This document shows positions 1-64,000 of a DNA stretch of 64,000 nucleotides, one piece after another. The notes beneath the pieces were generated by a model, which ran no database searches, was not told the DNA's origin, and saw only the letters and a list, made by a program, of their open reading frames with translations. The DNA is taken from NCBI GenBank assembly GCA_964427245.1, contig CAYRSX010000040.1:91258-155257 (forward strand), in the 5' to 3' direction. Numbering within the stretch: the first letter of the stretch is position 1; each line of letters begins with the position of its first letter. The translations under genes and the position numbers were made by a program. This DNA is from an uncultured Desulfobulbaceae bacterium. Lineage in GTDB: Bacteria; Desulfobacterota; Dissulfuribacteria; Dissulfuribacterales; DYLC01.

Positions 1-731
1 TCATAAAGCCGAAGGTGCCGGTGGTGACGGCTGTGAATCGAAAAGAGGCCCTTGCAATCATAGAAGAACGGGCGGAATTGCTGCAAAGCCCTGTTTTTAG
101 ATTGGGTCGAGAGTTTTCGGCCCATGAATCACACGGTGAGATGGAATATGAAGGGTTGAAATGCCGCATAAAAGGTATAAAGCCTGGGCTTTCGGGCAGG
201 CATCAATACGACAACGCCGGCCTTGCCTTGGCCGTCTGCGAACTCACAGGGCAGCAATTCAAGACAGGCGAAGCAGTGATGAAGCACGGCATCGAAACCA
301 CTTTTTGGCCCTGTCGAGGCGAGTTCGTGCACCTTACCGGTGGTCAGGATTTATTGTTGGATGGAGCACATAATCCCAATGGCATTCAGGCGCTTTGCGC
401 CCTGTTGGTAAGTCTAAAAATGCCTTTCAAGGAATCGGCCCTGCTGTTTGCGGCCTCTAACGAGGGCAAAGACAAGGACTTTGGGGCGATGCTGCGAGAG
501 TTGTCGCCTTTTTTTGAGCGCATCTATATTACGGAACCCCCAGGTCCCAGAAGACCTGTGACGATAGGGGAATGGCCGGCCTTGAACCTAAAGCAAGGCA
601 TCAACTTTATCAAGGATTGGCGTGAGGCATTAAATGCCTGCCTTTCCATGCAGCAAAACCGTTTTATCTGTGCAGCCGGTTCATTGTATCTCGCTGGTGC
701 GGTCAGGCATGAGGTCATGGGGCATGTTTGA
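1..731 (+). CDS. folC: folylpolyglutamate synthase / dihydrofolate synthase, C-terminal part (5' end outside window)
   Basis: The frame is open from base 3 to TGA 729-731. The listed first codon at 15 is GTG with no upstream stop. 'LLLDGAHNPNGIQAL' is the DGAHN motif of the Mur-ligase/FolC C-terminal domain. Confidence 0.7.
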   Translation, partial: IKPKVPVVTAVNRKEALAIIEERAELLQSPVFRLGREFSAHESHGEMEYEGLKCRIKGIKPGLSGRHQYDNAGLALAVCELTGQQFKTGEAVMKHGIETTFWPCRGEFVHLTGGQDLLLDGAHNPNGIQALCALLVSLKMPFKESALLFAASNEGKDKDFGAMLRELSPFFERIYITEPPGPRRPVTIGEWPALNLKQGINFIKDWREALNACLSMQQNRFICAAGSLYLAGAVRHEVMGHV

Positions 732-732
732 T

Positions 733-1326
733 TTATGAGAGTTGCAGCTCTTCGCCTTTAGCCATGGCTTCTCCCAGCCTTTTTGCATCTTTCAGTGCAG
801 TTTCATGGCTTTCAATCTCACCTTTTGCATCTATTCCGCGATAGAGCAGGCTTCCTACGAATTTCATGTCCAGGGCATCGAAGAAGTATTTCATCACGCG
901 TTGAGCACCGTCAAACAGGAGTTTTCCCTTTGTGGCGCCAATGCCGAGAAAGACGCCATGGCCTGGTTTTTGACGTTTTATGATGCCGTTTAGCCGGTAT
1001 TTGGCCACCCACAGGGCCTGAGTTCGCTCCACCACTGCCTGCATGGCGGACGATATGTTGTAAAAGAACATGGGTGATGCCGCTATCACATAGTCCGCTG
1101 CAAGAAATCGTTCATAAACAGGCGTCAGGTCGTCTTTTAGCACGCATACGCCTGTTTGATCACAGCCTTCACACTCGATACAGCCTTTGAAATTGAGGGC
1201 ATAGAGTCGAAGTTTTTCTGTAGACGCCCCTTGAGCCTGTGCATGGGAAAGAAGGGCATCGAGCAATATATCTGTGTTGCCGCCGAGCCTTGGAGAGCCC
1301 ATGAGACCAAGTATGGAAATGGACAT
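733..1326 (-). CDS. iron-sulfur flavoprotein-like NAD(P)H-dependent FMN reductase
   Basis: Has the 'LGLMGSPRLGGNT' flavodoxin-like loop and the compact CIECEGCDQTGVC (CX2CX2CX5C) cluster motif typical of Isf-type flavoproteins. AGGAGG lies 4 nt upstream of ATG 1326; TTG 1350 is an alternative start. Confidence 0.7.
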   Translation of the reverse strand: MSISILGLMGSPRLGGNTDILLDALLSHAQAQGASTEKLRLYALNFKGCIECEGCDQTGVCVLKDDLTPVYERFLAADYVIAASPMFFYNISSAMQAVVERTQALWVAKYRLNGIIKRQKPGHGVFLGIGATKGKLLFDGAQRVMKYFFDALDMKFVGSLLYRGIDAKGEIESHETALKDAKRLGEAMAKGEELQLS

Positions 1327-1363
1327 GCTTCCTCCTTTAATTATAGACAAACGGGTTTCAGCA

Positions 1364-1390
1364 TAGGGGCGGGTTCAGAACCCGCCCCTA
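1364..1390. repeat. GC-rich palindromic repeat 'taggggcgggt-tcaga-acccgccccta'
   Basis: Perfect 11-bp inverted repeat read directly. A diverged second copy 'gtaggggcgggttctgaatcctcccctac' lies at 6092-6120. Confidence 0.8.
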
Positions 1391-1424
1391 CGGAATCGAC
1401 TGCTATCTTATAGTTCATTTTCTG

Positions 1425-1522
1425 CCGAGCGTAGCGCTTTTACGTGTCATTCCGAGCGTAGAGAGGAATCTTAAGATTTCTCACACCACCCCGCCCTTCG
1501 GGCACTCACTCCACCGGAGGGG
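1425..1522 (+). repeat. 98-nt intergenic repeat unit, copy A (contains two 'cattccgagcgtag' cores)
   Basis: Hand alignment to 5938-6035 gives 95/98 identical bases in the same orientation. Confidence 0.9.
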
Positions 1523-1836
1523 AATTTATTACTCCTTTGAAATGACATGCAGTCGCTGCGCTTCATTTATAATAATATAACTTGAATTCATGCGGCCATG
1601 GATGGTCATTCTATTGTTACACTAAATCCCATTTTAAATCATTTCACAATGGTCAGATTTCAAGATTCTACATCAGGTCTTCAAGATGCACAAAAAAGAG
1701 GTCAGCATGTCGGTAGGCAGTCTGAAGCTCGAAGCCGTGGTGTTGTGCAGCAGGCCGACCAGGTCATGGCCGGCGGTGATGGAAACGATTGGTTTGACAC
1801 TGACGGTGGTCTGGTCTGGAGTGATGTATTGCAAAA

Positions 1837-3444
1837 TTAAGGGGTCTTAAGCCCCAGTCTGCGGCTTATTCCCGCTATAACGGCCTTGAGTTCCGGCACA
1901 TTCAGGGTATAAACCGCGGCGGCATAGAACAGGGCGCCCATGGCCACCCCTGCCATAAGGCCTAATCCCTGAACCCAGAAACCCTGGGCCTGCCACATAT
2001 TTTGCCACAGTCTTACCAGAATGCCCATGCCTATGGATGCCAGTCCTATCTTGCAGACAGACGGCGTCAGTCTTTGCAATGCGAATCCCCCGATTTTTTT
2101 GTGCAGGATTCTGGCCAGAAGCATCAGATTCGCTATGGCGCTGATGGAGGTGGCAAGGGCGATGGACCTGTGTTCAAGATGCCGCAGGGTGAGAAGGATA
2201 AACAGTATGTTGCAGAGTACCGCCAGGAAACTGCCGATCACAGGCCACTTGGTGTCGTTCAGGGCATAAAATACAGGCGCTATGACCTTGACGCCTGCGT
2301 ATGCCGTAAGTCCAAGGGCGTAGAGTTCCAGCGCCTGAGCAGTCATGAGAGTGTCATGGGGCAGAAATCTGCCGTGTTCATAGATGAGCCTTATGATGGG
2401 TTTAGCCAGAATGAAAAGCCCAACTGATGCAGGAACGGCCAGGCCGATACACAAAATCAGGCTTGAATGTAGTACATCCTTCAGCCGATTCATATCCATT
2501 GCAGCAGCCATGCGCGAAATGGCTGGCATACTTGCCACCGACATGGCCACGCCGAAAAGCCCTATGGGAAAAAGCATGAATCGAAAGGCATAGTTGAGCC
2601 AGGCTACGCTGCCTTCTGCGCATTGGGAGGCAAAGTTGGTGTTGACGAAGATGTTGATCTGTGTGGCTGAGAGCCCTATTATGGCAGGCAGCATGAGCCG
2701 GAAGATGCGTTTTAGCCCTGGTTCAGCCGGATTCCATGTCGGTTTTATGTGAAAGCCCTGTTTTTTAAGAAGCGGTATTTGAATCAGAAGTTGCATGATA
2801 CCGCCTGCCAATGTGCCCACGGCCATGCCTATTATGGCGTTTATGCCCCAAAAGGGCAGAATCAGAGCGAGCCCTGCGCCCACAATAATGGAGCCTATGT
2901 TGAAGCAGGCCGATGAAAACGCCGGAATAAAGAAGAAGCCCTTGGTATTCAGAATACCCATTATAATAGATGCCTGGGATACAAAGAGCAGAAACGGTGC
3001 CATGATGAGCGTAAGCAAGACGGTCAAGTCTGTCTTACCTGAGACGGCCTGAAAATTAGGGGATATGAGTTGAACCAGTTCCCTAGAAAAGACCATTTCC
3101 AGCACAACAACAAGAGAGACCACAGCGGCCATGACTGTAAAGACATTGTTGACCAGCTGTTTTAGCTCTTCAGCCGTCCGTTTTTTTTCGTAGTCCGTAA
3201 AGACAGTGACGAATGCAGAGCTCAATGCGCCTTCTGCAAAGAGGTCACGCAACAGATTGGGAATGCGAAAGGCCACCACAAATGCATCTGCGGCCATTCC
3301 TGCACCGAAAAGCCACGCAAATACCTGCTCCCGCACTACGCCCATAATGCGGGAAAGAAAGACGGCTGTTCCGACAGCCCCTGCCGATCGTGCAAGCTTT
3401 TGAGCATCAGTTGTGGATTTAGTCACATTTAGGGGCCGTTGCAT
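1837..3444 (-). CDS. murJ: lipid II flippase MurJ/MviN
   Basis: 'FLSRIMGVVREQVFAWLFGAGMAADAFVVAFRIPNLLRDLFAEGALSSAFV' is the conserved MurJ N-terminal signature, and the protein is polytopic and hydrophobic throughout. The start is ambiguous: GTG 3483, ATG 3444, or GTG 3426 overlapping the upstream stop. Confidence 0.85.
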   Translation of the reverse strand: MQRPLNVTKSTTDAQKLARSAGAVGTAVFLSRIMGVVREQVFAWLFGAGMAADAFVVAFRIPNLLRDLFAEGALSSAFVTVFTDYEKKRTAEELKQLVNNVFTVMAAVVSLVVVLEMVFSRELVQLISPNFQAVSGKTDLTVLLTLIMAPFLLFVSQASIIMGILNTKGFFFIPAFSSACFNIGSIIVGAGLALILPFWGINAIIGMAVGTLAGGIMQLLIQIPLLKKQGFHIKPTWNPAEPGLKRIFRLMLPAIIGLSATQINIFVNTNFASQCAEGSVAWLNYAFRFMLFPIGLFGVAMSVASMPAISRMAAAMDMNRLKDVLHSSLILCIGLAVPASVGLFILAKPIIRLIYEHGRFLPHDTLMTAQALELYALGLTAYAGVKVIAPVFYALNDTKWPVIGSFLAVLCNILFILLTLRHLEHRSIALATSISAIANLMLLARILHKKIGGFALQRLTPSVCKIGLASIGMGILVRLWQNMWQAQGFWVQGLGLMAGVAMGALFYAAAVYTLNVPELKAVIAGISRRLGLKTP

Positions 3445-5812
3445 GGGGTATGCAGTAGGGACCTTCTGGTGTGTCCACGACACTGAAGCCTAATTGTTGC
3501 AATTGGTTGCGTAGCTGGTCAGACTGCACCCAATCCCTTGCCTGTTTGGCCTGTTCTCGAAGGTTAAGGAGTTTTTTTGCTTCATTTGGCAGATAGGATG
3601 GGTTTAGAATTCGTCTGTCAAGAATGCCCAAAATGGCATCCATCTCCAACATAACGCCAGAGATGGCCTGCTTTTCTTCACTTAAAAGAGGGCGTTCTCT
3701 TTTTATCAGATGCACCTCTTTGATCAATTTCAAAAGGGCGGTAATGGCATTGGCCACATTGAGGTCATCGTCCAATGCGGCAAGGAATTCTGTACGTGCT
3801 GCTGATATCATTTGGGTTAACTGTTCTGTGGCCGCTGTTTCTTTCTGTTTATTTGTTTTTTTGTCTTCCGGTGAACTTGAGCACAACTGGAGTTCGTACC
3901 AGAATTCATCTATTTTTTGTAGGAGTCTGGCCGCTTCCTCTATGGCGTTGCATGAGTAATGAATGGGTTTCCTGTAGTGGGTTTTTAGGAGGAAAAAACG
4001 GATTCCACGGCTGGACCAGCCCTGTTCCCGAAGCTCCCGCAGCGTGACGATGTTGTTATTGGCCCTGGAGATTTTCTTGCCCTTCCAATAGACCAGGTCG
4101 CTGTGCAGCCAGTAACGGGCTAATGGTTTGCCGGTGAGGGCCATGGAGATGGCGATTTCGTTTTCATGATGAGGGAACAACAGGCTTTTGTCGCTGGTGT
4201 GAATATCAAAGGTTTCTCCCAAGTATCTTCTGGACATGGCCACGCATTCGATATGCAGCCCAGGCCTCACTCGCCCCCATTCCGTCTGAAAACCTATGCC
4301 GTGTTTCAGTTCCTGCAGCGTGACCCTTTTGAAGAGCGTGAAGTCGGCTGGGTGGTCCTTTTCATAGTTGTCGAGATCAACAGTGCGTCCTATATCCAGA
4401 CCCTTTGAGTCTATGCGGGAAAGGCAGCCGTAGTTGGAGAGCTTGGAGATGTCGAAATATACGGAGCCGTGTTTTATATAGGCATAGCCCTTTTCCAGGA
4501 GTTTTCTTGTGATCCCCAGCATGTCTTCCACGTGTTCACTGGCCCTTGGATAGAAAGTAGCTGGCTTGACATTTAACAAGGAAAGATCATTTAGAAATTT
4601 TTGAATATAATCCTGAGTAAGCTCGGCAAGGGACACCTTGCTGGCCATGGCCTCTCCAATGGTCTTGTCATCGATATCGGTGATGTTCATGACATGAATC
4701 ACCTCAAAACCTTTAGCTTCCAAAAAACGCTGAATCAGGTCGGAGACCAGCACACGTCGGCATAGACCCAGATGTGTTTCTTCGTAGGCTGTTGGGCCGC
4801 AGCTATACATGCTAATGCGTTTTTCCGTGCCAGCCTCTTCAAATTTTTCCTTTTTAAGGGATAAACTGTTATAAAAGCGCAAACCGTTTCCTCGGTCTTT
4901 ATCGTCTCTTTTCTGCGGCACAGCAAATAGGCCTGTACTCAGATACCGCTCGCCGCCGTCCGGGAAAATGACCACTACGATCCCTTCTTCGAGCAGGGCT
5001 GCCTCCTGCAGGGCTGCTGCAAAGGCTGCCCCTGAACTCATGCCTACAAACAGCCCCTCCTCTTTGGCCAGACGGCGCGCATATTCAAATGCCTCTTCGT
5101 CATGAATGTTTATAACGGCATCGGGTAGATTTTTGTCATAGATGCCGGGTTTATAGGATTCCTTCATGTTTTTGAGGCCTTGTATCTTGTGCCCGAGATA
5201 TGGCTCCACTCCCACCATGCGAACCTTTGGATTTAATTCCCTCATACGCTTGGTGATGCCCATAAGAGTGCCGGTGGTCCCCATTGTGGCCACTATGGTA
5301 TTCACTTTGCCCTGCGTCTGCTCCCATATCTCAAGGGATGTGCCGTTGTAATGAGAGAGCCAGTTGTCTGAATTGTTAAACTGGTCGGTCAGAAAGTAGC
5401 GCTCCGGGTACTCTCGACCCAGGTTATATATCGCCTCTATGGCCCCGTCCGTGCCTTGTTTGGCAGGGGTGAGCAATATTTTCGCTCCAAATGCTTGCAT
5501 AATCTGCCTGCGTTCGATACTGGCTGATTCGCTCATGGCTATCAGGCAACGATAGCCTTTGACAGCACATACCATGGCCAGCCCGATGCCCGTATTGCCG
5601 CTGCTTGCCTCTGCCACTATTCGATTTTTGGATAGCTCGCTTCTGGCTTCAGCGGCCTGAATCATGGAAAGGGCGATGCGGTCTTTTATGGAACCCCCTG
5701 GATTGAAAGACTCCATCTTGGCCAATATTCGAATATTTTTGTATGGGTTCAGACGGGTTATGGGAATCAAAGGTGTATTTCCTATTTTTTCCAGTATGGA
5801 GTTGGGCCACAT
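3419..5812 (-). CDS. fusion protein: PLP-dependent cysteine synthase (CysK/CysM-type) + cysteinyl-tRNA synthetase-like module with degenerate class-I signatures
   Basis: N-terminal half: 'NPGGSIKDR' (PLP lysine), 'SSGNTG', 'GMSSGAA'. C-terminal half: 'YSCGPTAYEETHLGLC', 'NITDIDDKTI', 'RPGLHIEC', 'FPHHENEIA', 'KISRA', and the CysRS C-terminal tail. AGGAGG lies 6 nt before ATG 5812. Confidence 0.85.
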   Translation of the reverse strand: MWPNSILEKIGNTPLIPITRLNPYKNIRILAKMESFNPGGSIKDRIALSMIQAAEARSELSKNRIVAEASSGNTGIGLAMVCAVKGYRCLIAMSESASIERRQIMQAFGAKILLTPAKQGTDGAIEAIYNLGREYPERYFLTDQFNNSDNWLSHYNGTSLEIWEQTQGKVNTIVATMGTTGTLMGITKRMRELNPKVRMVGVEPYLGHKIQGLKNMKESYKPGIYDKNLPDAVINIHDEEAFEYARRLAKEEGLFVGMSSGAAFAAALQEAALLEEGIVVVIFPDGGERYLSTGLFAVPQKRDDKDRGNGLRFYNSLSLKKEKFEEAGTEKRISMYSCGPTAYEETHLGLCRRVLVSDLIQRFLEAKGFEVIHVMNITDIDDKTIGEAMASKVSLAELTQDYIQKFLNDLSLLNVKPATFYPRASEHVEDMLGITRKLLEKGYAYIKHGSVYFDISKLSNYGCLSRIDSKGLDIGRTVDLDNYEKDHPADFTLFKRVTLQELKHGIGFQTEWGRVRPGLHIECVAMSRRYLGETFDIHTSDKSLLFPHHENEIAISMALTGKPLARYWLHSDLVYWKGKKISRANNNIVTLRELREQGWSSRGIRFFLLKTHYRKPIHYSCNAIEEAARLLQKIDEFWYELQLCSSSPEDKKTNKQKETAATEQLTQMISAARTEFLAALDDDLNVANAITALLKLIKEVHLIKRERPLLSEEKQAISGVMLEMDAILGILDRRILNPSYLPNEAKKLLNLREQAKQARDWVQSDQLRNQLQQLGFSVVDTPEGPYCIPHATAPKCD

Positions 5813-5937
5813 GACATACCTCCTGTATTGAGCATGACAACCGGCATTAAATACCACTTGTCATGGGTTTGCAAGAAAGGTGTAAAAACAGAAAAAGAAA
5901 CGAAAAAGAAAGGACAGGCATTTTTTGCGTTGTCATT

Positions 5938-6035
5938 CCGAGCGTAGCGCTTTTACGTGTCATTCCGAGCGTAGCGAGGAATCTTAAGATTTCTCACACC
6001 ACCCAGCCCTTCGGGCACTCACTCCACAGGAGGGG
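5938..6035 (+). repeat. 98-nt intergenic repeat unit, copy B
   Basis: 95/98 identity to 1425-1522. Preceded by an extra 'gtcatt', so two full 'gtcattccgagcgtag' cores are present (5932-5947 and 5958-5973). Confidence 0.9.
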
Positions 6036-6091
6036 TTCTTGTTAATGACTGGACAATTTAATAGCTGCTAAAATGACAGCAACCGTTTTCC

Positions 6092-6120
6092 GTAGGGGCG
6101 GGTTCTGAATCCTCCCCTAC
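6092..6120. repeat. GC-rich palindromic repeat, diverged copy
   Basis: 'gtaggggcgggttctgaatcctcccctac' is related to 1364-1390. Confidence 0.7.
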
Positions 6121-6128
6121 CTTGTATC

Positions 6129-6157
6129 TTGACATCTTATAGCTATATGGCTATTTT
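6129..6157 (+). promoter_or_regulatory. candidate sigma70-type promoter of the arsR-like operon
   Basis: TTGACA (6129-6134), 17-nt spacer, TATTTT (6152-6157). This would place the transcription start at or next to ATG 6165, possibly giving a leaderless mRNA. Sequence pattern only. Confidence 0.3.
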
Positions 6158-6164
6158 TCTATTT

Positions 6165-6521
6165 ATGAAAAAGTTAATTTTATGTCTCAAGGCCGTTGCA
6201 GACGGCACCCGCTTCAAGATACTCAAGCTCTTGGCCTTGCAGCCTGCCTGTGTCTGTGAGCTGACAGCAGTTTTGGGTCTGGCCCAGCCCACTGTCTCCA
6301 AGCATCTGCGCATTCTGGAACAAGCAGGTTTTGTGGAGTCCGAGAGAAACGGCATGCGTGTGGACTACCGTCTGAACCCCCGGCCTGATGCCGAAGTCGG
6401 AGAGCTTTTGCAGAGCATCTCTCATTGGCTGGAGGATGATAGTGAGATAGAAAGGCTGCGTATGCAACTCAAGGCAGTTTGCGGCAAGGTCTGTGATTTT
6501 GCAAAGGGGGACACATGCTGA
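6165..6521 (+). CDS. ArsR/SmtB family metalloregulator
   Basis: 'LKAVADGTRFKILKLLALQPACVCELTAVLGLAQPTVSKHLRILEQAGFV' is a winged helix-turn-helix with the CVC metal(loid) site. The start could instead be 6147 or 6129 (TTG). Confidence 0.8.
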   Translation: MKKLILCLKAVADGTRFKILKLLALQPACVCELTAVLGLAQPTVSKHLRILEQAGFVESERNGMRVDYRLNPRPDAEVGELLQSISHWLEDDSEIERLRMQLKAVCGKVCDFAKGDTC

Positions 6522-7474
6522 AGATATTTACTCTGTTGGCAAATCTCATTGTCTATGATTGGCTTGGTATGGAAAAGGGCAGGCACCTTACCGATACCAT
6601 TCATTTCTTTATAGAAGATACCACAAAGATATTCTTTTTGCTTACGGTCATCATCTTTTTTGTGTCCATTATTCGCAGTTTCTTTACTCCGGAAAGGACT
6701 CGCCGGTTGCTATCTGGCAAAAGGCTGTTTCTGGGCAATATTCTGGCGGCTGGGTTGGGTGTGGTCACGCCATTTTGTTCCTGCTCCGCCTGCCCATTGT
6801 TCATTGGATTTGTGGAGTCAGGGATTCCTCTTGGAGTGACCTTTAGCTTTTTGATTTCATCGCCTATGGTAAACGAAGTGGCCCTGGTGCTGCTCTTGGG
6901 TTTGTTCGGTTGGAAGATTGCCGGCCTCTATCTGATATCTGGCCTTCTGGTGGCGATTGTAGCCGGTATAGTGATAGGGAAGCTCAATATGGAGCGCTAT
7001 GTTCAGGACTATGTCTGGCAGCTTCGCATGGGTGAGGTCCAAGAAACAGGAATGACGTGGCATGAGCGCATCGATTATGCCAAGGGTTATGTGCAGGACA
7101 TCCTGCGGCGCATTTGGCCCTATGTGCTTGGCGGAATTGGTGTAGGCGCTTTGATTCACGGCTATGTGCCAGAGGATTTCCTGCTTCGATATGCCGGGCC
7201 CGGCAACCCATTTGCCGTCCCTATAGCTGTGCTCATCGGGGTTCCGCTTTACAGCAATGCAGCAGGGGTCATTCCGGTGGTACAGGCCGTTATGTCGAAA
7301 GGACTGCCTTTGGGTACGACTTTGGCCTTTATGATGGCGGTGACCGCCCTTTCTGTCCCTGAAGCCACTATTCTTACGCAGGTGTTAAAAAAGGAATTAC
7401 TTTTCATATTCTTCGGCGTAGTGACCATTGCCATTATCGCAGTGGGATACCTTTTCAATTTTATGCTTGCATAG
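6515..7474 (+). CDS. COG0701/ArsP-like permease
   Basis: Polytopic membrane protein with the 'TPFCSCSACPLFIGF' motif typical of this permease family. Its start overlaps the arsR-like stop (ATGCTGA). Confidence 0.7.
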   Translation: MLKIFTLLANLIVYDWLGMEKGRHLTDTIHFFIEDTTKIFFLLTVIIFFVSIIRSFFTPERTRRLLSGKRLFLGNILAAGLGVVTPFCSCSACPLFIGFVESGIPLGVTFSFLISSPMVNEVALVLLLGLFGWKIAGLYLISGLLVAIVAGIVIGKLNMERYVQDYVWQLRMGEVQETGMTWHERIDYAKGYVQDILRRIWPYVLGGIGVGALIHGYVPEDFLLRYAGPGNPFAVPIAVLIGVPLYSNAAGVIPVVQAVMSKGLPLGTTLAFMMAVTALSVPEATILTQVLKKELLFIFFGVVTIAIIAVGYLFNFMLA

Positions 7475-7483
7475 AAAACGAAT

Positions 7484-7639
7484 ATGACAGAAAAAATCTG
7501 CTGGTGTTTTGGTTATACTGATGCTGATATTGTTGAGGATATAAAAAAACATGGCCGATCCACCATATTGGAGCGCATTGTGGATGAGAAAAAGGACGGT
7601 CACTGTGATTGCAGCCATAAAAATCCAAAGGGGAAGTGA
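7484..7639 (+). CDS. small Cys-rich BFD-like (2Fe-2S)/metal-binding protein, 51 aa (below ORF-track cutoff)
   Basis: Hand translation gives MTEKICWCFGYTDADIVEDIKKHGRSTILERIVDEKKDGHCDCSHKNPKGK*. The pattern is CxC-F-x-Y-T...I followed by a second CxC pair. It starts 10 nt after the permease stop. Confidence 0.55.
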   Translation: MTEKICWCFGYTDADIVEDIKKHGRSTILERIVDEKKDGHCDCSHKNPKGK

Positions 7640-7702
7640 TGTATTGGCGATGTCCGTCGTGTTGCGGAACAGGCTGTTAAACTTTTGAAGTAGATAGATA
7701 TA

Positions 7703-8338
7703 ATGGAAAGAGCGATACTAATCAGAAAGGCTAAGTGGCTTGCAATAATAACTATAGGTTATAATGTGATAGAAGGCCTGATTTCTGTTCTCTTCGGTCT
7801 GCAGGATGACACCCTTGCTCTTTTCGGTTTTGGAATGGATTCTTTTGTAGAGATTATATCAGGCGCTGGCATTCTGCATATGATTTTTCGTATGGAGCGT
7901 GCAAATGGCGAGAAGCATGACGCCTTTGAAAGGCTGGCGCTTTTTATTACGGGCGTAGCCTTCTATTTGTTGGCTTTTGGTCTTATTGTAACTGCATGTA
8001 TGAATATTTATTTAGGAAAGATGCCTGAAACTACCTTTTGGGGTATAGTTGTATCATTGTTATCTATTTTTACTATGTATTTTTTGATGCGCATAAAATT
8101 AACTGTTGGAAGACAATTAAATTCTGAAGCAATTATACAAGATGCCCATTGTACACGTATGTGTATTTATCTTTCTTGGTTATTACTTTCAGCAAGTATT
8201 GGTTTTGAATTGACAAAAATAGGTTATATCGATTCTATAGGTGCTCTTGGCATTGCATATTTATCATGGAAGGAAGGAAAGGAATCGTTTCAAAAGGCTC
8301 GTGGAGAGATATGTACTTGTTGTTCTTGTGGCCATTAG
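7703..8338 (+). CDS. cation-efflux (CDF)-like membrane protein lacking the cytoplasmic domain, Cys-rich tail
   Basis: 'WLAIITIGYNVIEGLISVLFGLQDDTLALFGFGMDSFVEIISG' resembles CDF TM1-TM2. The C-terminus is 'CTCCSCGH'. The assignment is tentative. Confidence 0.45.
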   Translation: MERAILIRKAKWLAIITIGYNVIEGLISVLFGLQDDTLALFGFGMDSFVEIISGAGILHMIFRMERANGEKHDAFERLALFITGVAFYLLAFGLIVTACMNIYLGKMPETTFWGIVVSLLSIFTMYFLMRIKLTVGRQLNSEAIIQDAHCTRMCIYLSWLLLSASIGFELTKIGYIDSIGALGIAYLSWKEGKESFQKARGEICTCCSCGH

Positions 8339-8384
8339 TTTATTTAACTCATATTGAGTAGCTAGCATTTTTAGGAGGTCAACT

Positions 8385-8618
8385 ATGAAAATCGAAATAT
8401 TAGGTCCTGGTTGTGCAGGTTGTCAGCAGCTTGCCAAGAATGCCGAAGAGGCGGCCAAAGCCCTGAATCTCTCTTATGAAATAGTAAAGGTAACTGATAT
8501 GGCAAAGATCATTGGTTATGGAGTAATATCCACGCCGGGGATTGTGGTGGACGGTAAGCTCAAGGGTTCAGGGAAGCTTTTTACAGTGGATGAGATAAAG
8601 GGCTTTCTTGCCGGTTGA
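8385..8618 (+). CDS. thioredoxin-fold redox-active disulfide protein 2 family
   Basis: 'MKIEILGPGCAGCQQL...VISTPGIVVDGKL' is a 77-aa CxxC protein. It has an AGGAGG RBS and is typically linked to ArsR/permease pairs. Confidence 0.75.
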   Translation: MKIEILGPGCAGCQQLAKNAEEAAKALNLSYEIVKVTDMAKIIGYGVISTPGIVVDGKLKGSGKLFTVDEIKGFLAG

Positions 8619-8620
8619 TT

Positions 8621-8661
8621 CAATAAAAAACGCCACGTCACCATGATAATGGGTCGTGGCG
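8621..8661 (-). terminator. rho-independent terminator of the psiE-like gene
   Basis: Stem cgccacg (8631-8637) pairs with cgtggcg (8655-8661). On the minus strand it is followed by TTTTTTATT. Confidence 0.55.
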
Positions 8662-8676
8662 TCAATGGGTACATGG

Positions 8677-9174
8677 TTAACAGGAGCCGTCGGTTTGAAC
8701 TTTGGCGGAATTCCGCAATACCCAGACGGCTGCCACCAATATCAGTATCAATCCCCCCAGTATCGCAGTTTCTATCATGGCGTTTTGAAATGTCTGAGCG
8801 GTTTGAGGTGCTTCCGCATGGGCTGTCTGCAGGGAGATGATGAGTATGCGCCGAATGCTCGCTATGATTCCCACGAACAGAAACGGTTCTATGCAGGCAT
8901 GGAGTCTGCCTTTTAATACCACTTCCACTGTGTGAAATATCTCTAGAAACATGAGGGCGAGCAGCAGATTGTCCACGGAGTGAAAGATGACAGAGAAGAA
9001 GGTGGCCCCTTGTTCGAAGATGTGCAGAAGGCCAAGGACGGCATTCCAGACAGAGAGTATGGCGGTGCAGAGCAACCCTACTCCTATGACCAAATAGAGC
9101 AAGTGTTCTATTTGAAGACAGAGATTGCGGGATTTCTGTTCCCAACAGGGGATCGCATTCTCTTTGTTACTCAT
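8677..9174 (-). CDS. PsiE-like (phosphate-starvation-inducible E family) membrane protein
   Basis: Four hydrophobic segments. 'LLLALMFLEIFHTVEVVL...FLFVGIIASIRRILII' follows the PsiE pattern. The overlapping 209-aa frame (8516-9145) has a Ser/Arg/His-rich, non-protein-like composition. Confidence 0.5.
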   Translation of the reverse strand: MSNKENAIPCWEQKSRNLCLQIEHLLYLVIGVGLLCTAILSVWNAVLGLLHIFEQGATFFSVIFHSVDNLLLALMFLEIFHTVEVVLKGRLHACIEPFLFVGIIASIRRILIISLQTAHAEAPQTAQTFQNAMIETAILGGLILILVAAVWVLRNSAKVQTDGSC

Positions 9175-9200
9175 ATGAATTTCCTCGTTTTTTTGATTTA

Positions 9201-10049
9201 TTATGCAAATTCAGCCATTATTTTCTGCAAGTTGTTCGAATTCATGGCCTGCGATGAAAAATCCTCGGTAGCGGGCCTGAAAGCCCTGTCCGTAGTATCA
9301 TGTCGCTTTTCATACAGCACGCCAAGAGGGATTCTGTCCTCTGATTCCATGGCCTTTTCTAGAGCGGAGATTTGGTTGCCGGAGTCATGTGTTTCGGTAA
9401 GTTCATAGCAGCGTTCTCTGTACCATGCATAGGTATTTACCTTATTAAAGGAGACGCATGGTTGCAGTATGTCCACAATGGCCAGGCCTTTGTACTGAAC
9501 GGCCTTTGCCATGAGCTTCGTCAGGTGATCCGGCATGCCTGCAAAGCCTCGCGCCACGAAGCCGGCGCCCATAACGATTGCTACCGCCAGTGGATTGAAT
9601 GGAATTGCTGAATTGCCTTTGGGTTGTGCCTTGGTTACGAAGCCTTGTGGCGATGTGGGGCTGGCCTGGCCCTTGGTAAGTCCATATATGCGATTATTAT
9701 GTACAAAAAGGGTGATGTCCGGATTCTTGCGAATGGCCGCCAAAAAATGATTACCGCCTTCCCCGTACACACAGCCGTCTCCGCTTTCCACTATGACGGT
9801 GAGCCTTGGATTGGCCAGTTTGGCACCCATGGCTACAGGAATTGCCCTGCCGTGCAGGCCGTTAAAACAGTTGCAACGCAGATAATGAGGGGTCTTGGCT
9901 GCCTGGCCTATGCCTGATACAATGAGGATGTCCTGGGGCTTGAGTCCGCATTGCACCATTGCCTTTTTAAGACTGTTCAATATGCCGAAATTGCCACAGC
10001 CTGGACACCATGCCGTTTCAAAGTTTCCATAATCCTCTATCCCGGCCAT
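9201..10049 (-). CDS. korB: 2-oxoacid:ferredoxin oxidoreductase, beta (TPP-binding) subunit
   Basis: 'WCPGCGNFGIL' and 'ESGDGCVYGEGGNH' are TPP-binding motifs. Confidence 0.85.
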   Translation of the reverse strand: MAGIEDYGNFETAWCPGCGNFGILNSLKKAMVQCGLKPQDILIVSGIGQAAKTPHYLRCNCFNGLHGRAIPVAMGAKLANPRLTVIVESGDGCVYGEGGNHFLAAIRKNPDITLFVHNNRIYGLTKGQASPTSPQGFVTKAQPKGNSAIPFNPLAVAIVMGAGFVARGFAGMPDHLTKLMAKAVQYKGLAIVDILQPCVSFNKVNTYAWYRERCYELTETHDSGNQISALEKAMESEDRIPLGVLYEKRHDTTDRAFRPATEDFSSQAMNSNNLQKIMAEFA

Positions 10050-10093
10050 AATATCACCTTTTTATCATTGATAATTCTGTAAAATTCAGTATG

Positions 10094-10186
10094 GCTGTCA
10101 TTGCGGAGAGCGAAGTAACTCGGCAAGTTAGCTTTTTTGAACAATTACAGCTCTTGAGATTGCTTCACTGCGTTCGCAATGACAGC
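10094..10186. repeat. composite palindrome of two inverted 'gctgtcattgcg..gaag.aa' repeat cores
   Basis: Left arm 10094-10121 and right arm 10156-10186 are reverse complements at 'gctgtcattgcg' and 'gaag.aa.tc'. Same family as the copies at 23297, 45008, 45105 and 49329. Confidence 0.8.
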
Positions 10187-10240
10187 TTTTTTGTTTTTTT
10201 ATGGGAGCATCATAGCTAATGCCCGAATAATTAAAAACTG

Positions 10241-10750
10241 TTAGATATTTTTTAGTGCAGCAAGGGCCTGCACATAATTCGGTTCGTGTTTGATTTCAGG
10301 TACGATTTGTTGGTAAATCAGCATGTCTTGTTTGTCTATAACGAAGATAGCGCGAGCCAGCAGTCTTAGTTCTTTAATAAGCACTCCATAGTTCATTCCA
10401 AAAGAGGCATCTCTGTGGTCAGAAAGGGCCACTACTCGATCTATGCCGTTTGTGGTACAAAATCTGGCCAAGGCAAAGGGCAGATCCATACTGATATTCA
10501 ATACTACAACGTCCCCTGAAAGGTTGCTAGCCTCCTGATTGAAACGCCGAATCTGAAGATCGCATACAGGTGTATCCAACGAAGGTGTCACGCTTATTAC
10601 TTTGATTTTCCCTGCAAAATTAGATAGTGTAATCGTGGACAGCTCCTGATTCAATACACTGAAATCAGGGGCTTTGGTGTTCAATTTTAGCTCTGGCCCC
10701 AAAAGTGTAATTGGGTTTCCTTGAAGTGTGACGATGCCTTTTCTTTCCAT
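10241..10750 (-). CDS. tpx: thiol peroxidase (atypical 2-Cys peroxiredoxin)
   Basis: 'KAPDFSVLNQELSTITLSNFAGKIKVISVTPSLDTPVCDLQIRRFNQEA' is the Tpx signature with the peroxidatic Cys. Confidence 0.85.
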   Translation of the reverse strand: MERKGIVTLQGNPITLLGPELKLNTKAPDFSVLNQELSTITLSNFAGKIKVISVTPSLDTPVCDLQIRRFNQEASNLSGDVVVLNISMDLPFALARFCTTNGIDRVVALSDHRDASFGMNYGVLIKELRLLARAIFVIDKQDMLIYQQIVPEIKHEPNYVQALAALKNI

Positions 10751-10785
10751 GTCATGTCTCCTGTGAGTTTTGGAATATTTTGAGA

Positions 10786-12456
10786 TTATTGAAGAATATA
10801 TTCTGCTGTAATGGGCATTCCGTCATAACGAAGTACATGTTTTGTAATGTGAAAACCGCTCTCTCTGCGCAACAGACGGGCGAATTGGCCGGTGGCATTG
10901 CCCTCCACCGCTATTACTTCATTGGCAGCTTGCAAGCGGTTTAGAAAGTGTGCTGGATTCAGTGGCCAGACCTGTGAGAAGTGCAAATTGGCCACAGACT
11001 CTCCACGGTTTCTCAAAATATTTCCTGCCTCCAAGGCAGGGCCATAGGTGGAACCCCAGGATAAAAATAGTCGTTTTGGGCTTTCTGGTCCCACATAGAC
11101 AGGTGGAATGATGTCTTCAGATAATCGGCGGAGCTTTTTAAGCCGTTTTTCCACCATCTGCTTTCTGACAATCAGATTCTCTGTTAGATGACCATCTTCA
11201 GTGTGTTCATCACTGTCGGCTACTACGAGTTGGTCTGTAATGCCCGGTAACAGACGGGGTGAGATGCCGTTTCGAGTGATTTTATAGCGCAGATAGGGGA
11301 TGTCCAGTCCTTCGAGGGTTGTTTCCCCAGTGCTGATTGGTTTAAGGTTGGAGGTATCGAATGGTTCCACAGTTTGGTATGAGTCTGCAAGAAATTGGTC
11401 TGTCAACAGAAATATAGGCCCTTGACTGGTCTCGGCCAGGTGAAATGCCCTGTAAGTAAGTTCAAAACATTCCTCAACAGTCCCTGGTGTCAGAATGGCC
11501 CTGGGAAACTCTCCATGTCCTGCATGTAAAATGAATTCCAGGTCGGCCTGTTCTGTTCGAGTAGGCAGGCCGGTGGCAGGCCCTGGTCTTTGGGCCACCA
11601 CTATCACGATGGGAGTTTCAGTCATTCCTGCCAGACTGACTCCTTCGGTCATCAGGGCAAAACCTCCGCCTGAAGTGGCCACCATGCTTGGAGCACCGGC
11701 AAAAGACGCTCCGATGGCCATGTTTATGGCTGCAATTTCGTCCTCTGTCTGTTCAACTGTCAGTCCCATTTCATCGGCATGAGATGCCAGAAGTATGGGA
11801 ATGGAAGTGGCAGGAGTCATGGGATAGAAGGCGCAGAATTTCATACCGGCTGCTATGGCGCCTAATGCTATTGCCTGGTTGCCGTTTAACATGATTCGTT
11901 TTACGATTTCGCCTTCATTGGTAGGCAAGTTTTTTTGCAGCCCGCTTATCTGTTGTAACCATGCCCTGGTCCGTTGAAAGGTCTCTATGTTTTCATTTAG
12001 GGTGTCTGCATGTTTTTTGCCGAGGCCCTCTTTGAACAGCGCGATGAAGGTGGTGTCCTGGAGTTGTAGTATTTCTGCAAGCACTCCTATGGCGATGGTA
12101 TTTTCCATGAGGGGCTGCCCGAGCTTCTTAAAAGGCACGCTGATGGCCTGTGGATGCGTTGGTTTGTCTTCAGCCCGGCAGATAGCTATTCCTTGTGGTG
12201 CCAGTCGGTTGCCGTGTAGCTTAAGGGTTTTACTGTTTAATGCTACTAATATGTCGATGGTCTGAATTGGAGAGAGCAGTGGGGCATTCCCGATGAGGAG
12301 AGTGAAAGTGTTGTTGCCTCCTCGAATTCTGGACTGATAGTCCTGAGTGACCAACACGAACAGCCCTTTTCTTATGAGGGCCTTACACAGCATCTCGCCG
12401 ATTGTTACGATTCCTTGGCCGGCTTCGCCTCCGATGCAGATGTTTAATCTTTGCAT
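10786..12456 (-). CDS. korA: 2-oxoacid:ferredoxin oxidoreductase, fused gamma-alpha subunit
   Basis: The N-terminus 'ICIGGEAGQGIVTIGEML' is gamma-type, followed by 'FYPMTPATSI' and 'ATSGGGFALM' alpha-subunit motifs. Confidence 0.85.
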   Translation of the reverse strand: MQRLNICIGGEAGQGIVTIGEMLCKALIRKGLFVLVTQDYQSRIRGGNNTFTLLIGNAPLLSPIQTIDILVALNSKTLKLHGNRLAPQGIAICRAEDKPTHPQAISVPFKKLGQPLMENTIAIGVLAEILQLQDTTFIALFKEGLGKKHADTLNENIETFQRTRAWLQQISGLQKNLPTNEGEIVKRIMLNGNQAIALGAIAAGMKFCAFYPMTPATSIPILLASHADEMGLTVEQTEDEIAAINMAIGASFAGAPSMVATSGGGFALMTEGVSLAGMTETPIVIVVAQRPGPATGLPTRTEQADLEFILHAGHGEFPRAILTPGTVEECFELTYRAFHLAETSQGPIFLLTDQFLADSYQTVEPFDTSNLKPISTGETTLEGLDIPYLRYKITRNGISPRLLPGITDQLVVADSDEHTEDGHLTENLIVRKQMVEKRLKKLRRLSEDIIPPVYVGPESPKRLFLSWGSTYGPALEAGNILRNRGESVANLHFSQVWPLNPAHFLNRLQAANEVIAVEGNATGQFARLLRRESGFHITKHVLRYDGMPITAEYILQ

Positions 12457-12792
12457 GATGTTAACCTCTTTCTCATTCCTTGAGGGTTATCGGCTTGTAA
12501 ACAATGTTGGCGTAGCACATAATAAGCCCTGCTGGTGCATTGTCTTTTCATATGTTGTGTCGATTAATTTATGTTCAATATTGCCGCGGCTTCAATGAGT
12601 TGGATTTCAGGCATGCTCTCATGCAGTATTTTTATTATTGTCTGTTTTTATTTTAAGCTCGCAGTTATCGGAATGCAAGCGGAATAATGGCAGGTTGTTG
12701 CAATATGACGGGGTGCAATTTAAGGTATTTTGTGTTAAAGAATTCCTATTCAGGTGTTACATTTGAAGGGGATAAACTGAAGGAGGATTGCA

Positions 12793-13164
12793 ATGCCCAT
12801 GCGTGCCAACGAAAAGAGACGATACAGGCGAATATATTTTGATTCAGCGGATTGGATGATGGCCACATTTGAACCTCTGAAATTGGGTGAGCCGCCGTTT
12901 CATGGGCAGCTTATGAACGTTTCTATAAACGGCCTGGCCTTTCAGCTTGTGGACGATATTCAGCTGCATGCCGGAGATACACTGATGCTTACGCATCTTG
13001 ATGGCAGATTGCCAATCACTTTCAGCGGAAGATTGCAATTGCAGGTCAAGTGGGTTATGGCCAATAATTTTTTTGAGCATCTTGCTATCGGGTGTGAATT
13101 TATCAATCCGCCTCGTGAGTTTACTGACAGACTTGGTAGCTTTATCTATAATGAGGTCAAGTGA
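12793..13164 (+). CDS. PilZ domain protein (c-di-GMP receptor type)
   Basis: Carries 'RRYRR' (RxxxR) and 'NVSINGLAF' (D/NxSxxG). AGGAGG RBS upstream. Confidence 0.75.
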   Translation: MPMRANEKRRYRRIYFDSADWMMATFEPLKLGEPPFHGQLMNVSINGLAFQLVDDIQLHAGDTLMLTHLDGRLPITFSGRLQLQVKWVMANNFFEHLAIGCEFINPPREFTDRLGSFIYNEVK

Positions 13165-13169
13165 GAGGC

Positions 13170-14213
13170 ATGGAGACTATCCTTTTCATTATAGAAAACG
13201 ATACACAATGTTTGAATGATTTCAATAAAATACAAACGTTATACGATAATTATCGAGTGGTATCAGTTGTAAGACATGATAATGTCATCGATGAGATATC
13301 ACAGCAGGATGTCAAGATCATAATAGTCTGCATTCCGGACATAACGACTTATGATTTCGATTTTATTCTTAACCTCACAGAAAATAAATCGGATATACCT
13401 GTCATAGCAGTAGCCGATACGGATATACCTGTGACCACACTGGCTGAAAGATATGACTGTTTTCGTTTTTTATCTGATACGAATCAATTGCAAAAAGCGA
13501 TCGAAGAGGCCATAGAAGCTACTCAAAAAGGTTATATTTCAGGTGTTTCCCTACAGATAGCCTTGCAGATGATAGAGCTGGAGTCGAAAACGTGTCTGAT
13601 AACCATCAAGTCGGAGAATGGAACCGGTGTCTTATTTTTCAAAAATGGGGAGCTGTTCGATGCTAGGTGCGGTGAATTGTCGGGCAAGGAAGCCGCGTTG
13701 GAGATCGTGTCCTGGGACAATGCCTCCATGGAGTTTCAAAATTTCTGTCCCAAAAGGCAAAAAAAAATCGATACCCCCCTGACCTTTCTGCTGCTGGAGG
13801 CATCCCGCAAAAGAGATGAGGGGCTAGAGTCGCCGGAAGAACTGAATGAGGAAGAACAGGAATCATTGTATGAATCGGCAGAGTCGGAGGGAGATCAGTC
13901 AACCTGCAATGTCTCATCTGCGGAACTGTCGAGCGTGGATACCATGGATTTTGACCGCAGAAATACTTTGCTTTCTTATGAAGATATCATGGCAGGTCCA
14001 CTTGCTGTTCAATTAAACGAGATTCAAAAGGCGTTTGCACGCGCCATAGGCCCTATAGCGCGCAATATTTTCAGGCGTCATCTGGAAGAGTGGGCGCGTG
14101 ACAATGTTCTTATAGCGGAAAACCTGGTGCATCTTACCGATATGTTGTGTACCGAGTTGGATGAAGAAGAATTGATAGTGGATTTCAGAAAGGCTGTCAA
14201 AGGGATTTCATGA
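13170..14213 (+). CDS. receiver-like domain + DUF4388 domain protein
   Basis: The N-terminus 'ILFIIEND...KIIIVCIPD' has a CheY-like layout. The central 'LQIALQMIELESKTCLITIKSENGTGVLFFKNGELFDARCGELSGKEAALEIVSW' matches the DUF4388 pattern and is followed by an acidic linker. GTG 13161 overlaps the PilZ stop and is an alternative start. Confidence 0.6.
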   Translation: METILFIIENDTQCLNDFNKIQTLYDNYRVVSVVRHDNVIDEISQQDVKIIIVCIPDITTYDFDFILNLTENKSDIPVIAVADTDIPVTTLAERYDCFRFLSDTNQLQKAIEEAIEATQKGYISGVSLQIALQMIELESKTCLITIKSENGTGVLFFKNGELFDARCGELSGKEAALEIVSWDNASMEFQNFCPKRQKKIDTPLTFLLLEASRKRDEGLESPEELNEEEQESLYESAESEGDQSTCNVSSAELSSVDTMDFDRRNTLLSYEDIMAGPLAVQLNEIQKAFARAIGPIARNIFRRHLEEWARDNVLIAENLVHLTDMLCTELDEEELIVDFRKAVKGIS

Positions 14214-14254
14214 CACGTATTAAATAAATAATCAGTCGACTGTGCTTACAAAAA

Positions 14255-14287
14255 AAGAGGATACTCATGTAACGTGAATATCCTCTT
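14255..14287. terminator. bidirectional rho-independent terminator
   Basis: aagaggata (14255-14263) pairs with tatcctctt (14279-14287). An A-run lies upstream and a T-run downstream, between convergent genes. Confidence 0.7.
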
Positions 14288-14311
14288 TTTTTGTGTTATG
14301 TGATACTGGTG

Positions 14312-15772
14312 TTAAAATTTGCAGTCCAACAACATGTAAACATCCTGCAATGTTTCATCACTCTTTTGAGGGCTGCCAACGTGAATACCGCTAAATGTAT
14401 AATTATAATCTATATATGTATATCCAAGCCTTGCGAATAGATTCTTGTTTAACGGCTGAATGTAGTAGAAATCGTAAACATTGCCTCGTGTGGCCAATTT
14501 GTTGTAGAATTCCAGGCTTGATTGAGTAAATGAGAACCAGTCTTTGCTGCCGTGGTTATATTCGAATCCGAGTTTGGGGTTGTTCAGCATCTCAAGCGGC
14601 ATCGTATATACCAGACCGGCATACAGCGCCCAGCCTGTCTTGGAATCCCTGCCGTCGTTGGAGAGCAGTCCGCCCGCAAACAGAGGCTGGCCGTTGAAGG
14701 TTATTAAAGTGGTTTTGCCATTGGGATGACTTACGTCCATACCAAAGGACAGAAAGGCATCAAAACCTGATTTCATTATGTTCTGTGCCTGTAAATGGGC
14801 GCCGAAGATGTCCATGTCTCCGAGATTGACAGTTGTATTCATAGGCATGTCAACCATATTCCATGCACGTACATAGCTTAAAACCATCAGGCTGTCGGAC
14901 AGAGACGGTATCTGGCTTTCAAAAAATATGCCCAATAGATTTGTGTCATTTATGCCCCAGCCGGAATCCCTGTAATCGGCGAAATCGTCGTCATCCTGGT
15001 AGCCTTTGCCATAGGCAAACCGAAGGCCTGAGTCTTTCCATCCGATATAATGCTCAAGACCTATGGTAGCTATCACACCATCGGCTTCGCCGTCAAAAAG
15101 AAGTGATGGATATGTGGATTGGCGGGGACGATTTTCTCTGAATTCAACAGGAGGGCCCTCGGTGGATGGTTGGCGTCCAAAGGTGATGGCCAGCGGTGCC
15201 GGCATGTTGGGTACTGTCCAGTCCACGTAAGCACGTTCGAAATTTACGTTTGTCGAAGATGCGGCATGGCCGCGATTGAAGTCTGTATAGAAAAACGGAT
15301 TGTCACTGTCTGCCCAATTTTTGGTTACTGCAAGTCGGCCATGAAACAGGAGCTCCTTGGAGATTTCAGCATCCATATTGATTCTGAAACGGCTGCTCCA
15401 GTGATTGTCATTGTGATCCCGCTCTGTTCCAAGAGGAGTCATGTAGTTTTTATCATAAAAATTATCTGCTCTTACTCGGACTTCAGCCCCTAGATTGAGG
15501 CGATCTTTAAGGGTTTTTGTTTCAACTCGATCCAGAGTATCATACATGTCATCGATCTGTTTTTTGACATTTCCGGGTGCAGCGGCCTCCTTGGGTTTGC
15601 TTTCAAGCTGCTCTACCCTTCTTTGCAGGGTATCGAGACGCTCAATAATAGCCTTATATGTATCCGCAGGTATGGTTACGGTCTGCTCTGCCGTTGCCAC
15701 CGATGGAATGATCGCCGAACCTACCCCAAACACGGATGCCAATCCCAAAACTGATACCGTCAAACGGTTCAT
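14312..15772 (-). CDS. putative outer-membrane beta-barrel protein (DUF3373-like)
   Basis: Signal peptide 'LGLASVFGVGSAIIPSVATA', N-terminal coiled coil 'LDTLQRRVEQLE', alternating-polarity strands, and C-terminal '...LLDCKF'. Confidence 0.55.
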   Translation of the reverse strand: MNRLTVSVLGLASVFGVGSAIIPSVATAEQTVTIPADTYKAIIERLDTLQRRVEQLESKPKEAAAPGNVKKQIDDMYDTLDRVETKTLKDRLNLGAEVRVRADNFYDKNYMTPLGTERDHNDNHWSSRFRINMDAEISKELLFHGRLAVTKNWADSDNPFFYTDFNRGHAASSTNVNFERAYVDWTVPNMPAPLAITFGRQPSTEGPPVEFRENRPRQSTYPSLLFDGEADGVIATIGLEHYIGWKDSGLRFAYGKGYQDDDDFADYRDSGWGINDTNLLGIFFESQIPSLSDSLMVLSYVRAWNMVDMPMNTTVNLGDMDIFGAHLQAQNIMKSGFDAFLSFGMDVSHPNGKTTLITFNGQPLFAGGLLSNDGRDSKTGWALYAGLVYTMPLEMLNNPKLGFEYNHGSKDWFSFTQSSLEFYNKLATRGNVYDFYYIQPLNKNLFARLGYTYIDYNYTFSGIHVGSPQKSDETLQDVYMLLDCKF

Positions 15773-15910
15773 AACTACCCTCCTTAATATGACAAATTCT
15801 TATAAACAATAATAAAAATGAAAAGATTGAACATATATATTTTGTGCCACTTTAATGATATGTCCAGTGATATCATGACGACTAAATTATTATTGGGAGT
15901 AATGATATAA

Positions 15911-16216
15911 TTATTTAGGTATGATAGCTGCGGCAGGCTGTTCGTTGTCCGCTGCATGTGATACCAGAAAATCTATGATTTTTGCCATATCCTGCGGCGC
16001 GATGTTTGAGATATCCACAGGATGCCGCGCTCTCTCGAAGTATTTCTTCCAAACAGCCCCAGCCTTTTCTCCGGGGCTGATGACGGCCGCTTGGCCATCT
16101 TTTTTGTGACAGCTGCCACACTTGGACAGAAATAAATTCTGATCGTCAGCGGCCATTACATCCATACTGCCCATCAGAAAGGCACTCGCCATGAGACTGA
16201 CTATGATTTTTCGCAT
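15911..16216 (-). CDS. periplasmic monohaem c-type cytochrome
   Basis: Signal peptide 'MRKIIVSLMASAFLMGSMDVMA' and a single 'CGSCH' haem-attachment motif. GGAGGTG RBS before ATG 16216. Confidence 0.7.
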   Translation of the reverse strand: MRKIIVSLMASAFLMGSMDVMAADDQNLFLSKCGSCHKKDGQAAVISPGEKAGAVWKKYFERARHPVDISNIAPQDMAKIIDFLVSHAADNEQPAAAIIPK

Positions 16217-16534
16217 TCGATACACCTCCACCCCTGTTGTTCTTTGTTATTTGTATAGCACATAAGGTAATCAAAAAACGCCGGACAAGACAACCAGCGA
16301 ATATAATCAAATTGATATGTTGTTCTATCCGGTACCAACAGTATATTTCTTTAATTTAATAATATAGTCAGAAAGATTGTGCAATACCTATTATATAAGG
16401 TTTCGATAATCTATTATATTATGAGGCCTGGCTGCCGAATGCAGCCCATATTTTTATTTTACGGCGACATCCTATTGTCTTTTTATGGTTTTTTGTTTTA
16501 TTGTGAAAAAACAATTTTCACAAGGAGAGACCAC

Positions 16535-17407
16535 ATGGGGATCGGCAAACGTTTTGGCATACTTTTAGGGGCGATTAGTTTCTTGGTTTTAACGGTTATA
16601 AGTATCGCTACATATTGGATGAGTGTCAACAACGCCAAAATGACAGCTGAAGAGAAAGGGGAATTGATATTTCTGTATCAACTAGCATCCCTTGATTATT
16701 TTATGCAGAAGCAGATACCACTTGCCATGGAGCTCCTGGAAAAGGATCGTTTTTATCCGGAACTCATGTCAGGTTTTGCTGCATCACGCTGGATACATGA
16801 AAATTTCAAGGTATATATGCCTGCTTATGAAATAAAATATGCAAGTCTGAACCCCTTGCGCAAGGAAAATGCAGCTAATTCGGAAGAAAGCCGTATAATT
16901 CAGGAGTTCAAGGCGCAACCTGCGCTCAAACAACAGAAGGGTTTCATGAAATCGGAACAAAAAGGCCGTCTTTATTTTCTGGCGCGGCCTATTCCGGTGA
17001 AGGCAGATTGTCTTAAATGTCATGGTTCTCCGGTTGATGCGCCAAAGGATCAGATTGCCATATATGGCTCGACTCATGGCTATAATTGGCAGGTCAATGA
17101 TGTTCTTTCGATGTTTATAGTCTATATCCCTTTTGAACAGGTCTTAATTGATGCCAGATACAATGCCTTTAAGATATTTGCTCTTGGTGCAGCCATTTTG
17201 CTGGTGGCCATTCTGATTATCAGTTTAACCTTAAACAAGACTATCATAAGACCTATAGTGGATCTTAGCAAGCGGGCTGAAGAGGTCAGCATGGGTGAAA
17301 AATTGGACGAAAAGATAGTATATCCTGGAAAATATGAGATATCAGATCTGGCAAAATCCATCAATAGACTGAGAATAAGTATAAATAAAATGCAAAAGAT
17401 GTTATAG
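16535..17407 (+). CDS. membrane sensor: DUF3365 (Tll0287-like, CxxCH) periplasmic domain + TM + HAMP, no output domain
   Basis: AAGGAGAG RBS before ATG 16535. N-terminal TM 'FGILLGAISFLVLTVISIATYW'. 'CLKCHGSPVDAPKDQIAIYGSTHGYNWQVNDV' is a DUF3365-type motif. A second TM follows, then HAMP 'IIRPIVDLSKRAEEVS...ISDLAKSINRL', then the stop. Confidence 0.65.
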   Translation: MGIGKRFGILLGAISFLVLTVISIATYWMSVNNAKMTAEEKGELIFLYQLASLDYFMQKQIPLAMELLEKDRFYPELMSGFAASRWIHENFKVYMPAYEIKYASLNPLRKENAANSEESRIIQEFKAQPALKQQKGFMKSEQKGRLYFLARPIPVKADCLKCHGSPVDAPKDQIAIYGSTHGYNWQVNDVLSMFIVYIPFEQVLIDARYNAFKIFALGAAILLVAILIISLTLNKTIIRPIVDLSKRAEEVSMGEKLDEKIVYPGKYEISDLAKSINRLRISINKMQKML

Positions 17408-17416
17408 GAGAGGCAT

Positions 17417-18100
17417 ATGTTCAGAAAAACAATTCTTATAGGTTATGTCTTCTTAGTAGTAACTTGTATAAGTGCTTCAAACGTGATTGCTAATGAATGT
17501 AAATCTGTTCTAAATCAGGCTGAATCTGTAAGCTCATTACTGGAAAAAAATAAAATTCTGGGCGATGCAATCGGACAGTGTGGTCAGGATCCTGAGTGGA
17601 ATTATACTTATGCCTATTCCCTTGAACGCCTGAGAAAGTATGCGGATGCAGCTAATCATTATAAAAAAGCTATATCAATAGATAATAAACAATACAAGTA
17701 TTATGTGGGGCTTGGAGATGTGTTGAAAAATATGGGTAGTTATGAAGGGGCAGTGAATGCATATAAAAATGCCCTTCAATTAAATCCTAATGATCATAGG
17801 TTGGTCAAAGAATTGGAGGCATTGACGCCTATGATACCTAAAAAAGAAACAACTACACAGAAAATGCCTGAAGCACAGGAGATAAAACCGAAGGAACCAA
17901 CGGTAGCAAAAGAGGTTGAAAGATCGGTAGAAAATATTGCAATAAGCTTTCAGCAGCCTTATGAGAAATCTATTTGCTCCTTGAATGTTAATGAGGAAAA
18001 GCAAAAGAATTTATTAAGCATGACAGAGAAATATGTCAATGATATAAAGCAAAAAAACAGTGCGGATGTAGGCTATTTTACAACATCAATCAGCAAATAG
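17417..18100 (+). CDS. secreted TPR-repeat protein
   Basis: Signal peptide, then TPR units ('YAYSLERLRKYADAANHYKKAISIDNKQ', 'YEGAVNAYKNALQLNPND'). GGAGAGG RBS; 9 nt after the upstream stop. Confidence 0.65.
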   Translation: MFRKTILIGYVFLVVTCISASNVIANECKSVLNQAESVSSLLEKNKILGDAIGQCGQDPEWNYTYAYSLERLRKYADAANHYKKAISIDNKQYKYYVGLGDVLKNMGSYEGAVNAYKNALQLNPNDHRLVKELEALTPMIPKKETTTQKMPEAQEIKPKEPTVAKEVERSVENIAISFQQPYEKSICSLNVNEEKQKNLLSMTEKYVNDIKQKNSADVGYFTTSISK

Positions 18101-18120
18101 TCTAATAAAAGGATAAAAAC

Positions 18121-19395
18121 ATGCTCAATAAAATGACAATTTGTTTAAGCATAGTGGTGATATTGAATATATTTATAGCGGATCAAATTCTCGCTGATTG
18201 TGTTCAGGGGAATTGCATGGATGGTTACGGCGTCTTTGAGTACAGTAATAGTAAGTATTTGGGAGAGTGGAAAGACGGTAAGCGTCATGGTAAGGGCAAA
18301 AGAATCTATAATGATGGTTCATATTATGAAGGTGAATGGGTCAATGGCAGGGAGGATGGTTTAGGTGTCTCAGTGGACGCCAACGGCGAAAAATATGAAG
18401 GGCAATGGAAAAGGGGGAGCCGGAATGGAGACGGCTATCTGACATTGCAGGATGGTTCGAAGCATGCTGTGACCTATGAAGACGATATGCTTGTCACGGG
18501 TGGTGTCGAGGCTGTGGATGGTGCAAAGACGTCGGGTGTCAAGGCAGTCGCATTCGAGAAGGCTGCGCAGCAGCTATATGCCGACGGTAGCTCATACTCA
18601 GGAGAGATGGTTGATGGCCTTTATCACGGAAAGGGCATTCGGATTTTTGCCGATGGAGCGCGTTATGATGGCTACTGGGAACGAGGGGTACCATTCGGGA
18701 AAGGCGTCATGGCATATCCTGACGGAACGGTATATGACGGCGAGTGGGAAAAAGGTGTGAAAAACGGCAGGGGTGTCCTTGTGATGGCTGATAAAACCAG
18801 ATATGAGGGTGAGTTTGTCGACGGCCTGCCCAATGGCCAGGGATATTTCAAATATGCGGATGGAACGAGTTATCAGGGCGATGTTGTAAATGGGATTCCT
18901 CATGGTGAGGGCAGACAGGTGTATTTGAACGGCGATACATATCAAGGGCATTGGGAACACGGCAAAAGGACAGGTCAGGGCGTCTATGCCGCGGTAGCCG
19001 GAATCCGCTACGAAGGCAAGTGGTTGGACGATCTGCCGGCAGAGAATGGTGCTTTGGATTGCGGAAACGGTATAAAGGTGTCCGGCCCTATAAAAAATAA
19101 TGCATTTGTCGGCGAGGTAGTGGTTACATACCCTGATGGCGACAGGTACTCCGGCAATCTAAAAAATGGTCTGCGAAGCGGCAATGGTACATATCTCTTC
19201 AGAAACGGGCACAAATATTCGGGTGAATGGTCGGAAAACAGATTTTCAGGTGAAGGTGTGTATGCCTTTTCGGAGCTCAGTAAGTTTATGGGTAAATTTA
19301 AAAACAACATGGCTGAAGGCGATGGCATCTACATAGACTCAAGCGGCAAAAGATATGTGGGCAGGTGGCATCAAAATCATTTGGTTGGCAGATAG
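18121..19395 (+). CDS. secreted MORN-repeat protein
   Basis: N-terminal hydrophobic leader, then more than 12 tandem 'YxGxWxxGxxxGxG' MORN units across the whole protein. Confidence 0.75.
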   Translation: MLNKMTICLSIVVILNIFIADQILADCVQGNCMDGYGVFEYSNSKYLGEWKDGKRHGKGKRIYNDGSYYEGEWVNGREDGLGVSVDANGEKYEGQWKRGSRNGDGYLTLQDGSKHAVTYEDDMLVTGGVEAVDGAKTSGVKAVAFEKAAQQLYADGSSYSGEMVDGLYHGKGIRIFADGARYDGYWERGVPFGKGVMAYPDGTVYDGEWEKGVKNGRGVLVMADKTRYEGEFVDGLPNGQGYFKYADGTSYQGDVVNGIPHGEGRQVYLNGDTYQGHWEHGKRTGQGVYAAVAGIRYEGKWLDDLPAENGALDCGNGIKVSGPIKNNAFVGEVVVTYPDGDRYSGNLKNGLRSGNGTYLFRNGHKYSGEWSENRFSGEGVYAFSELSKFMGKFKNNMAEGDGIYIDSSGKRYVGRWHQNHLVGR

Positions 19396-19460
19396 GCGCA
19401 TTCATGATGGTTAGATATGGTTGGAATGTTCGAATCTTTTATGTTGTTCAATATTTGGAT

Positions 19461-19490
19461 TTGACAGCCTGCCGGAGTATCTTGTAATTT
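19461..19490 (+). promoter_or_regulatory. candidate sigma70-type promoter upstream of lon
   Basis: TTGACA (19461-19466), 18 nt, TAATTT (19485-19490). Pattern only. Confidence 0.3.
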
Positions 19491-19551
19491 GAACTGGAAC
19501 TTTCATTAGTAAATAGTGTCGTTCAATTTTTTAGAATAGGCGGCTCAGCCC

Positions 19552-21942
19552 ATGGAAATATCTGACACCTTGACTAGTATAATGGAATTTGGGGATCAAC
19601 AGTCCATCGACATTCCGGACCAATTGCCACTTATGGCTGTGAGGGACATAGTTATTTATCCGTCCATGATCGTTCCATTGTTTGTGGGCAGAGGTGCATC
19701 TGTGGCGGCGGTCAACGAGGCTATGGCTACCAATAAACTCATCTTTCTCGTTACTCAGAAGGATTCAGCCGAAGAGGATCCGGGTAAGGATGGGCTGTAT
19801 AAGGTTGGGGTGGTCGCTGTGGTTATGAGGGGGCTTCAGCTTCCGGACGGACGCCTCAAGATACTTGCCCAGGCCATCATGAAGGCCAAAATCCTTACAT
19901 TCGTGCAGGAGAAGCCGTTTATTGCTGTCAGGCTTAAGCCCCTGCCCGAGGCGCCGCCTAAGGGAACAGGGGTTGAGATCGAGGCCCTTATTCGAAATGT
20001 TAGAGAGCAGGCGGAAAAGCTCTTCGGGCTTAAGGGCGTTTTAAATCCTGAATTGACCGGTATTCTGAACGAGATTGACGATCCTGGCAGATTGGCCGAC
20101 ATGATCGCTTCCAATATGCGTTTTGCGCTTGCTGACGCGCAGCATCTTCTGGAACTTGTGAATCCATTGGAGCGGCTCAAGGTCCTAAACGACCTGCTCT
20201 CTCGCGAGCTGGAGATATCATTTGTGCAGGCCAAGATTCAATCCGAGGCCAAAGAGGAGATGAATCGCACGCAGCGTGAGTATTTCCTGCGCGAACAGCT
20301 TAGGGCCATAAAAAAAGAACTCGGAGAACTTGACGAAAAAGAGGATGAACTAGAGGAGTTGCGCGAGGGGGTCCTGAATGCGAAGATGCCGCAGGATATC
20401 TATGAAGAGGTCATGAAACAGATAGACCGTCTGGAGGCCATGCATCCTGATTCCGGCGAGACCTCCATGGTGCGCACCTATATCGAATGGCTCATCGATC
20501 TGCCCTGGTCGTCAGCGACGCGTGACAAAATGGATGTGGCTTATGCCAGACGCGTTCTCGACGAAGAACATTATGACCTAGAGAAAATAAAAGAGCGAAT
20601 ACTGGAATATATCGCTGTCAGAAAGCTGAATCGCCAGGTTAAAGGCCCTATTCTGTGTTTTCTGGGCCCTCCGGGTGTGGGTAAGACATCCCTCGGTCGC
20701 TCCATAGCCAAGGCCATAGGCAGAAAGTTCGTACGTATATCCCTGGGTGGTGTGAGGGATGAGGCCGAGATTCGAGGCCACAGACGTACATATCTGGGAG
20801 CCATGCCGGGCCGAATCATACAGGGTCTCAAGCGGGCCGGCACCAATAATCCTGTCTTTATGATGGATGAAGTGGATAAGATCGGAACGGATTTCAGGGG
20901 GGATCCTGCATCAGCCCTTCTGGAGGCATTGGATCCCGAACAGAATAACAGTTTTGTGGATCACTATATCGATCTGCCCTTCGATCTATCTAAGGTCATT
21001 TTTATTTTGACGGCCAATGCCACCGACACCATTCCTTCACCGCTTCTGGATCGTCTGGAGATCATAGAGCTCTCAGGTTATACCACCGAAGAAAAGAAAC
21101 AGATAGCTACGCGGTATCTTATACCGAAACAGGCGAAAGAGCATGGTATAAAACCGAGTCAGATGGAGATAACGGAACAAGCCCTGGTGTCTATCATAAC
21201 AGATTATACTCGTGAGGCCGGTGTTCGTGAGTTGGAGCGTCAGATTGGTTCAGTATGCAGGAAAATAGCCAAAAAACTGGCTGAGGGCCAGGCAGGTCCG
21301 TTCAGGGTCTCGCACAAAAACCTTCACCGCTATCTGGGAGTCGTTAAGTACCAGCCCGAACTGGCTATGGAAGAGGATGAAGTGGGTGTGTCCACCGGTC
21401 TGGCTTGGACACCATATGGAGGCGAGGTCTTGCGTATAGAGGCCGCTCTTGTGAAGGGTAAGGGGAATGTTGTGATCACAGGGCTTCTGGGAGAGGTAAT
21501 GAAGGAATCGTGCCAGGCCGCCCTGAGCTATACCAAGTCCATTTTGGAGAAATTGGGTATCGATTCAAAATTTTTTGAGGAGAAGGACCTGCATGTGCAT
21601 GTCCCTTCGGGCGCTGTTCCTAAAGATGGCCCTTCTGCAGGTATCACTCTTACTACGGCCATCATTTCATCGGCCCTTGGCAAGGCTGTGCGAAAGAACG
21701 TGGCCATGACCGGCGAGATCACACTTCGAGGCCGTGTTCTGCCCATAGGCGGATTGAAGGAAAAGTCCTTGGCTGCGCTGCGTTATGGAATCGAGACGGT
21801 CATAATACCTGAACAGAACCTGAAGGACTTGGAGGAATTGCCTTCATACCTCAGACGTGCCATAGCCTTCATACCTGTCAGACACATGAATGAGGTTTTA
21901 CCCCTGGTTTTCAAGGATAAAATCAGCCTGCAAACCTCCTGA
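19552..21942 (+). CDS. lon: ATP-dependent Lon protease
   Basis: 'GPPGVGKTS' Walker A and the '[11 protein letters not shown]' catalytic Ser motif, with a LON N-terminal domain. Confidence 0.95.
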
Positions 21943-21952
21943 ACAAAATGCT

Positions 21953-23086
21953 ATGAATATTAATCCGAATCTGCAACGACTGACCGACAGCTTTACAACC
22001 CTTGTGAGAATCGACAGCCCCTCAAAAGAAGAGGCGCAATTGGCCCACTGGCTTCGAGAGCGTCTAACTGCCATGTCAGCAGAGGTATATGAGGATGACT
22101 CGCGCGCCGTGACCGGTTCCAATACAGGGAATCTGATAGCGCGCATTTCCGGTGATTCTGCTATTACACCCCTGCTTTTTTGTGTGCATATGGATACAGT
22201 GGAGCCCGGCCGGGGCATTCAGCCGCAATTCAATGATGGCGTTTTTACCTCCAGCGGCGACACCATTCTGGGTGCGGATGATAAAGCTGCCATAGCCATA
22301 CTTCTGGAGGTATTGGCGCTTATACAGGAAAACGAAATACCCCATGGGCCGTTGGAGTTTCTCTTCACTGTCTGCGAGGAGATCGGTTTGCTTGGTGCAA
22401 AGGCCCTGGATGTCTCGCTTTTACAGGCCAGGTCAGGTTATGCCCTGGATGCCACCGATGTATTTAAGCTCATCACCAATGCACCGTGCGCCACGCGTTT
22501 TAAGGCCGGTGTGATTGGAAAGGCGGCCCATGCAGGCGCCAATCCTGAGGCCGGAATCAGTGCCATTCAGCTGGCGTCACGAGCAATTGCAGCCATGCCG
22601 TTGGGCCGTATCGATGCTGAGACCACCGCCAATATCGGTTTGATTCAGGGAGGAAAGGCTACAAATATCATTCCAGATCTGGTGGAGCTGCACGGCGAGG
22701 TGCGCAGTCACGATTTAGAAAAATTGCGTAAAACACAGGATGAGATACTGTCCCTGCTGCACAGGGTTATAGATGATTGCCCCAAACAGGAAGGCTTGCC
22801 CAGGCTGGAGATCTTTGTGCAGAATGATTATCCGATTTTGAATATAGAGAAGGAACATGCCGTGGTCGCCGCGGCAATGCGCGGTGCGGCAGCTCTCTCC
22901 AGAGAACTTGTTTTAGGCAGAACAGGCGGTGGAAGTGACGCCAACATATTGTGTGGCAAGGGAGTGGTATGTGCTGTTATGGGCATTGGAATGGAAAAGG
23001 TGCATACCACAAATGAATTTATTCGATTGATTGATATGGAGAACTGTTGTCGCCTGGTGGTTTCCATCATAAAAGAGTGGAAATGA
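21953..23086 (+). CDS. M20 family metallopeptidase (PepT-like)
   Basis: 'FCVHMDTVEPG', 'GADDKAAIA' and 'CEEIGLLGA' are metal-ligand motifs. The ORF-track start at 21890 lies inside lon, so ATG 21953 is preferred. Confidence 0.75.
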   Translation: MNINPNLQRLTDSFTTLVRIDSPSKEEAQLAHWLRERLTAMSAEVYEDDSRAVTGSNTGNLIARISGDSAITPLLFCVHMDTVEPGRGIQPQFNDGVFTSSGDTILGADDKAAIAILLEVLALIQENEIPHGPLEFLFTVCEEIGLLGAKALDVSLLQARSGYALDATDVFKLITNAPCATRFKAGVIGKAAHAGANPEAGISAIQLASRAIAAMPLGRIDAETTANIGLIQGGKATNIIPDLVELHGEVRSHDLEKLRKTQDEILSLLHRVIDDCPKQEGLPRLEIFVQNDYPILNIEKEHAVVAAAMRGAAALSRELVLGRTGGGSDANILCGKGVVCAVMGIGMEKVHTTNEFIRLIDMENCCRLVVSIIKEWK

Positions 23087-23091
23087 TCTCG

Positions 23092-23126
23092 ACGGGGTGT
23101 TTTGCCCCGTAAAACGGGGTATTTTG
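23092..23126 (+). terminator. rho-independent terminator (two alternative hairpins)
   Basis: acgggg-tgttttg-ccccgt, then ccccg-taaaa-cgggg, followed by TATTTT. Confidence 0.6.
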
Positions 23127-23296
23127 TCTCATTGTTTATAGAATAGATTTGTGATTGCCATTACTTTCGGTCCTTTTTCTATAGCGAGATGGAATGTATT
23201 GCAATACAGTCGCTAGAGTAAAAAGATTGTCAGAAATATCAGGGCAGGAAGGGGTCTCTACATACATTATTATCATCATTATGAGCATTCCTTATC

Positions 23297-23352
23297 GTCA
23301 TTGCGAGTGTAGCGAAGCAATCTTGTATGGGCAACTCATGAGTCGCTCATAC
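23297..23352 (+). repeat. 'gtcattgcgagtgtagcgaagcaatc' repeat core plus adjacent imperfect hairpin
   Basis: Core at 23297-23322, same family as 10094, 45008 and 49329. It is followed by tgtatgggcaactc/gagtcgctcataca inverted arms. Confidence 0.75.
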
Positions 23353-23461
23353 AAAGGTCAAGTGAGGATAGAATCTGATGGAATATCTTGGCACATTTTT
23401 GGCTATTTTTATATCCTTTGAGGTTGTTATCAAATAGTTAAATAAAAAAAGGAGCACAGTT

Positions 23462-25225
23462 ATGAAGTTGGATCCCACTACAATGAAGGACTGGCAGATC
23501 GCAGAGGCTGCCGAAGAGAACATGAAGACCGTCTATCAGCTGGCTGAGGACATGGGGCTCGAGAAGGACGAGCTTCTGCCCTATGGTCACTATGTCGCTA
23601 AAATCGACTATGCCAAGGTTCTGGAGCGGCTGAAAAATAGGCCGAATGGTAAATATATCGATGTTACGGCTATCACACCGACTCCGTTGGGAGAGGGGAA
23701 AAGCACCTGTTCAGTGGGACTGATGGAGGGGCTTGGCAAGCGCGGAAAACGTGTCATGGGAGCCCTTCGTCAACCTTCGGGCGGGCCGACCTTCAATATC
23801 AAGGGAAGCGCCGCTGGTGGCGGCCTTGCGCAAGTAATTCCTCTGTCCAAGCTTTCTTTGGGGCTTACCGGCGACATCAACGCCATTATGAATGCCCACA
23901 ACCTGGGCATGGTGGCCCTGACCGCCCGTATGCAGCACGAGGCCAATTATTCCGATGAAGAACTGGCTAAGAGAGGTCTAAAACGCTTGAATATACATCC
24001 AAAGATGGTGGAATTTCGATGGATTATAGATTTTTGTGCACAGGCCCTGCGAAACATCACTATGGGTATAGGTGGCAAGATGGATGGTTTCACCATGCAG
24101 AGCGGTTTTAATATAGCGGTCAGCTCCGAGATCATGGCCATTCTTGCCATCGCCAATGACCTTAAAGACCTGCGTGAACGCATAGGTCGTATCGTGGTGG
24201 CCTATGACCGCAGCGGCAAGCCTGTCACCACTGAAGACCTGGATGTGGCGGGCGCTATGGCGGCATGGATGGTGGAGGCAGTGAATCCCAACCTAATGCA
24301 GACCGTTGAAGGCCAGCCATGCCTCATTCATGCAGGGCCGTTCGCCAATATAGCCATAGGTCAGTCCTCTGTGATAGCCGATCGCGTTGGCTTGAAACTC
24401 AGTGACTATGTGGTGACTGAAAGCGGTTTCGGCGCTGATATAGGTTTTGAGAAGTTCTGGAACCTCAAGTGCCGCTTCAGCGGTATAAAGCCTGATTGCG
24501 CTGTTGTGGTTGCGACCATACGGGCACTGAAGTGCCATGGCGGCGCCCCCATTCCAGTTCCAGGAAAGCCCATGCCTGAGGAATACAGTAAGGAAAATGT
24601 GGGCTGGGCAGAGGCTGGTTGCGCCAACCTTTTGCATCATATCGAGACGGTCAAGAAGGCCGGAATCAATCCTGTGGTTTGCATCAACGCATTCTATACA
24701 GACACCAAAAACGAGATACAGGCCGTCAGAAGATTGTGTGAACAGGCAGGGGCTCGCGTGGCTGTGTCCGAACACTGGCTGAAGGGAGGCGATGGCGCCC
24801 TTGAATTTGCAGATGCGGTCATGGATGCCTGTAACGAGAAGAATAACTTCAAGTTCCTGTATGAGCTGGACGTGCCTCTCAGAAAACGTATCGAGATGAT
24901 TACAAAAGAGGTCTATGGCGGCGATGGCGTCACCTATAGTCCCGAAGCAGCCGCAAAGGCAGAAGCCATTGAAAAGAATGCGGAGCTGTCAAAGCTCGGC
25001 ACATGTATGGTGAAGACCCATTTGAGCCTTTCGGACAATCCGAATCTGAAGGGTGTGCCAAAGGGTTGGAAGCTTCATGTTCGCGACATACTGACCTATA
25101 AAGGCGCTGGTTTTGTGGTGCCGGTGGCTGGGACCATCAGTCTCATGCCGGGCACTGGTTCGGATCCCGCATACAGAAGGGTGGATGTGGATACGACTAC
25201 CGGAAAGGTCAAGGGACTTTTTTAA
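23462..25225 (+). CDS. fhs: formate--tetrahydrofolate ligase
   Basis: '[16 protein letters not shown]' P-loop with full-length conservation. AAGGAG RBS. Confidence 0.95.
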
Positions 25226-25369
25226 AAAACTCCTTTTAATCCTTATTTGCTTGCAAACCTGTTTGATGAGATATATTCTTTTGTAAAAGGCTGTGCAATA
25301 TGTCATATCGCAACCAAAATATTAAGACAATATTGTGCAGCCCATTAAAAACACTATCAGGAGGGCACT

Positions 25370-25825
25370 ATGATGAACATTAAACACATTCTTTTCCCAG
25401 TTGACTTTACTGAAAGCTCCCAGAAGATCGTCTCCTACGTAAAACAGTTTGTTCATGCCTGCAATGCGCAACTTTCGCTGATACATGTGGTGAGAGGGCC
25501 GGAGGATTTCGCTGGTTTTGAACTCGGAGCCGCTTGGTGGACGTCCATTCAGAAAGAGGTGATGGATGGCGCCAATCAGGCCATGGACCAGTTTGTAAAG
25601 AACAACCTGGCCGATGTGCCCAATGTAAAAACATTCGTAACCATAGGAGACATTGTGGAAGAGATCGTAAAGTATGCCGATGTAAACAAGATCGACCTGA
25701 TCCTCATAGGCACTCACGGCAGAAAAGGACTGGAGAAGGCCATGTTCGGAAGTGTGGCGGAAGGTGTTGTGAAGGCCGCACCTTGTCCTGTTATGACGAT
25801 CAATCCTTATAAGATCAAGTCCTAA
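25370..25825 (+). CDS. universal stress protein (UspA family)
   Basis: 'ILFPVDFTESS' and 'LILIGTHGRKGLEKAMFGSVAEGVVKAAPCPVMTI'. Confidence 0.85.
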   Translation: MMNIKHILFPVDFTESSQKIVSYVKQFVHACNAQLSLIHVVRGPEDFAGFELGAAWWTSIQKEVMDGANQAMDQFVKNNLADVPNVKTFVTIGDIVEEIVKYADVNKIDLILIGTHGRKGLEKAMFGSVAEGVVKAAPCPVMTINPYKIKS

Positions 25826-25882
25826 AAACGTGTGATATTTCAGTACGATAATCGATTCCCCTGTAAGTTTTTGTTCTGCCGG

Positions 25883-25907
25883 AAGGGGGGTGTTTATATC
25901 CCCCCTT
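25883..25907 (+). terminator. rho-independent terminator after usp
   Basis: aagggggg-tgtttatat-cccccctt, followed by a T-rich tract. Confidence 0.6.
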
Positions 25908-25929
25908 ATATCTTTATTCTCTTGCAAAC

Positions 25930-28596
25930 TTGACTCAAACAGCCGCTGTTCCTTTTACTGTCATCATCACTCATGTCAATGCCGATTTTGACGCCATGGC
26001 ATCTGCAGTGGCGGCATCCAGACTATATCCAAACTCTGTCATTGTTCTGCCTGGTTCTCAGGAAAAGGGTCTGCGGGATTTTCTGACCATGCATTCAAAT
26101 GCAGTCAGGCATCAGGCGACTCTCAAGGATATCGATCTGAACGCTGTGAGTCTGTTGGTTGTGGTCGATACTCGACAGAAAGACCGCATAGGCGTCTTTG
26201 CCGACCTGCTGAATCGGAGTGGAGTGGAGATACATGTTTATGACCACCATCCGCCTTCACCTCAGGATATTCAAGGCCATAAAATGTTTTTTGATGATGT
26301 GGGTGCAAACGTCACAATCATAGTGCAGTATCTCATGGAACGGGGTGTGGTGCTGAAGCCGGACGAGGCCACTTTGATGGCCGCAGGCATCTATGAGGAC
26401 ACCGGTTTTTTTGGTTTCAATACCACCACCGCCAAGGACATGAGGGCCGCTGCATGGCTTCTGGAACAAGGTGCCTCCGTACAGGATATTGCGCATGCCC
26501 TGACCAAGACCCTGACACCTGAACACGTGAGTGTACTGGACGACCTGCTTACTCATGCCGATACCTATTCCATAGCAGGCATTTCCATCACTATAGCCAA
26601 AACCAGCATGAATCAGTATTTGGAGGATTTCGCTGTTTTGGCCCATGAGATCATGGATATGCAGAGGCTGCCCTGTATTTTTCTTGTGGGTACGATGCCG
26701 GAGCAGACCATCGTGGTCGGAAGAAGCAGGGATGATCGAGTCAATGTGGGCGAGATACTGAAAAAATTAGGGGGAGGAGGCCATGCCTCCGCTGCATCGG
26801 CCACTTTCAAGGGCATTCCTTTATACGAGGCGGAGGAGAGACTGCTGCAGGTCGTCAAGGCCGTGCTCGGCCCGGAGCCGTTGGCTATGCACCTCATGTC
26901 AAGGCCGGTCATTTCCATTCCGCCTGAAACAACACTGGCGAATGCCAGTGAGCTTTTGACTCGTTATGGAATAACGGTGCTGCCTGTGACTCACGACGGC
27001 CGTATGCTTGGCGCCATCTCTCGGCGCACTGTGGAAAAGGCCATCTCACACGGGCTTTCCGACCTGCCTGTAACTCACTACATGACAACGGACTTTGAGG
27101 CAGTGTCTCCGTCTGCGCCTCTACAGCGCATAAAGGAGATAATCGTCAATTCCAGACAGCGTTTTTTACCGGTAGTGGAAAATGGAAGATTGGAAGGGGT
27201 CATCACGAGAACCGATCTTTTGCAGCTATTCACCAACGACCCCTCTCTCAAACCCATGCCCCTTTTGTCAGAAAAACCGTCGCACAGAAACATTTGGCAC
27301 CTTGTGAGGGAACGCTGCTCAAAAGAGGTATTGGATTACCTCGAAACAGCAGGGAAAGTCGCGCAAAAACTTCATTACAAGGCATATGCGGTGGGTGGGT
27401 TTGTGCGTGACATACTGCTGAACAGGCCGACTCTGGATGTGGATATCGTGATAGAAGGTGACGGCATTCGGTTCGCCTATGCCATGGCTGAAGCCTTCAA
27501 TGCCCGAGTCAGGCCTCATGCACAGTTTCAGACCGCTGTCCTCATATTCCCCAACGGTTTTAAACTGGACGTGGCCACTGCCCGATGGGAGTATTATGAA
27601 TATCCTGCGGCGCTTCCCACCATAGAGCTTTCCTCTATCAAGCTCGACCTGTATCGCAGAGACTTCACCATAAATGCTATGGCCATCGGTCTGACTAATG
27701 AGGAACAGGGTGTATTGCTGGATTACTTCGGCGGTCAGAGGGACATCAAGGACAAGTTAATTCGTGTACTGCACAACCTCAGTATCGTGGAGGACCCGAC
27801 GCGTGCATTTCGAGCCATTCGTTTTGAGACGAGATATGGTTTCTCTATGGCGAAACAGACGGTCAAACTCATTCAAAACGCCTTGTCGTTGCAGCTTTTT
27901 CAGGGGCTTTCAGGCAAACGTATTTTAACGGAGTTGAAGCTCATTTTGGAAGAAGCCGATCCCAGACAGGCTGTCCGGCGTATGGGAGAACTGGGGTTGC
28001 TTTCGCTGCTTCATGCGAATCTGAAATTGACTGATGTGAATGAACGGCGTCTGACAGCCGTTTATGAGACATTTTCCTGGTATGAACTGCTTTTCAGGCC
28101 TCAAAAACCCAAGAAGTGGGTGGTATATCTGCTTACCCTGCTGGAATCCATAAAGTTGAAGGATGCCTTGACCGTGCCGGAACGCTTGCAGATCACAGGA
28201 GCTGTAAGGGATTTGTTCGGCAATGGATTTATAAACGCCAAAAAGACTCTGGGCATGTTGATTCGCAGAAAGAATCTGCGGCCCAGTGAGATTTATTTGA
28301 TATTGCATGACTTCGCGACAGAACACCTGCTTTACATGCTCGCTGTGGTGGAGCATGAGCATGTCCGCCAATACATCAGTAAATACATAATGGATCTTCA
28401 AAATCAACACCCAGTGACCACTGGTGATGACCTCAAGGCCATGGGAATTGCCCCTGGACCTGTGTATAAAGCCATTCTTACGCGTCTTTTGACCGCATGT
28501 CTCGATAAGGAGGTTGAGGACAAGGAAGGTGAGCTGACACTGGTCAAAAGGGAATTTGCGTGGGCTGTGCATTCCAGCACGGCAGCGATTCCTTGA
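25930..28596 (+). CDS. DHH/DHHA1 phosphoesterase + CBS pair + poly(A) polymerase/CCA-adding nucleotidyltransferase fusion
   Basis: 'IITHVNADFDAMAS' and 'GGGGHASAASA' (DHH/DHHA1); two CBS units; 'YAVGGFVRDILLNRPTLDVDIVIEG' and 'RRDFTINAMA' (PolA/CCA head domain). TTG start. Confidence 0.8.
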   Translation: MTQTAAVPFTVIITHVNADFDAMASAVAASRLYPNSVIVLPGSQEKGLRDFLTMHSNAVRHQATLKDIDLNAVSLLVVVDTRQKDRIGVFADLLNRSGVEIHVYDHHPPSPQDIQGHKMFFDDVGANVTIIVQYLMERGVVLKPDEATLMAAGIYEDTGFFGFNTTTAKDMRAAAWLLEQGASVQDIAHALTKTLTPEHVSVLDDLLTHADTYSIAGISITIAKTSMNQYLEDFAVLAHEIMDMQRLPCIFLVGTMPEQTIVVGRSRDDRVNVGEILKKLGGGGHASAASATFKGIPLYEAEERLLQVVKAVLGPEPLAMHLMSRPVISIPPETTLANASELLTRYGITVLPVTHDGRMLGAISRRTVEKAISHGLSDLPVTHYMTTDFEAVSPSAPLQRIKEIIVNSRQRFLPVVENGRLEGVITRTDLLQLFTNDPSLKPMPLLSEKPSHRNIWHLVRERCSKEVLDYLETAGKVAQKLHYKAYAVGGFVRDILLNRPTLDVDIVIEGDGIRFAYAMAEAFNARVRPHAQFQTAVLIFPNGFKLDVATARWEYYEYPAALPTIELSSIKLDLYRRDFTINAMAIGLTNEEQGVLLDYFGGQRDIKDKLIRVLHNLSIVEDPTRAFRAIRFETRYGFSMAKQTVKLIQNALSLQLFQGLSGKRILTELKLILEEADPRQAVRRMGELGLLSLLHANLKLTDVNERRLTAVYETFSWYELLFRPQKPKKWVVYLLTLLESIKLKDALTVPERLQITGAVRDLFGNGFINAKKTLGMLIRRKNLRPSEIYLILHDFATEHLLYMLAVVEHEHVRQYISKYIMDLQNQHPVTTGDDLKAMGIAPGPVYKAILTRLLTACLDKEVEDKEGELTLVKREFAWAVHSSTAAIP

Positions 28597-28693
28597 CAAG
28601 ATTCAAATGAAGATTATTTTCTGAACGGCTTTCGTGTGCTGCGTAGATGGCACATGAAGCGTGTAAAGTCAATGCAAAAAAGGAGGAATTCCC

Positions 28694-28999
28694 ATGCCGA
28701 TCTATGAATACGAGTGTAAAAAATGCAATAGAATCATTGAACATATGCAGAAGGTGTCCGGACCCAATCTGGAGACATGCCCTGAGTGTGGAGGTGAGGT
28801 GCAGAAGCTTATTTCTCATTCGAGTTTTCATCTGAAGGGAAACGGCTGGTATGTTACTGATTATGTGGGTAAAAAATCAGGTACTCAGGCGGCATCCGAT
28901 GCGCCTGTTCCCGCAAAGAAGAATGAAACCTCTGCTTCTGTTCCTGCCTGCTCATGTGGTCCCTCGGCCGGTGGAAGTTCCTGCAGCACCGACAAATGA
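28694..28999 (+). CDS. FmdB-family zinc-ribbon protein
   Basis: 'MPIYEYECKKCNRIIEHMQKVSGPNLETCPECGGEVQKLIS' is a CxxC...CxxC zinc ribbon. AGGAGG RBS. Confidence 0.8.
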   Translation: MPIYEYECKKCNRIIEHMQKVSGPNLETCPECGGEVQKLISHSSFHLKGNGWYVTDYVGKKSGTQAASDAPVPAKKNETSASVPACSCGPSAGGSSCSTDK

Positions 29000-29017
29000 T
29001 GTTTAAGCCCGTATCCC

Positions 29018-29896
29018 TTATTCTTTTATGCGCCTTATGAGTTGATCTATATGTAGTGCAGGTCTGTTGAGAAATGGCGTAGGGTCAAAGGCTGGGTCTT
29101 CCGGCAGCACTTCGGTGGTCTCCAGCCCCTTTAATTCCATTCGTATCTCCAGAGGAAAGGCCGTCAATCTTAAGGTGATATCAGTTGGATAGAGACAGCC
29201 GGTTTGAATCATCTGCGGCTTTCTGTAAAATATTTCCATATCTTTTAGTCCCAAATACTCCGAAGCCATGGTCCTGGAATTCTTGGCCCAGAGGCCTGTC
29301 AGGGTGTTGGTGGCCTTCTGGCCGTTGCTGCAGGAGATGGTATTGCAAAGCAGGGTGTCTTGCGGCATCTGCTGAAGCAGAGAATCCATTTGGCGGTTGC
29401 AGGATATTTGTTGAGTATCGCATCGAGTCGATGCCTCCCAGGGGGACAGGGCGAGCCGTATCTCGGTGGCCAGCAGGCGCATGTCCTGGCCTTGAAGGCC
29501 TTGTTCGATGTTTGCCCAATAGACCATGTCCTCGGATGGCAGTGAAAGGTAGATGCTTTCACCTATTGCCAGATAATCGAAGATGGGCATGCCGAGGGCA
29601 CCTATGCCTGTAAGTCTCATGTTTATGGAATTTTCTGTTTTGGCCCAGGTCAGAACGGCCCTGAATTTGGGCTGAGGCTGGTCTTTGAGTATGATCTGGG
29701 CAATGACTTGAGAATGCATGCCGACTGGTTCCGTCTTTTCCTGCAGATTGTTTTCGATATGGCTGGGTACGTCGATATTGTGGGTTGTGAGCACCTCTTG
29801 GGCTGCACAACCATGTAGAAGCAGCAGGTAAGGGCCGATACAAAGGCTGGCGCAGAGCCTGACGATGGTGTGTAATATCTTTACCGATCTGGGCAT
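29018..29896 (-). CDS. hypothetical lipoprotein
   Basis: Signal sequence ending 'LLLLHGC' (lipobox-like). No recognisable catalytic motif. Confidence 0.5.
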   Translation of the reverse strand: MPRSVKILHTIVRLCASLCIGPYLLLLHGCAAQEVLTTHNIDVPSHIENNLQEKTEPVGMHSQVIAQIILKDQPQPKFRAVLTWAKTENSINMRLTGIGALGMPIFDYLAIGESIYLSLPSEDMVYWANIEQGLQGQDMRLLATEIRLALSPWEASTRCDTQQISCNRQMDSLLQQMPQDTLLCNTISCSNGQKATNTLTGLWAKNSRTMASEYLGLKDMEIFYRKPQMIQTGCLYPTDITLRLTAFPLEIRMELKGLETTEVLPEDPAFDPTPFLNRPALHIDQLIRRIKE

Positions 29897-29997
29897 TTTC
29901 TTTTTTCAAGACATGGTGTAAGGGTATGATTAGGGGTTATTGGATGTGTCTGGAGTAATGGCTCGACCTTCACTTCATTATCATACAGGAGAAACAT

Positions 29998-30687
29998 ATG
30001 GATGATATCTCAAAGGCCCTTGCTTATCAAGTGAAAAGGGAGATGGCTGAGCAGTATTTCGGTGCCCGTAGAGTGATCGAGGAGGATATCGAGGCCTTGA
30101 AACCGGAATACAGGGCACTGAACGATTTTTATGAACTCAAAATCGGAGTCGATCTGCTGCGTATCTATTCTATACTGAAGGACAAAGGGCTGGCAGAGGA
30201 CTTTATGTCGGTTATTCACTGGCAAGGGCTTCCTTTTTACGATGACTATATGGTTGAGTCCAGAAATATCGCCAGGCGTCTTCAGGAACCGGTGACCTCA
30301 TGGGGCATAACGGCATTTTATCGTTTTTTCAATGAATTATGTAACGCTTACGAATTGCTGGAAAGAGATGCGCGAGAGTACAACGAGCGGCTCGAAGGGC
30401 TGGCGGATGAAGTGGCCACAATAAACGAGGAGATAGCCCTTTTCGAGAAGAGATTTTCTCTGGACGAGATGATGAGTTTTCTGCGGACAATGGACAGGGA
30501 CCCTGCTCTGGAGGGTGTCCTGGGCCAGAATCTCATAGCAAATCCAAATGTAAGGGAAGAAGGGTTGAGACTTGAGAGGTTGTCGCATCCAAGGGATCAA
30601 CTGCCGTTCGTCCCCGCACTGCCGGTCCTAAGTGATGTCAGACACATTTTAAAAGAGTTGGCAAAACAGGCATTCGGCAAGGGCTGA
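29998..30687 (+). CDS. hypothetical cytoplasmic protein
   Basis: Long ORF with helix-rich, protein-like composition and a GGAG RBS. No family recognised. Confidence 0.5.
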   Translation: MDDISKALAYQVKREMAEQYFGARRVIEEDIEALKPEYRALNDFYELKIGVDLLRIYSILKDKGLAEDFMSVIHWQGLPFYDDYMVESRNIARRLQEPVTSWGITAFYRFFNELCNAYELLERDAREYNERLEGLADEVATINEEIALFEKRFSLDEMMSFLRTMDRDPALEGVLGQNLIANPNVREEGLRLERLSHPRDQLPFVPALPVLSDVRHILKELAKQAFGKG

Positions 30688-30703
30688 TGCAAGCCTGTCA
30701 GAA

Positions 30704-32902
30704 TTATTTGCTGGCCCTCATCACTCGTATCACTCCATCACATTTTTTTATGGCAGCGAAGAGGTTTTGCAGGTGACTGTTGTCTGTTATCTCCAGCAGA
30801 AAATGAAAGACCGCTGTCTGATCCGGGTTTGTGGTAACGCGTCCGTCCAGAATATTGGTGTTGGTGGCGCTTATGGCATTACTGATGGTAGCAAGCATGC
30901 CTTGTTTGTCACGAGTGATCACTACGATGCGTGCCGGATATTTTTGCATCTTGTTTTTGACAGATGACCACGAGACATCGATCTTTCTGTCGGGGTCCAT
31001 ATTTTTTACATTGGGGCAGGTGGTGCGATGAATGGTCAGCCCCCTGCCGCGTGTGATGTAGCCGATGATTTCATCGTTGGGAAGGGGATTACAGCACCTG
31101 CCCAAGTGAGTCATTATATTGTCCACACCATCTATTATGACTGCATTGGTTGTTTTTTCTTTTGAGGCCTTTTCACCAAGTAGGCCTTCAACGTCTTCAT
31201 ATGCGGTCTCCTGTAAGTCTGTTTTAGCTGCTGCCGTTTGTTCCCTGGAGTCGGCCGTGCCTTCTTTCAGGAGTTTTTTGACTACCTGGACAGCCGACAG
31301 CTTGCCTGTGCCTATGGCCATGAACAGGTCGTCGGGTGTCTTTACCGATACAGCCGAGAATACCCTAGACAGTTCGTCCCATTGCCTTTTCAGAACATCG
31401 TTTAGATCTAAGCGGTGTTTCCTGAATTCCTTTGAGCAGATCTCTTTGCCGATGGCGATGCTCTTTTCCTTTTCTTCCTGTTTGAGCCAGTTATGAATGC
31501 GAGTGACCGCCTTGCTGGTCTTTACGAACTTAAGCCAATCCCTGCTGGGCTTATGATGGGGTGATGTGATGATGTCGATGATGTCGCCGTTTTGCAGCTC
31601 GTGCTTGAGAGGGACAAGCTGGCCGTTGACTCGTGTTCCGGCGCAGTGGTGGCCGATGTCCGTGTGAATAGCATAGGCGAAATCAACGGGTGTAGCGCCT
31701 TTCGGCAGTTCCTTTACATCGCCTTTGGGAGTGAAGACCCAGATGGCATTGGGAAACAGGTCCATCTTTACGGATTCCATGAATTCCTTGGGGTCATGCA
31801 GCTCCTGCTGCCATTCCATGAGCTGTTCCAGCCATTTGAAGCCTTGCTGTTTTTCCTTTGTTACGATGTTGCCTTCTTTATACAGCCAGTGCGCGGCTAT
31901 GCCTTCACGCGCCACTATGTCCATTTCTTCCGTGCGTATCTGTATCTCCATTCGGTCACCGTCAGGGCCTATGACCGTTGTGTGAAGGGATTGATAGCCG
32001 TTGGCCTTTGGCAGACTGATATAATCCTTGAATCTGCCCGGTATGGGTTTCCAAAGCGAATGTACTATGCCGAGGGCCTCGTAGCATTCTTTGGTATTCT
32101 TGAGAATGATACGAAATGCTATGAGATCGTATATCTGATCCAGTGGAAGCTGACGTTGCTGCATCTTGCGAAAGATGCTGTAAAGATGTTTGGGCCTGCC
32201 CAAGACCCTGCACGAAAAACCATATTCTCCCATTTTTTTGGCCAGAAAGTCCTTTATCTCTTCCAGATAGGTCTTTTTTTGTCCAAGTTTCTGCTCGATG
32301 GTCTCTTTTAGTTCCTTGTATTCAAGTGGGTACAGATACATGAATGAGAGGTCTTCCAATTCCCGTTTGATCCAGTCTATGCCCAGTCTGCTGGCCAGAG
32401 GCGCATAGATGTCCATGGTCTCTCGAGCGATCAGCATCTGTTTTTCAGGTTTTTGATGTTCTAAAGTGCGCATGTTGTGCAGCCGGTCGGCAAGTTTCAC
32501 CAGAATGACTCGAATGTCTTTGGACATGGCGAGAATCATCTTGCGGATGTTTTCGGCCTGTTTCTGCAGTTTGGTCTCGAAACGTATCTTGGAAAGCTTG
32601 GTGACTCCATCTACGATCATGGCCACATCCTCACCGAACATATCTTTCAGGTTCTCCAGTGTGGTCAGGGTGTCCTCGATGGTGTCGTGCAGTAGGCCGG
32701 TGGCTATGCTGGCCGTGTCCAGTTTCATCTGGGCGAGGATATAGGCCACCGTAAGAGGATGTGACAGGTAGGGCTCTCCTGAAAGTCGTTTCTGGCCTGT
32801 GTGCACCTTAGCCGAATACACATAGGCCTTTTCCAAGAGTCCTGTGTTGGCATCAGGTAGATATGTGTGCAGCTGATCGAGTATGTCTGAAAAACGGATC
32901 AT
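30704..32902 (-). CDS. relA/spoT: bifunctional (p)ppGpp synthetase/hydrolase
   Basis: HD domain 'HTGQKRLSGEPYLSHPLTVA' and synthetase 'YSIFRKM...YQSLHTTV', with TGS and ACT regions. TTG 32914 is an alternative start. Confidence 0.9.
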   Translation of the reverse strand: MIRFSDILDQLHTYLPDANTGLLEKAYVYSAKVHTGQKRLSGEPYLSHPLTVAYILAQMKLDTASIATGLLHDTIEDTLTTLENLKDMFGEDVAMIVDGVTKLSKIRFETKLQKQAENIRKMILAMSKDIRVILVKLADRLHNMRTLEHQKPEKQMLIARETMDIYAPLASRLGIDWIKRELEDLSFMYLYPLEYKELKETIEQKLGQKKTYLEEIKDFLAKKMGEYGFSCRVLGRPKHLYSIFRKMQQRQLPLDQIYDLIAFRIILKNTKECYEALGIVHSLWKPIPGRFKDYISLPKANGYQSLHTTVIGPDGDRMEIQIRTEEMDIVAREGIAAHWLYKEGNIVTKEKQQGFKWLEQLMEWQQELHDPKEFMESVKMDLFPNAIWVFTPKGDVKELPKGATPVDFAYAIHTDIGHHCAGTRVNGQLVPLKHELQNGDIIDIITSPHHKPSRDWLKFVKTSKAVTRIHNWLKQEEKEKSIAIGKEICSKEFRKHRLDLNDVLKRQWDELSRVFSAVSVKTPDDLFMAIGTGKLSAVQVVKKLLKEGTADSREQTAAAKTDLQETAYEDVEGLLGEKASKEKTTNAVIIDGVDNIMTHLGRCCNPLPNDEIIGYITRGRGLTIHRTTCPNVKNMDPDRKIDVSWSSVKNKMQKYPARIVVITRDKQGMLATISNAISATNTNILDGRVTTNPDQTAVFHFLLEITDNSHLQNLFAAIKKCDGVIRVMRASK

Positions 32903-32921
32903 AAGCGAACACAAGACAACA

Positions 32922-34625
32922 TTATGAATGCAGAAACCGCAACGTAATTTCGATACAGGATGAGACGGCTACTGTGAGTTTTTCATTGTTTTTGCGCAGA
33001 CTCATCTCCACCATGCCGTCTTTTGCGGCCTTGCCGACTACGATTCGAATCGGTATTCCCATGAGGTCGGCGTCCTTGAATTTAACACCCGGCCGTTCGT
33101 CCCTGTCGTCCAGCAGTACATCCAGCCCTCGCTTCATCAGCCCGTTGTAAAGGCCTTCGGCTGTTTGCGCCATTGAGGCATCTTTTGGATTGATCAAGGT
33201 TATGATGCATGAAAACGGCGCGATAGGCGCAGGAAAAACGATGCCGTGCTCGTCGTGGTTCTGCTCTATGCAGGCGGCCACCGTCCTGCCGATGCCTATA
33301 CCGTAACATCCCATGATCATTGGGTGTTCCACGCCCTTGTCATCGGTGAAGCAGGCGTTCAGGGCCTTGCTGTATTTGATGCCTAATTTGAATACATGGC
33401 CCACCTCGATGCCGCGGCGAATCTCGATGGGTTTTCCGCATTTGGGACAGGGGTCGTTTTCTGTGATGATGCGAATGTCTGTGGTGGCGGGTAACGGAAG
33501 ATCGCGATTCCAGTTGATGCCTGTCAGGTGTTTTTCAAAGGCGTTTGCGCCGGCTATGAAGTTCTGAAGGGTTGCAACGCTGTGGTCGGCTGCCAGTGTA
33601 TAGGGACCTTTGAGCCCCATGGGACCTGCAAAACCAACAGGAGCACCTGTTACAGCTGCTACCTCTTCGTCTGTAGCCATGCGCAATTCATCTATTCCTA
33701 GATATCTCTGGAGTTTCACCTCGTTTATGCTGTAATCACCACGAATAAGGGCTACTATCGCCCCCTTTTCGCTCATATAGATGAGTGTCTTCAGGACTTG
33801 TGCAGGGGATTTGTCCAGAAATGCAGCTACCGCCTCTACGGAGCTTTTGCCGGGAGTTGAGACCTCCTTCAGAGGCTCAGGCGTGTCAATCGCCGGCATG
33901 TCATATGATGGACATGGCGCTAATTCCACATTGGCTGCATAGGAACAGGCGGTGCAGCAGGCAATCGCACCCTCACCCGCGTCGGCCATGACCATGAATT
34001 CATGAGACGCATGGCCTCCGATGCTTCCAGTATCCGCCTCTACAGGCCGAAAGTCCAGGCCGCAGCGTTCGAAGATGCGATTATAAGCGCGATAAGTGGC
34101 CTGGTATGTCCTGTCCAGATCCTCATCGCTTACATGAAAGCTGTAGCCGTCCTTCATGATGAATTCCCTGCTGCGCATCAGGCCGAAGCGCGGCCGAATT
34201 TCGTCACGGAATTTGGTATGTATTTGATATAGATAAACAGGTAGTTCCCGGTATGATTTAACGGAACCCCTTACGATGTCCGTGATGACCTCTTCGTGAG
34301 TGGGGCCCAGGCAAAAGGATTTGTCGTGTCTGTCTCGAAGACGCAGAAGCTCCTTGCCGTAAAGGTCCCATCTGCCGCTTTCCTGCCAGAGTTCAGCTGG
34401 TTGCACCATGGGCAGCATGACCTCCTGTGCATCTATGGCGTTCATTTCTTCTCTGACAATGGCCATGACCTTATGAATCGATCGAAGCCCTGTGGGCAGA
34501 TAGGAGTAGAGTCCGGAGGCCAGTTTGCGAATCATGCCCGAGCGAAGCATGAGTTTGTGGGAAATGAGTTCGGCGTCCGCCGGGGTTTCCTTCAGGGTGT
34601 GCAAAAACAGTTTGGAATATCTCAT
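32922..34625 (-). CDS. proS: prolyl-tRNA synthetase
   Basis: Canonical bacterial ProRS N-terminus 'MRYSKLFLHTLKETPADAELISHKLMLRSGMIRKLASGLYSYLP' and class-II motifs. Confidence 0.95.
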   Translation of the reverse strand: MRYSKLFLHTLKETPADAELISHKLMLRSGMIRKLASGLYSYLPTGLRSIHKVMAIVREEMNAIDAQEVMLPMVQPAELWQESGRWDLYGKELLRLRDRHDKSFCLGPTHEEVITDIVRGSVKSYRELPVYLYQIHTKFRDEIRPRFGLMRSREFIMKDGYSFHVSDEDLDRTYQATYRAYNRIFERCGLDFRPVEADTGSIGGHASHEFMVMADAGEGAIACCTACSYAANVELAPCPSYDMPAIDTPEPLKEVSTPGKSSVEAVAAFLDKSPAQVLKTLIYMSEKGAIVALIRGDYSINEVKLQRYLGIDELRMATDEEVAAVTGAPVGFAGPMGLKGPYTLAADHSVATLQNFIAGANAFEKHLTGINWNRDLPLPATTDIRIITENDPCPKCGKPIEIRRGIEVGHVFKLGIKYSKALNACFTDDKGVEHPMIMGCYGIGIGRTVAACIEQNHDEHGIVFPAPIAPFSCIITLINPKDASMAQTAEGLYNGLMKRGLDVLLDDRDERPGVKFKDADLMGIPIRIVVGKAAKDGMVEMSLRKNNEKLTVAVSSCIEITLRFLHS

Positions 34626-34715
34626 GGCGCCCTTTCTTTTAATGAATAGTTCCTGTATCTTTTAGTAAAAAATAACTATATATCAAAACCAGGGAATCAG
34701 AAAGGTCAAAAAACA

Positions 34716-35507
34716 TTGGAATTTATAGATTCACATGCACATCTGGACATGCAGCTACTGGTGAGCAGTCTGCCGAATGTGATGCAGAGGGCGGCTGCCA
34801 ATCAGGTGAGGCAGGTCATGACCATAGGTGTGGACCTGCCAAGTTCACTCAATGCCTTGCGTCTGGCCTTGAACTGGTCTTCGATATTCTGCGCTATAGG
34901 CATACACCCTCATGATGCCTCGCAGATATCTTCTTTTGAATGGCTTGAGGAGCAGTTGAATGCCATTCGGCTGCAGGATACCTTGTGCAAAATAAAGGCG
35001 ATTGGAGAGACTGGACTGGATTTCGCTAAGGAGTATTCGCTTCGCGCTGTACAGTTTCATGCCTTTCGTTGGCATCTGGAACTGGCGCTGAAGTGGGGGC
35101 TGCCGGTGGTGGTGCACGACAGGGATGCCCATGAACAGACCATTGATGTGTTGGCGGAGTATGCCGATAAGGGCCTGACAGGTGTTTTACATTGTTTTTC
35201 TGGAAATATTGACACGGCGAGGCGTGTGTTGAACATGGGATTTTATATTTCTATCTCCGGTGTTGTTACATTTGCAAAGGCCGATATGTTGAGGGAAGCA
35301 GTTCGGTTCATGCCCCTCGACAGATTGCTCATAGAAACTGATTGCCCGTTTCTGGCCCCTGTTCCATATCGCGGCAAGATCAACGAACCTGGTTATGTAA
35401 AATATGTAGCCGAGGAGATCGCAAGACTCAAGGTTCTTTCATTAGAGGAGGTGGCTTCATGCACTACGAGAAATGCCCAGGCCCTTTTCGCGTTGCCGTC
35501 CCTTTGA
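34716..35507 (+). CDS. tatD: TatD-family metal-dependent hydrolase
   Basis: 'FIDSHAHLD', 'GETGLDF', 'VVVHDRDA' and 'ETDCPFLAP'. TTG start. Confidence 0.85.
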   Translation: MEFIDSHAHLDMQLLVSSLPNVMQRAAANQVRQVMTIGVDLPSSLNALRLALNWSSIFCAIGIHPHDASQISSFEWLEEQLNAIRLQDTLCKIKAIGETGLDFAKEYSLRAVQFHAFRWHLELALKWGLPVVVHDRDAHEQTIDVLAEYADKGLTGVLHCFSGNIDTARRVLNMGFYISISGVVTFAKADMLREAVRFMPLDRLLIETDCPFLAPVPYRGKINEPGYVKYVAEEIARLKVLSLEEVASCTTRNAQALFALPSL

Positions 35508-36073
35508 TTCTGGCGTCCTCTTCTCCTCGCAGACAGGAGATGTTGCGGGCTTTGGGGCTGGATTTTCAGGTCGTTTTAGCCAATGACCTGGAACCATTGC
35601 CTTTGGTCGGCGAGGAGCCTGCGGCATATGCCGTCAGAGTGGCCAGAAAAAAGGCGGAAGATGTGGCGGAAAAGGCATCTTCAGATACTGCGATTCTGGC
35701 AGCCGATACCATAGTTGTATTGAATGAAGAGATATTCGGCAAACCAGAGAGTTCTGAACACGCCTTTTTTATGCTTTCGAGGCTAATTGGTAACACACAT
35801 CGAGTGATAACCGGTTGTTGTATTTTGCAGCCGTCATCGAGAAAATCGGAGGATTTTTTTGTGGTCAATGAGGTGCGTATGGGGCGTTTCTCTTCTGATA
35901 TATTGAAAAGATACATCGCCACAGGAGAACCCATGGACAAGGCGGGCGCCTATGCAGTGCAGGGTGCGGGTATGTTTCTGGTGCAGGGGATACATGGTTC
36001 CGTGAGCAATGTGATAGGATTACCTCTTACAGAAGTTGTGCAGAAACTGCTGCAACTTGGTATCATTAAATAA
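35459..36073 (+). CDS. maf: Maf-like nucleoside-triphosphate pyrophosphatase
   Basis: 'LILASSSPRRQEMLRALGL' and 'DKAGAYAVQG'. The start was chosen at the first ATG close to the conserved N-terminus; it overlaps the tatD end. Confidence 0.8.
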   Translation: MHYEKCPGPFRVAVPLILASSSPRRQEMLRALGLDFQVVLANDLEPLPLVGEEPAAYAVRVARKKAEDVAEKASSDTAILAADTIVVLNEEIFGKPESSEHAFFMLSRLIGNTHRVITGCCILQPSSRKSEDFFVVNEVRMGRFSSDILKRYIATGEPMDKAGAYAVQGAGMFLVQGIHGSVSNVIGLPLTEVVQKLLQLGIIK

Positions 36074-36135
36074 TTTGCCGATCGGCCCTTCTGGCCGCCT
36101 CATTTTTACATACGCACCGGCTCGAGGTGTTTTTT

Positions 36136-36846
36136 ATGATAGCAAAAAGATTGAATGATGTCAGAGAAGAGATATGCAGGGCTGCATTGAGGGCAGGCCG
36201 AATGAATGCCGATGTGCGTCTGATGGCTGTCACCAAGGGTGTATCCGCTTTTGATATAGTTGAGGCGGTTCATTCGGGACAGTTTCTGTTTGGCGAGAAC
36301 TATATGCAGGAGGGCTGTTCCAAGATCGAGGGGGTCAAAGGGCTTTTGGCGAATGAAGTCCTGTCTTCACGTATGGAGTGGCATTTTATAGGGCATCTTC
36401 AGACCAATAAGGCCAGACTTGCGCTGGGCAGGTTTCATTGCCTGGAAACCCTGGACAGCATGGAACTGGCTCGCGAGCTGAACCGCAGGTGTGAAGCAAG
36501 GAAGATGCATCTGGACGTCCTGGTGCAGGTGAATATAGGGGACGATCCTGCCAAAAACGGCATTTCTCCTGTAAATGTGCGGAATTTTCTGCAGGCGCTT
36601 CGGCCATTTTCTAATCTTTGCATCAAAGGGTTCATGACTATTACACCATATTCTGAGGATTTGAAGCAAGTTCGATTGTGGTATCGTGAGTTAAGGCGCT
36701 TGAGGGATAAAATGCAGGAAGATTTTGACGATTTGCAGCTTGCAGAATTGTCCATGGGCATGTCCCATGATTTTATGGTTGCTGTAGAGGAAGGTGCAAC
36801 CATAGTGCGTGTGGGCACGGCAATCTTCGGTGAGAGATCGAGATAG
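36136..36846 (+). CDS. yggS: YggS-family PLP homeostasis protein
   Basis: 'LMAVTKGV' (PLP Lys), 'HFIGHLQTNK' and 'LSMGMSHD'. Confidence 0.85.
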   Translation: MIAKRLNDVREEICRAALRAGRMNADVRLMAVTKGVSAFDIVEAVHSGQFLFGENYMQEGCSKIEGVKGLLANEVLSSRMEWHFIGHLQTNKARLALGRFHCLETLDSMELARELNRRCEARKMHLDVLVQVNIGDDPAKNGISPVNVRNFLQALRPFSNLCIKGFMTITPYSEDLKQVRLWYRELRRLRDKMQEDFDDLQLAELSMGMSHDFMVAVEEGATIVRVGTAIFGERSR

Positions 36847-36864
36847 ATAGTAAAAGGAGTTGAT

Positions 36865-37239
36865 ATGTTTGAGATATTTATAAGAACGCACTTTTCGGCG
36901 GCTCATTATCTTCGGGATTATCCGGGCAATTGTGAACACCTGCATGGCCATAACTGGAATGTTGAGGTCTTTGTAAAGGCCAAGGAACTGGATGCCATAG
37001 ATATGGGCATAGACTTCAAGGTCCTGAAACGAGTGGTCAACGGTGTATTGGAAGAGCTGGACCACACCAACGTCAACGACCATCCGGCGTTTCAGGGACA
37101 GAATCCATCTTCTGAGCGCATCGCGCAATATATCTTCGACAAAGTGGAGCAGGAGCTGGCGTCGCATTCATCTGTTCAAGTTTCGAAGGTGGTGGTCTGT
37201 GAGACGCAGAATTCCGGCGTGGTCTATACAAGGGATTGA
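36865..37239 (+). CDS. queD: 6-carboxy-5,6,7,8-tetrahydropterin synthase
   Basis: 'FSAAHYLRDYPGNCEHLHGHNWNVEV' carries the Zn His triad and catalytic Cys. Confidence 0.9.
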   Translation: MFEIFIRTHFSAAHYLRDYPGNCEHLHGHNWNVEVFVKAKELDAIDMGIDFKVLKRVVNGVLEELDHTNVNDHPAFQGQNPSSERIAQYIFDKVEQELASHSSVQVSKVVVCETQNSGVVYTRD

Positions 37240-37251
37240 AAAGAAGGTTGA

Positions 37252-37893
37252 ATGTCCTTGCTGCGTGTGACAGAGATTTTTATCAGCCTGCAAGGTGAGG
37301 GAGCACATGTCGGCTGGCCGTGTTTTTTTGTGAGGCTGACCGGTTGCAATCTCCGTTGCAGCTATTGTGACAGCACATATGCCTATTCAGGCGGCGTGGA
37401 CATGGATTTGAAGGAGGTGCTGTCGATTTGGCGGAAAAGCGGCATCAGGTTGGTGCAGATTACAGGCGGCGAACCACTGTTGCAGTCAGCGGCAATCGGC
37501 CTTATGCGGAATCTACTGAATGCAGGGGCTGATGTGATTCTGGAGACGAACGGCAGCGTCTCTCTGCAAAATGTTCCTGAAAGGGTCGTAAAGGTCGTGG
37601 ACAGAAAGACGCCCGGAAGTGGTATGGAGTATGCCTGGTTGCCTGAAAACCTGCGGTTTATGAATTTTAAGGATCAGATTAAGTGTGTATTGACCAGTGA
37701 GGCCGATTATTTATGGGCAAGAGACTGGGTGCGTTCATGCGGGCTTTCCTTTTTTGCTCAGGTGATCTTTTCGCCTGCCTGGGGCAGAATAGCCCCTCGG
37801 GAATTGGCCAATTGGATTCTGCGGGATGGTTTGCAGGTCAGATTACAATTGCAATTGCATAAATTGCTTTGGGGAGACAGACGCGGTGTGTAA
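37252..37893 (+). CDS. queE: 7-carboxy-7-deazaguanine synthase (radical SAM)
   Basis: 'FISLQGEG' and the 'GCNLRCSYCDSTYA' CX3CX2C-type cluster motif. Confidence 0.9.
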   Translation: MSLLRVTEIFISLQGEGAHVGWPCFFVRLTGCNLRCSYCDSTYAYSGGVDMDLKEVLSIWRKSGIRLVQITGGEPLLQSAAIGLMRNLLNAGADVILETNGSVSLQNVPERVVKVVDRKTPGSGMEYAWLPENLRFMNFKDQIKCVLTSEADYLWARDWVRSCGLSFFAQVIFSPAWGRIAPRELANWILRDGLQVRLQLQLHKLLWGDRRGV

Positions 37894-37929
37894 GAGATGG
37901 ACTGTCACCATTTTTTTGAGAGAAAGCCG

Positions 37930-37958
37930 TTGACAGAGTTCTGTAAATGGAGTAATGA
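37930..37958 (+). promoter_or_regulatory. candidate sigma70-type promoter of the atp operon
   Basis: TTGACA (37930-37935), 17 nt, TAATGA (37953-37958). Pattern only. Confidence 0.3.
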
Positions 37959-38047
37959 CTTTTCAAGATTATGAATGACTCTTCATTTTTTATAACTTTT
38001 TGGTAAGCTTGTTTTTTTTAGAATATATATTTTGAAGGGAGAGGGTC

Positions 38048-38482
38048 ATGATTACCATAAATGTCTTTGACATTTCATTGCTGGTACAGATTGGCGCCAT
38101 GTTGCTGCTTATGGTCTTGTTGAATTCCATGCTCTACAAGCCCATGAGGCAGATGTTGAAGGACCGGGAAGATAAGCTTGCTTCCATGCGCAAAGAGGTC
38201 GAGAGGTATGAGGGGAATGCGACTCAATTACTGACTCAGTTTAATCAGAAACTCGCTGATGCCAGGCGGATGGGGCAGCAGCAGAAAGAGGCCTTGAAGA
38301 CCGAAGCGAGGGCCGAAGAAAAAGGCCTTATGTCTGCTGCAGCCAAGGAAAGCGACACCAAAAAGCAGCAGCTTTTATCAGAGCTGGCCGCGGATATAGC
38401 GAGTGTCAAACAGAACTTGGATGCCCAGGGCGAGGTCTTCGCTCGTGAAATTGCACAGAAGCTTTTGGGGAGGGCGGTGTAA
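38048..38482 (+). CDS. atpF2: F0F1 ATP synthase subunit b'
   Basis: Single N-terminal TM helix plus a long charged coiled coil. First gene of the atp block. Confidence 0.75.
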   Translation: MITINVFDISLLVQIGAMLLLMVLLNSMLYKPMRQMLKDREDKLASMRKEVERYEGNATQLLTQFNQKLADARRMGQQQKEALKTEARAEEKGLMSAAAKESDTKKQQLLSELAADIASVKQNLDAQGEVFAREIAQKLLGRAV

Positions 38483-39087
38483 TGAAAAGAAGGGTCTTGT
38501 GGTCTGTGGGGCGTTTTTTTGTTTCTTTTGCTTTGTGCCTGTGTTTTGCAGCTGTTGTCTTTGCATCAGAAGGCGGGGGGCATGAAGGTGGGCACGGTAT
38601 AACACACAGTCAGCTGATGAATTTTGTGTGGCATATCCTCAACTTCAGCATTCTCGTGGTGGTTTTGGTCAAATTTTTGAGAAAACCCATTACAGATGCC
38701 CTGGTTGGCCGTCGTGAGGCTATAAAGGCCTCCTTTGATGAGTTGGATCGCAGGCGGATGGATGCCGAGGCACAATATGCATCTTATCAAAAGAAGATGG
38801 CTGAAATGGATGCCGAGGCCGAACGTATTCTTAAGAATTTTGTTGAACAGGGCAATGCCGAGAAGCAGAAAATTATTGCGCAGGCCAAGGAATCCGCTGA
38901 GCGTGTTAAGATGCAAGCAGAGCTCTATATTCAGCAGGAGGTTGCTCGCGCCAAGCTGCAGCTTCAACGCGAGGTTGGCAATATGGCTGTAAAGATGGCT
39001 GGTGAGATTATTCAGACTAATATCACTGAAGAGGATCACAACCGGCTCATCAGTGAATATTTAGAAAGGGTGGTGCATAAAAATTGA
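38482..39087 (+). CDS. atpF: F0F1 ATP synthase subunit b
   Basis: TM helix plus coiled coil 'AEAERILKNFVEQGNAEKQKIIAQAKESAE'. Start overlaps the upstream stop (ATGA-type junction). Confidence 0.8.
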   Translation: MKRRVLWSVGRFFVSFALCLCFAAVVFASEGGGHEGGHGITHSQLMNFVWHILNFSILVVVLVKFLRKPITDALVGRREAIKASFDELDRRRMDAEAQYASYQKKMAEMDAEAERILKNFVEQGNAEKQKIIAQAKESAERVKMQAELYIQQEVARAKLQLQREVGNMAVKMAGEIIQTNITEEDHNRLISEYLERVVHKN

Positions 39088-39635
39088 TCAGCTCAATCAT
39101 AGCTAAAAGGTATGCAAGGGCCCTGTTCGCTGTCGCCAAGGAAGAAGGGCAGGTGGATGCAGTCGGGAATGCTCTGAAATCAGTGGGTGAATTTATGGCC
39201 CAGTCTCCGGAGATAGAATCGGCGTTGATAAATTCCATCTATCCTATGGAGCTGAAACGGAGCATAATGGAAGAGATTATCAAGGCCTATGAATTGCAAG
39301 GTGTTTTGGTGACCTTCCTTAAATTATTGGTGGAAAGACACAGAATACAATGCCTGGGGCAGATAGTTGAATCTTTTGCCGAATTCATGGACGAAGAGAC
39401 AGGTGTTGTGAGGGCTGTTGTAAAGACGGCTGTTCCGTTGTCTCCTGAACTTCAGGAGAAATTTGCCGAAGTGCTGGCGAGTATAAGCAAGAAGAAGATA
39501 CTTCTGCAGGTGAAGGCGGATCCCTCCATAATAGGAGGCGTGGTGGCCAGTATAGGCGATACAGTATGGGATGGAAGTATTAGGAGCCAGTTGCAGGGCT
39601 TCAAAGAATCTATAGAGAGGGGTGAATTGGTATAA
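39084..39635 (+). CDS. atpH: F0F1 ATP synthase subunit delta (OSCP)
   Basis: '[17 protein letters not shown]' and '[25 protein letters not shown]'. Confidence 0.9.
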
Positions 39636-41158
39636 TGGCACAGATAAGAGCAGAAGAAATCAGTGACATCATCAAACGTCAGATAAAGGACTTCGAGAAG
39701 ACAATCGATCTCGCTGAAACCGGCACGATTTTGTCTATCGGCGATAATATCGCCCGTGTCTATGGCGTCAGAAACTGCATGGCTATGGAGCTTCTGGAGT
39801 TTCCTGGGGGTGTAATGGGAGTTGCTCTCAACCTTGAGCAGGACAACGTCGGTGTTGCCGTTATGGGTAACATAGAGGGCATCAAAGAGGGTGACCTGGT
39901 CAAGAGAACGGGGAGAATCGCCGAGGTGCCTGTGGGTGAGGCCATGTTGGGCCGCGTAGTGAATGCATTGGGTCAACCTATCGACGGCAAGGGCCCCATC
40001 AATGCCAAGGAGACCAGGCGTATCGAGATGAAGGCGCCCGGCGTTATTGATCGTAAAGGTGTGCATGAGCCATGTTATACCGGCTTGAAGGCCGTTGACG
40101 CCATGACTCCAGTTGGGAAGGGGCAGCGTGAGCTTATAATCGGTGACCGCCAGATCGGAAAGACAGCCATTGGTGTGGATGCCATCATAGCCCAGAAGAA
40201 TACTGGAGTTTTTTGTATTTATGTAGCCATTGGTCAGAAGCAGGCCACCGTGGCCCTGGTTGTGGAGGCCCTGCGTAAGCACGGCGCCCTTGCATACACC
40301 ACTGTAGTGGCTGCATCGGCCAGTGAGCCGGCATCCCTTCAGTATCTGTCGGCCTTTGCCGGATGCGCCATGGGTGAATATTTCAGAGACAAGGGCCAGC
40401 ATGCCCTGATCATCTACGACGATCTTTCCAAACAGGCTGTTGCCTATCGTGAGCTGTCGTTGTTGTTGCGCCGTCCGCCAGGACGTGAGGCATATCCCGG
40501 TGATATCTTTTACAATCACTCCAGATTGCTTGAGCGTGCTTCCAAGCAGAACGATGCCCTGGGGGCAGGCAGTCTGACTGCTCTGCCCATTATCGAGACA
40601 CAGCAGGGTGACGTTTCGGCATATATTCCAACCAACGTTATTTCCATCACCGATGGTCAGGTCTATCTGGAGCCATCTCTGTTCTTTGCAGGCAACAGGC
40701 CTGCCATCAACGTTGGTCTTTCGGTTTCTCGAGTCGGTGGTGCCGCACAGGTAAAGGCCATGAAACAGGTAGCCGGCACCCTGCGTCTGGATCTGGCCCA
40801 GTATCGTGAGCTGGCCGCATTTGCCCAGTTCGGTAGCGACCTGGATAAGGCCACGCAGCAACAGCTGAATCGTGGTGCAAGACTCGTTGAGATATTGAAG
40901 CAGCCTCAGTATCAGCCGCTGCCCATGGAAAAACAGGTGACCATTCTGTTCGCTGGGACCAGAGGTTTGTTGGATGAGCTGCCGGTAGAGGTTTTGCAAG
41001 ATTTCGAGCAGGAACTCTATGTCTTCATTGAAAAGAAATATCCTGCGATCTTCTCCGAGCTGGTGGAAAAACAGGTTATCAGTGATGAGTTAGACAAAAA
41101 AATGCGGGCGGCCATTCAGGAGTGCGTTAAAGAATTCAAGGCAAACCGTAATATATAA
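39635..41158 (+). CDS. atpA: F0F1 ATP synthase subunit alpha
   Basis: '[10 protein letters not shown]' P-loop with full-length conservation. Confidence 0.97.
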
Positions 41159-41169
41159 GGGAGTGAAAA

Positions 41170-42045
41170 ATGGCGGCCCTGAAAGATATCAAAAACAAGA
41201 TTGTAGGCGTTAAAAAGACGCAGCAGATTACCAAGGCCATGAACATGGTCGCTGCTGCCAAATTGCGTGGCGCCCAGTCGCGTATGGAGGACTTTCGTCC
41301 TTATGCAAGCAAGTTCGCTGCCGTCATGGGGCAACTTGCCGGCACGGCCAATCCCAGCACGTTCCCTTTGATGGCTGTGAGGCCTGTGAAGAAGGTCTTA
41401 GTGGTGCCGGTTACTGCTGATAGGGGGCTTTGCGGCTCTTTCAATACCAATATCCTCAATGCGGTGGAAAGGTTTGCCAAAACGCAGATAGCGGAAGGCC
41501 GTGAGGTAAAAATGGCCTGTATAGGCAAAAAAGCGGTTAATTATTTCAAGTCAAGGGGTTATGAGGTAGTTTACAGATTGGCTGATGTCATGGGCAATGT
41601 ACAGATGTTCAATGCCAGAGCCGCAGGCCAGGAGTTTATTCGGTTGTTTCTGGATGGGCAAGTGGATGAGGTGCAACTCCTTTATGGCCGGTTTGTAAAC
41701 GTCGTGACTCAAAAGCCGACCTTTAAGAAAATATTGCCCATCAGCAGTGAGGGTTTGGGTGATGCCGGTGCCGCAGCGAGTACTTCGGCATATACCTATG
41801 AGCCTGAGCCCGAGGCGATTCTCAATAACCTTATGCCCATGTATATCAATGTGCAGATATTCCATGCCATGCTGGAAACCGCTGCCAGCGAACAGGCTGC
41901 ACGTATGACTTCCATGGACAATGCTACGCGGGCATGCAAAGATATAATCAGCAGCCTGACACTGACATATAACAAGGCCAGACAGGGCGCTATCACCAAG
42001 GAACTCATGGACATCGTTGGTGGTGCAGAAGCCCTTAAGGGTTAA
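41170..42045 (+). CDS. atpG: F0F1 ATP synthase subunit gamma
   Basis: 'LKDIKNKIVGVKKTQQITKAMNMVAAAKLR' and C-terminal 'ITKELMDIVGGAEAL'. Confidence 0.95.
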   Translation: MAALKDIKNKIVGVKKTQQITKAMNMVAAAKLRGAQSRMEDFRPYASKFAAVMGQLAGTANPSTFPLMAVRPVKKVLVVPVTADRGLCGSFNTNILNAVERFAKTQIAEGREVKMACIGKKAVNYFKSRGYEVVYRLADVMGNVQMFNARAAGQEFIRLFLDGQVDEVQLLYGRFVNVVTQKPTFKKILPISSEGLGDAGAAASTSAYTYEPEPEAILNNLMPMYINVQIFHAMLETAASEQAARMTSMDNATRACKDIISSLTLTYNKARQGAITKELMDIVGGAEALKG

Positions 42046-42085
42046 TCTCATCTGATAGAAGATAAGCCAAGGGAGGAATGAATAG

Positions 42086-43498
<1,413 letters not shown>

Positions 43499-43520
43499 TA
43501 ACAGCATACAGGAAAATTCT

Positions 43521-43937
43521 ATGGCAAACAAAATTCTATTGGAGGTCGTTACTCCTACACGTTTGGTGGTAAGTGAAGAGGTCGATTTGGCGACTGTTTC
43601 CGGTGATGCCGGTGTGTTTGGTGTAATGGCCAATCATACGCCTTTGTTATCGACCTTGAAGATCGGTGAGATGTGTTATACCGTGGATGGAAAGAGCACC
43701 AGAATGGCCTTGAGCTCAGGATTTTGTGAGATATCCAAGAACAGAATGACTGTTTTGGTGGAGGCTGCTGAATTTGCCGCAGAGATAGACGTGAATCGCG
43801 CATTAAAGGCCAAGGAGCGCGCCGAAAGGCGGCTTCAGGAGGCTCAGATTCAGCGGGAAAAGATTGATTTGGTGAGGGCCCAGGCCGCTTTTGCCAGGGC
43901 AATGACCCGTCTGAAGGTAGCCGGTCATAACACATAG
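43521..43937 (+). CDS. atpC: F0F1 ATP synthase subunit epsilon
   Basis: 'LEVVTPTRLVVSEEVDLATVSGDAGVFGVMANHTPLLS'. Confidence 0.9.
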   Translation: MANKILLEVVTPTRLVVSEEVDLATVSGDAGVFGVMANHTPLLSTLKIGEMCYTVDGKSTRMALSSGFCEISKNRMTVLVEAAEFAAEIDVNRALKAKERAERRLQEAQIQREKIDLVRAQAAFARAMTRLKVAGHNT

Positions 43938-43963
43938 GCCATTTGTTTTGGTGAATTGAAAAA

Positions 43964-43988
43964 GGCAAGCGAATCGCTTGCCTTTTTT
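43964..43988 (+). terminator. rho-independent terminator after atpC
   Basis: ggcaagcg-aat-cgcttgcc followed by TTTTTT. Confidence 0.75.
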
Positions 43989-43999
43989 ATGGATACAGT

Positions 44000-44959
44000 A
44001 TGGAAAATCTGACTGCAATTGTACTGGCTGCCGGCAAGGGCACCAGAATGCGTTCGGCCTTACCCAAGGTCATGCATAATCTTCTTGGAAAGCCGCTGCT
44101 TTCTTGGGGGCTGGACGTTATAAAGGAGATGGGCATTTCACGAGTGCAGGTTGTCATAGGCCACGGTAAGGATATTTTGGAACCGTATCTGAAAAATCGT
44201 GGTGTTACTGCTATATTGCAGGAAGAACAGCATGGAACAGGCCATGCTGTAGCCTGTTGCAGACATGCTTTACAGGATTTCAGGGGTGATGCCCTGATTT
44301 TGTGTGGTGATACTCCGCTTTTGACCACTTCCACCCTTGCCACCTTTCTGAAGCTGCATCGCGCACAGCGCTCCGGCCTATCTGTTCTTTCCGCTGTTGC
44401 TGACGATCCCACAGGTTATGGCAGAATAGTCAGGAATGGAACAGGCCGTTTTTTGTCCATCGTGGAAGAGAAAGATGCGCCGTTATCTGTCAAGGAGATT
44501 CATGAGATCAATACCGGCGTTTATCTTGTGGCCGTTCCTTTGATCTTTGAATTATTGAAGCATGTCAGAGCGGATAACGCCCAAAATGAATATTATCTGA
44601 CGGATATCGTCAGTATCGGGCTGAGTTCAGGCCTTACTGTGAGTGCCTTTTGTGAGGCATCGTTTGAGGAGGCCTTTGGTATCAATTCCCGTATCGAGCT
44701 GTCACGCGCCGAAGACCTGTTGTTGAAACGATTGAGGGCAAAATGGATGTCGGCGGGTGTAACCTTCCAACTTGCCGACAGTATATATCTGGAAGCGGGT
44801 GTGCAATTGGCTCAGGATGTGGTTCTTGAGCCTCATGTGGTCTTAAAAGGAGATACAGTGATAGAGGCTGGTGTGCAAGTGGGCGCCTTTTCTTATTTGC
44901 AGGATGCATTGGTAAAAAGTGGTTGCCGTCTTCCGCCATATACAATCATGCGAGGTTAA
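44000..44959 (+). CDS. glmU: GlmU-like UDP-GlcNAc pyrophosphorylase with truncated left-handed beta-helix (acetyltransferase part missing)
   Basis: 'AIVLAAGKGTRMRSALPKVMHNLLGKPLL' and 'YYLTDIV'. The ORF is only 319 aa and stops after a few hexapeptide turns ('VVLEPHVVLKGDTVIEAGVQVGAFSYL'). Confidence 0.7.
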   Translation: MENLTAIVLAAGKGTRMRSALPKVMHNLLGKPLLSWGLDVIKEMGISRVQVVIGHGKDILEPYLKNRGVTAILQEEQHGTGHAVACCRHALQDFRGDALILCGDTPLLTTSTLATFLKLHRAQRSGLSVLSAVADDPTGYGRIVRNGTGRFLSIVEEKDAPLSVKEIHEINTGVYLVAVPLIFELLKHVRADNAQNEYYLTDIVSIGLSSGLTVSAFCEASFEEAFGINSRIELSRAEDLLLKRLRAKWMSAGVTFQLADSIYLEAGVQLAQDVVLEPHVVLKGDTVIEAGVQVGAFSYLQDALVKSGCRLPPYTIMRG

Positions 44960-44977
44960 CGGATTTATTGTAAAGGC

Positions 44978-45178
44978 ATGGCATACCGTCTTATACCATC
45001 TGTTCTTTATTGCGAGCGCAACCGAGCAACCCGGAAAATGTGGTGAATGATATATAACTGATTAAATATATTAGGCTATAGGTAAATTATATTTTAAAAC
45101 TTGAATTGCTTCGTCGCTTCGCTCATCGCAAGGATAAACCGTTGTGCGTCAGTTAGATGGTGGATTAAAGGATGCCAT
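44978..45178. repeat. ~200-bp composite palindromic element with two inverted 'attgcgag...gaagcaat' cores
   Basis: Outer arms atggcat..ccatct (44978-45001) and agatgg..atgccat (45155-45178). Inner cores at 45008-45030 and 45105-45134 in inverted orientation, around an AT-rich centre. Confidence 0.7.
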
Positions 45179-45239
45179 CTACCTTGACGAATAATCGTTT
45201 TCTGTTTATTTATATAAAAAAAGACTGGAGAAAATAATT

Positions 45240-45479
45240 GTGGAAGATCAGGATATAAAATTACTTGAAGAAAAAATAGACAGCTTGGTGAAATATTGTG
45301 AGACCCTGCGTATGGAAAAACAGGAGTTACACAATAAATTAAACGAAGCCATGGTTGCTCTGAATAAAATGTGTGAGGAGAGAAATTCTATACGTGAACG
45401 GGTCGTTACCCTCGTGGATAAGATAGACCGTTTGGGGGATATGCCCGCCAACTCAATTGAAAGTAATTCTGCGGATTGA
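45240..45479 (+). CDS. small coiled-coil protein, ZapB-like
   Basis: 79-aa heptad-rich sequence 'LLEEKIDSLVKYCETLRMEKQELHNKLNEA'. GTG start with GGAG upstream. Its stop overlaps the zapA ATG. Confidence 0.45.
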   Translation: MEDQDIKLLEEKIDSLVKYCETLRMEKQELHNKLNEAMVALNKMCEERNSIRERVVTLVDKIDRLGDMPANSIESNSAD

Positions 45480-45781
45480 TGAGCATGTCTGACCATTGTC
45501 CGGCAACAGTACGGCTTGATTTTTTTGGACAGATATATGAACTGAAGGCGGATGATCCGGAAGTGGATATGAGTGTGCTTGTCGATTATTTGAATAGAAA
45601 AATTGATGAAATAGAGGCCAGTAACAGTAAGTTGTTGCCTCACAAAATGGTTGTTTTAGCATTTCTAAGCATTGGTAAAGATTATATTGCTACACAAAAG
45701 AAACTAAATGACCTGGAGACTGCATATTCCAGTCAAGTGAATAAATTGGTTTCTAAAATAAACAGCGTAATAGCTGTTTGA
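45479..45781 (+). CDS. zapA: cell division protein ZapA
   Basis: 'VRLDFFGQIYELKADDPEVDMSVLVDYLNRKIDEI...MVVLAFLSIGKDYI' follows the ZapA family pattern. Confidence 0.75.
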   Translation: MSMSDHCPATVRLDFFGQIYELKADDPEVDMSVLVDYLNRKIDEIEASNSKLLPHKMVVLAFLSIGKDYIATQKKLNDLETAYSSQVNKLVSKINSVIAV

Positions 45782-45790
45782 TTTTTTTGT

Positions 45791-45972
45791 TTTTCCCCTG
45801 CTGTGTTCGTTAACGGCAGTATGTCTTTGAGCCAACACTCCCAAAAAGGGCAGTGCCTCTTTATATGGCGTGGACAGGATTTCGGTCTTGTCCCCATGAG
45901 TATAAATGTACCGCCCACCCTGAGCAATCAGGTTCTTTTGACACTGTTGTGACGGCATTGGCGGGGGATTTA
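45791..45972 (+). ncRNA. ssrS: 6S RNA
   Basis: Lies immediately 3' of zapA, as in E. coli. The 5' 'cccctgc' pairs with the 3' 'gcggggg', and 'acggcagt' pairs with 'actgttgt'. 'GUGUUCG', 'UGAGCC' and 3' 'ACGGCAU' resemble E. coli SsrS as recalled from memory. Ends are approximate. Confidence 0.65.
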
Positions 45973-46438
45973 TATATTTAGGAACAGATGGTTGTTGCAC
46001 ATAAACCGGTTGGTTGATGTGATGTATCTGATTGTTAGGCGATTATAGAGAACGGTATGCAGACAGGTTTCTTTGCAGCCTGATATTTATTTGAGGGTAT
46101 CTCTAAAGATGGTCGGTTTGTCTGATAAAAAAACGCTCAGTTTTATTTGCGTATATGTAATTTTTTGTTCAGTTTAGACTATGCATTCTAGGCAGGTTCT
46201 GCCGGTGAAGTCAAGTGCAGGGTCTGTAGGCAAAACCGCTGTTTTTTTAGAGACACTATTGAAATATAATATAGCCGGTTTGCCGGGCACATGTTCAAAA
46301 CTTGTTTTTCTCCCGCCTCTATAAGATTTTGCCAGGTAGCACCATAAGTTTACTGGCAATTGCTTACCGGTCGTTCAGCCGCCATCTTTCTTCCCCTGCC
46401 TGACAAGGTCAGTTTGCATTTAATGGAAAGGTGTTGCC

Positions 46439-48001
46439 ATGGAATTTATCTATGTTGTCATATTGATTCTTTTTGCTCTGGCTGTAGGGGCCGGGGCAGG
46501 TATCTGGTTTTATCTCCGCAAACAAAAGAATGTGGTCAGCGCTGATGCAATAGAGCTGGAGCGTTTGAAAAATGTGTTTGAACAGGATGCGGAACGCATC
46601 AGACATGAGGTCAGATTGCAGGCCCAGGAAGAACTTTTCCAGCAGAGAAAGGAGTTGGATCAGGAGATAAAGGCCCAGCGGGCTGAGCTGCATGCCCTGG
46701 AAAAAAGGTTGCTGCAGAAAGAGAACCAGTTGGACAGAAAAGAAGAAGGATTTGTTCAGAAGGAGACCGAGCTTCGCCAAAAAGAAAAGGAAGTCAACAG
46801 ATTAAAGTGCAGATATGAGGAAAAGAATCGTGAGTATGATAATCTAATAGCTGAACAAAAACAGCTGTTGGAGAAGATAGCCGGAATGTCTAATGAAGAG
46901 GCCAGACAGTATCTCTTAAATAAGATAGAGGTGGAAGCCCGGCAGGATGCAGCCATCCTTGTGAAAAAGATTGAACAGGAGACTAAGGAGATAGCTGATA
47001 AAAAGGCTAAAGAAATCATTTCGTTGGCTATTTCCCGTTATGCAGGCGATTATGTGGCGGAGAAGACCGTTTCCTCTGTAGCCCTGCCCAGCGAGGAGAT
47101 GAAGGGCAGAATAATCGGCAGGGAAGGCCGGAATATCAGGGCGTTGGAGGCAATTACAGGCGTTGACCTTATTATCGATGATACTCCGGAAGCGGTGTTG
47201 CTTTCGAGTTTCAATCCGGTGCGCAGAGAGGTGGCCAGAATAGCATTGGAAAGGCTCATAACCGATGGACGGATACACCCTGCACGCATTGAAGAGATGG
47301 TCAAGAAGGTTGAAAAAGAGGTCGATAACGCTATTCGTGAGGCAGGTGAGCAGGCTACCTTCGATGTGGGTGTCTATGGCATTAACCCGGAGTTGATCAG
47401 GATGCTTGGTAAATTAAAGTTCCGCACCAGTTATGCGCAGAATGTTTTGCAGCATTCTATAGAAGTGGCGTTTCTTTGTGGTGTGATGGCCTCAGAGCTG
47501 GGTATAAATGTTAAAAAGGCTAAGAGGGCCGGATTGTTGCACGATATCGGAAAGGCTGTGGATCATGAGGTGGAAGGTTCTCACGCCATCATAGGTGCTG
47601 ACCTGGCTAAAAAATATGGAGAGCCCCTAGATGTCATACATGCCATTGCCGCACACCATGAGGATGTCAAACCCGAGACAGTGCTTGCTGTGCTTGTGCA
47701 GGCGGCTGACGCCCTTTCGGGTGCAAGGCCTGGCGCCAGGAGAGAGACTCTTGAAAGTTATGTCAAGAGGCTGGAAGAGCTGGAGGCGGTTGCTACCTCT
47801 ATTCCAGGTGTCAACAAGAGTTACGCAATACAGGCCGGCAGAGAGATTCGCATCATGGTGGACAGCGGACGTGTTTCAGATGCCGAAACGTCCCTGCTTT
47901 GCAAGGATATAGCCAAAAAAATCGAGACCCAATTGACATATCCCGGCCAGATCAAGGTTGTGGTGGTCAGAGAGACGCGCAATGTGGAATATGCCAAGTA
48001 A
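46439..48001 (+). CDS. rny: ribonuclease Y
   Basis: N-terminal TM, coiled coil, KH domain ('[15 protein letters not shown]') and HD domain ('[13 protein letters not shown]'). Confidence 0.95.
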
Positions 48002-48046
48002 ATTGGTTGAGTATAGTTGTTTTGCATTAAGGAAGTGAGGGCATAA

Positions 48047-49261
48047 ATGGAAAAAGATATAGAAAAGTCCATGGCATTGATTTTGAGAGGGGCTGTGGAG
48101 ATCATAGAAGAAGGTGAGTTGAGGGCAAGACTTAAAAAGGCCGTCGAGACCGGAATCCCCCTGCGCGTTAAGGCCGGTTTCGATCCCACTGCTCCAGATC
48201 TTCATCTCGGCCATACGGTTCTGATACAAAAAATGAAGCATTTTCAGGAACTTGGCCATCAAGTTATATTTCTGATAGGTGACTTTACCGGTCTTATAGG
48301 TGATCCAACCGGCAAGTCTGATACCCGTCCTCCCTTGACTCCTGAACAGGTCCAGAAGAACGCCAGCACATACAAGGAACAGATATTCAAGATACTGGAT
48401 TCTGAAAAGACTGAGATAGCATTCAACAGCCATTGGATGAATCAGATGCACTCCATGGATATGATTCGTCTATGCGCCAAGCATACAGTGGCGCGTATGC
48501 TTGAACGGGATGATTTCAAGAAGCGTTTCCATGCCCAGCGGCCTATTGCAATTCATGAGTTTATATATCCATTGATTCAGGGCTATGACTCAGTGGCGCT
48601 TAAGGCGGATGTGGAATTGGGCGGTACGGACCAGAAGTTCAATCTACTGGTGGGCAGGCAGCTTCAGAAGGAGTACGGTCAGCCATCCCAGATGGTGATA
48701 ACGATGCCTCTGCTTGAGGGCCTGGACGGCGTGAACAAGATGAGCAAGTCCCTCGGCAATTATATAGGTATAACAGAGGTGCCCAAAGACATGTTCGGCA
48801 AACTCATGTCCATATCGGATGAGCTGATGTTTCGTTATTATGAGCTGTTGAGCGCCAAGTCCATGCCGGAGATAATTGCTATGAAGACCGCTTGCCAGAC
48901 CGGTGCATTGCATCCAAAAAACGTCAAGATGGAATTGGCATTTGAGCTGGTGGCCAGATTTCATGGACAGGAACAGGCCAAGGCCGCTCGTGAGCACTTT
49001 GAGGTGCAGTTTTCCAAGGGTGAACTGCCGGCGGATATGCCTGAGATTCGTGTGTCAGAAGAGAATGGAGGTCTTTTTTTGCCGCATTTTTTGAAAGACA
49101 TGAAGCTGGCTGCCAGTACATCCGAGGCCAGACGACTGATTCAGCAGGGTGCAGTGTCTCTGAACGGAGAAAAGGTGGCTCAGGAAGAGTTGCATGTTTC
49201 GGCAGGAGAGCACATCCTTCGAGTAGGCAAATTGAAGTATCTGAGAATCGTGGTGTTGTAA
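48047..49261 (+). CDS. tyrS: tyrosyl-tRNA synthetase
   Basis: 'PDLHLGHTV' (HIGH), 'KMSKSLGN' and a C-terminal S4-like domain. Confidence 0.95.
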
Positions 49262-49284
49262 TTTTGTCAACGCTCTTCTTAAAA

Positions 49285-49460
49285 ACCGAAAAATAGACAT
49301 AAGAATGAGAAACTCTATATTTTACCTGTCATTGCGAGAACTCAAAGAGTTCGTGGCAGTCTTATTACAAAAGACGAGATTTCTCGCTTCGTTCGCAATG
49401 ACAGGACGTTGGTCGATATGTTTCGCTCGCAATGACAATCTTCTATGTCTATTTTTCGGT
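49285..49460. repeat. 176-bp composite palindromic element (outer 21-nt inverted arms + three 'cattgcgag' cores)
   Basis: accgaaaaatagacataagaa (49285-49305) is the reverse complement of ttctatgtctatttttcggt (49441-49460) apart from one indel. Cores lie at about 49329-49350 (+), 49378-49410 (inverted) and 49415-49437 (inverted). Confidence 0.85.
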
Positions 49461-50869
49461 TAAAATTTATATGTCTCTCCTGCTGCTGGTAAAATAATAT
49501 CTGTTTGCGGTAGTATTTTTTTTGCCTTTTCTGCAAAGGCACTGGATACCTCCGGCTCTCCGTGCACCAGAAATAGTCTTTTGGGTGCGGCCTTTCTGGC
49601 CATGTTCAGCAGCATGGTCTGGCCTGCATGTGCAGAAAATCCGTTTATGGTATTGATTCTGGCCTTTACTGCCACGGGTTCGCCAAATATCTGCACCTCT
49701 TTTGCGCCATCTATGATCTTTCTACCCAGGGTTCCTTGGGCCTGATAACCAACTACAATTAGACTGGTGCTGTCCTTCCACAAGAGATGTTTCAGATGGT
49801 GTTTGATGCGTCCGCCGTTCATCATGCCGCTTCCTGCAATGACTATTTTGGGCCCTTCAATGGAGTGAATCGCCATGGATTCTTCCACGGTTTCAGACAA
49901 AATGAGCCCTGGGAATACAAAGGGAGACTGCCTTTTCTGCAATGCCTCGCGCAGTTTCGTGCAGCAGAATTCACCGTGCGTGTGATATATGCGGGTTATG
50001 TCTATGGCCAGAGGGCTGTTGAGAAACACTGGAATCTTTTTGGAAAGTCTGCCCATTCGTTTCATTTCGCCTATGTGATACAGTACTTCCTGCGTACGCT
50101 CCAGAGCAAATGCCGGAATCAGTGCAGTTCCCCTTTTTTTCATGGCAAATGTAATGGTATCCTCAAATTCGGCCACTGTATCGCTGTAACTCTTGTGGTC
50201 CCGATTGCCGTAGGTAGTTTCCATAATCATGGTATGCACCGGCTGCACCGGCTCTGCTGGATCACTCATGAGCGGCCTGCCCCCGTCTCCGAGGTCACCT
50301 GTGTATAGGAGTGTTCGAGGGCTGCCATGTTCATTTTCATACTCCAGATATACCTGTGATGAGCCTAGGATATGGCCTGCATCATGCAGAGTCAATCGTA
50401 TCTCCGGAGTGGTGCCGAGTTTGACCGTTTGGTTGTAGCCTATTTGATGATTAAAGGAGTCCATTGAATAATAGACGTCCTCTATGGAATACAGCGGCTC
50501 CCTGGCCGTTATGCCCATGCGAGTCAGTTTGCGCCGCTTCCACTGAAATTCCTCTTTTATGATATGCGCTGAATCCAGCAGGATCAGGCGCGCAATATCC
50601 CTAGTGGGTGGTGTGGAATAGATAGGTCCTTTGAATCCACTCCTCGTGAGCAAAGGAATTCGGCCGCAGTGGTCCAGATGGCCATGGCTGAGAATCATTG
50701 CATGAAGCGTCTTGGAATTGCAGGGTAAGTTTTCATAATTGCGCTGTTCTACCTCCCATGGGCCTTGAAACTGTCCGCAATCCAGTAAAATCTTTTTGCC
50801 GTCTATTTGTAGTAGATGAGATGAACCGGTGACCGTTCCTGCTGCGCCATGAAAGGTAATCTGAGGCAT
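49460..50869 (-). CDS. MBL-fold beta-CASP family RNA-metabolising hydrolase
   Basis: 'ILSHGHLDHCGRIP' (HxHxDH) and 'DAGHILGSS', with beta-CASP-type spacing. AAGGAG lies 8 nt before ATG 50869. Confidence 0.8.
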   Translation of the reverse strand: MPQITFHGAAGTVTGSSHLLQIDGKKILLDCGQFQGPWEVEQRNYENLPCNSKTLHAMILSHGHLDHCGRIPLLTRSGFKGPIYSTPPTRDIARLILLDSAHIIKEEFQWKRRKLTRMGITAREPLYSIEDVYYSMDSFNHQIGYNQTVKLGTTPEIRLTLHDAGHILGSSQVYLEYENEHGSPRTLLYTGDLGDGGRPLMSDPAEPVQPVHTMIMETTYGNRDHKSYSDTVAEFEDTITFAMKKRGTALIPAFALERTQEVLYHIGEMKRMGRLSKKIPVFLNSPLAIDITRIYHTHGEFCCTKLREALQKRQSPFVFPGLILSETVEESMAIHSIEGPKIVIAGSGMMNGGRIKHHLKHLLWKDSTSLIVVGYQAQGTLGRKIIDGAKEVQIFGEPVAVKARINTINGFSAHAGQTMLLNMARKAAPKRLFLVHGEPEVSSAFAEKAKKILPQTDIILPAAGETYKF

Positions 50870-51149
50870 GTTGTGAGCTCCTTGAGTAATTGTAGTCATG
50901 GAATGCGCAACCCCTAAATAAGACTACAATAATGTATTAAGGCCTTATATACAATCTTTTATGAAGACTTTGATGGGCTGCAACAAAAGGCTTGAATTGC
51001 CATTGATGCTTTGTTAGATTGTCATGCCAGTCTATAGATACTTTTTGAAGGGGAGGTGAATGACAGTTTTGTAGATAGAAGTGAAGATAGCGTTTTTCCC
51101 AGTATCGGTATCGTTTTGCTTTACAGTTATTTTTTTAAAGGAGGATTAA

Positions 51150-51455
51150 ATGCAAAAAAGCGTTCAAGAAATTTTGGATTCCAGGGATTTCAAGCAGTTG
51201 ATGTCCAAAAGAGCCACGACATCCACGATTCTGATGGTGTTGCTCTTTACGATCTATTATGGCTACATCTTTTTGATTGGTCTTAACAAGCAATTTCTGA
51301 CTCAAAAGATCGGAGAGGTCACACCGCTTGGCATTCCATTGGGTGTGGCTGTCATTTTGGCTTCCTGGGTGCTGACTGTTATCTATGTGGTATGGGCCAA
51401 TTCCAGCTATGACCCTGAGGTTAAACGCCTCAAAGGCCAGTTATTGAGCAAATAA
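51150..51455 (+). CDS. yjcH: DUF485 (YjcH-like) membrane protein
   Basis: Two-TM small protein directly upstream of actP. AAGGAGG RBS. Confidence 0.75.
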   Translation: MQKSVQEILDSRDFKQLMSKRATTSTILMVLLFTIYYGYIFLIGLNKQFLTQKIGEVTPLGIPLGVAVILASWVLTVIYVVWANSSYDPEVKRLKGQLLSK

Positions 51456-51485
51456 TTTCAAAAAAAGAAGACAAGGAGAGAGAGT

Positions 51486-53051
51486 ATGGCTGATACTATA
51501 GCGGCTGTTCAAACTACTTTGGGGCAACCTACTGTTCCATCTATTGCATTTTTTATTGTCATTGTTCTGATAACCTTGGTCATTACCTATTGGGCTGCTA
51601 AGCGCACTAAGACCACCAAGGAATTCTATGCTGCAGGAAGAAGTGTTAGTGCCTTTCAAAATGGGCTGGCCCTGTCAGGAGACTATATGAGTGCAGCATC
51701 CTTTCTGGGCATTGCGGGTATGGTGGCTATGAAGGGCTATGACGGTATGATATATGCCGTAGGTTGGCTCGTAGGCTGGCCTGCGCTTATGTTCTTAATT
51801 GCAGAACCTCTGAGAAATCTTGGCAAATTTACCTTTGCAGACGTGGTGGCCTTTCGTCTGAAGCAGACACCTGTACGTATTGCATCTGCCATTGGCGGTA
51901 TTCTTACTGTGCTCTTTTATACCATTGCACAGATGGTCGGATCCGGCAGCCTTATAAAATTGATGTTCGGTCTGCCCTATGAGATAGCTGAGATTATAGT
52001 TGGTTGTATTATGTTGGCATATGTGTTGTTTGGCGGCATGTTGGCCACTACATGGGTTCAGATTATCAAGGCCTGTCTGCTTTTGGCCGGTGTCAGTGTC
52101 CTGACGGTCATCGTATTGGCTCAGTTCAATTTTAGCCCAGGTGAGCTTTATGCCGCTGTGGCCGCCAAGTATGGTCAGGCCGCTTTAGAGCCGGGTGGAT
52201 TGGTTACCAGCCCTCTGGATGCCTTTTCTTTGGGACTGGCTTTGATGTTGGGTCTTTTGGGTCTGCCTCATATTCTTCAGAGATTTTTTACAGTGCCTGA
52301 TGCCAAGGCAGCCCGCATTTCTGTGCTCTATGCCACTGGCTTTATTGGCTATTTTTACATCATTATCCCCATCGTCGGTTTCGGCGCCTCTGCACTGATC
52401 GGCAGAACAGTTATTGCCAACATGGACAAAGGCGGTAATATGGCTGCTCCGCTTTTGGCGGAATTTCTGGGCGGTACGCCTTTTTTAGGGTTTATCGCAG
52501 CGGTTGCCTTTGCCACAATTCTGGCGGTTGTGGCTGGTCTGACTCTGGCTGGTGCATCTGCTTTTTCTCATGATATCTATGTGCATGTCATAAAGGGCGG
52601 CAAGGCCACAGAGCAGGAAGAGGTAAGGGCCAGCCGCATAGCCACATTTATATTCGGTATGTTCGCCGTGCTCTTGGGTATTCTCTTCAAAGGACAGAAC
52701 GTGGCGTTTATGGTAGGTCTGGCCTTTGCCATCGCATGTAGTGCCAATTTCCCTGCTCTGGTATTGTCCATCTTCTGGAATAGATTTACCACTCAGGGGG
52801 CGGTGTGGGCCATTTTGACCGGTGCTGTTTTGGCTGTCGGTCTTATATTCATCAGTCCGACTGTGTGGGAAGATGTTTTGAAGAACCCAAAAGGTTCAGC
52901 CCTGTTTGCCCTCAAGAATCCGGCTGTTGTTTCCATGACAGCATCGTTTATAGTGGGTATTTTGGTCTCTCTCGTGACTCGTGAGCCTGAGGCCGAGACA
53001 AAATTCGAAGATGAAAAGCTCAGGACATATCTGGGCGTAGGCGCCGAGTAG
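51486..53051 (+). CDS. actP: cation/acetate symporter (SSS family)
   Basis: 'FYAAGRSVSAFQNGLALSGDYMSAASFLGIAG', about 13 hydrophobic segments, and the conserved yjcH-actP pairing. Confidence 0.85.
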   Translation: MADTIAAVQTTLGQPTVPSIAFFIVIVLITLVITYWAAKRTKTTKEFYAAGRSVSAFQNGLALSGDYMSAASFLGIAGMVAMKGYDGMIYAVGWLVGWPALMFLIAEPLRNLGKFTFADVVAFRLKQTPVRIASAIGGILTVLFYTIAQMVGSGSLIKLMFGLPYEIAEIIVGCIMLAYVLFGGMLATTWVQIIKACLLLAGVSVLTVIVLAQFNFSPGELYAAVAAKYGQAALEPGGLVTSPLDAFSLGLALMLGLLGLPHILQRFFTVPDAKAARISVLYATGFIGYFYIIIPIVGFGASALIGRTVIANMDKGGNMAAPLLAEFLGGTPFLGFIAAVAFATILAVVAGLTLAGASAFSHDIYVHVIKGGKATEQEEVRASRIATFIFGMFAVLLGILFKGQNVAFMVGLAFAIACSANFPALVLSIFWNRFTTQGAVWAILTGAVLAVGLIFISPTVWEDVLKNPKGSALFALKNPAVVSMTASFIVGILVSLVTREPEAETKFEDEKLRTYLGVGAE

Positions 53052-53191
53052 TCATATAATTCTTTCATTACATTCATTAACCTATGGAGGCCAAACGGAG
53101 TTTTGCTATAGATCTGTTTGGCCTTTTCTTTTTGAATGAAAGCATGTTAAATTCCATGAAAAAAGTTAGAACGTATTGCAGGAGGTGGCGC

Positions 53192-53758
53192 ATGGTGTCA
53201 TATGAAATCGAACTGTTAAATGCCAAACGGGCCTGTCTTATGGTCATAGACCCACAAGAAAGACTTATGAAAGCCATTCATGAGGTGGAGCGCGTGGTGG
53301 AGACCACGGCGTTTCTTGTCCGCTGTTGTCAGATTTTGAACGTGCCCATTTTGGTGACCACACAATACGCAAAGGGCATAGGGCCTATTGTGCCACAGCT
53401 TGCGGAATTGCTTGCCGATATCCCTTCTGTGGATAAAATGGAATTCAATGCCGCTTTCAACCCAGATGTGATGGCAGCGCTGGCTGGAATGTCTTCTTGT
53501 GTGGATACATTGATTCTGGCTGGTGTAGAGGCCCATATCTGTATCTATCAGACGGCCATTGGAATGATGGCCAAGGGATATCGTGTATACGTGGCCATGG
53601 ATGCCGTTTCGTCCAGGGAAAAGAGGAATGCTAAGGCCGCTCTTAAACAGTTGCAGGCCTTCGGTGTCGTAGTGGTGCCTGCTGAGACCATAGTCTATGA
53701 GATGTTGGGCAGGGCAGGTACACCGGAATTCAAGGCCATCTTGCCCTATGTAAAGTGA
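53192..53758 (+). CDS. isochorismatase-family hydrolase
   Basis: 'ACLMVIDPQERLM' and 'LILAGVEAHICIYQTA'. AGGAGG lies 6 nt before ATG 53192; the longer track ORF has no support. Confidence 0.75.
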   Translation: MVSYEIELLNAKRACLMVIDPQERLMKAIHEVERVVETTAFLVRCCQILNVPILVTTQYAKGIGPIVPQLAELLADIPSVDKMEFNAAFNPDVMAALAGMSSCVDTLILAGVEAHICIYQTAIGMMAKGYRVYVAMDAVSSREKRNAKAALKQLQAFGVVVVPAETIVYEMLGRAGTPEFKAILPYVK

Positions 53759-54624
53759 TCATGACAGGCGCCGGCAGGAAAGACGAAAAGATCGAAAAGA
53801 ATCTCCTGGCCATAGACTGGAATGCCAGTGAATTGCCCACGCTTCCCAAGGTGGCCAACTGTCTTTTGGGGATTCTGAATAAGGAGGATGCCCTTATAAA
53901 GGATCTGGCGGATTGTATCGGCAAGGACCCTGCGCTTGCCACTAAGGTGTTAAAGGTGGCAAATAGCGCCTTTTATGCACTGCGATTTGAGATTACCTCT
54001 ATACATCAGGCTATCGTGCTTTTGGGATTCAGGGAGATAGGCCGTATCGCCCTATCGTATCTTCTGGCGGACCGCCTGCTTTCTGTGGCACCCATAGCCA
54101 AATATCATGCTGTTTCCATGTGGAAACATATGACAGCCGTTGCAGTGTTGGCACAGGAGATCACTCCAAAGGATGTAATGGAGCCGGATGTCTATACCCT
54201 GGGGCTACTCCACGATATAGGCTGGCTGATACTGGTTTCACAGGCGCCGGAGGTATTCGTATCCATATGTGAGGAGCCAGGCCTGAACACCATGGAGATG
54301 GAGAGGCTCTGGGGTACAGACCACTGTCTTTGGGGAGCGAAACTTGCAGAAAAATGGGGTCTGCCGGAGCCTTTTCAGATAGTTTCTCTGCATCATCACG
54401 ACCCTTTTCAAGAGTTGGAGCCGCCTAAATATCTATTGCGCATCGCTTTGGCGGATTATGCAGCCAAGGCCGTGGGCATAACCATGTTGAAGATTGAACA
54501 GAATGAGTTGGATGGCCGTATCTTGAAGGCACTTTCTTTTTCAGATGAGTGGTTAGCTGATTGGGTTACAAAGCTTCAAGGGAATATGGGACGGTTTGAT
54601 GCAATATGGAGCGCCTTTGTCTGA
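53755..54624 (+). CDS. HDOD domain signalling protein
   Basis: 'LPTLPKVANCLLGILNKEDALIKDLADCIGKDPALATKVLKVANSAFY' and 'GLLHDIGWLIL'. The GTG start overlaps the upstream stop; ATG 53761 is an alternative. Confidence 0.8.
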   Translation: MIMTGAGRKDEKIEKNLLAIDWNASELPTLPKVANCLLGILNKEDALIKDLADCIGKDPALATKVLKVANSAFYALRFEITSIHQAIVLLGFREIGRIALSYLLADRLLSVAPIAKYHAVSMWKHMTAVAVLAQEITPKDVMEPDVYTLGLLHDIGWLILVSQAPEVFVSICEEPGLNTMEMERLWGTDHCLWGAKLAEKWGLPEPFQIVSLHHHDPFQELEPPKYLLRIALADYAAKAVGITMLKIEQNELDGRILKALSFSDEWLADWVTKLQGNMGRFDAIWSAFV

Positions 54625-54693
54625 GATTTAAGGCCTGTAACCGGCCTTATCCGTTGCTCTGTTTTTGAGTTTGTATGAATGTGTGTGTCTGTC

Positions 54694-55236
54694 CTATCCG
54701 GCATTTGTTCCTTTGTTGAGCAGAGTGACTCCCACGGCCATGTAGTGCAGACCGGATATGACGGTCAGGGCGGCTGTGAGCCAATAGACTAACTGAATGC
54801 CGCTGGTGATGATTCCCAGATGATCGTGGGCCATGACTAGCAAAATGGTCAAAAGCTGAAAGACTGTGGTGGCCTTGCTTATTAGGGATGGCCGAATTGC
54901 CACACCGTTTTGAAACAGAAATAAAATGATGATGCCTGTAACTATGATCACATCCCTGCTGATGACCAGAATGGTAAGCCAGGCAGGTATCAAGTCAATG
55001 GCGCTAAGAGTCAGATAGGCCGATGTGAGCAGGAATTTATCTGCCACAGGGTCGAGTATTGCGCCTGTTTGAGTCTTTTGATTAAATCGTCTGGCAATGA
55101 GGCCATCCAGGGCATCTGTCACCGCTGCAATGGCGAACAGCCCGGTGGCCGAGTCAAGACGCCTTTGTAGTATGAGAATGACCAGTATCGGTGTAAGCAG
55201 AATGCGTAGGATAGTCAATAGATTGGGTATATTCAA
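54694..55236 (-). CDS. pgsA: CDP-alcohol phosphatidyltransferase (PgsA-like)
   Basis: 'DALDGLIARRFNQKTQTGAILDPVADK' is the D-x2-DG-x2-AR...G-x3-D-x3-D motif. Confidence 0.8.
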   Translation of the reverse strand: MNIPNLLTILRILLTPILVILILQRRLDSATGLFAIAAVTDALDGLIARRFNQKTQTGAILDPVADKFLLTSAYLTLSAIDLIPAWLTILVISRDVIIVTGIIILFLFQNGVAIRPSLISKATTVFQLLTILLVMAHDHLGIITSGIQLVYWLTAALTVISGLHYMAVGVTLLNKGTNAG

Positions 55237-56180
55237 GTTATGCCCCTTGTCTGAATATAAGGCCAGATCGTCTGCTGGCTGCTTAACTCCTTAGCATTGA
55301 ACCAGCGAATACTTGAGTCGGCTCGCATCCATATGAGCTGTCTTCTGGCATAATGGCGGTGGTCCCGCTTCATATATTCGATGCACTCATTAAGGGTGTG
55401 TTCTCCTTGCAGGTATTGAATGATATGCCGATAGCCTAGAGTTTGTAAGGCATTGAGGCAAGGGGAATAGTCCTTTTGCAGCAAGTTGTGCACCTCTTCG
55501 AGAAATCCGGCCTTCATCATGGCATTCACTCGTTTGTCAATTCGTGTATATAGTTCTTGAATGGGGCGCAGTAATCCTATTTTGATAATTTTATATTTAG
55601 ATGAAAGACCCTTAGAATGATGTGTCTTGTGCCAGGTGGAGATGGGAATGCCACTTTGCGCAAAGACCTCTATGGCTCGAAAAAGACGAGTCAGGTCGTT
55701 TGCATGAATGCGATTAGCGGATTCTGTATCTATTTTTTGTAGATATTCGTGTAATCCTTGGCTGCCATTGCGTTTTACTATGAGATTCAGGGTATGTCTG
55801 ATGGCTGCATCCTGGCCTGGGCATTGAGTCAGGCCGTTTAACAGGCTGTAGAGATACATATTGGTGCCGCCCACTAAAATTACATTTTTGCCGCGTTCTT
55901 TGATTTGTTTTATGATGTGGTACGCACGATGTACAAATCTGGCCACATCATTGGGTTCGTCGGGTTCAAGAATATCCAGAAGATGGTGCGGTACTTGGGT
56001 TCTTTCTTGTACCGTGGGTTTGGCCGAGCCGATGTCTAGATGTTTATAGAGCTGCACGGAGTCGTAATTTACGATCTCGGCATGTAACTCGCGAGCCAGG
56101 CGTAGGGAGATTTCGGTCTTTCCCACGGCAGTTGGGCCCAGTATAGCTATGATGGGAAAAGGTATGGGCGGCCAGGACAT
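55233..56180 (-). CDS. miaA: tRNA dimethylallyltransferase
   Basis: 'ILGPTAVGKTEISLRLA' P-loop and 'HHLLDILEP'. Confidence 0.9.
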   Translation of the reverse strand: MSWPPIPFPIIAILGPTAVGKTEISLRLARELHAEIVNYDSVQLYKHLDIGSAKPTVQERTQVPHHLLDILEPDEPNDVARFVHRAYHIIKQIKERGKNVILVGGTNMYLYSLLNGLTQCPGQDAAIRHTLNLIVKRNGSQGLHEYLQKIDTESANRIHANDLTRLFRAIEVFAQSGIPISTWHKTHHSKGLSSKYKIIKIGLLRPIQELYTRIDKRVNAMMKAGFLEEVHNLLQKDYSPCLNALQTLGYRHIIQYLQGEHTLNECIEYMKRDHRHYARRQLIWMRADSSIRWFNAKELSSQQTIWPYIQTRGIT

Positions 56181-56187
56181 TTGATTA

Positions 56188-57441
56188 TCAGATTAGCCGT
56201 TTTTTGATGCCTGCGATCCCTTCCTGCTTCAGCACATGCCAGCCCTTTTGCAGCATGGTGGACAGCATTTGAGGTTCATGCAAGGCATTTTTGAGGAGCT
56301 TTTGCAGCCCTGCAATTTTGTGTGCTGGGCTGCCTCCTGTATAGCCCGGTGTCAGCGTGGAAAACAGGTGTTCCACTTGAGCCTGCGCATCTTCTCCTTG
56401 AAAAAGACTCGGGTACTCGATTTTTGCCTGAGTATTCCACCATCTCAAGAAACCTTGAGCCTCGAACGGGTCTGGAAATGCCTGTTGAAGGTCTTGTCTT
56501 TCTCGATAGACCAGGCGCTGGACATTTGTTATGGGCGTGCCATTGGAGAAACGTGCAAATGCCCATGGGAGTGAAGCAAGCGGGTCCTTGCTCAATTCCT
56601 GTGTGTGTTTTTTGTACCAATTCAAAAGCAGTCTGACGGAGTCATTTGCACCAATATTTTTTATCACCATGATATCATGGGCACCGCTGTCGAAGCCTGT
56701 AAAGTGATAGAAACCAAGTGGTTCGTCATTTACAAAAAAGCCACTTTCAAAATCGCCTGTTACATGCCGATGGGTCAGATTCCATGATGCCACATTGTGT
56801 CTGGGCGAACGCATTATGGCGACATTCTCGAAAAAGGCTGGAACCAGGTCAATCCATCGTTGGTCAGTAAATAGACCGTTTTTTATGTCGGCTCTGCAGA
56901 AGTGGTACAGACGTTTTGCCCACCAGTTTGCAAATCTGCGGCTGTTTTCGTTTACGGCTATGCCTATGAAGCCGAGATTGTATATGCCATGCTTCAGACT
57001 GCATATCTCATTGTCCATAACGGCCTGTATATCCTCTTCAGGTTCAGTGAGATGGGGTGTAAGCAGCAGTGAACTCTCATCCAATGCCTTCAGAATATCA
57101 TCAAGTTTAGAGAAGACTACCATATCGGGATCCATATAGATAATCTTACCTGCGTCTGGTAACTCAATGAGTTTCAGTATGGCAAATGGCTTTATGGCTG
57201 TTGCGAGTTCAACAATGTTATGACAGAATGCCCATCCGCGCCAGTATTGTATGTTGAGATTGGCAATAGGCCAGACATGGTCGAACGATTCTCGTGAAAT
57301 GTCTATGTGATCAGGTAGATCGTCGGCTAATGCAAGGTGCAGTTTCCAATTTGAGTGATATTTTCGAATGGATTGAAAGAGAAGACGAACCTTTGGAATG
57401 TAATTGCATGCAGCACAGGTAAATAAATGGATGTTTTTCAT
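56188..57441 (-). CDS. putative GT-A-fold glycosyltransferase (DxD type), family unassigned
   Basis: 'IIYMDPDMVVF' DxD-like motif after an N-terminal Rossmann-like start 'IHLFTCAACNY', plus 'LFTDQRWIDLVP'. No secure family call. Confidence 0.45.
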   Translation of the reverse strand: MKNIHLFTCAACNYIPKVRLLFQSIRKYHSNWKLHLALADDLPDHIDISRESFDHVWPIANLNIQYWRGWAFCHNIVELATAIKPFAILKLIELPDAGKIIYMDPDMVVFSKLDDILKALDESSLLLTPHLTEPEEDIQAVMDNEICSLKHGIYNLGFIGIAVNENSRRFANWWAKRLYHFCRADIKNGLFTDQRWIDLVPAFFENVAIMRSPRHNVASWNLTHRHVTGDFESGFFVNDEPLGFYHFTGFDSGAHDIMVIKNIGANDSVRLLLNWYKKHTQELSKDPLASLPWAFARFSNGTPITNVQRLVYRERQDLQQAFPDPFEAQGFLRWWNTQAKIEYPSLFQGEDAQAQVEHLFSTLTPGYTGGSPAHKIAGLQKLLKNALHEPQMLSTMLQKGWHVLKQEGIAGIKKRLI

Positions 57442-59066
57442 TGTAGTTGTTGTGATTGTTTTAATTTATTATAAAATTTTTGAATATGTGTAAGTATTTC
57501 TTCATTCGTAATGCCATATGGTATTACGAAACCTTTTGAGTATTGCCTTACTCTTTCAGCTTGAGCGCCGATATCAAAAGAAATTAATGGCATTTTTAAT
57601 GTGATTAGTTCTTGTGTTACATATGAAAATGTTTCTGGACAGATTGAAGGTAATAGAAATATATTTGCACCAGTCTTTTGTATAATATTTGGTAAATCTG
57701 TTGTTTGATAAGGGCCTGTTACGGATACTATGTTAGAATCATATGATAGTTCTATTGTGCCTATTACTGATATTTTTATTGGTAATTCTTTGATTTTTAT
57801 TAAATCAGCTAATCCCTGAACGATTTTTGCCCCTTTATGTATATTGATATGTCCTACTATACCAATATGTAATGATTTGTTTAAGTCAATATGAGGATAT
57901 GATGATGGTTGCAGTACTGTATGCGGTTTTATGTTAAAGTTATCATCTGTTAAAGAAGGATAAGCTTTTTGTAAGATATGTTTTGAAGAATGAGAAAAAC
58001 ATATAATTTGGGTTGCAGCTTTCAGACATTTTTCCCAGTTACTACGCCACAGGACGATATCAGCCTCTGAAAATAACGTCACAAATCCCTCTCTATTTTG
58101 TGAAAGACAGTTTTTGCATATTTCAATATTTGGCAAATCACAATAATGGCCTTGGTTGTTCAACAGAAACTGAGAAGGACATATCATAAAATAATCATTG
58201 ACAGCTATGGTTAGTGGTATTCCAAAAGCTTTGGTAAGGTGTGTCAGTATTATTGGTATAGTTTCAGGCCTTTCAAATGATACGGCTGTATTGTAAAATA
58301 TTTCAGATAGTTCTATTTTATTTGCAAGCTCAAATATTGAATATAAATTATTCAATAAGTATCTGTTTTTGTTGTTATTAATTTGTAATTCAATTACATA
58401 TTGTAGTGATAATATATGATAAGTTAGTAATAATATCGCATTATTGTTATCTATATATTTTTGTACCATTGCATTTCTATATTTATTAGCTCCACCACCA
58501 AGATCATGATCAATTATCATGACTGTTTTTTTGATGTCTGCCTTTTTAAGTGCTGCAATAATTTCTTCTTGTGGGTCGTCAATCTTTTTGGGCATTGCAG
58601 TCAAATAGCGTTTTGTTTTTTCTATAAGGCTTCTGAATCCAACTCCTTGCTGGAATAGAGCCATAAATCTCTTTAATAAAATTAAATAGATATAATTTTG
58701 ACCAGCCCAGCGTCTTGTTTCAGATAAATCTTCAAGATATTCTATGGAAACGTTCAAGCTATGTATTTGATTGTCTTCTGTAAGAATTTCAAGCTGTGTG
58801 ACAATATTGTTATTGTTGTTTTTGACACCGCCATAAACAACAAAACCGGCCGCTTTTGCATTTTCTATGTCATGAAATTTATCTGCTACATCCTTTCTAT
58901 ATTTTCCATGGGTTATTGGTAAACGTTGAATGGTTTTATTTTGGAATTTTAACAGTAATGATATCTGAGAGATATTAAGTGTTGGATGAAATATCCATCC
59001 AAACCCAAAGATACTATTTCTTCGTGCTACTAATGCGTCTATGCTATATTTGAATGATGATTCCAT
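57438..59066 (-). CDS. GT1/GT4-type glycosyltransferase with novel N-terminal half; AT-rich gene
   Basis: The C-terminal 'FLLPSICPETFSYVTQELITLKMPLISFDIGAQAERV' is a GT-B EX7E-like motif. Its start overlaps the stop of the upstream gene by 4 nt. Confidence 0.6.
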   Translation of the reverse strand: MESSFKYSIDALVARRNSIFGFGWIFHPTLNISQISLLLKFQNKTIQRLPITHGKYRKDVADKFHDIENAKAAGFVVYGGVKNNNNNIVTQLEILTEDNQIHSLNVSIEYLEDLSETRRWAGQNYIYLILLKRFMALFQQGVGFRSLIEKTKRYLTAMPKKIDDPQEEIIAALKKADIKKTVMIIDHDLGGGANKYRNAMVQKYIDNNNAILLLTYHILSLQYVIELQINNNKNRYLLNNLYSIFELANKIELSEIFYNTAVSFERPETIPIILTHLTKAFGIPLTIAVNDYFMICPSQFLLNNQGHYCDLPNIEICKNCLSQNREGFVTLFSEADIVLWRSNWEKCLKAATQIICFSHSSKHILQKAYPSLTDDNFNIKPHTVLQPSSYPHIDLNKSLHIGIVGHINIHKGAKIVQGLADLIKIKELPIKISVIGTIELSYDSNIVSVTGPYQTTDLPNIIQKTGANIFLLPSICPETFSYVTQELITLKMPLISFDIGAQAERVRQYSKGFVIPYGITNEEILTHIQKFYNKLKQSQQLQ

Positions 59067-59073
59067 TTTTGCA

Positions 59074-61623
59074 TTAAATATCTTTAATTATTTTTAGTTT
59101 TGTGCCTATTTTCCATAGATTATGCTGTTTTATGATTTTTATTTTATTTAATCTTTCATTTGCCAGAGTTTCTGCATATTTTAGTGCATTTTCAGTTTGT
59201 TGTAGTTGTTGATTTAGTTGTTGATTGACATTTAGTCTTTCGTTTGCCAGCATTTCGGCGTATTTCAAGGCTGACTCTGTATGCTGTAGCTGGATTTGCA
59301 GGCGATTTTTTTCTTGTATAATGTTAAAGATGGATTGAGTAGCAAACGGATAGCGGTAATGGCCGCTATCCGTTATACTATTATCTTCTATCGTCTGCAC
59401 CATCATGTGGGCCGATTCTGCACAGATTGTAAAAAGTCTCTCCACAATATGTGCCAATGTGCCTTCTTTTTGCCCTTCTTCCGCCTCAAAATCATCTAAC
59501 TTAAGCCCAAACTCTAAAATCGGCAAGAGGGCTGCCGGCCTGAACCAGAACATAGAGCCGGAAAAAAAATGCCAATCCTTTTTGGTAATGCCTGGCAAGA
59601 GTCTTTCAGCCATTGCCAAAAGGCGTTTTATATCTGAATCCGGATACATCGCACAGGATAAAAGGTGTTTTTGCGGCCCTGACAGCCCAAGGGTCGTGTT
59701 GTTTTTAAATCGTTCGACGATATCTTTTATGATGTCACTGTTTCCCAGAAGACTCTCCAGCATATCCCTGCGCCAGATATTTCCATTTACGGCATCGTGT
59801 GATTTTTTTGTGTGTATCTTGCAGACACATGTGTAGTTTTTTTGTATGAGTTCGGGAAGTACCGTAATAAAAGGCAGAATGTCCCTGCCTCGATTTTCCA
59901 AGGGTATTAAACGAGCATTCGCATAGTCAGTCCGTACCAGGGGTTGGATTGTTGCAGCCTTTTCATGAGGCAGCGTAACAATCAAATCAAAAGGATATGG
60001 AATGTTTTTTAGGTATTCCCTTATCTCTGGCCAGAGTTCTTTGTAAAAAAGATGCAGAACTACGGCAATCTTAATATCTGTCTGATTTTCCTCGCATAAG
60101 GCATTCTGTGCCCCTTGAATGATTGCGGCGTTTAAATGCTGCATTCCTATGCGGGAGATGACATATTCCAATACCTCTTTTGTCCAAAGATTACGCCATT
60201 TTTGAAAGAGCTGGTGCCCAGCCTGGTGTTGTTGCGTATGTTCAGGTCTAATACCTGCTCCAGAAGTATCACTTATGCGATAATAAGCTGTAACCTTTGA
60301 TATAAAAATAAAATCGGTATGTTGGCTTGCCTGAATCCAAAAATCCCAGTCTTCATATAGATCAAATGCCTCATCCATTTTGCAGCCCGATTCCACTAAT
60401 GCTCGTGAAAACATGGCTGCATGTATGGGGATGTAGTTGCCTGCCAGAAGTAACAGGTTGTCAAAATGAGTGTCAAATATCCTTTTAAGTCTATTGCCAA
60501 CAGCATCCATGCATTGAATCTTTGTATATGCGACCTTTTTGTCAGGCTGTGAGAGCAGCGTGGAAACAAGGGTATAGATGTGGTCCGGCAAAAAGAGGTC
60601 GTCATCGTCCAGAAATATCAGATAATCGCCTGTTGCGTGTTTTAATGCAAGATTTGCTGCTTCAGCACGTCTTAATGGCACATCTGAATGTACAAATATG
60701 AGTGGAAATCTGCCGTATCTGTCGAGCAGGCTTCTGTGCCCTGTGCCCTTGGCGTTTACCACTATCACCTCAATATTGGCATAGGTCTGAAGGGCGATGC
60801 TGTCCAGAGCCTTTTGGAGCTCAGGCCTGTCCATGCTTCTTATGAGCACCGAGACCTTTGGCCAGTGTTCTGTTATGGCCGGCAGGGGTATGGGTAATTT
60901 AGCCTGTCTTTCATATTCCGAGGTGTATAAGAATAAAAAATCCTTTTGCAGATTGCGTGAGTTTACGAGATAGTAGGCCTCTGCATACTTGACTTCCTTG
61001 CTCAGCGTATATGATCGATAGCGATTCAGACCTGTGATGTGCTCATCGTATGCCTGAATTTTGAGCTGAGATGTAAAACATGCCATGGCTTTTTGTTTTG
61101 ATTGCCATACAGACGTGATATCAAGTAGTGTATTGGGCCGCATGGGCATGCCCACCTCGTACATGGCTATCGATAGATCTGTTTCGCTTCTGCGTGCTGC
61201 CTCCAACACCGCCATGGCAAGTGATCTGTGGTCTGAATGCATCTCAAGAATGCTTGGGGCATAGACCACATCGGCCTGATATTCTTTTATGGCGGTTAGA
61301 ATTTCTTCGATGAGTTGTTCGCAGTAAACGATGTCTCGATCTTCATAATTCCAGAAGATGGGTATGCCATAACCCAGGATTTCAGCGGCGGCAAGGCTTT
61401 CTTGCCTGCGGATTTCCATGTATTTTTGTCTTTCTTCTGTGTTAGCGGCACCATAGGCGCCGTTAGAGACCACAATGACTTGTACTGGAATGCCTGCCTG
61501 AATCGCACGCAAAATAGCGCCTCCACATCCAAAGACCTCATCGTCAGGATGGGGCGCAAAGACCAAGGCGCGTTTTGCTGCGATATGGTCAACTGCGGTA
61601 TATGGCATGAGTAGATGTTCCAT
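59074..61623 (-). CDS. triple fusion: PIG-L/LmbE deacetylase + GT2 glycosyltransferase + RgpF-like rhamnan-synthesis domain + C-terminal repeated coiled coil
   Basis: 'LVFAPHPDDEVFGCGG' and 'HSDHRS' (PIG-L). 'VSVLIRSMDRPELQKALDSIALQTY' and 'DYLIFLDDDD' (GT2). 'IAVVLHLFYKELWPEIREYLKNIPYPFDLIVT' and 'NRGRDILPF' (RgpF-like). The tail is 'ALKYAEMLANERLN...ALKYAETLANERLN'. Confidence 0.7.
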   Translation of the reverse strand: MEHLLMPYTAVDHIAAKRALVFAPHPDDEVFGCGGAILRAIQAGIPVQVIVVSNGAYGAANTEERQKYMEIRRQESLAAAEILGYGIPIFWNYEDRDIVYCEQLIEEILTAIKEYQADVVYAPSILEMHSDHRSLAMAVLEAARRSETDLSIAMYEVGMPMRPNTLLDITSVWQSKQKAMACFTSQLKIQAYDEHITGLNRYRSYTLSKEVKYAEAYYLVNSRNLQKDFLFLYTSEYERQAKLPIPLPAITEHWPKVSVLIRSMDRPELQKALDSIALQTYANIEVIVVNAKGTGHRSLLDRYGRFPLIFVHSDVPLRRAEAANLALKHATGDYLIFLDDDDLFLPDHIYTLVSTLLSQPDKKVAYTKIQCMDAVGNRLKRIFDTHFDNLLLLAGNYIPIHAAMFSRALVESGCKMDEAFDLYEDWDFWIQASQHTDFIFISKVTAYYRISDTSGAGIRPEHTQQHQAGHQLFQKWRNLWTKEVLEYVISRIGMQHLNAAIIQGAQNALCEENQTDIKIAVVLHLFYKELWPEIREYLKNIPYPFDLIVTLPHEKAATIQPLVRTDYANARLIPLENRGRDILPFITVLPELIQKNYTCVCKIHTKKSHDAVNGNIWRRDMLESLLGNSDIIKDIVERFKNNTTLGLSGPQKHLLSCAMYPDSDIKRLLAMAERLLPGITKKDWHFFSGSMFWFRPAALLPILEFGLKLDDFEAEEGQKEGTLAHIVERLFTICAESAHMMVQTIEDNSITDSGHYRYPFATQSIFNIIQEKNRLQIQLQHTESALKYAEMLANERLNVNQQLNQQLQQTENALKYAETLANERLNKIKIIKQHNLWKIGTKLKIIKDI

Positions 61624-61629
61624 CGCGTG

Positions 61630-62613
61630 TTATCTCCAATCCGTATCCCCTGACATCAGCCACCACTTGCCTCGCAGCTCCTCAGGCTTGGGGCATGGTG
61701 TCCAGGTTATGCATGGAACGGTTACCTGAATGTCTGTAATGGTGGCATCGGCTGCAAGATTTGCGACCATTGCCTCGCTCATCCAGGAAAAAAGGCAGGT
61801 GGCGCCCTGTTTAAATACCTCGTGTCTTGCAAATTTGGTGAGCATCGGCATGTCTTTTATGTTTGCTATCAAATCCATGAGTTCACATGTGCCGTCTTCG
61901 TGAAAACGGAGTATAAATAATCCATTAACTCGTCTTGTCAAGCGATTATAGACTTCATATATGCCATATTGATATATGGGATGGTTGAGATAGCGATGGA
62001 TTATATACGCCGCATCTCTGATACCAACGAGATAGCCTTTTAGAGAAGAGTTCATGGCAGGCCAGAGCCTTTGTAGGCTGTTTGATATTGCTCTTTTTTC
62101 CCTTATTTCTCTGCTCTTGTGCCAGGTTGTTGAAAAAGTGGTCAGTGGAGGCCACCTGACATCAAATACTTGGCCAACTCGGTCATAGAACCCTAGTAAC
62201 ACACCCAAACGGGTATGGCGTTCATTGGGAAAACCAAATGACTGAAGAAACGGTTTTTCATATCCTACATATTTCTCTAAAAAACGGCTGGCCATTTGGA
62301 AAAACACACCTCGTCTGCCGTGAGCGGCTCGATTTTGAGGATGTACCATCACATCTGTGATTTGTAACATATGCAGTATCTGGTCATTGAATAAAATTTT
62401 GCGAGGAACGCCTGCATAGTGTCCAATGATAATGCCATTCTTTGCGGCTGTAACAGCAAAAGTTTGATCAGGACCGTATTTCCAGCACCATAGTTCGGGC
62501 ACAAAAGGTTGATTAAAGCATGCGTTGAAAAGGGAGGAGAGTCCCTTTAAATCGGTTTGTGTGCCAAGATATATCTTCACATCGTTGGAGTCATTTTCAA
62601 CGGCTTTATTCAT
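61630..62613 (-). CDS. GNAT-fold acyltransferase (family unassigned)
   Basis: 'IIIGHYAGVPRKILFNDQILHMLQITDVMVHPQNRAAHGRRGVFFQMASRFLE' has a GNAT beta4-alpha3 layout, with 'FGFPNERH'. Confidence 0.5.
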   Translation of the reverse strand: MNKAVENDSNDVKIYLGTQTDLKGLSSLFNACFNQPFVPELWCWKYGPDQTFAVTAAKNGIIIGHYAGVPRKILFNDQILHMLQITDVMVHPQNRAAHGRRGVFFQMASRFLEKYVGYEKPFLQSFGFPNERHTRLGVLLGFYDRVGQVFDVRWPPLTTFSTTWHKSREIREKRAISNSLQRLWPAMNSSLKGYLVGIRDAAYIIHRYLNHPIYQYGIYEVYNRLTRRVNGLFILRFHEDGTCELMDLIANIKDMPMLTKFARHEVFKQGATCLFSWMSEAMVANLAADATITDIQVTVPCITWTPCPKPEELRGKWWLMSGDTDWR

Positions 62614-62614
62614 G

Positions 62615-63517
62615 TCAGTCTTTAACCATTTGATTTAAACAAAGCCACCCCATCCAACAGGCAGGATTTTTTAAAATGGCCTGTTCAGCCACTTGAAATA
62701 TGCGCTGCATGACCTGTTTCAGTGTGCCGCAAGTATCTATCTCTTGTATTACTACTTCATATTTAGAGGTTGAGTTGCGCGCCCATGGAATGGCTACGAT
62801 TATGGGTAAATCAAATTCCTGTGCCAGCTTTGCAGCGCCGACAGGAACCCAGATGGTTTGGTTAAAGAAATTGACCATGATACCCTTATCTTTGTAGCCT
62901 GGTGTATCAGGTGCAAGGCAGATGGAGTTTCCTTCTCGAAGTGTTTTTCGAGCTGCCTGCATATTTGCTGGAATCAGTGGTTGCCGGTCTTTCCAGCTCA
63001 TGAGCATGCGAATACCATTTTCATGCAGAGGATTTGTTCCAGCCGGCATACTTTCAGGAATAATGGCCAAAATCATCGTGATATTTTGATGTAATAGATA
63101 TAACAGGGCGGCCAGGGCAAAGAGGTTAGCTGAGTGCAGTGTGCAGATAACAGCCTGTCTGGCAAAGAAGGAAGCATTTAATATCTCTTGAGTCTGGAAG
63201 CTAAAGGATGCCTTGAGCTTTTGAGTGTCCCATGATTTGATCCAGTTGTTTTCTAAGACATAGCGGCTTTCAAATTGCAAGAAATCTCGCAAGATTTTTT
63301 TGGCCTGTTTTTGAGTAATACCAAGACATTTTTGCAGATTTTCTACGGTATGAAACAATACTCCCTTTGATGCGGTTGCTGCACTATATGTTTCCCAATC
63401 CCTGAACCAATGGCCTGTAATCGGCAGAATAGAGTAACATGCGGGTGGCGGAAAATAAGAGGCCATATATAGCATATATTCGAAATAAAAGCGAAGTAAA
63501 TTATCTGTCATGGCCAC
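62615..63517 (-). CDS. LpxL/HtrB-family (lipid A biosynthesis-type) acyltransferase
   Basis: 'AVICTLHSANLFALA' (the H-x-x-N position of the family HxxxxE/D-type motif) and 'LAPDTPGYKDKGIMVNFFNQTIWVPVGAAKLAQEFDLPII'. Confidence 0.55.
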   Translation of the reverse strand: MAMTDNLLRFYFEYMLYMASYFPPPACYSILPITGHWFRDWETYSAATASKGVLFHTVENLQKCLGITQKQAKKILRDFLQFESRYVLENNWIKSWDTQKLKASFSFQTQEILNASFFARQAVICTLHSANLFALAALLYLLHQNITMILAIIPESMPAGTNPLHENGIRMLMSWKDRQPLIPANMQAARKTLREGNSICLAPDTPGYKDKGIMVNFFNQTIWVPVGAAKLAQEFDLPIIVAIPWARNSTSKYEVVIQEIDTCGTLKQVMQRIFQVAEQAILKNPACWMGWLCLNQMVKD

Positions 63518-64000
63518 AAAAATGATAGTAGTTTTCTAAAGAATCGAGTGGAAGTGTGCACAAGTTTTAGAAAGACAATGGAGCTGACTAATGAAATTAT
63601 GGAGAGAGAAGGAAGCAGTAGTGAATGGGCATCTTTGAGATTTCCCAACAGCAATAGATAGCAGGCGTAGAGTGTGCGGAACTTCTTGTTTTTTGAATCT
63701 ATCTCATATGCCCTGCGAGCGTGAAATAGTCCAATTTTAGGTTCAGTCATCCAGTAGAGCAGGTTTTTGGCGAAATAATAGTGGCGTATAGCTATGTTTT
63801 GGGGTGTCCATAGCTCTTCATTGAAGGTCTGCTTTACGTAATATTCAAAGGAATCATGCCAAATCAGCTGAACGCATGGAATATTGTGAAATTCCATTTC
63901 CGCCCTTTGAAGGAGCAGAGGAGAGGACCATACTGGTGGCAATGCAAAGTTCAAAAACGGAGATTCAAACCATGTAATGGGCTCAAACATAAGCACTTCA
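63508..64000 (-). CDS. hypothetical protein, possibly 5'-truncated by window edge
   Basis: ORF with protein-like composition. The first listed codon (63996) is GTG with no upstream stop before the window ends. Overlaps the next gene by 10 nt. Confidence 0.4.
   Translation of the reverse strand, partial: EVLMFEPITWFESPFLNFALPPVWSSPLLLQRAEMEFHNIPCVQLIWHDSFEYYVKQTFNEELWTPQNIAIRHYYFAKNLLYWMTEPKIGLFHARRAYEIDSKNKKFRTLYACYLLLLGNLKDAHSLLLPSLSIISLVSSIVFLKLVHTSTRFFRKLLSFLWP

Follow-up and report, generated by a model that had tools for sequence, protein, structure and literature searches.

A cysteine synthase fused to a CysRS-like module with altered ATP-site signatures belongs to a large family in sulfur-cycling bacteria

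The window, i.e., the whole 64-kb stretch of DNA analyzed here, carries on its minus strand an ORF of 797 codons plus stop (3419..5812) that runs from an ATG at 5812-5810 to a stop codon at 3421-3419. A Shine-Dalgarno sequence, AGGAGG, is located 6 nt 5' of the ATG (5819..5824, minus strand). This single frame and all peptides quoted from it in the initial annotation were confirmed from the sequence, while a GTG at 5857 that would give a longer frame was set aside as start because homologues begin at ATG 5812. Two contigs, one from NCBI (186,459 bp) and one from Logan, encode an identical protein (P0001). The product comprises a 297-residue CysM-type part, a 13-residue linker, and a five-domain CysRS-like part, all coordinates below being on the minus strand. 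Residues 1-297 (4922..5812) form a CysM-type PLP cysteine synthase with a Pfam PALP match at 7-285 (1.2e-73), and the inter-domain linker (residues 298-310; 4883..4921) is poorly conserved (0-50% identity across the family) and modelled with low confidence (pLDDT <50 over residues 291-308). The CysRS-like part begins with a Rossmann fold plus CP domain placed by Pfam, HMMER, and alignment (residues 311-565; 4118..4882), followed by a stem-contact fold with a degenerate KMSKS loop placed by HMMER and alignment (566-640; 3893..4117), a helical-bundle domain (641-735; 3608..3892; Pfam DALR_2 at 675-731, 7.9e-09), and a C-terminal anticodon-binding domain (736-797; 3422..3607; Pfam CysS_C at 741-782, 4.8e-06). 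Together with a tRNA-synt_1e match at 328-628 (1.5e-89), these four Pfam/domain regions bear out the proposal of a full-length CysRS architecture, as does the structure model of this half, which can be superposed on 1u0b, the CysRS-tRNA complex of E. coli, with a TM of 0.85 over the target. The domain arrangement in the model is uncertain (pTM 0.63).

The CysM half was initially read as an intact cysteine synthase, and our analysis agrees. Its PLP lysine is K43, inside GGSIKDR, and it also carries the Asn loop SSGNTG, the phosphate loop GTTGT, and GMSSGAA. These PLP-site motifs are invariant across the family, including fused members with a destroyed CysRS-like site, and because the catalytic motif set is complete this half is probably an active PLP-dependent cysteine synthase. 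It scores 353 bits against TIGR01136 (cysKM; cutoff 344), its top solved-structure match is E. coli CysM 2v03 (7e-77), and the modelled half matches 2bhs in Foldseek with a TMt of 0.92. Known CysM enzymes (E. coli 2V03/2BHS; M. tuberculosis 3DWG) thus share its fold and all PLP-site motifs but differ in three respects: The window protein stays under the cutoff of the CysM equivalog model (359 bits, cutoff 394), carries the loop HKIQGLKNMKESY, which is invariant across its family, and bears an additional C-terminal extension of ca. 490 residues. Candidate acceptors for the CysM half are O-acetylserine or O-phosphoserine, with sulfide, thiosulfate, or thiocarboxylate as candidate sulfur donors.

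To place the motifs of the CysRS-like half, we aligned it with HMMER to CysRS proteins of solved structure and also used an alignment in E. coli numbering; the motifs fall where the initial annotation had put them. The zinc/cysteine ligands C28, C209, H234, and E238 are kept as C338, C523, H548, and E552, whereas the ATP signatures are non-canonical. The HIGH site reads H347-L-G-L350 (HLGL; nt 4763-4774), GWHIEC reads GLHIEC (nt 4244-4261; W205 = L519), HGGGxDL reads HTSDKSL (nt 4181-4201; H224-GGGxD229 = H538-TSDKS543), and KMSKS reads KISRA (nt 4061-4075; K266-MSKS270 = K580-ISRA584). No HxG[HN] or KMSK-like string was found elsewhere in the whole window protein. These departures are real, but two had been overstated by comparison with E. 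coli alone: In a set of 107 canonical CysRS representatives, 63 have Asn and 44 have His at position 40, and position 225 can be Gly, Thr, Ala, or Cys. With this reference, 11 of 65 near-invariant positions are replaced, seven at the ATP signatures (W205L, G226S, G227D, D229S, M267I, K269R, and S270A) and four others (W184F, G201V, S210V, and Q241I), with H40L as an extra departure counted apart from the 65 since canonical proteins have Asn or His there. The remaining 54 are kept. T68, D69, H206, E208, H224, H235, H256, and K266 are all present, with Arg at 269, and so are the DDDLN motif of the DALR_2 domain and the anticodon-domain residues R752, D765, R768, and D780, the counterparts of R423, D436, R439, and D451 in E. 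coli.

Databases label such proteins "cysteine--tRNA ligase", and we found no papers describing a CysM-CysRS-like fusion family. These proteins are a large, undescribed family in sulfur-cycling bacteria: A survey of the fusion and its substitutions, as the initial annotation had suggested, recovered the CysM plus CysRS-like architecture in at least 120 protein clusters and at 29 of 80 GTDB loci (as fused or adjacent genes), with hosts from sulfur-disproportionating or sulfate-reducing lineages. All non-canonical sequences, fused and unfused, group as one clade apart from canonical CysRS and carry W184F/L and G201V/I as markers. Unfused members lie 2-4 nt 3' of a separate CysM gene that has the QGLKN loop as in the fusions. 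Lys269 is absent from all 120 fused proteins aligned (0/113 of type A, 0/7 of type B) and from the further clade members examined, fused or unfused, with the sole exception of an adjacent-gene member that is still canonical (L024). Gly226 occurs in 0% of types A and B and is often replaced elsewhere in the clade, and Desulfobulbia/Dissulfuribacteria-type fusions have Ser or Cys in its place in 100% of cases. W184, G201, and Q241 are at 0% and S210 at 0-10% in all four tabulated fused groups, while HIGH begins with His in just 72% of type A and has L, M, H, N, K, or V at its fourth position. The altered ATP-site state is not the one-off erosion of a single gene: It is an old, conserved trait of the family in which the replaced residues are themselves conserved.

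Beyond these shared losses, decay is graded. The subclade of the window protein has additionally lost W205, G227, D229, and S270, Desulfobacterales members have a deleted KMSKS loop and in some cases no C209, and Desulfovibrionales members have lost C28, C209, E238, H37, H224, H206, HIGH, and KMSKS altogether. Of fused type-A proteins, 98-100% retain the anticodon-domain residues R423, D436, R439, and D451, as do all other clade members with the C-terminus present, including those with dead sites. Within the window's subclade, the Rossmann plus CP stretch is 82-91% identical and thus conserved equally to the CysM half.

The suggestion that the CysRS-like half is a CysRS paralogue is supported by its separate clade and by JGI contig Ga0377239_000086 (269,753 bp), which encodes both a canonical CysRS with HIGH, GGG, and KMSKS (P0168) and a split CysM plus CysRS-like pair (P0123). 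In one related genome, a clade member and a canonical CysRS thus occur together. CysM is coupled to a fully canonical CysRS, fused or adjacent, in Nanoarchaeota, Falkowbacteria, and an archaeon.

In keeping with the observed architecture, motif states, and family-wide pattern, we favor the reading, with a probability of about 0.55, that the window protein is an active cysteine synthase equipped with a non-aminoacylating tRNA(Cys)/cysteine-binding domain as regulator or tether. We infer that adenylation has been lost, while tRNA binding, cysteine binding, and allostery are predictions from conserved residues. The CysRS-like half would descend from a CysRS once coupled to CysM, as adjacent gene or fusion, in a couple of the sort that CPR bacteria and DPANN archaea still have with a fully canonical CysRS. 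In Thermodesulfobacteriota, the coupled copy would have become a paralogue beside a separate housekeeping CysRS, and selection for amino-acid activation would have ceased, as suggested by the missing second Lys of KMSKS (bar L024), the drifting HIGH motif, the replaced Gly226, and the loss of the whole site including zinc ligands in some orders. Throughout the clade, selection appears to retain the fold, the coupling to CysM, and the anticodon-binding domain; in the window's lineage, it also appears to retain most of the active-site shell and the zinc-thiolate cysteine pocket, and it is this combination that leads us to propose a ligand-binding module. It would dock tRNA(Cys) via the GCA anticodon and, in the window's lineage, bind cysteine at the zinc site. 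We consider it most likely that the module tunes cysteine synthase activity to demand: Cysteine would provide feedback by analogy with HisZ, and uncharged tRNA(Cys) would signal starvation by analogy with GCN2. A less likely role is that of a simple tether that keeps cysteine production close to the tRNA(Cys)/CysRS pool. We also counted for this reading a 487-aa cysteine--tRNA ligase that, according to the PMC9751629 supplement, is expressed by a cultured Desulfobulbales isolate.

Both analogies have clear bounds. HisZ is a HisRS-derived class II paralogue without an anticodon-binding domain that acts as a separate regulatory subunit of HisG (ATP phosphoribosyltransferase). In eukaryotic GCN2, a HisRS-like domain senses uncharged tRNA. 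HisZ sets the precedent of an aaRS paralogue that does not adenylate and that controls how its own amino acid is made (PMC9437257). Like HisZ, the window module is aaRS-derived, lacks catalytic signatures, and is joined to the enzyme making its cognate amino acid, and co-existence with a real synthetase is seen for its family in one related genome. Unlike HisZ, it is class I and covalently fused, its anticodon domain is its best-conserved part, and its allostery is a proposal only. The likeness to GCN2 is a functional analogy, i.e., an inactive synthetase-like domain with tRNA-binding features fused to an effector enzyme, but here the effector is a biosynthetic PLP enzyme instead of a kinase, the host is bacterial, and tRNA binding is predicted, with a predicted specificity for one tRNA (Cys anticodon).

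Several observations nevertheless speak against our favored reading. The window protein passes the cutoff of TIGR00435, the NCBIfam cysS equivalog (380 bits, cutoff 340), keeps most near-invariants along with the initial His of HIGH, the initial Lys of KMSKS, Arg269, and the whole zinc site, and has an active-site shell conserved more strongly than tRNA tethering alone would require. Neither a regulatory RNA nor a conserved partner gene was found near family loci as independent functional context. Moreover, some class I synthetases work with deviant signatures, such as HVGG in GluRS or the many ArgRS without canonical KMSKS. These points could mean that the protein is a working, divergent CysRS fused to CysM that passes new cysteine straight to charging, which we consider unlikely. 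The retained catalytic residues and anticodon domain, the strong purifying selection on the core, and a housekeeping-like neighborhood often upstream of murJ would all fit, and CysM-CysRS coupling is an established design given the canonical couples elsewhere. No second or canonical cysS was found in the 64-kb window, so this protein could still be the genome's only CysRS. However, Lys269, Gly226, and H/N40, each at ca. 100% in the 107 canonical proteins (for K269 partly owing to how the set was picked), are all replaced, with the further subclade losses on top. HIGH varies within the family as would be unexpected for a catalytic motif, sister lineages have unmistakably dead sites, and one clade member shares its contig with a canonical CysRS.

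Still more doubtful is a remodelled pocket performing new chemistry on cysteine or a CysM product (S-sulfocysteine or cysteine persulfide), e.g., ATP-independent transfer, CARS-like persulfide handling, or SepCysS-like on-tRNA conversion by the CysM domain. The conserved replacements would suit it, with "TSDKSL" unchanged even in relatives 55-58% identical overall, as would the strongly constrained shell and zinc site, the sulfur metabolism of the hosts, and a ThiF-family gene directly 3' of one split locus. But the pocket is dispensable in other orders, where zinc ligands are gone while fusion and anticodon domain are kept, so that new chemistry, if any, would be confined to particular lineages. 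Near family loci, we found no conserved SepRS, sulfur-carrier protein, or other partner of such a pathway. CARS persulfide synthesis reportedly involves PLP-binding lysines, in E. coli K73, K76, K266, and K269, and two of these four are missing from the window protein (Gly at 76, Arg at 269). Among the three functions suggested initially, ligase chemistry like that of MshC, the cysteine:GlcN-Ins ligase, is least supported because it would require the ATP site. MshC is likewise a CysRS-derived paralogue with a zinc/cysteine pocket, and its structures 8hfm and 3c8z match the window protein at 5e-40, but the MshC model TIGR03447 gives 195 bits against a cutoff of 485. MshC keeps HIGH and KMSKS without a C-terminal anticodon domain, and the window protein shows the opposite pattern. 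The MshC reaction is ATP-dependent (PMC9437257).

Finally, it is very improbable that the CysRS-like half is an inert relic or structural/oligomerisation appendage of CysM without ligand role, as the stepwise decay of catalytic motifs might suggest, since its core is conserved equally to the CysM half, all complete fused genes examined, from several orders, have the ca. 490-residue module at full length, the anticodon invariants persist beside dead active sites, and split forms retain the CysRS-like gene as a separate ORF.

Compared with canonical CysS (E. coli 1LI5, 1LI7, and 1U0B), the window protein shares the five domains, the four zinc ligands, and the anticodon invariants but differs by its fused N-terminal CysM, its separate clade with W184F and G201V, and the changes from HIG[HN] to HLGL, of W205 to Leu, of G226/G227/D229 to S/D/S, and of KMSKS to KISRA. 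A different non-canonical paralogue, CysRS*, stands beside the normal enzyme in the same phylum; according to the summary of Mukai et al. 2017 in PMC9437257, it occurs in some Desulfobacterales, is active without an anticodon-binding domain, and is genetically coupled to selC*/selB*. The window protein, by contrast, has no tRNA gene within its 64 kb, is fused to CysM, and retains the anticodon domain.

The fusion gene at 3419-5812 on the reverse strand of the window is one unbroken frame of 797 codons, starting with an ATG (5812-5810, reverse strand) that follows the Shine-Dalgarno sequence AGGAGG (5824-5819) at a spacing of 6 nt. This agrees with the initial annotation, and all peptides quoted there are found in the translated protein. 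We preferred this ATG over an alternative upstream GTG at 5857 because homologues begin at the same position. Pfam matches cover a PALP domain (residues 7-285; 1.2e-73), the class-I CysRS catalytic domain tRNA-synt_1e (328-628; 1.5e-89), DALR_2 (675-731), and the CysRS anticodon-binding domain CysS_C (741-782). Together with Foldseek, they account for the complete CysRS domain set, i.e., Rossmann, CP, stem-contact fold, helical bundle, and anticodon-binding domains. An AlphaFold2 model built from 50 family sequences reached a mean pLDDT of 85.4, and its long low-confidence stretches are only three: a loop of the CysM half, the linker at 291-308, and a loop of the CP domain. In Foldseek superpositions, the N-terminal half of the model matches E. 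coli CysM (2bhs; TM 0.92 of target) and the CysRS-like half matches E. coli CysRS in its tRNA complex (1u0b_B; TM 0.85 of target).

The nearest solved structures for residues 1-297 are the CysM enzymes of E. coli and Salmonella (2v03, 7e-77). This half carries the PLP lysine motif GGSIKDR, the asparagine loop SSGNTG, the phosphate loop GTTGT, and the serine-rich turn GMSSGAA, including the serine that contacts the pyridine nitrogen. It passes the TIGR01136 cysKM subfamily profile (353.4 bits, cutoff 344.15) and fails the TIGR01138 CysM equivalog profile (359.2 bits, cutoff 394.2). The earlier description of an intact PLP cysteine synthase is supported by both the motif set and the subfamily score, and by sequence we class this half as CysM-like yet a separate subtype. 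Its loop HKIQGLKNMKESY is invariant across the family, and the acceptor substrate could be O-acetylserine or O-phosphoserine.

The CysRS-like half departs from canonical enzymes at the ATP site while keeping the zinc site. We placed motifs by HMMER alignments to solved CysRS structures and by an alignment numbered on E. coli CysS. The four zinc/cysteine ligands are retained (C28 as C338, C209 as C523, H234 as H548, and E238 as E552). HIGH (37-40) has become HLGL (347-350), W205 over the cysteine site is L519, HGGGxD (224-229) reads HTSDKS (538-543; G226, G227, and D229 are S540, D541, and S543), and KMSKS (266-270) reads KISRA (580-584). No alternative HxG[HN] or KMSK-like string occurs elsewhere in the whole protein, so the ATP-site substitutions listed in the initial annotation stand against the case named there for rejecting them, i.e., canonical motifs at another place. 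Likewise, the full CysRS architecture and the preserved zinc/cysteine positions reported there are borne out by Pfam, the alignments, and the 1u0b superposition.

Among 107 canonical CysRS representatives, G226 and W205 are invariant, and G227 and D229 are found in 100 and 106 proteins, respectively. Position 40 is always Asn (63) or His (44), with Leu in the window protein, and position 225 can be any of Gly, Thr, Ala, and Cys. Since both of these positions vary among canonical enzymes, HIGN and HTGG are normal; the earlier motif description was therefore accurate, but it over-called two of the differences (positions 40 and 225). Of 65 positions that at least 93% of the canonical proteins share, the window protein retains 54. 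In addition to carrying Leu at 40, it has lost W184, G201, W205, S210, G226, G227, D229, Q241, M267, K269, and S270, of which K269 and S270 are invariant by construction since the canonical set had been chosen for KMSKS or KMAKS, while the other positions are independent of this choice. Judged by these defining ATP-site features of its sequence, the window protein would not be a canonical CysRS even though it passes the cutoff of the TIGR00435 CysRS equivalog profile (380.4 bits, cutoff 340), which is why databases name the fusion proteins cysteine--tRNA ligase.

A protein search covering ca. 5.8 billion proteins revealed at least 120 clusters with the same architecture among the matches listed (738-826 residues, mostly 775-810), at 54-100% identity to the window protein. 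Among the sources identified by name are Dissulfuribacterales, Dissulfuribacter thermophilus, Dissulfurimicrobium hydrothermale, Thermosulfuriphilus, and Desulfocapsaceae. When one genome per GTDB species was scanned, at least 29 of the best 80 loci had the fusion or an adjacent gene pair. Those with a taxon label belong to Desulfobulbales (Desulfofustis, Desulfocapsa, Desulfopila, and Ca. Desulfobulbus rimicarensis), Desulfobacterales (Desulforapulum, Desulfobacula, and Desulfatibacillum), Smithella, Caldimicrobium, and Desulfovibrionales. Among the fused proteins listed, the second lysine of KMSKS is missing in 120 out of 120; at this position, the 113 proteins that we call type A carry Arg (73), Pro (12), Ser (8), or Ala (5), among others. 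G226 is replaced by Ser or Cys, and HIGH has drifted, with His as first residue in only 72% and Leu, Met, His, Asn, Lys, or Val as fourth. The four zinc ligands are 100% conserved in the same set. The subclade of the window protein (representatives P0001-P0005, P0046, and P0069) shows the additional changes W205L, G227D, D229S, and S270A. Within it, FDIHTSDKSL is unchanged between relatives of only 55-58% overall identity, so these motif states appear fixed and maintained rather than products of random decay. Identity within the subclade is 82-91% for the Rossmann and CP core, compared to 87-91% for the CysM half. We found no description of the fusion or of this paralogue in the literature outside most subscription journals, and PMC2922099 and PMC5424206 do not mention the fusion. 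The family is large, old, and apparently uncharacterised behind its database label of cysteine--tRNA ligase.

A HMMER search over 1.84 billion representatives, motif reading, and a distance tree (simple neighbor joining, in which long-branch effects are possible) agree that CysRS-like sequences whose ATP motifs are degenerate all fall into one clade, separate from canonical CysRS. It comprises fused proteins of ca. 780 aa and unfused proteins of 460-510 aa. We delimited this clade by the replacement of W184 by F/L/M and of G201 by V/I/A/L, which marks all members, by a residue other than Lys at 269, by fusion to a CysM with the QGLKN loop or a position immediately 3' of its gene, and by retention of the anticodon-domain invariants. 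Fused and unfused members alike lack K269, with the single exception of an adjacent-gene pair from Pseudobdellovibrionaceae (locus L024). The window protein carries F at 184, V at 201, and R at 269, is fused, retains R752, D765, R768, and D780, and clusters inside the clade. Unfused members follow a separate CysM gene of 296-305 aa at a distance of 2 and 4 nt, with the QGLKN loop present in one of the two split loci.

Within the clade, the active site is lost in steps. L024 has both clade markers and still shows HIGN, GGG, and KMSKS, i.e., a canonical site. The Desulfobulbia/Dissulfuribacteria type, including the window protein, has an altered ATP site, with the zinc site retained along with most of the active-site shell. 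In Desulfobacterales members the KMSKS loop is deleted, and some have also lost C209. Desulfovibrionales members are dead-site forms in which C28, C209, E238, H37, H206, H224, and KMSKS are all gone. Throughout these stages, including the dead-site members, the CysM motifs are intact and the anticodon-domain invariants (E. coli R423, D436, R439, and D451) are retained at 98-100%. In the E. coli CysRS-tRNA(Cys) complex (1U0B), the C-terminal domain reads the GCA anticodon, and we take these four residues to be individual contacts of this domain.

CysM can also be coupled to a fully canonical CysRS (HIGN, GGG, KMSKS, W184, and G201) in small-genome lineages of DPANN and CPR. The two are fused in a 768-aa protein of a Nanoarchaeota MAG (P0131) and encoded by adjoining genes in a Falkowbacteria MAG (L041) and an archaeon (L043). 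Such couples are probably truly bifunctional and may represent the ancestral state of the family. Most parsimoniously, the ancestral cysM-cysS couple would have had an active synthetase that later became redundant in Thermodesulfobacteriota and was kept for a purpose other than aminoacylation.

Taken together, we suggest that the CysRS-like half no longer activates cysteine and that it would still bind tRNA(Cys) and, in the lineage of the window protein, cysteine. By analogy with other pseudo-synthetases, we favor, at a rough probability of 55%, a role of the module in regulating or tethering the fused cysteine synthase through ligand binding. More tentatively, tRNA(Cys) itself may be the physiological ligand of the cysteine synthase: the module would read the GCA anticodon (here along with cysteine at the zinc site) and either gate CysM by the charging state of the tRNA or position the tRNA for cysteine made at or on it.

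The main rival explanation is that proteins of the window type are still-working synthetases which channel nascent cysteine. The TIGR00435 score above cutoff, the Arg at 269, the preserved zinc site, and a core under strong constraint all speak for it; on the other side stand the changes at G226, G227, D229, and W205. We regard this explanation as unlikely, though less so than the remaining ones. A new chemistry in the remodelled pocket would be compatible with the maintained motif states of the subclade, and we give it a low chance. Clustering of the neighbors of 33 loci revealed no sulfur carrier, JAMM protease, SAT, or SepRS as conserved partner and recovered only lineage-specific housekeeping synteny (murJ, lptD, NusG-like, HU, holB, surE, and ferredoxin); genomic context thus gives no sign of a specialised pathway. 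That the CysRS-like half is an inert relic, as its eroded ATP motifs might suggest, is the least probable explanation given its strongly conserved core.

Returning to the regulator or tether that we favor, such a role raises the question of a separate CysRS in the same genome. Because the Desulfovibrionales and Desulfobacterales members cannot be synthetases, their hosts need another route to Cys-tRNA. A search of the 64-kb window with both halves (tblastn) found no second cysS or cysK, and in 90 retrieved loci no second CysRS lies within 10 kb. However, the 269,753-bp JGI contig Ga0377239_000086 encodes a canonical CysRS of 493 aa (P0168; HIGH, RPGWHIEC, HGGGLDL, and KMSKS; 435 bits to PF01406) ca. 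160 kb apart from a split CysM/CysRS-like pair (P0123; HIGT, HTGSVDH, and KMARS; 290 bits). Co-existence with a true synthetase, which characterises HisZ, is seen for one split clade member on a single contig. Next to this canonical cysS (locus L091, 1795-4475, reverse strand) are genes for a SerA-like phosphoglycerate dehydrogenase with ACT domain and a class-V aminotransferase, i.e., the phosphoserine branch that supplies cysteine synthesis. In a published supplement, the cultured Desulfobulbales isolate Desulfolithobacter dissulfuricans is listed as expressing a 487-aa "cysteine--tRNA ligase", and the same supplement has no row for a fused protein (PMC9751629). The supplements of the D. alkaliphilus paper gave no match on the question of a canonical cysS, and the main text of the D. 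thermophilus proteomics paper says nothing on one beside the fusion.

GCN2 carries a HisRS-like tRNA sensor, and we know of no GCN2-like logic in bacteria. HisZ, a HisRS paralogue that does not adenylate, conveys feedback by histidine to HisG (PMC9437257). Pseudo-synthetases of the HisZ and GCN2 kind would be the nearest functional likeness of the window protein, and we rate the fusion as a putative aaRS-derived pseudo-synthetase joined to the biosynthesis of its own amino acid. MshC, which retains the ATP site and lacks the anticodon domain, shows the opposite pattern; we rejected it as an identity since the window protein scores 195.5 bits against the TIGR03447 cutoff of 485.1 and has degenerate ATP motifs along with an anticodon domain. 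CysRS* lacks the anticodon-binding domain and is encoded beside selC*/selB* (PMC9437257). It was ruled out as well because the window protein has DALR_2 and CysS_C, its gene neighbors are murJ and an arsR/permease pair, and there is no tRNA gene in the 64-kb window. A reading as a CARS-like persulfide synthase was weighed and set aside. For CysRS, a 2022 review of synthetase paralogues covers CysRS* and MshC only (PMC9437257).

If it proved to sense cysteine or tRNA(Cys), the module would join these two as a third type of CysRS paralogue and provide a new control of cysteine synthesis in organisms that live with sulfur chemistry. Should tRNA(Cys) be the ligand, it would couple the synthesis of an amino acid to its tRNA in a single bacterial polypeptide, distinct from SepRS/SepCysS. 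The family further forms a natural series from canonical CysM-coupled CysRS via forms with only the zinc site, such as the window protein, to fully dead sites, which reveals the parts of a synthetase that are still selected after aminoacylation is lost, here the anticodon-binding domain. TIGR00435 is also among the single-copy markers used in phylogenetics; a paralogue that is widespread and non-canonical and yet passes this profile therefore affects annotation, pathway reconstruction, and marker-gene counts in Thermodesulfobacteriota. Experiments should be feasible since D. thermophilus and D. hydrothermale, from which family members come, are cultured species.

In the window, the gene for the lipid II flippase MurJ (1837 to ca. 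3444, reverse strand) begins within the last 26 nt of the fusion ORF, and this overlap suggests co-transcription or translational coupling. murJ directly follows the fusion in four loci, i.e., the window, D. thermophilus (L002), L004, and L011. Divergent from the fusion gene, the forward strand encodes an ArsR-family HTH regulator (6129-6521), an ArsP_1-type permease (6515-7474), and a cation-efflux (CDF) protein (7703-8338), a cluster spanning 6129-8338. Between the fusion gene and the arsR-like gene, the 19-nt element CGCTACGCTCGGAATGACA occurs in tandem on the reverse strand (5931-5949 and 5958-5976, 27 nt apart), with a third copy bearing one mismatch at 1445-1463 (reverse strand) and 0 matches in shuffled sequence. 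The element may serve the ArsR-family regulator as an operator or represent a small dispersed repeat. Rfam (E ≤ 1) found no riboswitch or T-box upstream of the fusion gene (window 5600-6300), and promoter and terminator scans gave chance-level hits only.

Several individual loci stood out. Directly 3' of a split CysM and CysRS-like pair, one locus (L010) has a gene for a ThiF-family (E1-like adenylyltransferase) protein (6553-7293, forward strand), an arrangement that recalls CysO/MoeZ/CysM, the sulfur-carrier route of M. tuberculosis, but does not recur at other loci. Two canonical CysRS proteins (P0220, 711 aa; P0335, 705 aa) have an N-terminal hexapeptide-repeat domain resembling serine acetyltransferase and are thus a further type of fusion joining CysRS to an enzyme of cysteine biosynthesis. 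In an 858-aa CysRS (P0136) with three matched stretches, a DALR_2 match (317-374) precedes a complete catalytic domain (411-722), which may point to a CysRS that is in tandem or duplicated in part, or to mis-assembly of the gene. Finally, in one MAG the fusion is split over two overlapping ORFs with 719 and 416 aa (L036, 9917-12290, forward strand), probably due to a frameshift, an assembly error, or recent pseudogene formation.

Follow-up and report, generated by a model that had tools for sequence, protein, structure and literature searches.

In the maltose chemotaxis of E. coli, LamB provides a channel through the outer membrane, the maltose-binding protein is small and periplasmic, and Tar is a chemoreceptor whose periplasmic domain is helical. 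In C. jejuni, the gene of the porin Omp50 is co-transcribed with cj1169c, the product of which is small and periplasmic, and aerotolerance is reduced in the double mutant (PMC3694039); the loss of Omp50 also results in reduced motility (PMC7887314). The TCDB porin family 1.B.62 is the same Pfam family as the porin described here, as perhaps is 1.B.60 (Omp50), for which the Pfam entry is given as ‘DUF373’ (PMC4827864), and one of the most abundant proteins of Dissulfuribacter thermophilus is a member of DUF3373 (PMC13490349). A recent study, in turn, presents Tll0287-like domains as haem-c Cache sensors, which are proposed to behave as NO sensors when fused to signalling modules, with the stand-alone proteins suggested to be redox proteins and not sensors (bioRxiv 10.64898/2026.02.01.703092). 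In cyanobacteria, the PATAN domains bind the N-domain of PilB1, and their membrane localisation is independent of PilB1 and PilC (bioRxiv 10.1101/2021.06.11.447907). No description of the association between the porin described here, its partner and a receptor was found in the literature.

The region analysed here (Table 1), which is part of a 64-kb stretch of DNA (the window), is best read as a haem-sensor/PATAN signalling locus into which a cassette of a porin and its periplasmic partner was inserted. Based on sequence comparison, we consider it moderately probable that the region is a composite of these two independently conserved cassettes, with the roles proposed below.

Table 1. Features of the region, in coordinates of the window. 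Cassette 1 comprises 15911-16216 and 14312-15772, on the minus strand, and cassette 2 comprises 16535-19395 and 12793-14213.
Feature	Coordinates	Strand	Evidence or remarks
PilZ-domain protein, 123 aa	12793..13164	+	PF07238 PilZ, E 2e-6; directly 5' of the PATAN gene
Pseudo-receiver + PATAN (DUF4388) + DUF8082 protein, cytoplasmic, 347 aa	13170..14213	+	PF14332, E 5e-14
Omp50/DUF3373-family porin, 486 aa	14312..15772	-	PF11853 DUF3373, E 8.4e-71; C-terminus ...LLDCKF
Cytochrome–porin spacer, 138 nt, GC 0.25	15773..15910	.	
Monohaem cytochrome c, periplasmic, 101 aa	15911..16216	-	Single CGSCH, residue 33; ‘HAADSD...IPK’ family
Divergent intergenic region, 318 nt, GC 0.336	16217..16534	.	
Haem-Cache (Tll0287-like) + HAMP receptor, 290 aa	16535..17407	+	PF11845, E 3e-29; PF00672 HAMP, E 2e-6
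TPR protein, periplasmic, 227 aa	17417..18100	+	TPR families, E down to 2.6e-12
MORN-repeat protein, secreted, 424 aa	18121..19395	+	PF02493, E 4.9e-64, 10 stretches

The preliminary description of this DNA had delimited five reading frames, whose coordinates and domain calls are recovered by the ORF and profile matches, and had placed all five products in the envelope, in agreement with the N-terminal hydrophobic signal or anchor segment found in each of them. The gaps of 9 and 20 nt (receptor–TPR and TPR–MORN) and the AT-richness of the divergent spacer (GC 0.336, against 0.469 for the whole window) were also borne out. This spacer contains a promoter-like site and a hairpin followed by a T-run, with short inverted repeats 5' of the ribosome-binding site of the receptor gene. 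The gap between the cytochrome and porin genes, which is approximately 20-45 nt in most of the related loci, is longer in the window.

The porin has a signal peptide followed by a periplasmic two-helix stalk (approximately residues 36-90) and a barrel of some 18 strands, and the porin-like barrel originally proposed is upheld by an AF2 model with 17-18 strands after the helical stalk, which Foldseek matches with OmpF, AlgE and OprP. Residues 44-486 align with the ‘50 kDa outer membrane protein’ of PDB 10aw (E 1.8e-38; also 10dn), that is, the family homology is full-length, and the best explanation is that the protein is a trimeric-type outer-membrane porin of the Omp50 family. As a point against the roles proposed below, it may be no more than a general major porin.

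The cytochrome starts at an ATG after a GGAGG ribosome-binding site, and its single haem-binding motif is as first reported. Among 49 distinct sequences of this family, C33, C36, H37 and R62 never vary, nor does the C-terminal IPK tail, H65 is conserved in 98% and no Met is conserved, with the C-terminal motif HAADSDQPAAAxIPK being nearly invariant. The haem is probably bis-His ligated, via H37 and the candidate ligand H65; the match of the cytochrome to the DHC N-domain (3u99) is weak (E 8e-4), and its predicted model is of low confidence (pLDDT 67). In a porin-anchored survey of 72 metagenome loci, the partner gene was directly upstream of the porin gene, on the same strand, in 55 of the 58 informative loci with upstream DNA, down to porin identities of 33-39%, and this small cytochrome family is an obligate upstream partner of the porin. 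A haem-less homologue replaces the cytochrome in a low-GC sister clade, where both the HAADSD motif and the adjacency to the porin are kept, and a second copy of the partner, with a duplicated tail, is present in the sister lineage L144.

The porin cassette is also enriched in receptor genes at its side. A co-directional chemoreceptor (MCP) or diguanylate cyclase (GGDEF) directly adjoins the cassette in 26 of 57 loci (24 MCP and 3 GGDEF genes, on the same strand and within 400 nt), with only two MCP genes in the remaining 438 kb of these loci and none in the 1.03 Mb of the receptor-anchored loci. The MCP and GGDEF neighbours have a common N-terminal sensor domain (hhalign 95.7%), the type of which follows that of the partner. 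Neither an orthologue of the MCP nor an MshE-type ATPase was found in the 64-kb window.

The haem-Cache receptor is arranged as a first membrane segment, the periplasmic haem-c Cache domain (CLKCH at residue 159; PF11845 score of 102.7 bits), a second membrane segment (approximately residues 209-231) and a HAMP domain, and ends seven residues beyond the latter, which confirms the absence of an output. The statement that none of the products has an assigned function does not hold, given that two of the five fall in families with a known role or structure (DUF3373 and Tll0287-like). As the stand-alone haem-Cache proteins have been suggested to be redox proteins, the output-less receptor could belong to that class. 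Its orthologous family (287-300 aa), found in at least 70 species, has an invariant CxxCH and a HAMP domain with conserved motifs.

In a receptor-anchored survey of 70 genome loci (70 species), 41 of them well-flanked, a TPR homologue was immediately 3' of the receptor gene in 64 of 71 loci. The well-flanked loci had a PATAN gene near the receptor in 33 cases (absent in the other eight), the OmpA-type TPR form in 32 and a T2SSE/MshEN ATPase in 17, and this company persists in at least four different gene orders; in the Desulfobulbales, the receptor unit adjoins an MshE-type type-IV-pilus/secretion ATPase. The TPR protein of the window is a short form, without the OmpA domain found in most of its relatives, and its alignment to the TPR-OmpA protein of locus L028 covers residues 27-135, to the exclusion of the OmpA part. 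The PATAN protein of the window has 33% identity to the REC-PATAN protein of the same locus, with a Cys at the position of the phospho-acceptor Asp, and DUF8082 (PF26309) appears in the precomputed annotation of an identical protein. The PATAN protein is likely the cytoplasmic partner of the HAMP receptor, judging by its neighbourhood, and the PilZ gene holds the same position in the window's nearest relatives (L001-L003) and in L144. The third gene of the receptor operon, for the MORN protein, is lineage-specific and restricted to L001-L004, L072 and L144/L145, with a lipoprotein gene in its place in L146/L147 and nothing in most loci.

From gene neighbourhood, on which the functional links between the genes rest, we infer the protein–protein contacts, the nature of the signal and its output. 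The partner would act physically with the porin, probably docking by its conserved tail, and the pair may constitute an entry-and-detection device for a periplasmic signal, given that it is often co-operonic with chemoreceptors or diguanylate cyclases which bear a dedicated helical periplasmic domain. The window would have lost the chemoreceptor still present in the sister lineage. In the second cassette, the periplasmic haem-c Cache domain may sense NO or the redox state and, as the HAMP domain has no fused output, the signal would pass to the cytoplasmic pseudo-receiver-PATAN protein, which in the window's clade appears to sit in a c-di-GMP context (PilZ). The periplasmic TPR protein is the constant companion of the receptor, to which the MORN protein is added in this clade.

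The preliminary description had favoured a single self-contained module of five genes, all acting outside the cytoplasm in redox sensing or electron exchange, which now seems unlikely. The signal or anchor sequences of the five products are consistent with it, as is the arrangement of PilZ, PATAN, porin cassette, receptor, TPR and MORN, which is the same in the sister lineage L144/L145, at identities of 59% (receptor), 70% (porin) and 36-44% (TPR, MORN and PATAN). Further points in its favour are a second, divergent DUF3373 paralogue next to the receptor in L047 and a MORN gene directly 3' of the DUF3373 gene in L113. The neighbourhoods, however, resolve into two separately conserved gene sets, although the counts are not independent events, since many of the loci are related: the porin is absent from 66 of the 70 receptor-anchored loci and the receptor from 71 of the 72 porin-anchored loci. 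In the former, the porin and cytochrome adjoin the receptor only in L001-L003, and MORN only in L001-L004; in the latter, L072, which is closely related to the window, is the sole locus with the receptor, TPR and MORN. In L004, L146 and L147, the receptor–TPR operon stands without the porin cassette, and the conserved partners of the receptor include the cytoplasmic PATAN/DUF4388 proteins, against an all-extracytoplasmic module. The clade of the window is the only one in which the five genes occur together, flanked by PilZ and PATAN, at protein identities as low as approximately 59-70%, and a genuine functional connection of the cassettes may therefore exist there. Such a coupling, restricted to this clade, by which the cytochrome, where the adjacent chemoreceptor was lost (as in the window), would signal to the haem-Cache receptor through the periplasm or exchange electrons with it, has an equally small chance of being correct. 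The porin cassette does usually adjoin a HAMP-containing receptor, the haem-Cache/HAMP protein is the only one adjacent in the window, across a common 318-nt divergent control region, and the cassette of L144 is flanked by both an MCP and the haem-Cache receptor; the haem-Cache domain is nevertheless unrelated to the helical sensor domains usual beside the cassette, and the adjacency has a single origin, or two at most.

We give slightly less credit to an absence of signalling, with the partner serving a general porin as a plug or as an accessory for its structure or assembly, the haem-Cache protein as a membrane-anchored redox protein, and the regulators as coincidental neighbours. The abundance of the DUF3373 protein in D. 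thermophilus, the gene for a BepA-like M48/TPR peptidase 3' of the porin cassette in 18 loci, which hints at a connection with outer-membrane-protein biogenesis, the redox-like stand-alone haem-Cache proteins and the haem-less homologues, which show the haem to be dispensable for the partnership, all point this way. Against this, the MCP/GGDEF enrichment is strong, repeated and associated with a common dedicated sensor domain, the receptor has a canonical HAMP domain with motifs conserved in at least 70 species, and the proximity of PATAN is maintained over several gene orders. Of the envelope redox-sensing or electron-exchange role originally suggested, the sensing theme is reasonable, but electron exchange across the outer membrane via the cytochrome is unlikely, due to the single haem and the haem-less homologue of the sister clade. 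An extracellular-electron-transfer conduit of the type of MtrAB or OmaB-OmbB-OmcB is highly improbable: genes for a cytochrome and an outer-membrane barrel do share an operon, as in those systems, but the mature cytochrome has approximately 8 kDa and one haem, against 8-10 haems in MtrCAB and OmaB-OmbB-OmcB, and the barrel is of a different, Omp50/OmpF-like family, with about 18 strands, and the profile search reported no match to PF11854 (MtrB_PioB). Multihaem and surface cytochromes are also missing from the cluster.

For the preferred reading of two cassettes, the closest relatives of the second are Tll0287, GSU0582 and GSU0935 (sCache_heme, DUF3365), which, like the receptor, have a CxxCH in a periplasmic domain between two membrane segments, followed by HAMP. 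The described signalling members have MCP, kinase or GGDEF/EAL outputs, whereas the receptor of the window has none and belongs to a separate orthologous group, in which the TPR and PATAN neighbours are constant. The best PDB match of its HAMP domain is Af1503 of Archaeoglobus fulgidus (E 1e-10), which also has two membrane segments, an extracytoplasmic domain and a HAMP domain with nothing after it, although the extracytoplasmic domain of Af1503 is haem-free and unrelated. The PATAN domain is common to PixE, PixG and LsiR (PatA-type, Synechocystis), and relatives of the window protein have PATAN fused to a receiver beside a PilB/MshE-like ATPase, as in those systems, but the receiver precedes PATAN here and follows it in the PatA-type regulators, and there is no CheA-type kinase near the window genes.

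For the first cassette, Omp50 of C. jejuni (Cj1170c; PDB 10aw/10dn) has the same N-terminal helical region and a barrel with an aromatic end, at low sequence identity. The small gene cj1169c lies downstream of the porin, whereas the HAADSD partner gene lies upstream, and neither a cytochrome partner nor an adjacent chemoreceptor is reported for Omp50. The cassette would follow the same three-step logic as LamB, the maltose-binding protein and Tar, without homology, and its three genes are contiguous where a chemoreceptor is present, which is not the case in the window. Its small periplasmic partner carries a haem, whereas that of E. coli binds a sugar.

The description that best suits the region, from its sequence, is that of a haem-sensor/PATAN signalling locus into which an Omp50-type porin was inserted together with a cytochrome partner; all of its pieces are of known kinds. 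The genes fall into two neighbouring units, each conserved independently of the other. The five envelope genes of the preliminary description were all found at their given coordinates in the ORF list, with gaps of 9 and 20 nt between the rightward genes, and both the AT-richness claimed for the divergent spacer (GC 0.336 versus 0.469 in the window) and the envelope targeting of the five products, each of which has a hydrophobic N-terminal signal or anchor segment, held up. In Pfam, the porin-like product matched DUF3373 (E 8.4e-71), the cytochrome reached Cytochrom_C below threshold, the receptor matched Tll0287-like (E 3e-29) and HAMP (E 2e-6), and the last two products matched TPR families and MORN (E 4.9e-64), respectively. 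An identical locus was found on a 43-kb Logan contig; among named relatives, a Dissulfuribacterales MAG comes closest, with a receptor identity of 94%.

Features of the window and of related loci (handles beginning with L), with positions counted in the sequence named
Feature	Sequence	Position	Strand	Description
PilZ gene	window	12793-13164	+	precedes the PATAN gene
PATAN gene	window	13170-14213	+	PF14332, 52.7 bits (cut-off 25)
DUF3373 porin (putative)	window	14312-15772	-	486 aa; C-terminus LLDCKF
Cytochrome-porin spacer	window	15773-15910		138 nt; GC 0.25
Cytochrome c	window	15911-16216	-	101 aa; ATG after GGAGG site; one CGSCH
Hairpin in receptor 5' leader	window	16430-16455		GC-rich, then T-run (GGCTGCCGAATGCAGCC CATATTTTTA)
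A/T inverted repeats	window	16493-16519		TTGTTTT/AAAACAA, GAAAA/TTTTC
Receptor	window	16535-17407	+	290 aa; ATG after AGGAGAG
TPR protein	window	17417-18100	+	227 aa
MORN protein	window	18121-19395	+	424 aa
Lipoprotein homologue	window	29018-29896	-	292-aa ORF
DUF3373 paralogue	L047	7956-9692	-	578 aa; Pfam E 1.9e-114
MORN-repeat gene	L113	1680-3125		481 aa
Haem-less partner	L128	5709-5966		85 aa; upstream of DUF3373 porin
Second tandem cytochrome	L144	6876-7256	-	tail duplicated (...EQPVFAVIPK...AQPAAAIIPK)
FlaG gene	L146	7550-7966		directly upstream of receptor-TPR operon
FlaG gene	L147	1225-1641		directly upstream of receptor-TPR operon
FlaG gene	L148	350-766		directly upstream of receptor-TPR operon
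Barrel and cytochrome genes	L146	14527-16870		MtrB_PioB-type barrel; multihaem cytochrome

No Rfam match was found at E ≤ 0.1 between positions 12000 and 20000 of the window, and the promoter and terminator scans gave counts no higher than chance. The short inverted repeats of the receptor leader stand directly before the ribosome-binding site, and this block is kept upstream of the receptor in the related loci L002 and L003; the leader of L002 also has a hairpin, with a stem sequence different from that of the window. As the cytochrome-porin spacer is long in comparison with the ~20-45 nt of most related loci, co-transcription of these two genes in the window is uncertain.

The DUF3373 protein is a putative Omp50-type porin. 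The match to PF11853, which covers residues 120-476 with 239.6 bits (cut-off 26.1), makes it a member of the Omp50/DUF3373 family (TCDB 1.B.62, possibly 1.B.60) and bears out the resemblance noted earlier, and DUF3373 is listed under a putative porin family in TCDB-based work (PMC4827864). [quoted passage not shown] The N-terminus is hydrophobic, with a signal-peptide site ATA-EQ, and the protein ends in KF. In the AF2 model (pLDDT 68, pTM 0.66), a signal helix and helices at 36-58 and 66-90 are followed by 17-18 strands, and Foldseek matched this model to OmpF, OmpK36, OprP, AlgE, and OmpM1 with E about 1e-11. Given the modelled strands, the porin matches, and the terminal aromatic F, the outer-membrane-barrel topology first suggested for this protein appears sound. 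In Dissulfuribacter thermophilus, a DUF3373 protein ranks with the most abundant of all proteins (PMC13490349). More than 450 relatives were found at E ≤ 1e-5, with most of the 120 matches listed being 50-70% identical, and a metagenome scan using an alignment of the porin relatives yielded 72 loci.

Judged by gene order and sequence, the porin and its partner are an old, tightly linked cassette. In 52 of the 58 informative porin loci, i.e., those with at least 400 nt of upstream DNA, the homology search placed a small-cytochrome homologue directly upstream of the porin on the same strand, and inspection raised this adjacency to 55/58 by adding L122 and L124, which have a haem-less form of the partner, and L132, where the porin is frameshifted. 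The three loci that have no adjacent partner include L141 and L142, with the most distant porins (27-28% identity), and L143, with a partial match. The haem-less form characterizes a low-GC clade (mean GC 0.37 versus 0.51; L122-L129, L134, L135, and L139), with porins of 33-39% identity, where the upstream protein is a clear homologue of the cytochrome from which a 12-residue deletion has taken out LFLxKCGxCH. Residue H65 (numbered as in the window cytochrome) is also gone, and the C-terminus still reads ...YLxxHAADSDxPEAAG(M/L); this protein falls in no Pfam family, and the PDB contains no homologue of it. As the haem-less homologues keep their place beside the porin, the linkage of the cassette is independent of the haem.

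Around the cassette, a subclade of five loci (L084, L086, L090, L093, and L121) has a downstream BepA-like M48 peptidase with TPR repeats, then DUF6901, which is followed by a GAF-HD protein in L084, L086, and L121; upstream, HypF is present in all five and an AIR-synthase-like (HypE-like) gene in all but L090. In L113, a MORN-repeat gene begins 6 nt after the porin gene, the sole case among the 72 loci.

The cytochrome has a signal peptide (MRKIIV...VMA-AD) and a single CxxCH, the CGSCH at residue 33, a motif that is invariant among the 49 homologues. Its score against the Pfam cytochrome c profile (PF00034/PF13442), 19.8 bits, falls below the cut-off of 21.3, and the homologue in L086 reaches 27.2 bits against PF13442 (cut-off 27). 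Confidence in the AF2 model of the cytochrome is low, and a Foldseek search with it returned nothing significant, the lone sequence-level hint on the fold being a match to the DHC N-domain 3u99 (E 8e-4). Across the 49 distinct sequences, F29, C33, C36, H37, P48, K51, F60, and R62 are invariant, R64 and H65 are near-invariant (98%), as is the tail HAADSDQPAAAxIPK-COOH, and no Met is conserved, the distal Met ligand of class I c-type cytochromes included. The 98% conservation of H65, together with its loss along with the CxxCH in the haem-less homologues, indicates His/His ligation, and the haem is probably held by His37/His65. A word-index search with the 101-aa protein found 12 proteins only, and 193 clusters came from a profile search over 1.84 billion representatives; the members of ~100 aa that were inspected have the HAADSD motif. 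Fusion proteins, considered as possible “Rosetta stone” links, had DctP, PEGA, or Ser/Thr kinase partners, resembled generic cytochrome c domains, and offered no clear lead. Tandem copies of the cytochrome were seen in L073, L102, and L118, as well as in L144.

The cassette is often accompanied by receptors. In 26 of 57 porin-anchored loci (those of L072-L143 with at least 1.5 kb on a side), a co-directional receptor gene stands no more than 400 nt from the cassette (24 MCP and three GGDEF genes in all), counts that are inflated by kinship among the loci. The other 438 kb of these loci contain only two further MCP genes, and none were found in 1.03 Mb of the receptor-anchored loci, searched likewise. 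The MCPs located downstream (L073-L076) and the GGDEF proteins located upstream (L108, L109, and L136) have in common one N-terminal periplasmic sensor domain, which is helical, ~270 aa long, and unannotated, and which hhalign relates, by profile homology, to that of a third MCP group (95.7%, 270 columns). The haem-less clade has another, shorter sensor domain, with an MCP of this kind in 10 of 11 loci. Given these varied arrangements, the association between cassette and receptor is argued to be real. In the 64-kb window itself, tblastn found no MCP orthologue.

The second unit is built around the haem-Cache/HAMP receptor, which scored 102.7 bits against PF11845 (Tll0287-like; cut-off 24.1), has C159, C162, and H163 invariant among 18 aligned family members, and holds its haem-Cache domain between membrane segments at ~7-29 and ~209-231, in an extracytoplasmic position. 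The description of a periplasmic CxxCH sensor with HAMP and no output proved correct, as the protein ends seven residues past the HAMP domain (Pfam) and, with no output domain there, departs from the canonical plan of an MCP, histidine kinase, or diguanylate cyclase. A truncated gene is ruled out, since at least 70 species keep a fixed length of 287-300 aa and since the next gene, 9 nt past the stop, has its own signal peptide. Among the 45 clusters from the protein search, lengths span 208-301 aa, with 41 clusters at 279-301 aa, and the domains are solely Tll0287-like with or without HAMP.

A scan of one genome per GTDB species with the receptor gave 70 loci, in Desulfobulbales, Desulfurivibrionaceae, Desulfuromusa, Geopsychrobacteraceae, and others, whose ORFs were called and searched with the window proteins. 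A TPR homologue lies directly downstream of the receptor in 64/71 loci, and DUF4388 proteins lie near it in most. MORN stands beside the receptor solely in L001-L004, and porin and cytochrome are near it solely in L001-L003, apart from a distant DUF3373 paralogue in L047. Among the 41 well-flanked loci (4 kb or more upstream, 5 kb or more downstream), an OmpA-type TPR protein is near the receptor in 32, PATAN/DUF4388 in 33, a T2SSE ATPase in 17, and MORN and PilZ in three each. For example, Pfam shows for the neighbours in L028 and L039 that the TPR protein ends in an OmpA domain, that one DUF4388 protein is fused to REC, and that the T2SSE ATPase is 780 aa long and has MshEN; there are also an unassigned 476-aa protein and a small protein that has no Pfam family of its own and was matched by phmmer with the window DUF4388 protein. 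The proximity of PATAN to the receptor survives at least four gene orders: convergent in Desulfobulbales, downstream and co-directional in Desulfuromusa, upstream and co-directional in Desulfurivibrio, and upstream with the porin cassette in between in the window. The window PATAN protein is 33% identical to the REC-PATAN protein of L028, and its N-terminal receiver-like region has a Cys aligned with the phospho-acceptor Asp of this homologue and no Pfam Response_reg match (relatives such as L028 have PF00072), so that it likely contains a pseudo-receiver. The window TPR protein aligns with its TPR-OmpA relatives over the TPR part only and has no OmpA match in Pfam, and the protein described as mostly MORN repeats does have them in tandem (PF02493, 10 stretches, 208.9 bits). 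No MshE-type ATPase was found anywhere in the 64-kb window by tblastn.

The Desulfocapsa MAG locus L047 has its DUF3373 paralogue divergent next to the receptor, the porin having no adjacent cytochrome, the receptor no following TPR gene, and the locus no PATAN gene. In the loci with an upstream FlaG (flagellar) gene, the third gene of the receptor operon encodes a lipoprotein of ~290 aa instead of MORN; a homologue of the L146 lipoprotein (tblastn E 3e-18, 23% identity) lies 10 kb from the window receptor. The MtrB_PioB-type barrel and multihaem cytochrome genes of L146 are ~5.6 kb from its receptor operon.

The preliminary description read the five genes as a self-contained module, of which the envelope genes and their side-by-side layout stood and the unity did not, the gene neighbourhoods showing two separate units. 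The five-gene set is kept in L144/L145 (identities of 59% for the receptor, 70% porin, 43% MORN, 36% TPR, and 44% PATAN), in the order PilZ, PATAN-DUF8082, the opposite-strand block of MCP, porin, and two cytochromes, then receptor, TPR, and MORN. Given this arrangement, the porin-PATAN gap of 98 nt, and the missing MCP orthologue, the window looks like a derivative of the L144 arrangement minus the MCP and one cytochrome copy. More distantly, L004 (receptor 51%) has receptor-TPR-MORN with an isocitrate dehydrogenase gene upstream, and L146 and L147 (receptor 51-54%) have FlaG-receptor-TPR-lipoprotein, the porin cassette being absent. The persistence of the arrangement in L144/L145, together with the adjacencies of receptor and porin in L047 and of porin and MORN in L113, suggests a modest chance that both cassettes cooperate in the clade of the window.

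A cytochrome beside an outer-membrane barrel may also be read as an extracellular electron conduit, the electron-exchange role raised at the outset. This reading fails, given the single CxxCH, the DUF3373 barrel (no MtrB_PioB match to it was reported by Pfam), and the lack of any other cytochrome gene in the cluster, which thus has neither a multihaem periplasmic cytochrome, nor an MtrB/OmbB-type barrel, nor a surface cytochrome. The output-less receptor might be no sensor but a redox protein. The Tll0287-like domain was recently re-classified as a haem-c Cache (sCache_heme), for which NO sensing is proposed where it is fused to signalling modules, and which looks redox-like where it stands alone (bioRxiv 10.64898/2026.02.01.703092).

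In the sensory reading of the region, the partner would bind the porin, the invariant tail being the obvious candidate surface, and its haem, probably ligated by His37/His65, would confer a response to redox state or small ligands, so that porin, partner, and neighbouring receptor might form an entry-and-detect pathway for a periplasmic signal. The haem-Cache domain may sense NO or redox state, and the HAMP domain may pass the signal to the PATAN proteins. The TPR protein would be the constant periplasmic partner of the receptor, with OmpA presumably a peptidoglycan tether in most lineages; in the window's clade, the TPR protein is without OmpA and MORN comes next instead. In the pilus ATPase PilB1, the N-domain is bound by PATAN domains, and partners other than PilB1 and PilC keep these domains at the membrane (bioRxiv 10.1101/2021.06.11.447907), which matches the neighbourhood of REC-PATAN and MshE-type ATPase genes and the c-di-GMP links (MshEN domain, PilZ). 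In Campylobacter jejuni, the cj1169c-cj1170c mutant has an aerotolerance defect (PMC3694039) and omp50 mutants have reduced motility (PMC7887314), phenotypes that loosely fit the entry-and-detect reading.

The functional links between proteins of both cassettes are candidates drawn from gene neighbourhood. It is rather unlikely, if worth stating, that the HAADSD protein (haem-bearing or haem-less), an Omp50-family porin, and a neighbouring receptor with a dedicated helical periplasmic domain make up a new three-part sensory pathway, which starts at the outer membrane and ends at a chemoreceptor or diguanylate cyclase. In the window's clade, this pathway would have been inserted into, and perhaps also rewired to, an output-less haem-Cache/HAMP receptor signalling via PATAN and PilZ. 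The literature searched contained no description of the porin-partner(-receptor) cassette or of the output-less haem-Cache/HAMP-TPR-PATAN unit. Should the sensory reading hold, Omp50-type porins, which are abundant in sulfur-cycling Desulfobacterota and of which one member, Omp50, is tied in C. jejuni to aerotolerance and motility, would belong to a conserved device of two or three components, beyond simple diffusion channels, with a haem-bearing periplasmic partner as the sensing element and a dedicated chemoreceptor as the readout. The receptor family would also be a candidate for the membrane partner of PATAN regulators. The modules are carried by the cultured Desulfuromusa kysingii, Desulfurivibrio dismutans, Hydrosulfovibrio ferrireducens, and Thiovibrio.

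The HAMP domain of the receptor is most similar to that of Af1503, likewise a HAMP receptor without output, and how such proteins signal has been a question since Af1503, to which the PATAN proteins, found beside the receptor in most genomes, offer a concrete candidate answer. In maltose sensing, LamB, the maltose-binding protein, and Tar make up an entry-and-detect pathway, and the porin, its partner, and the receptor may be likened to it in logic.
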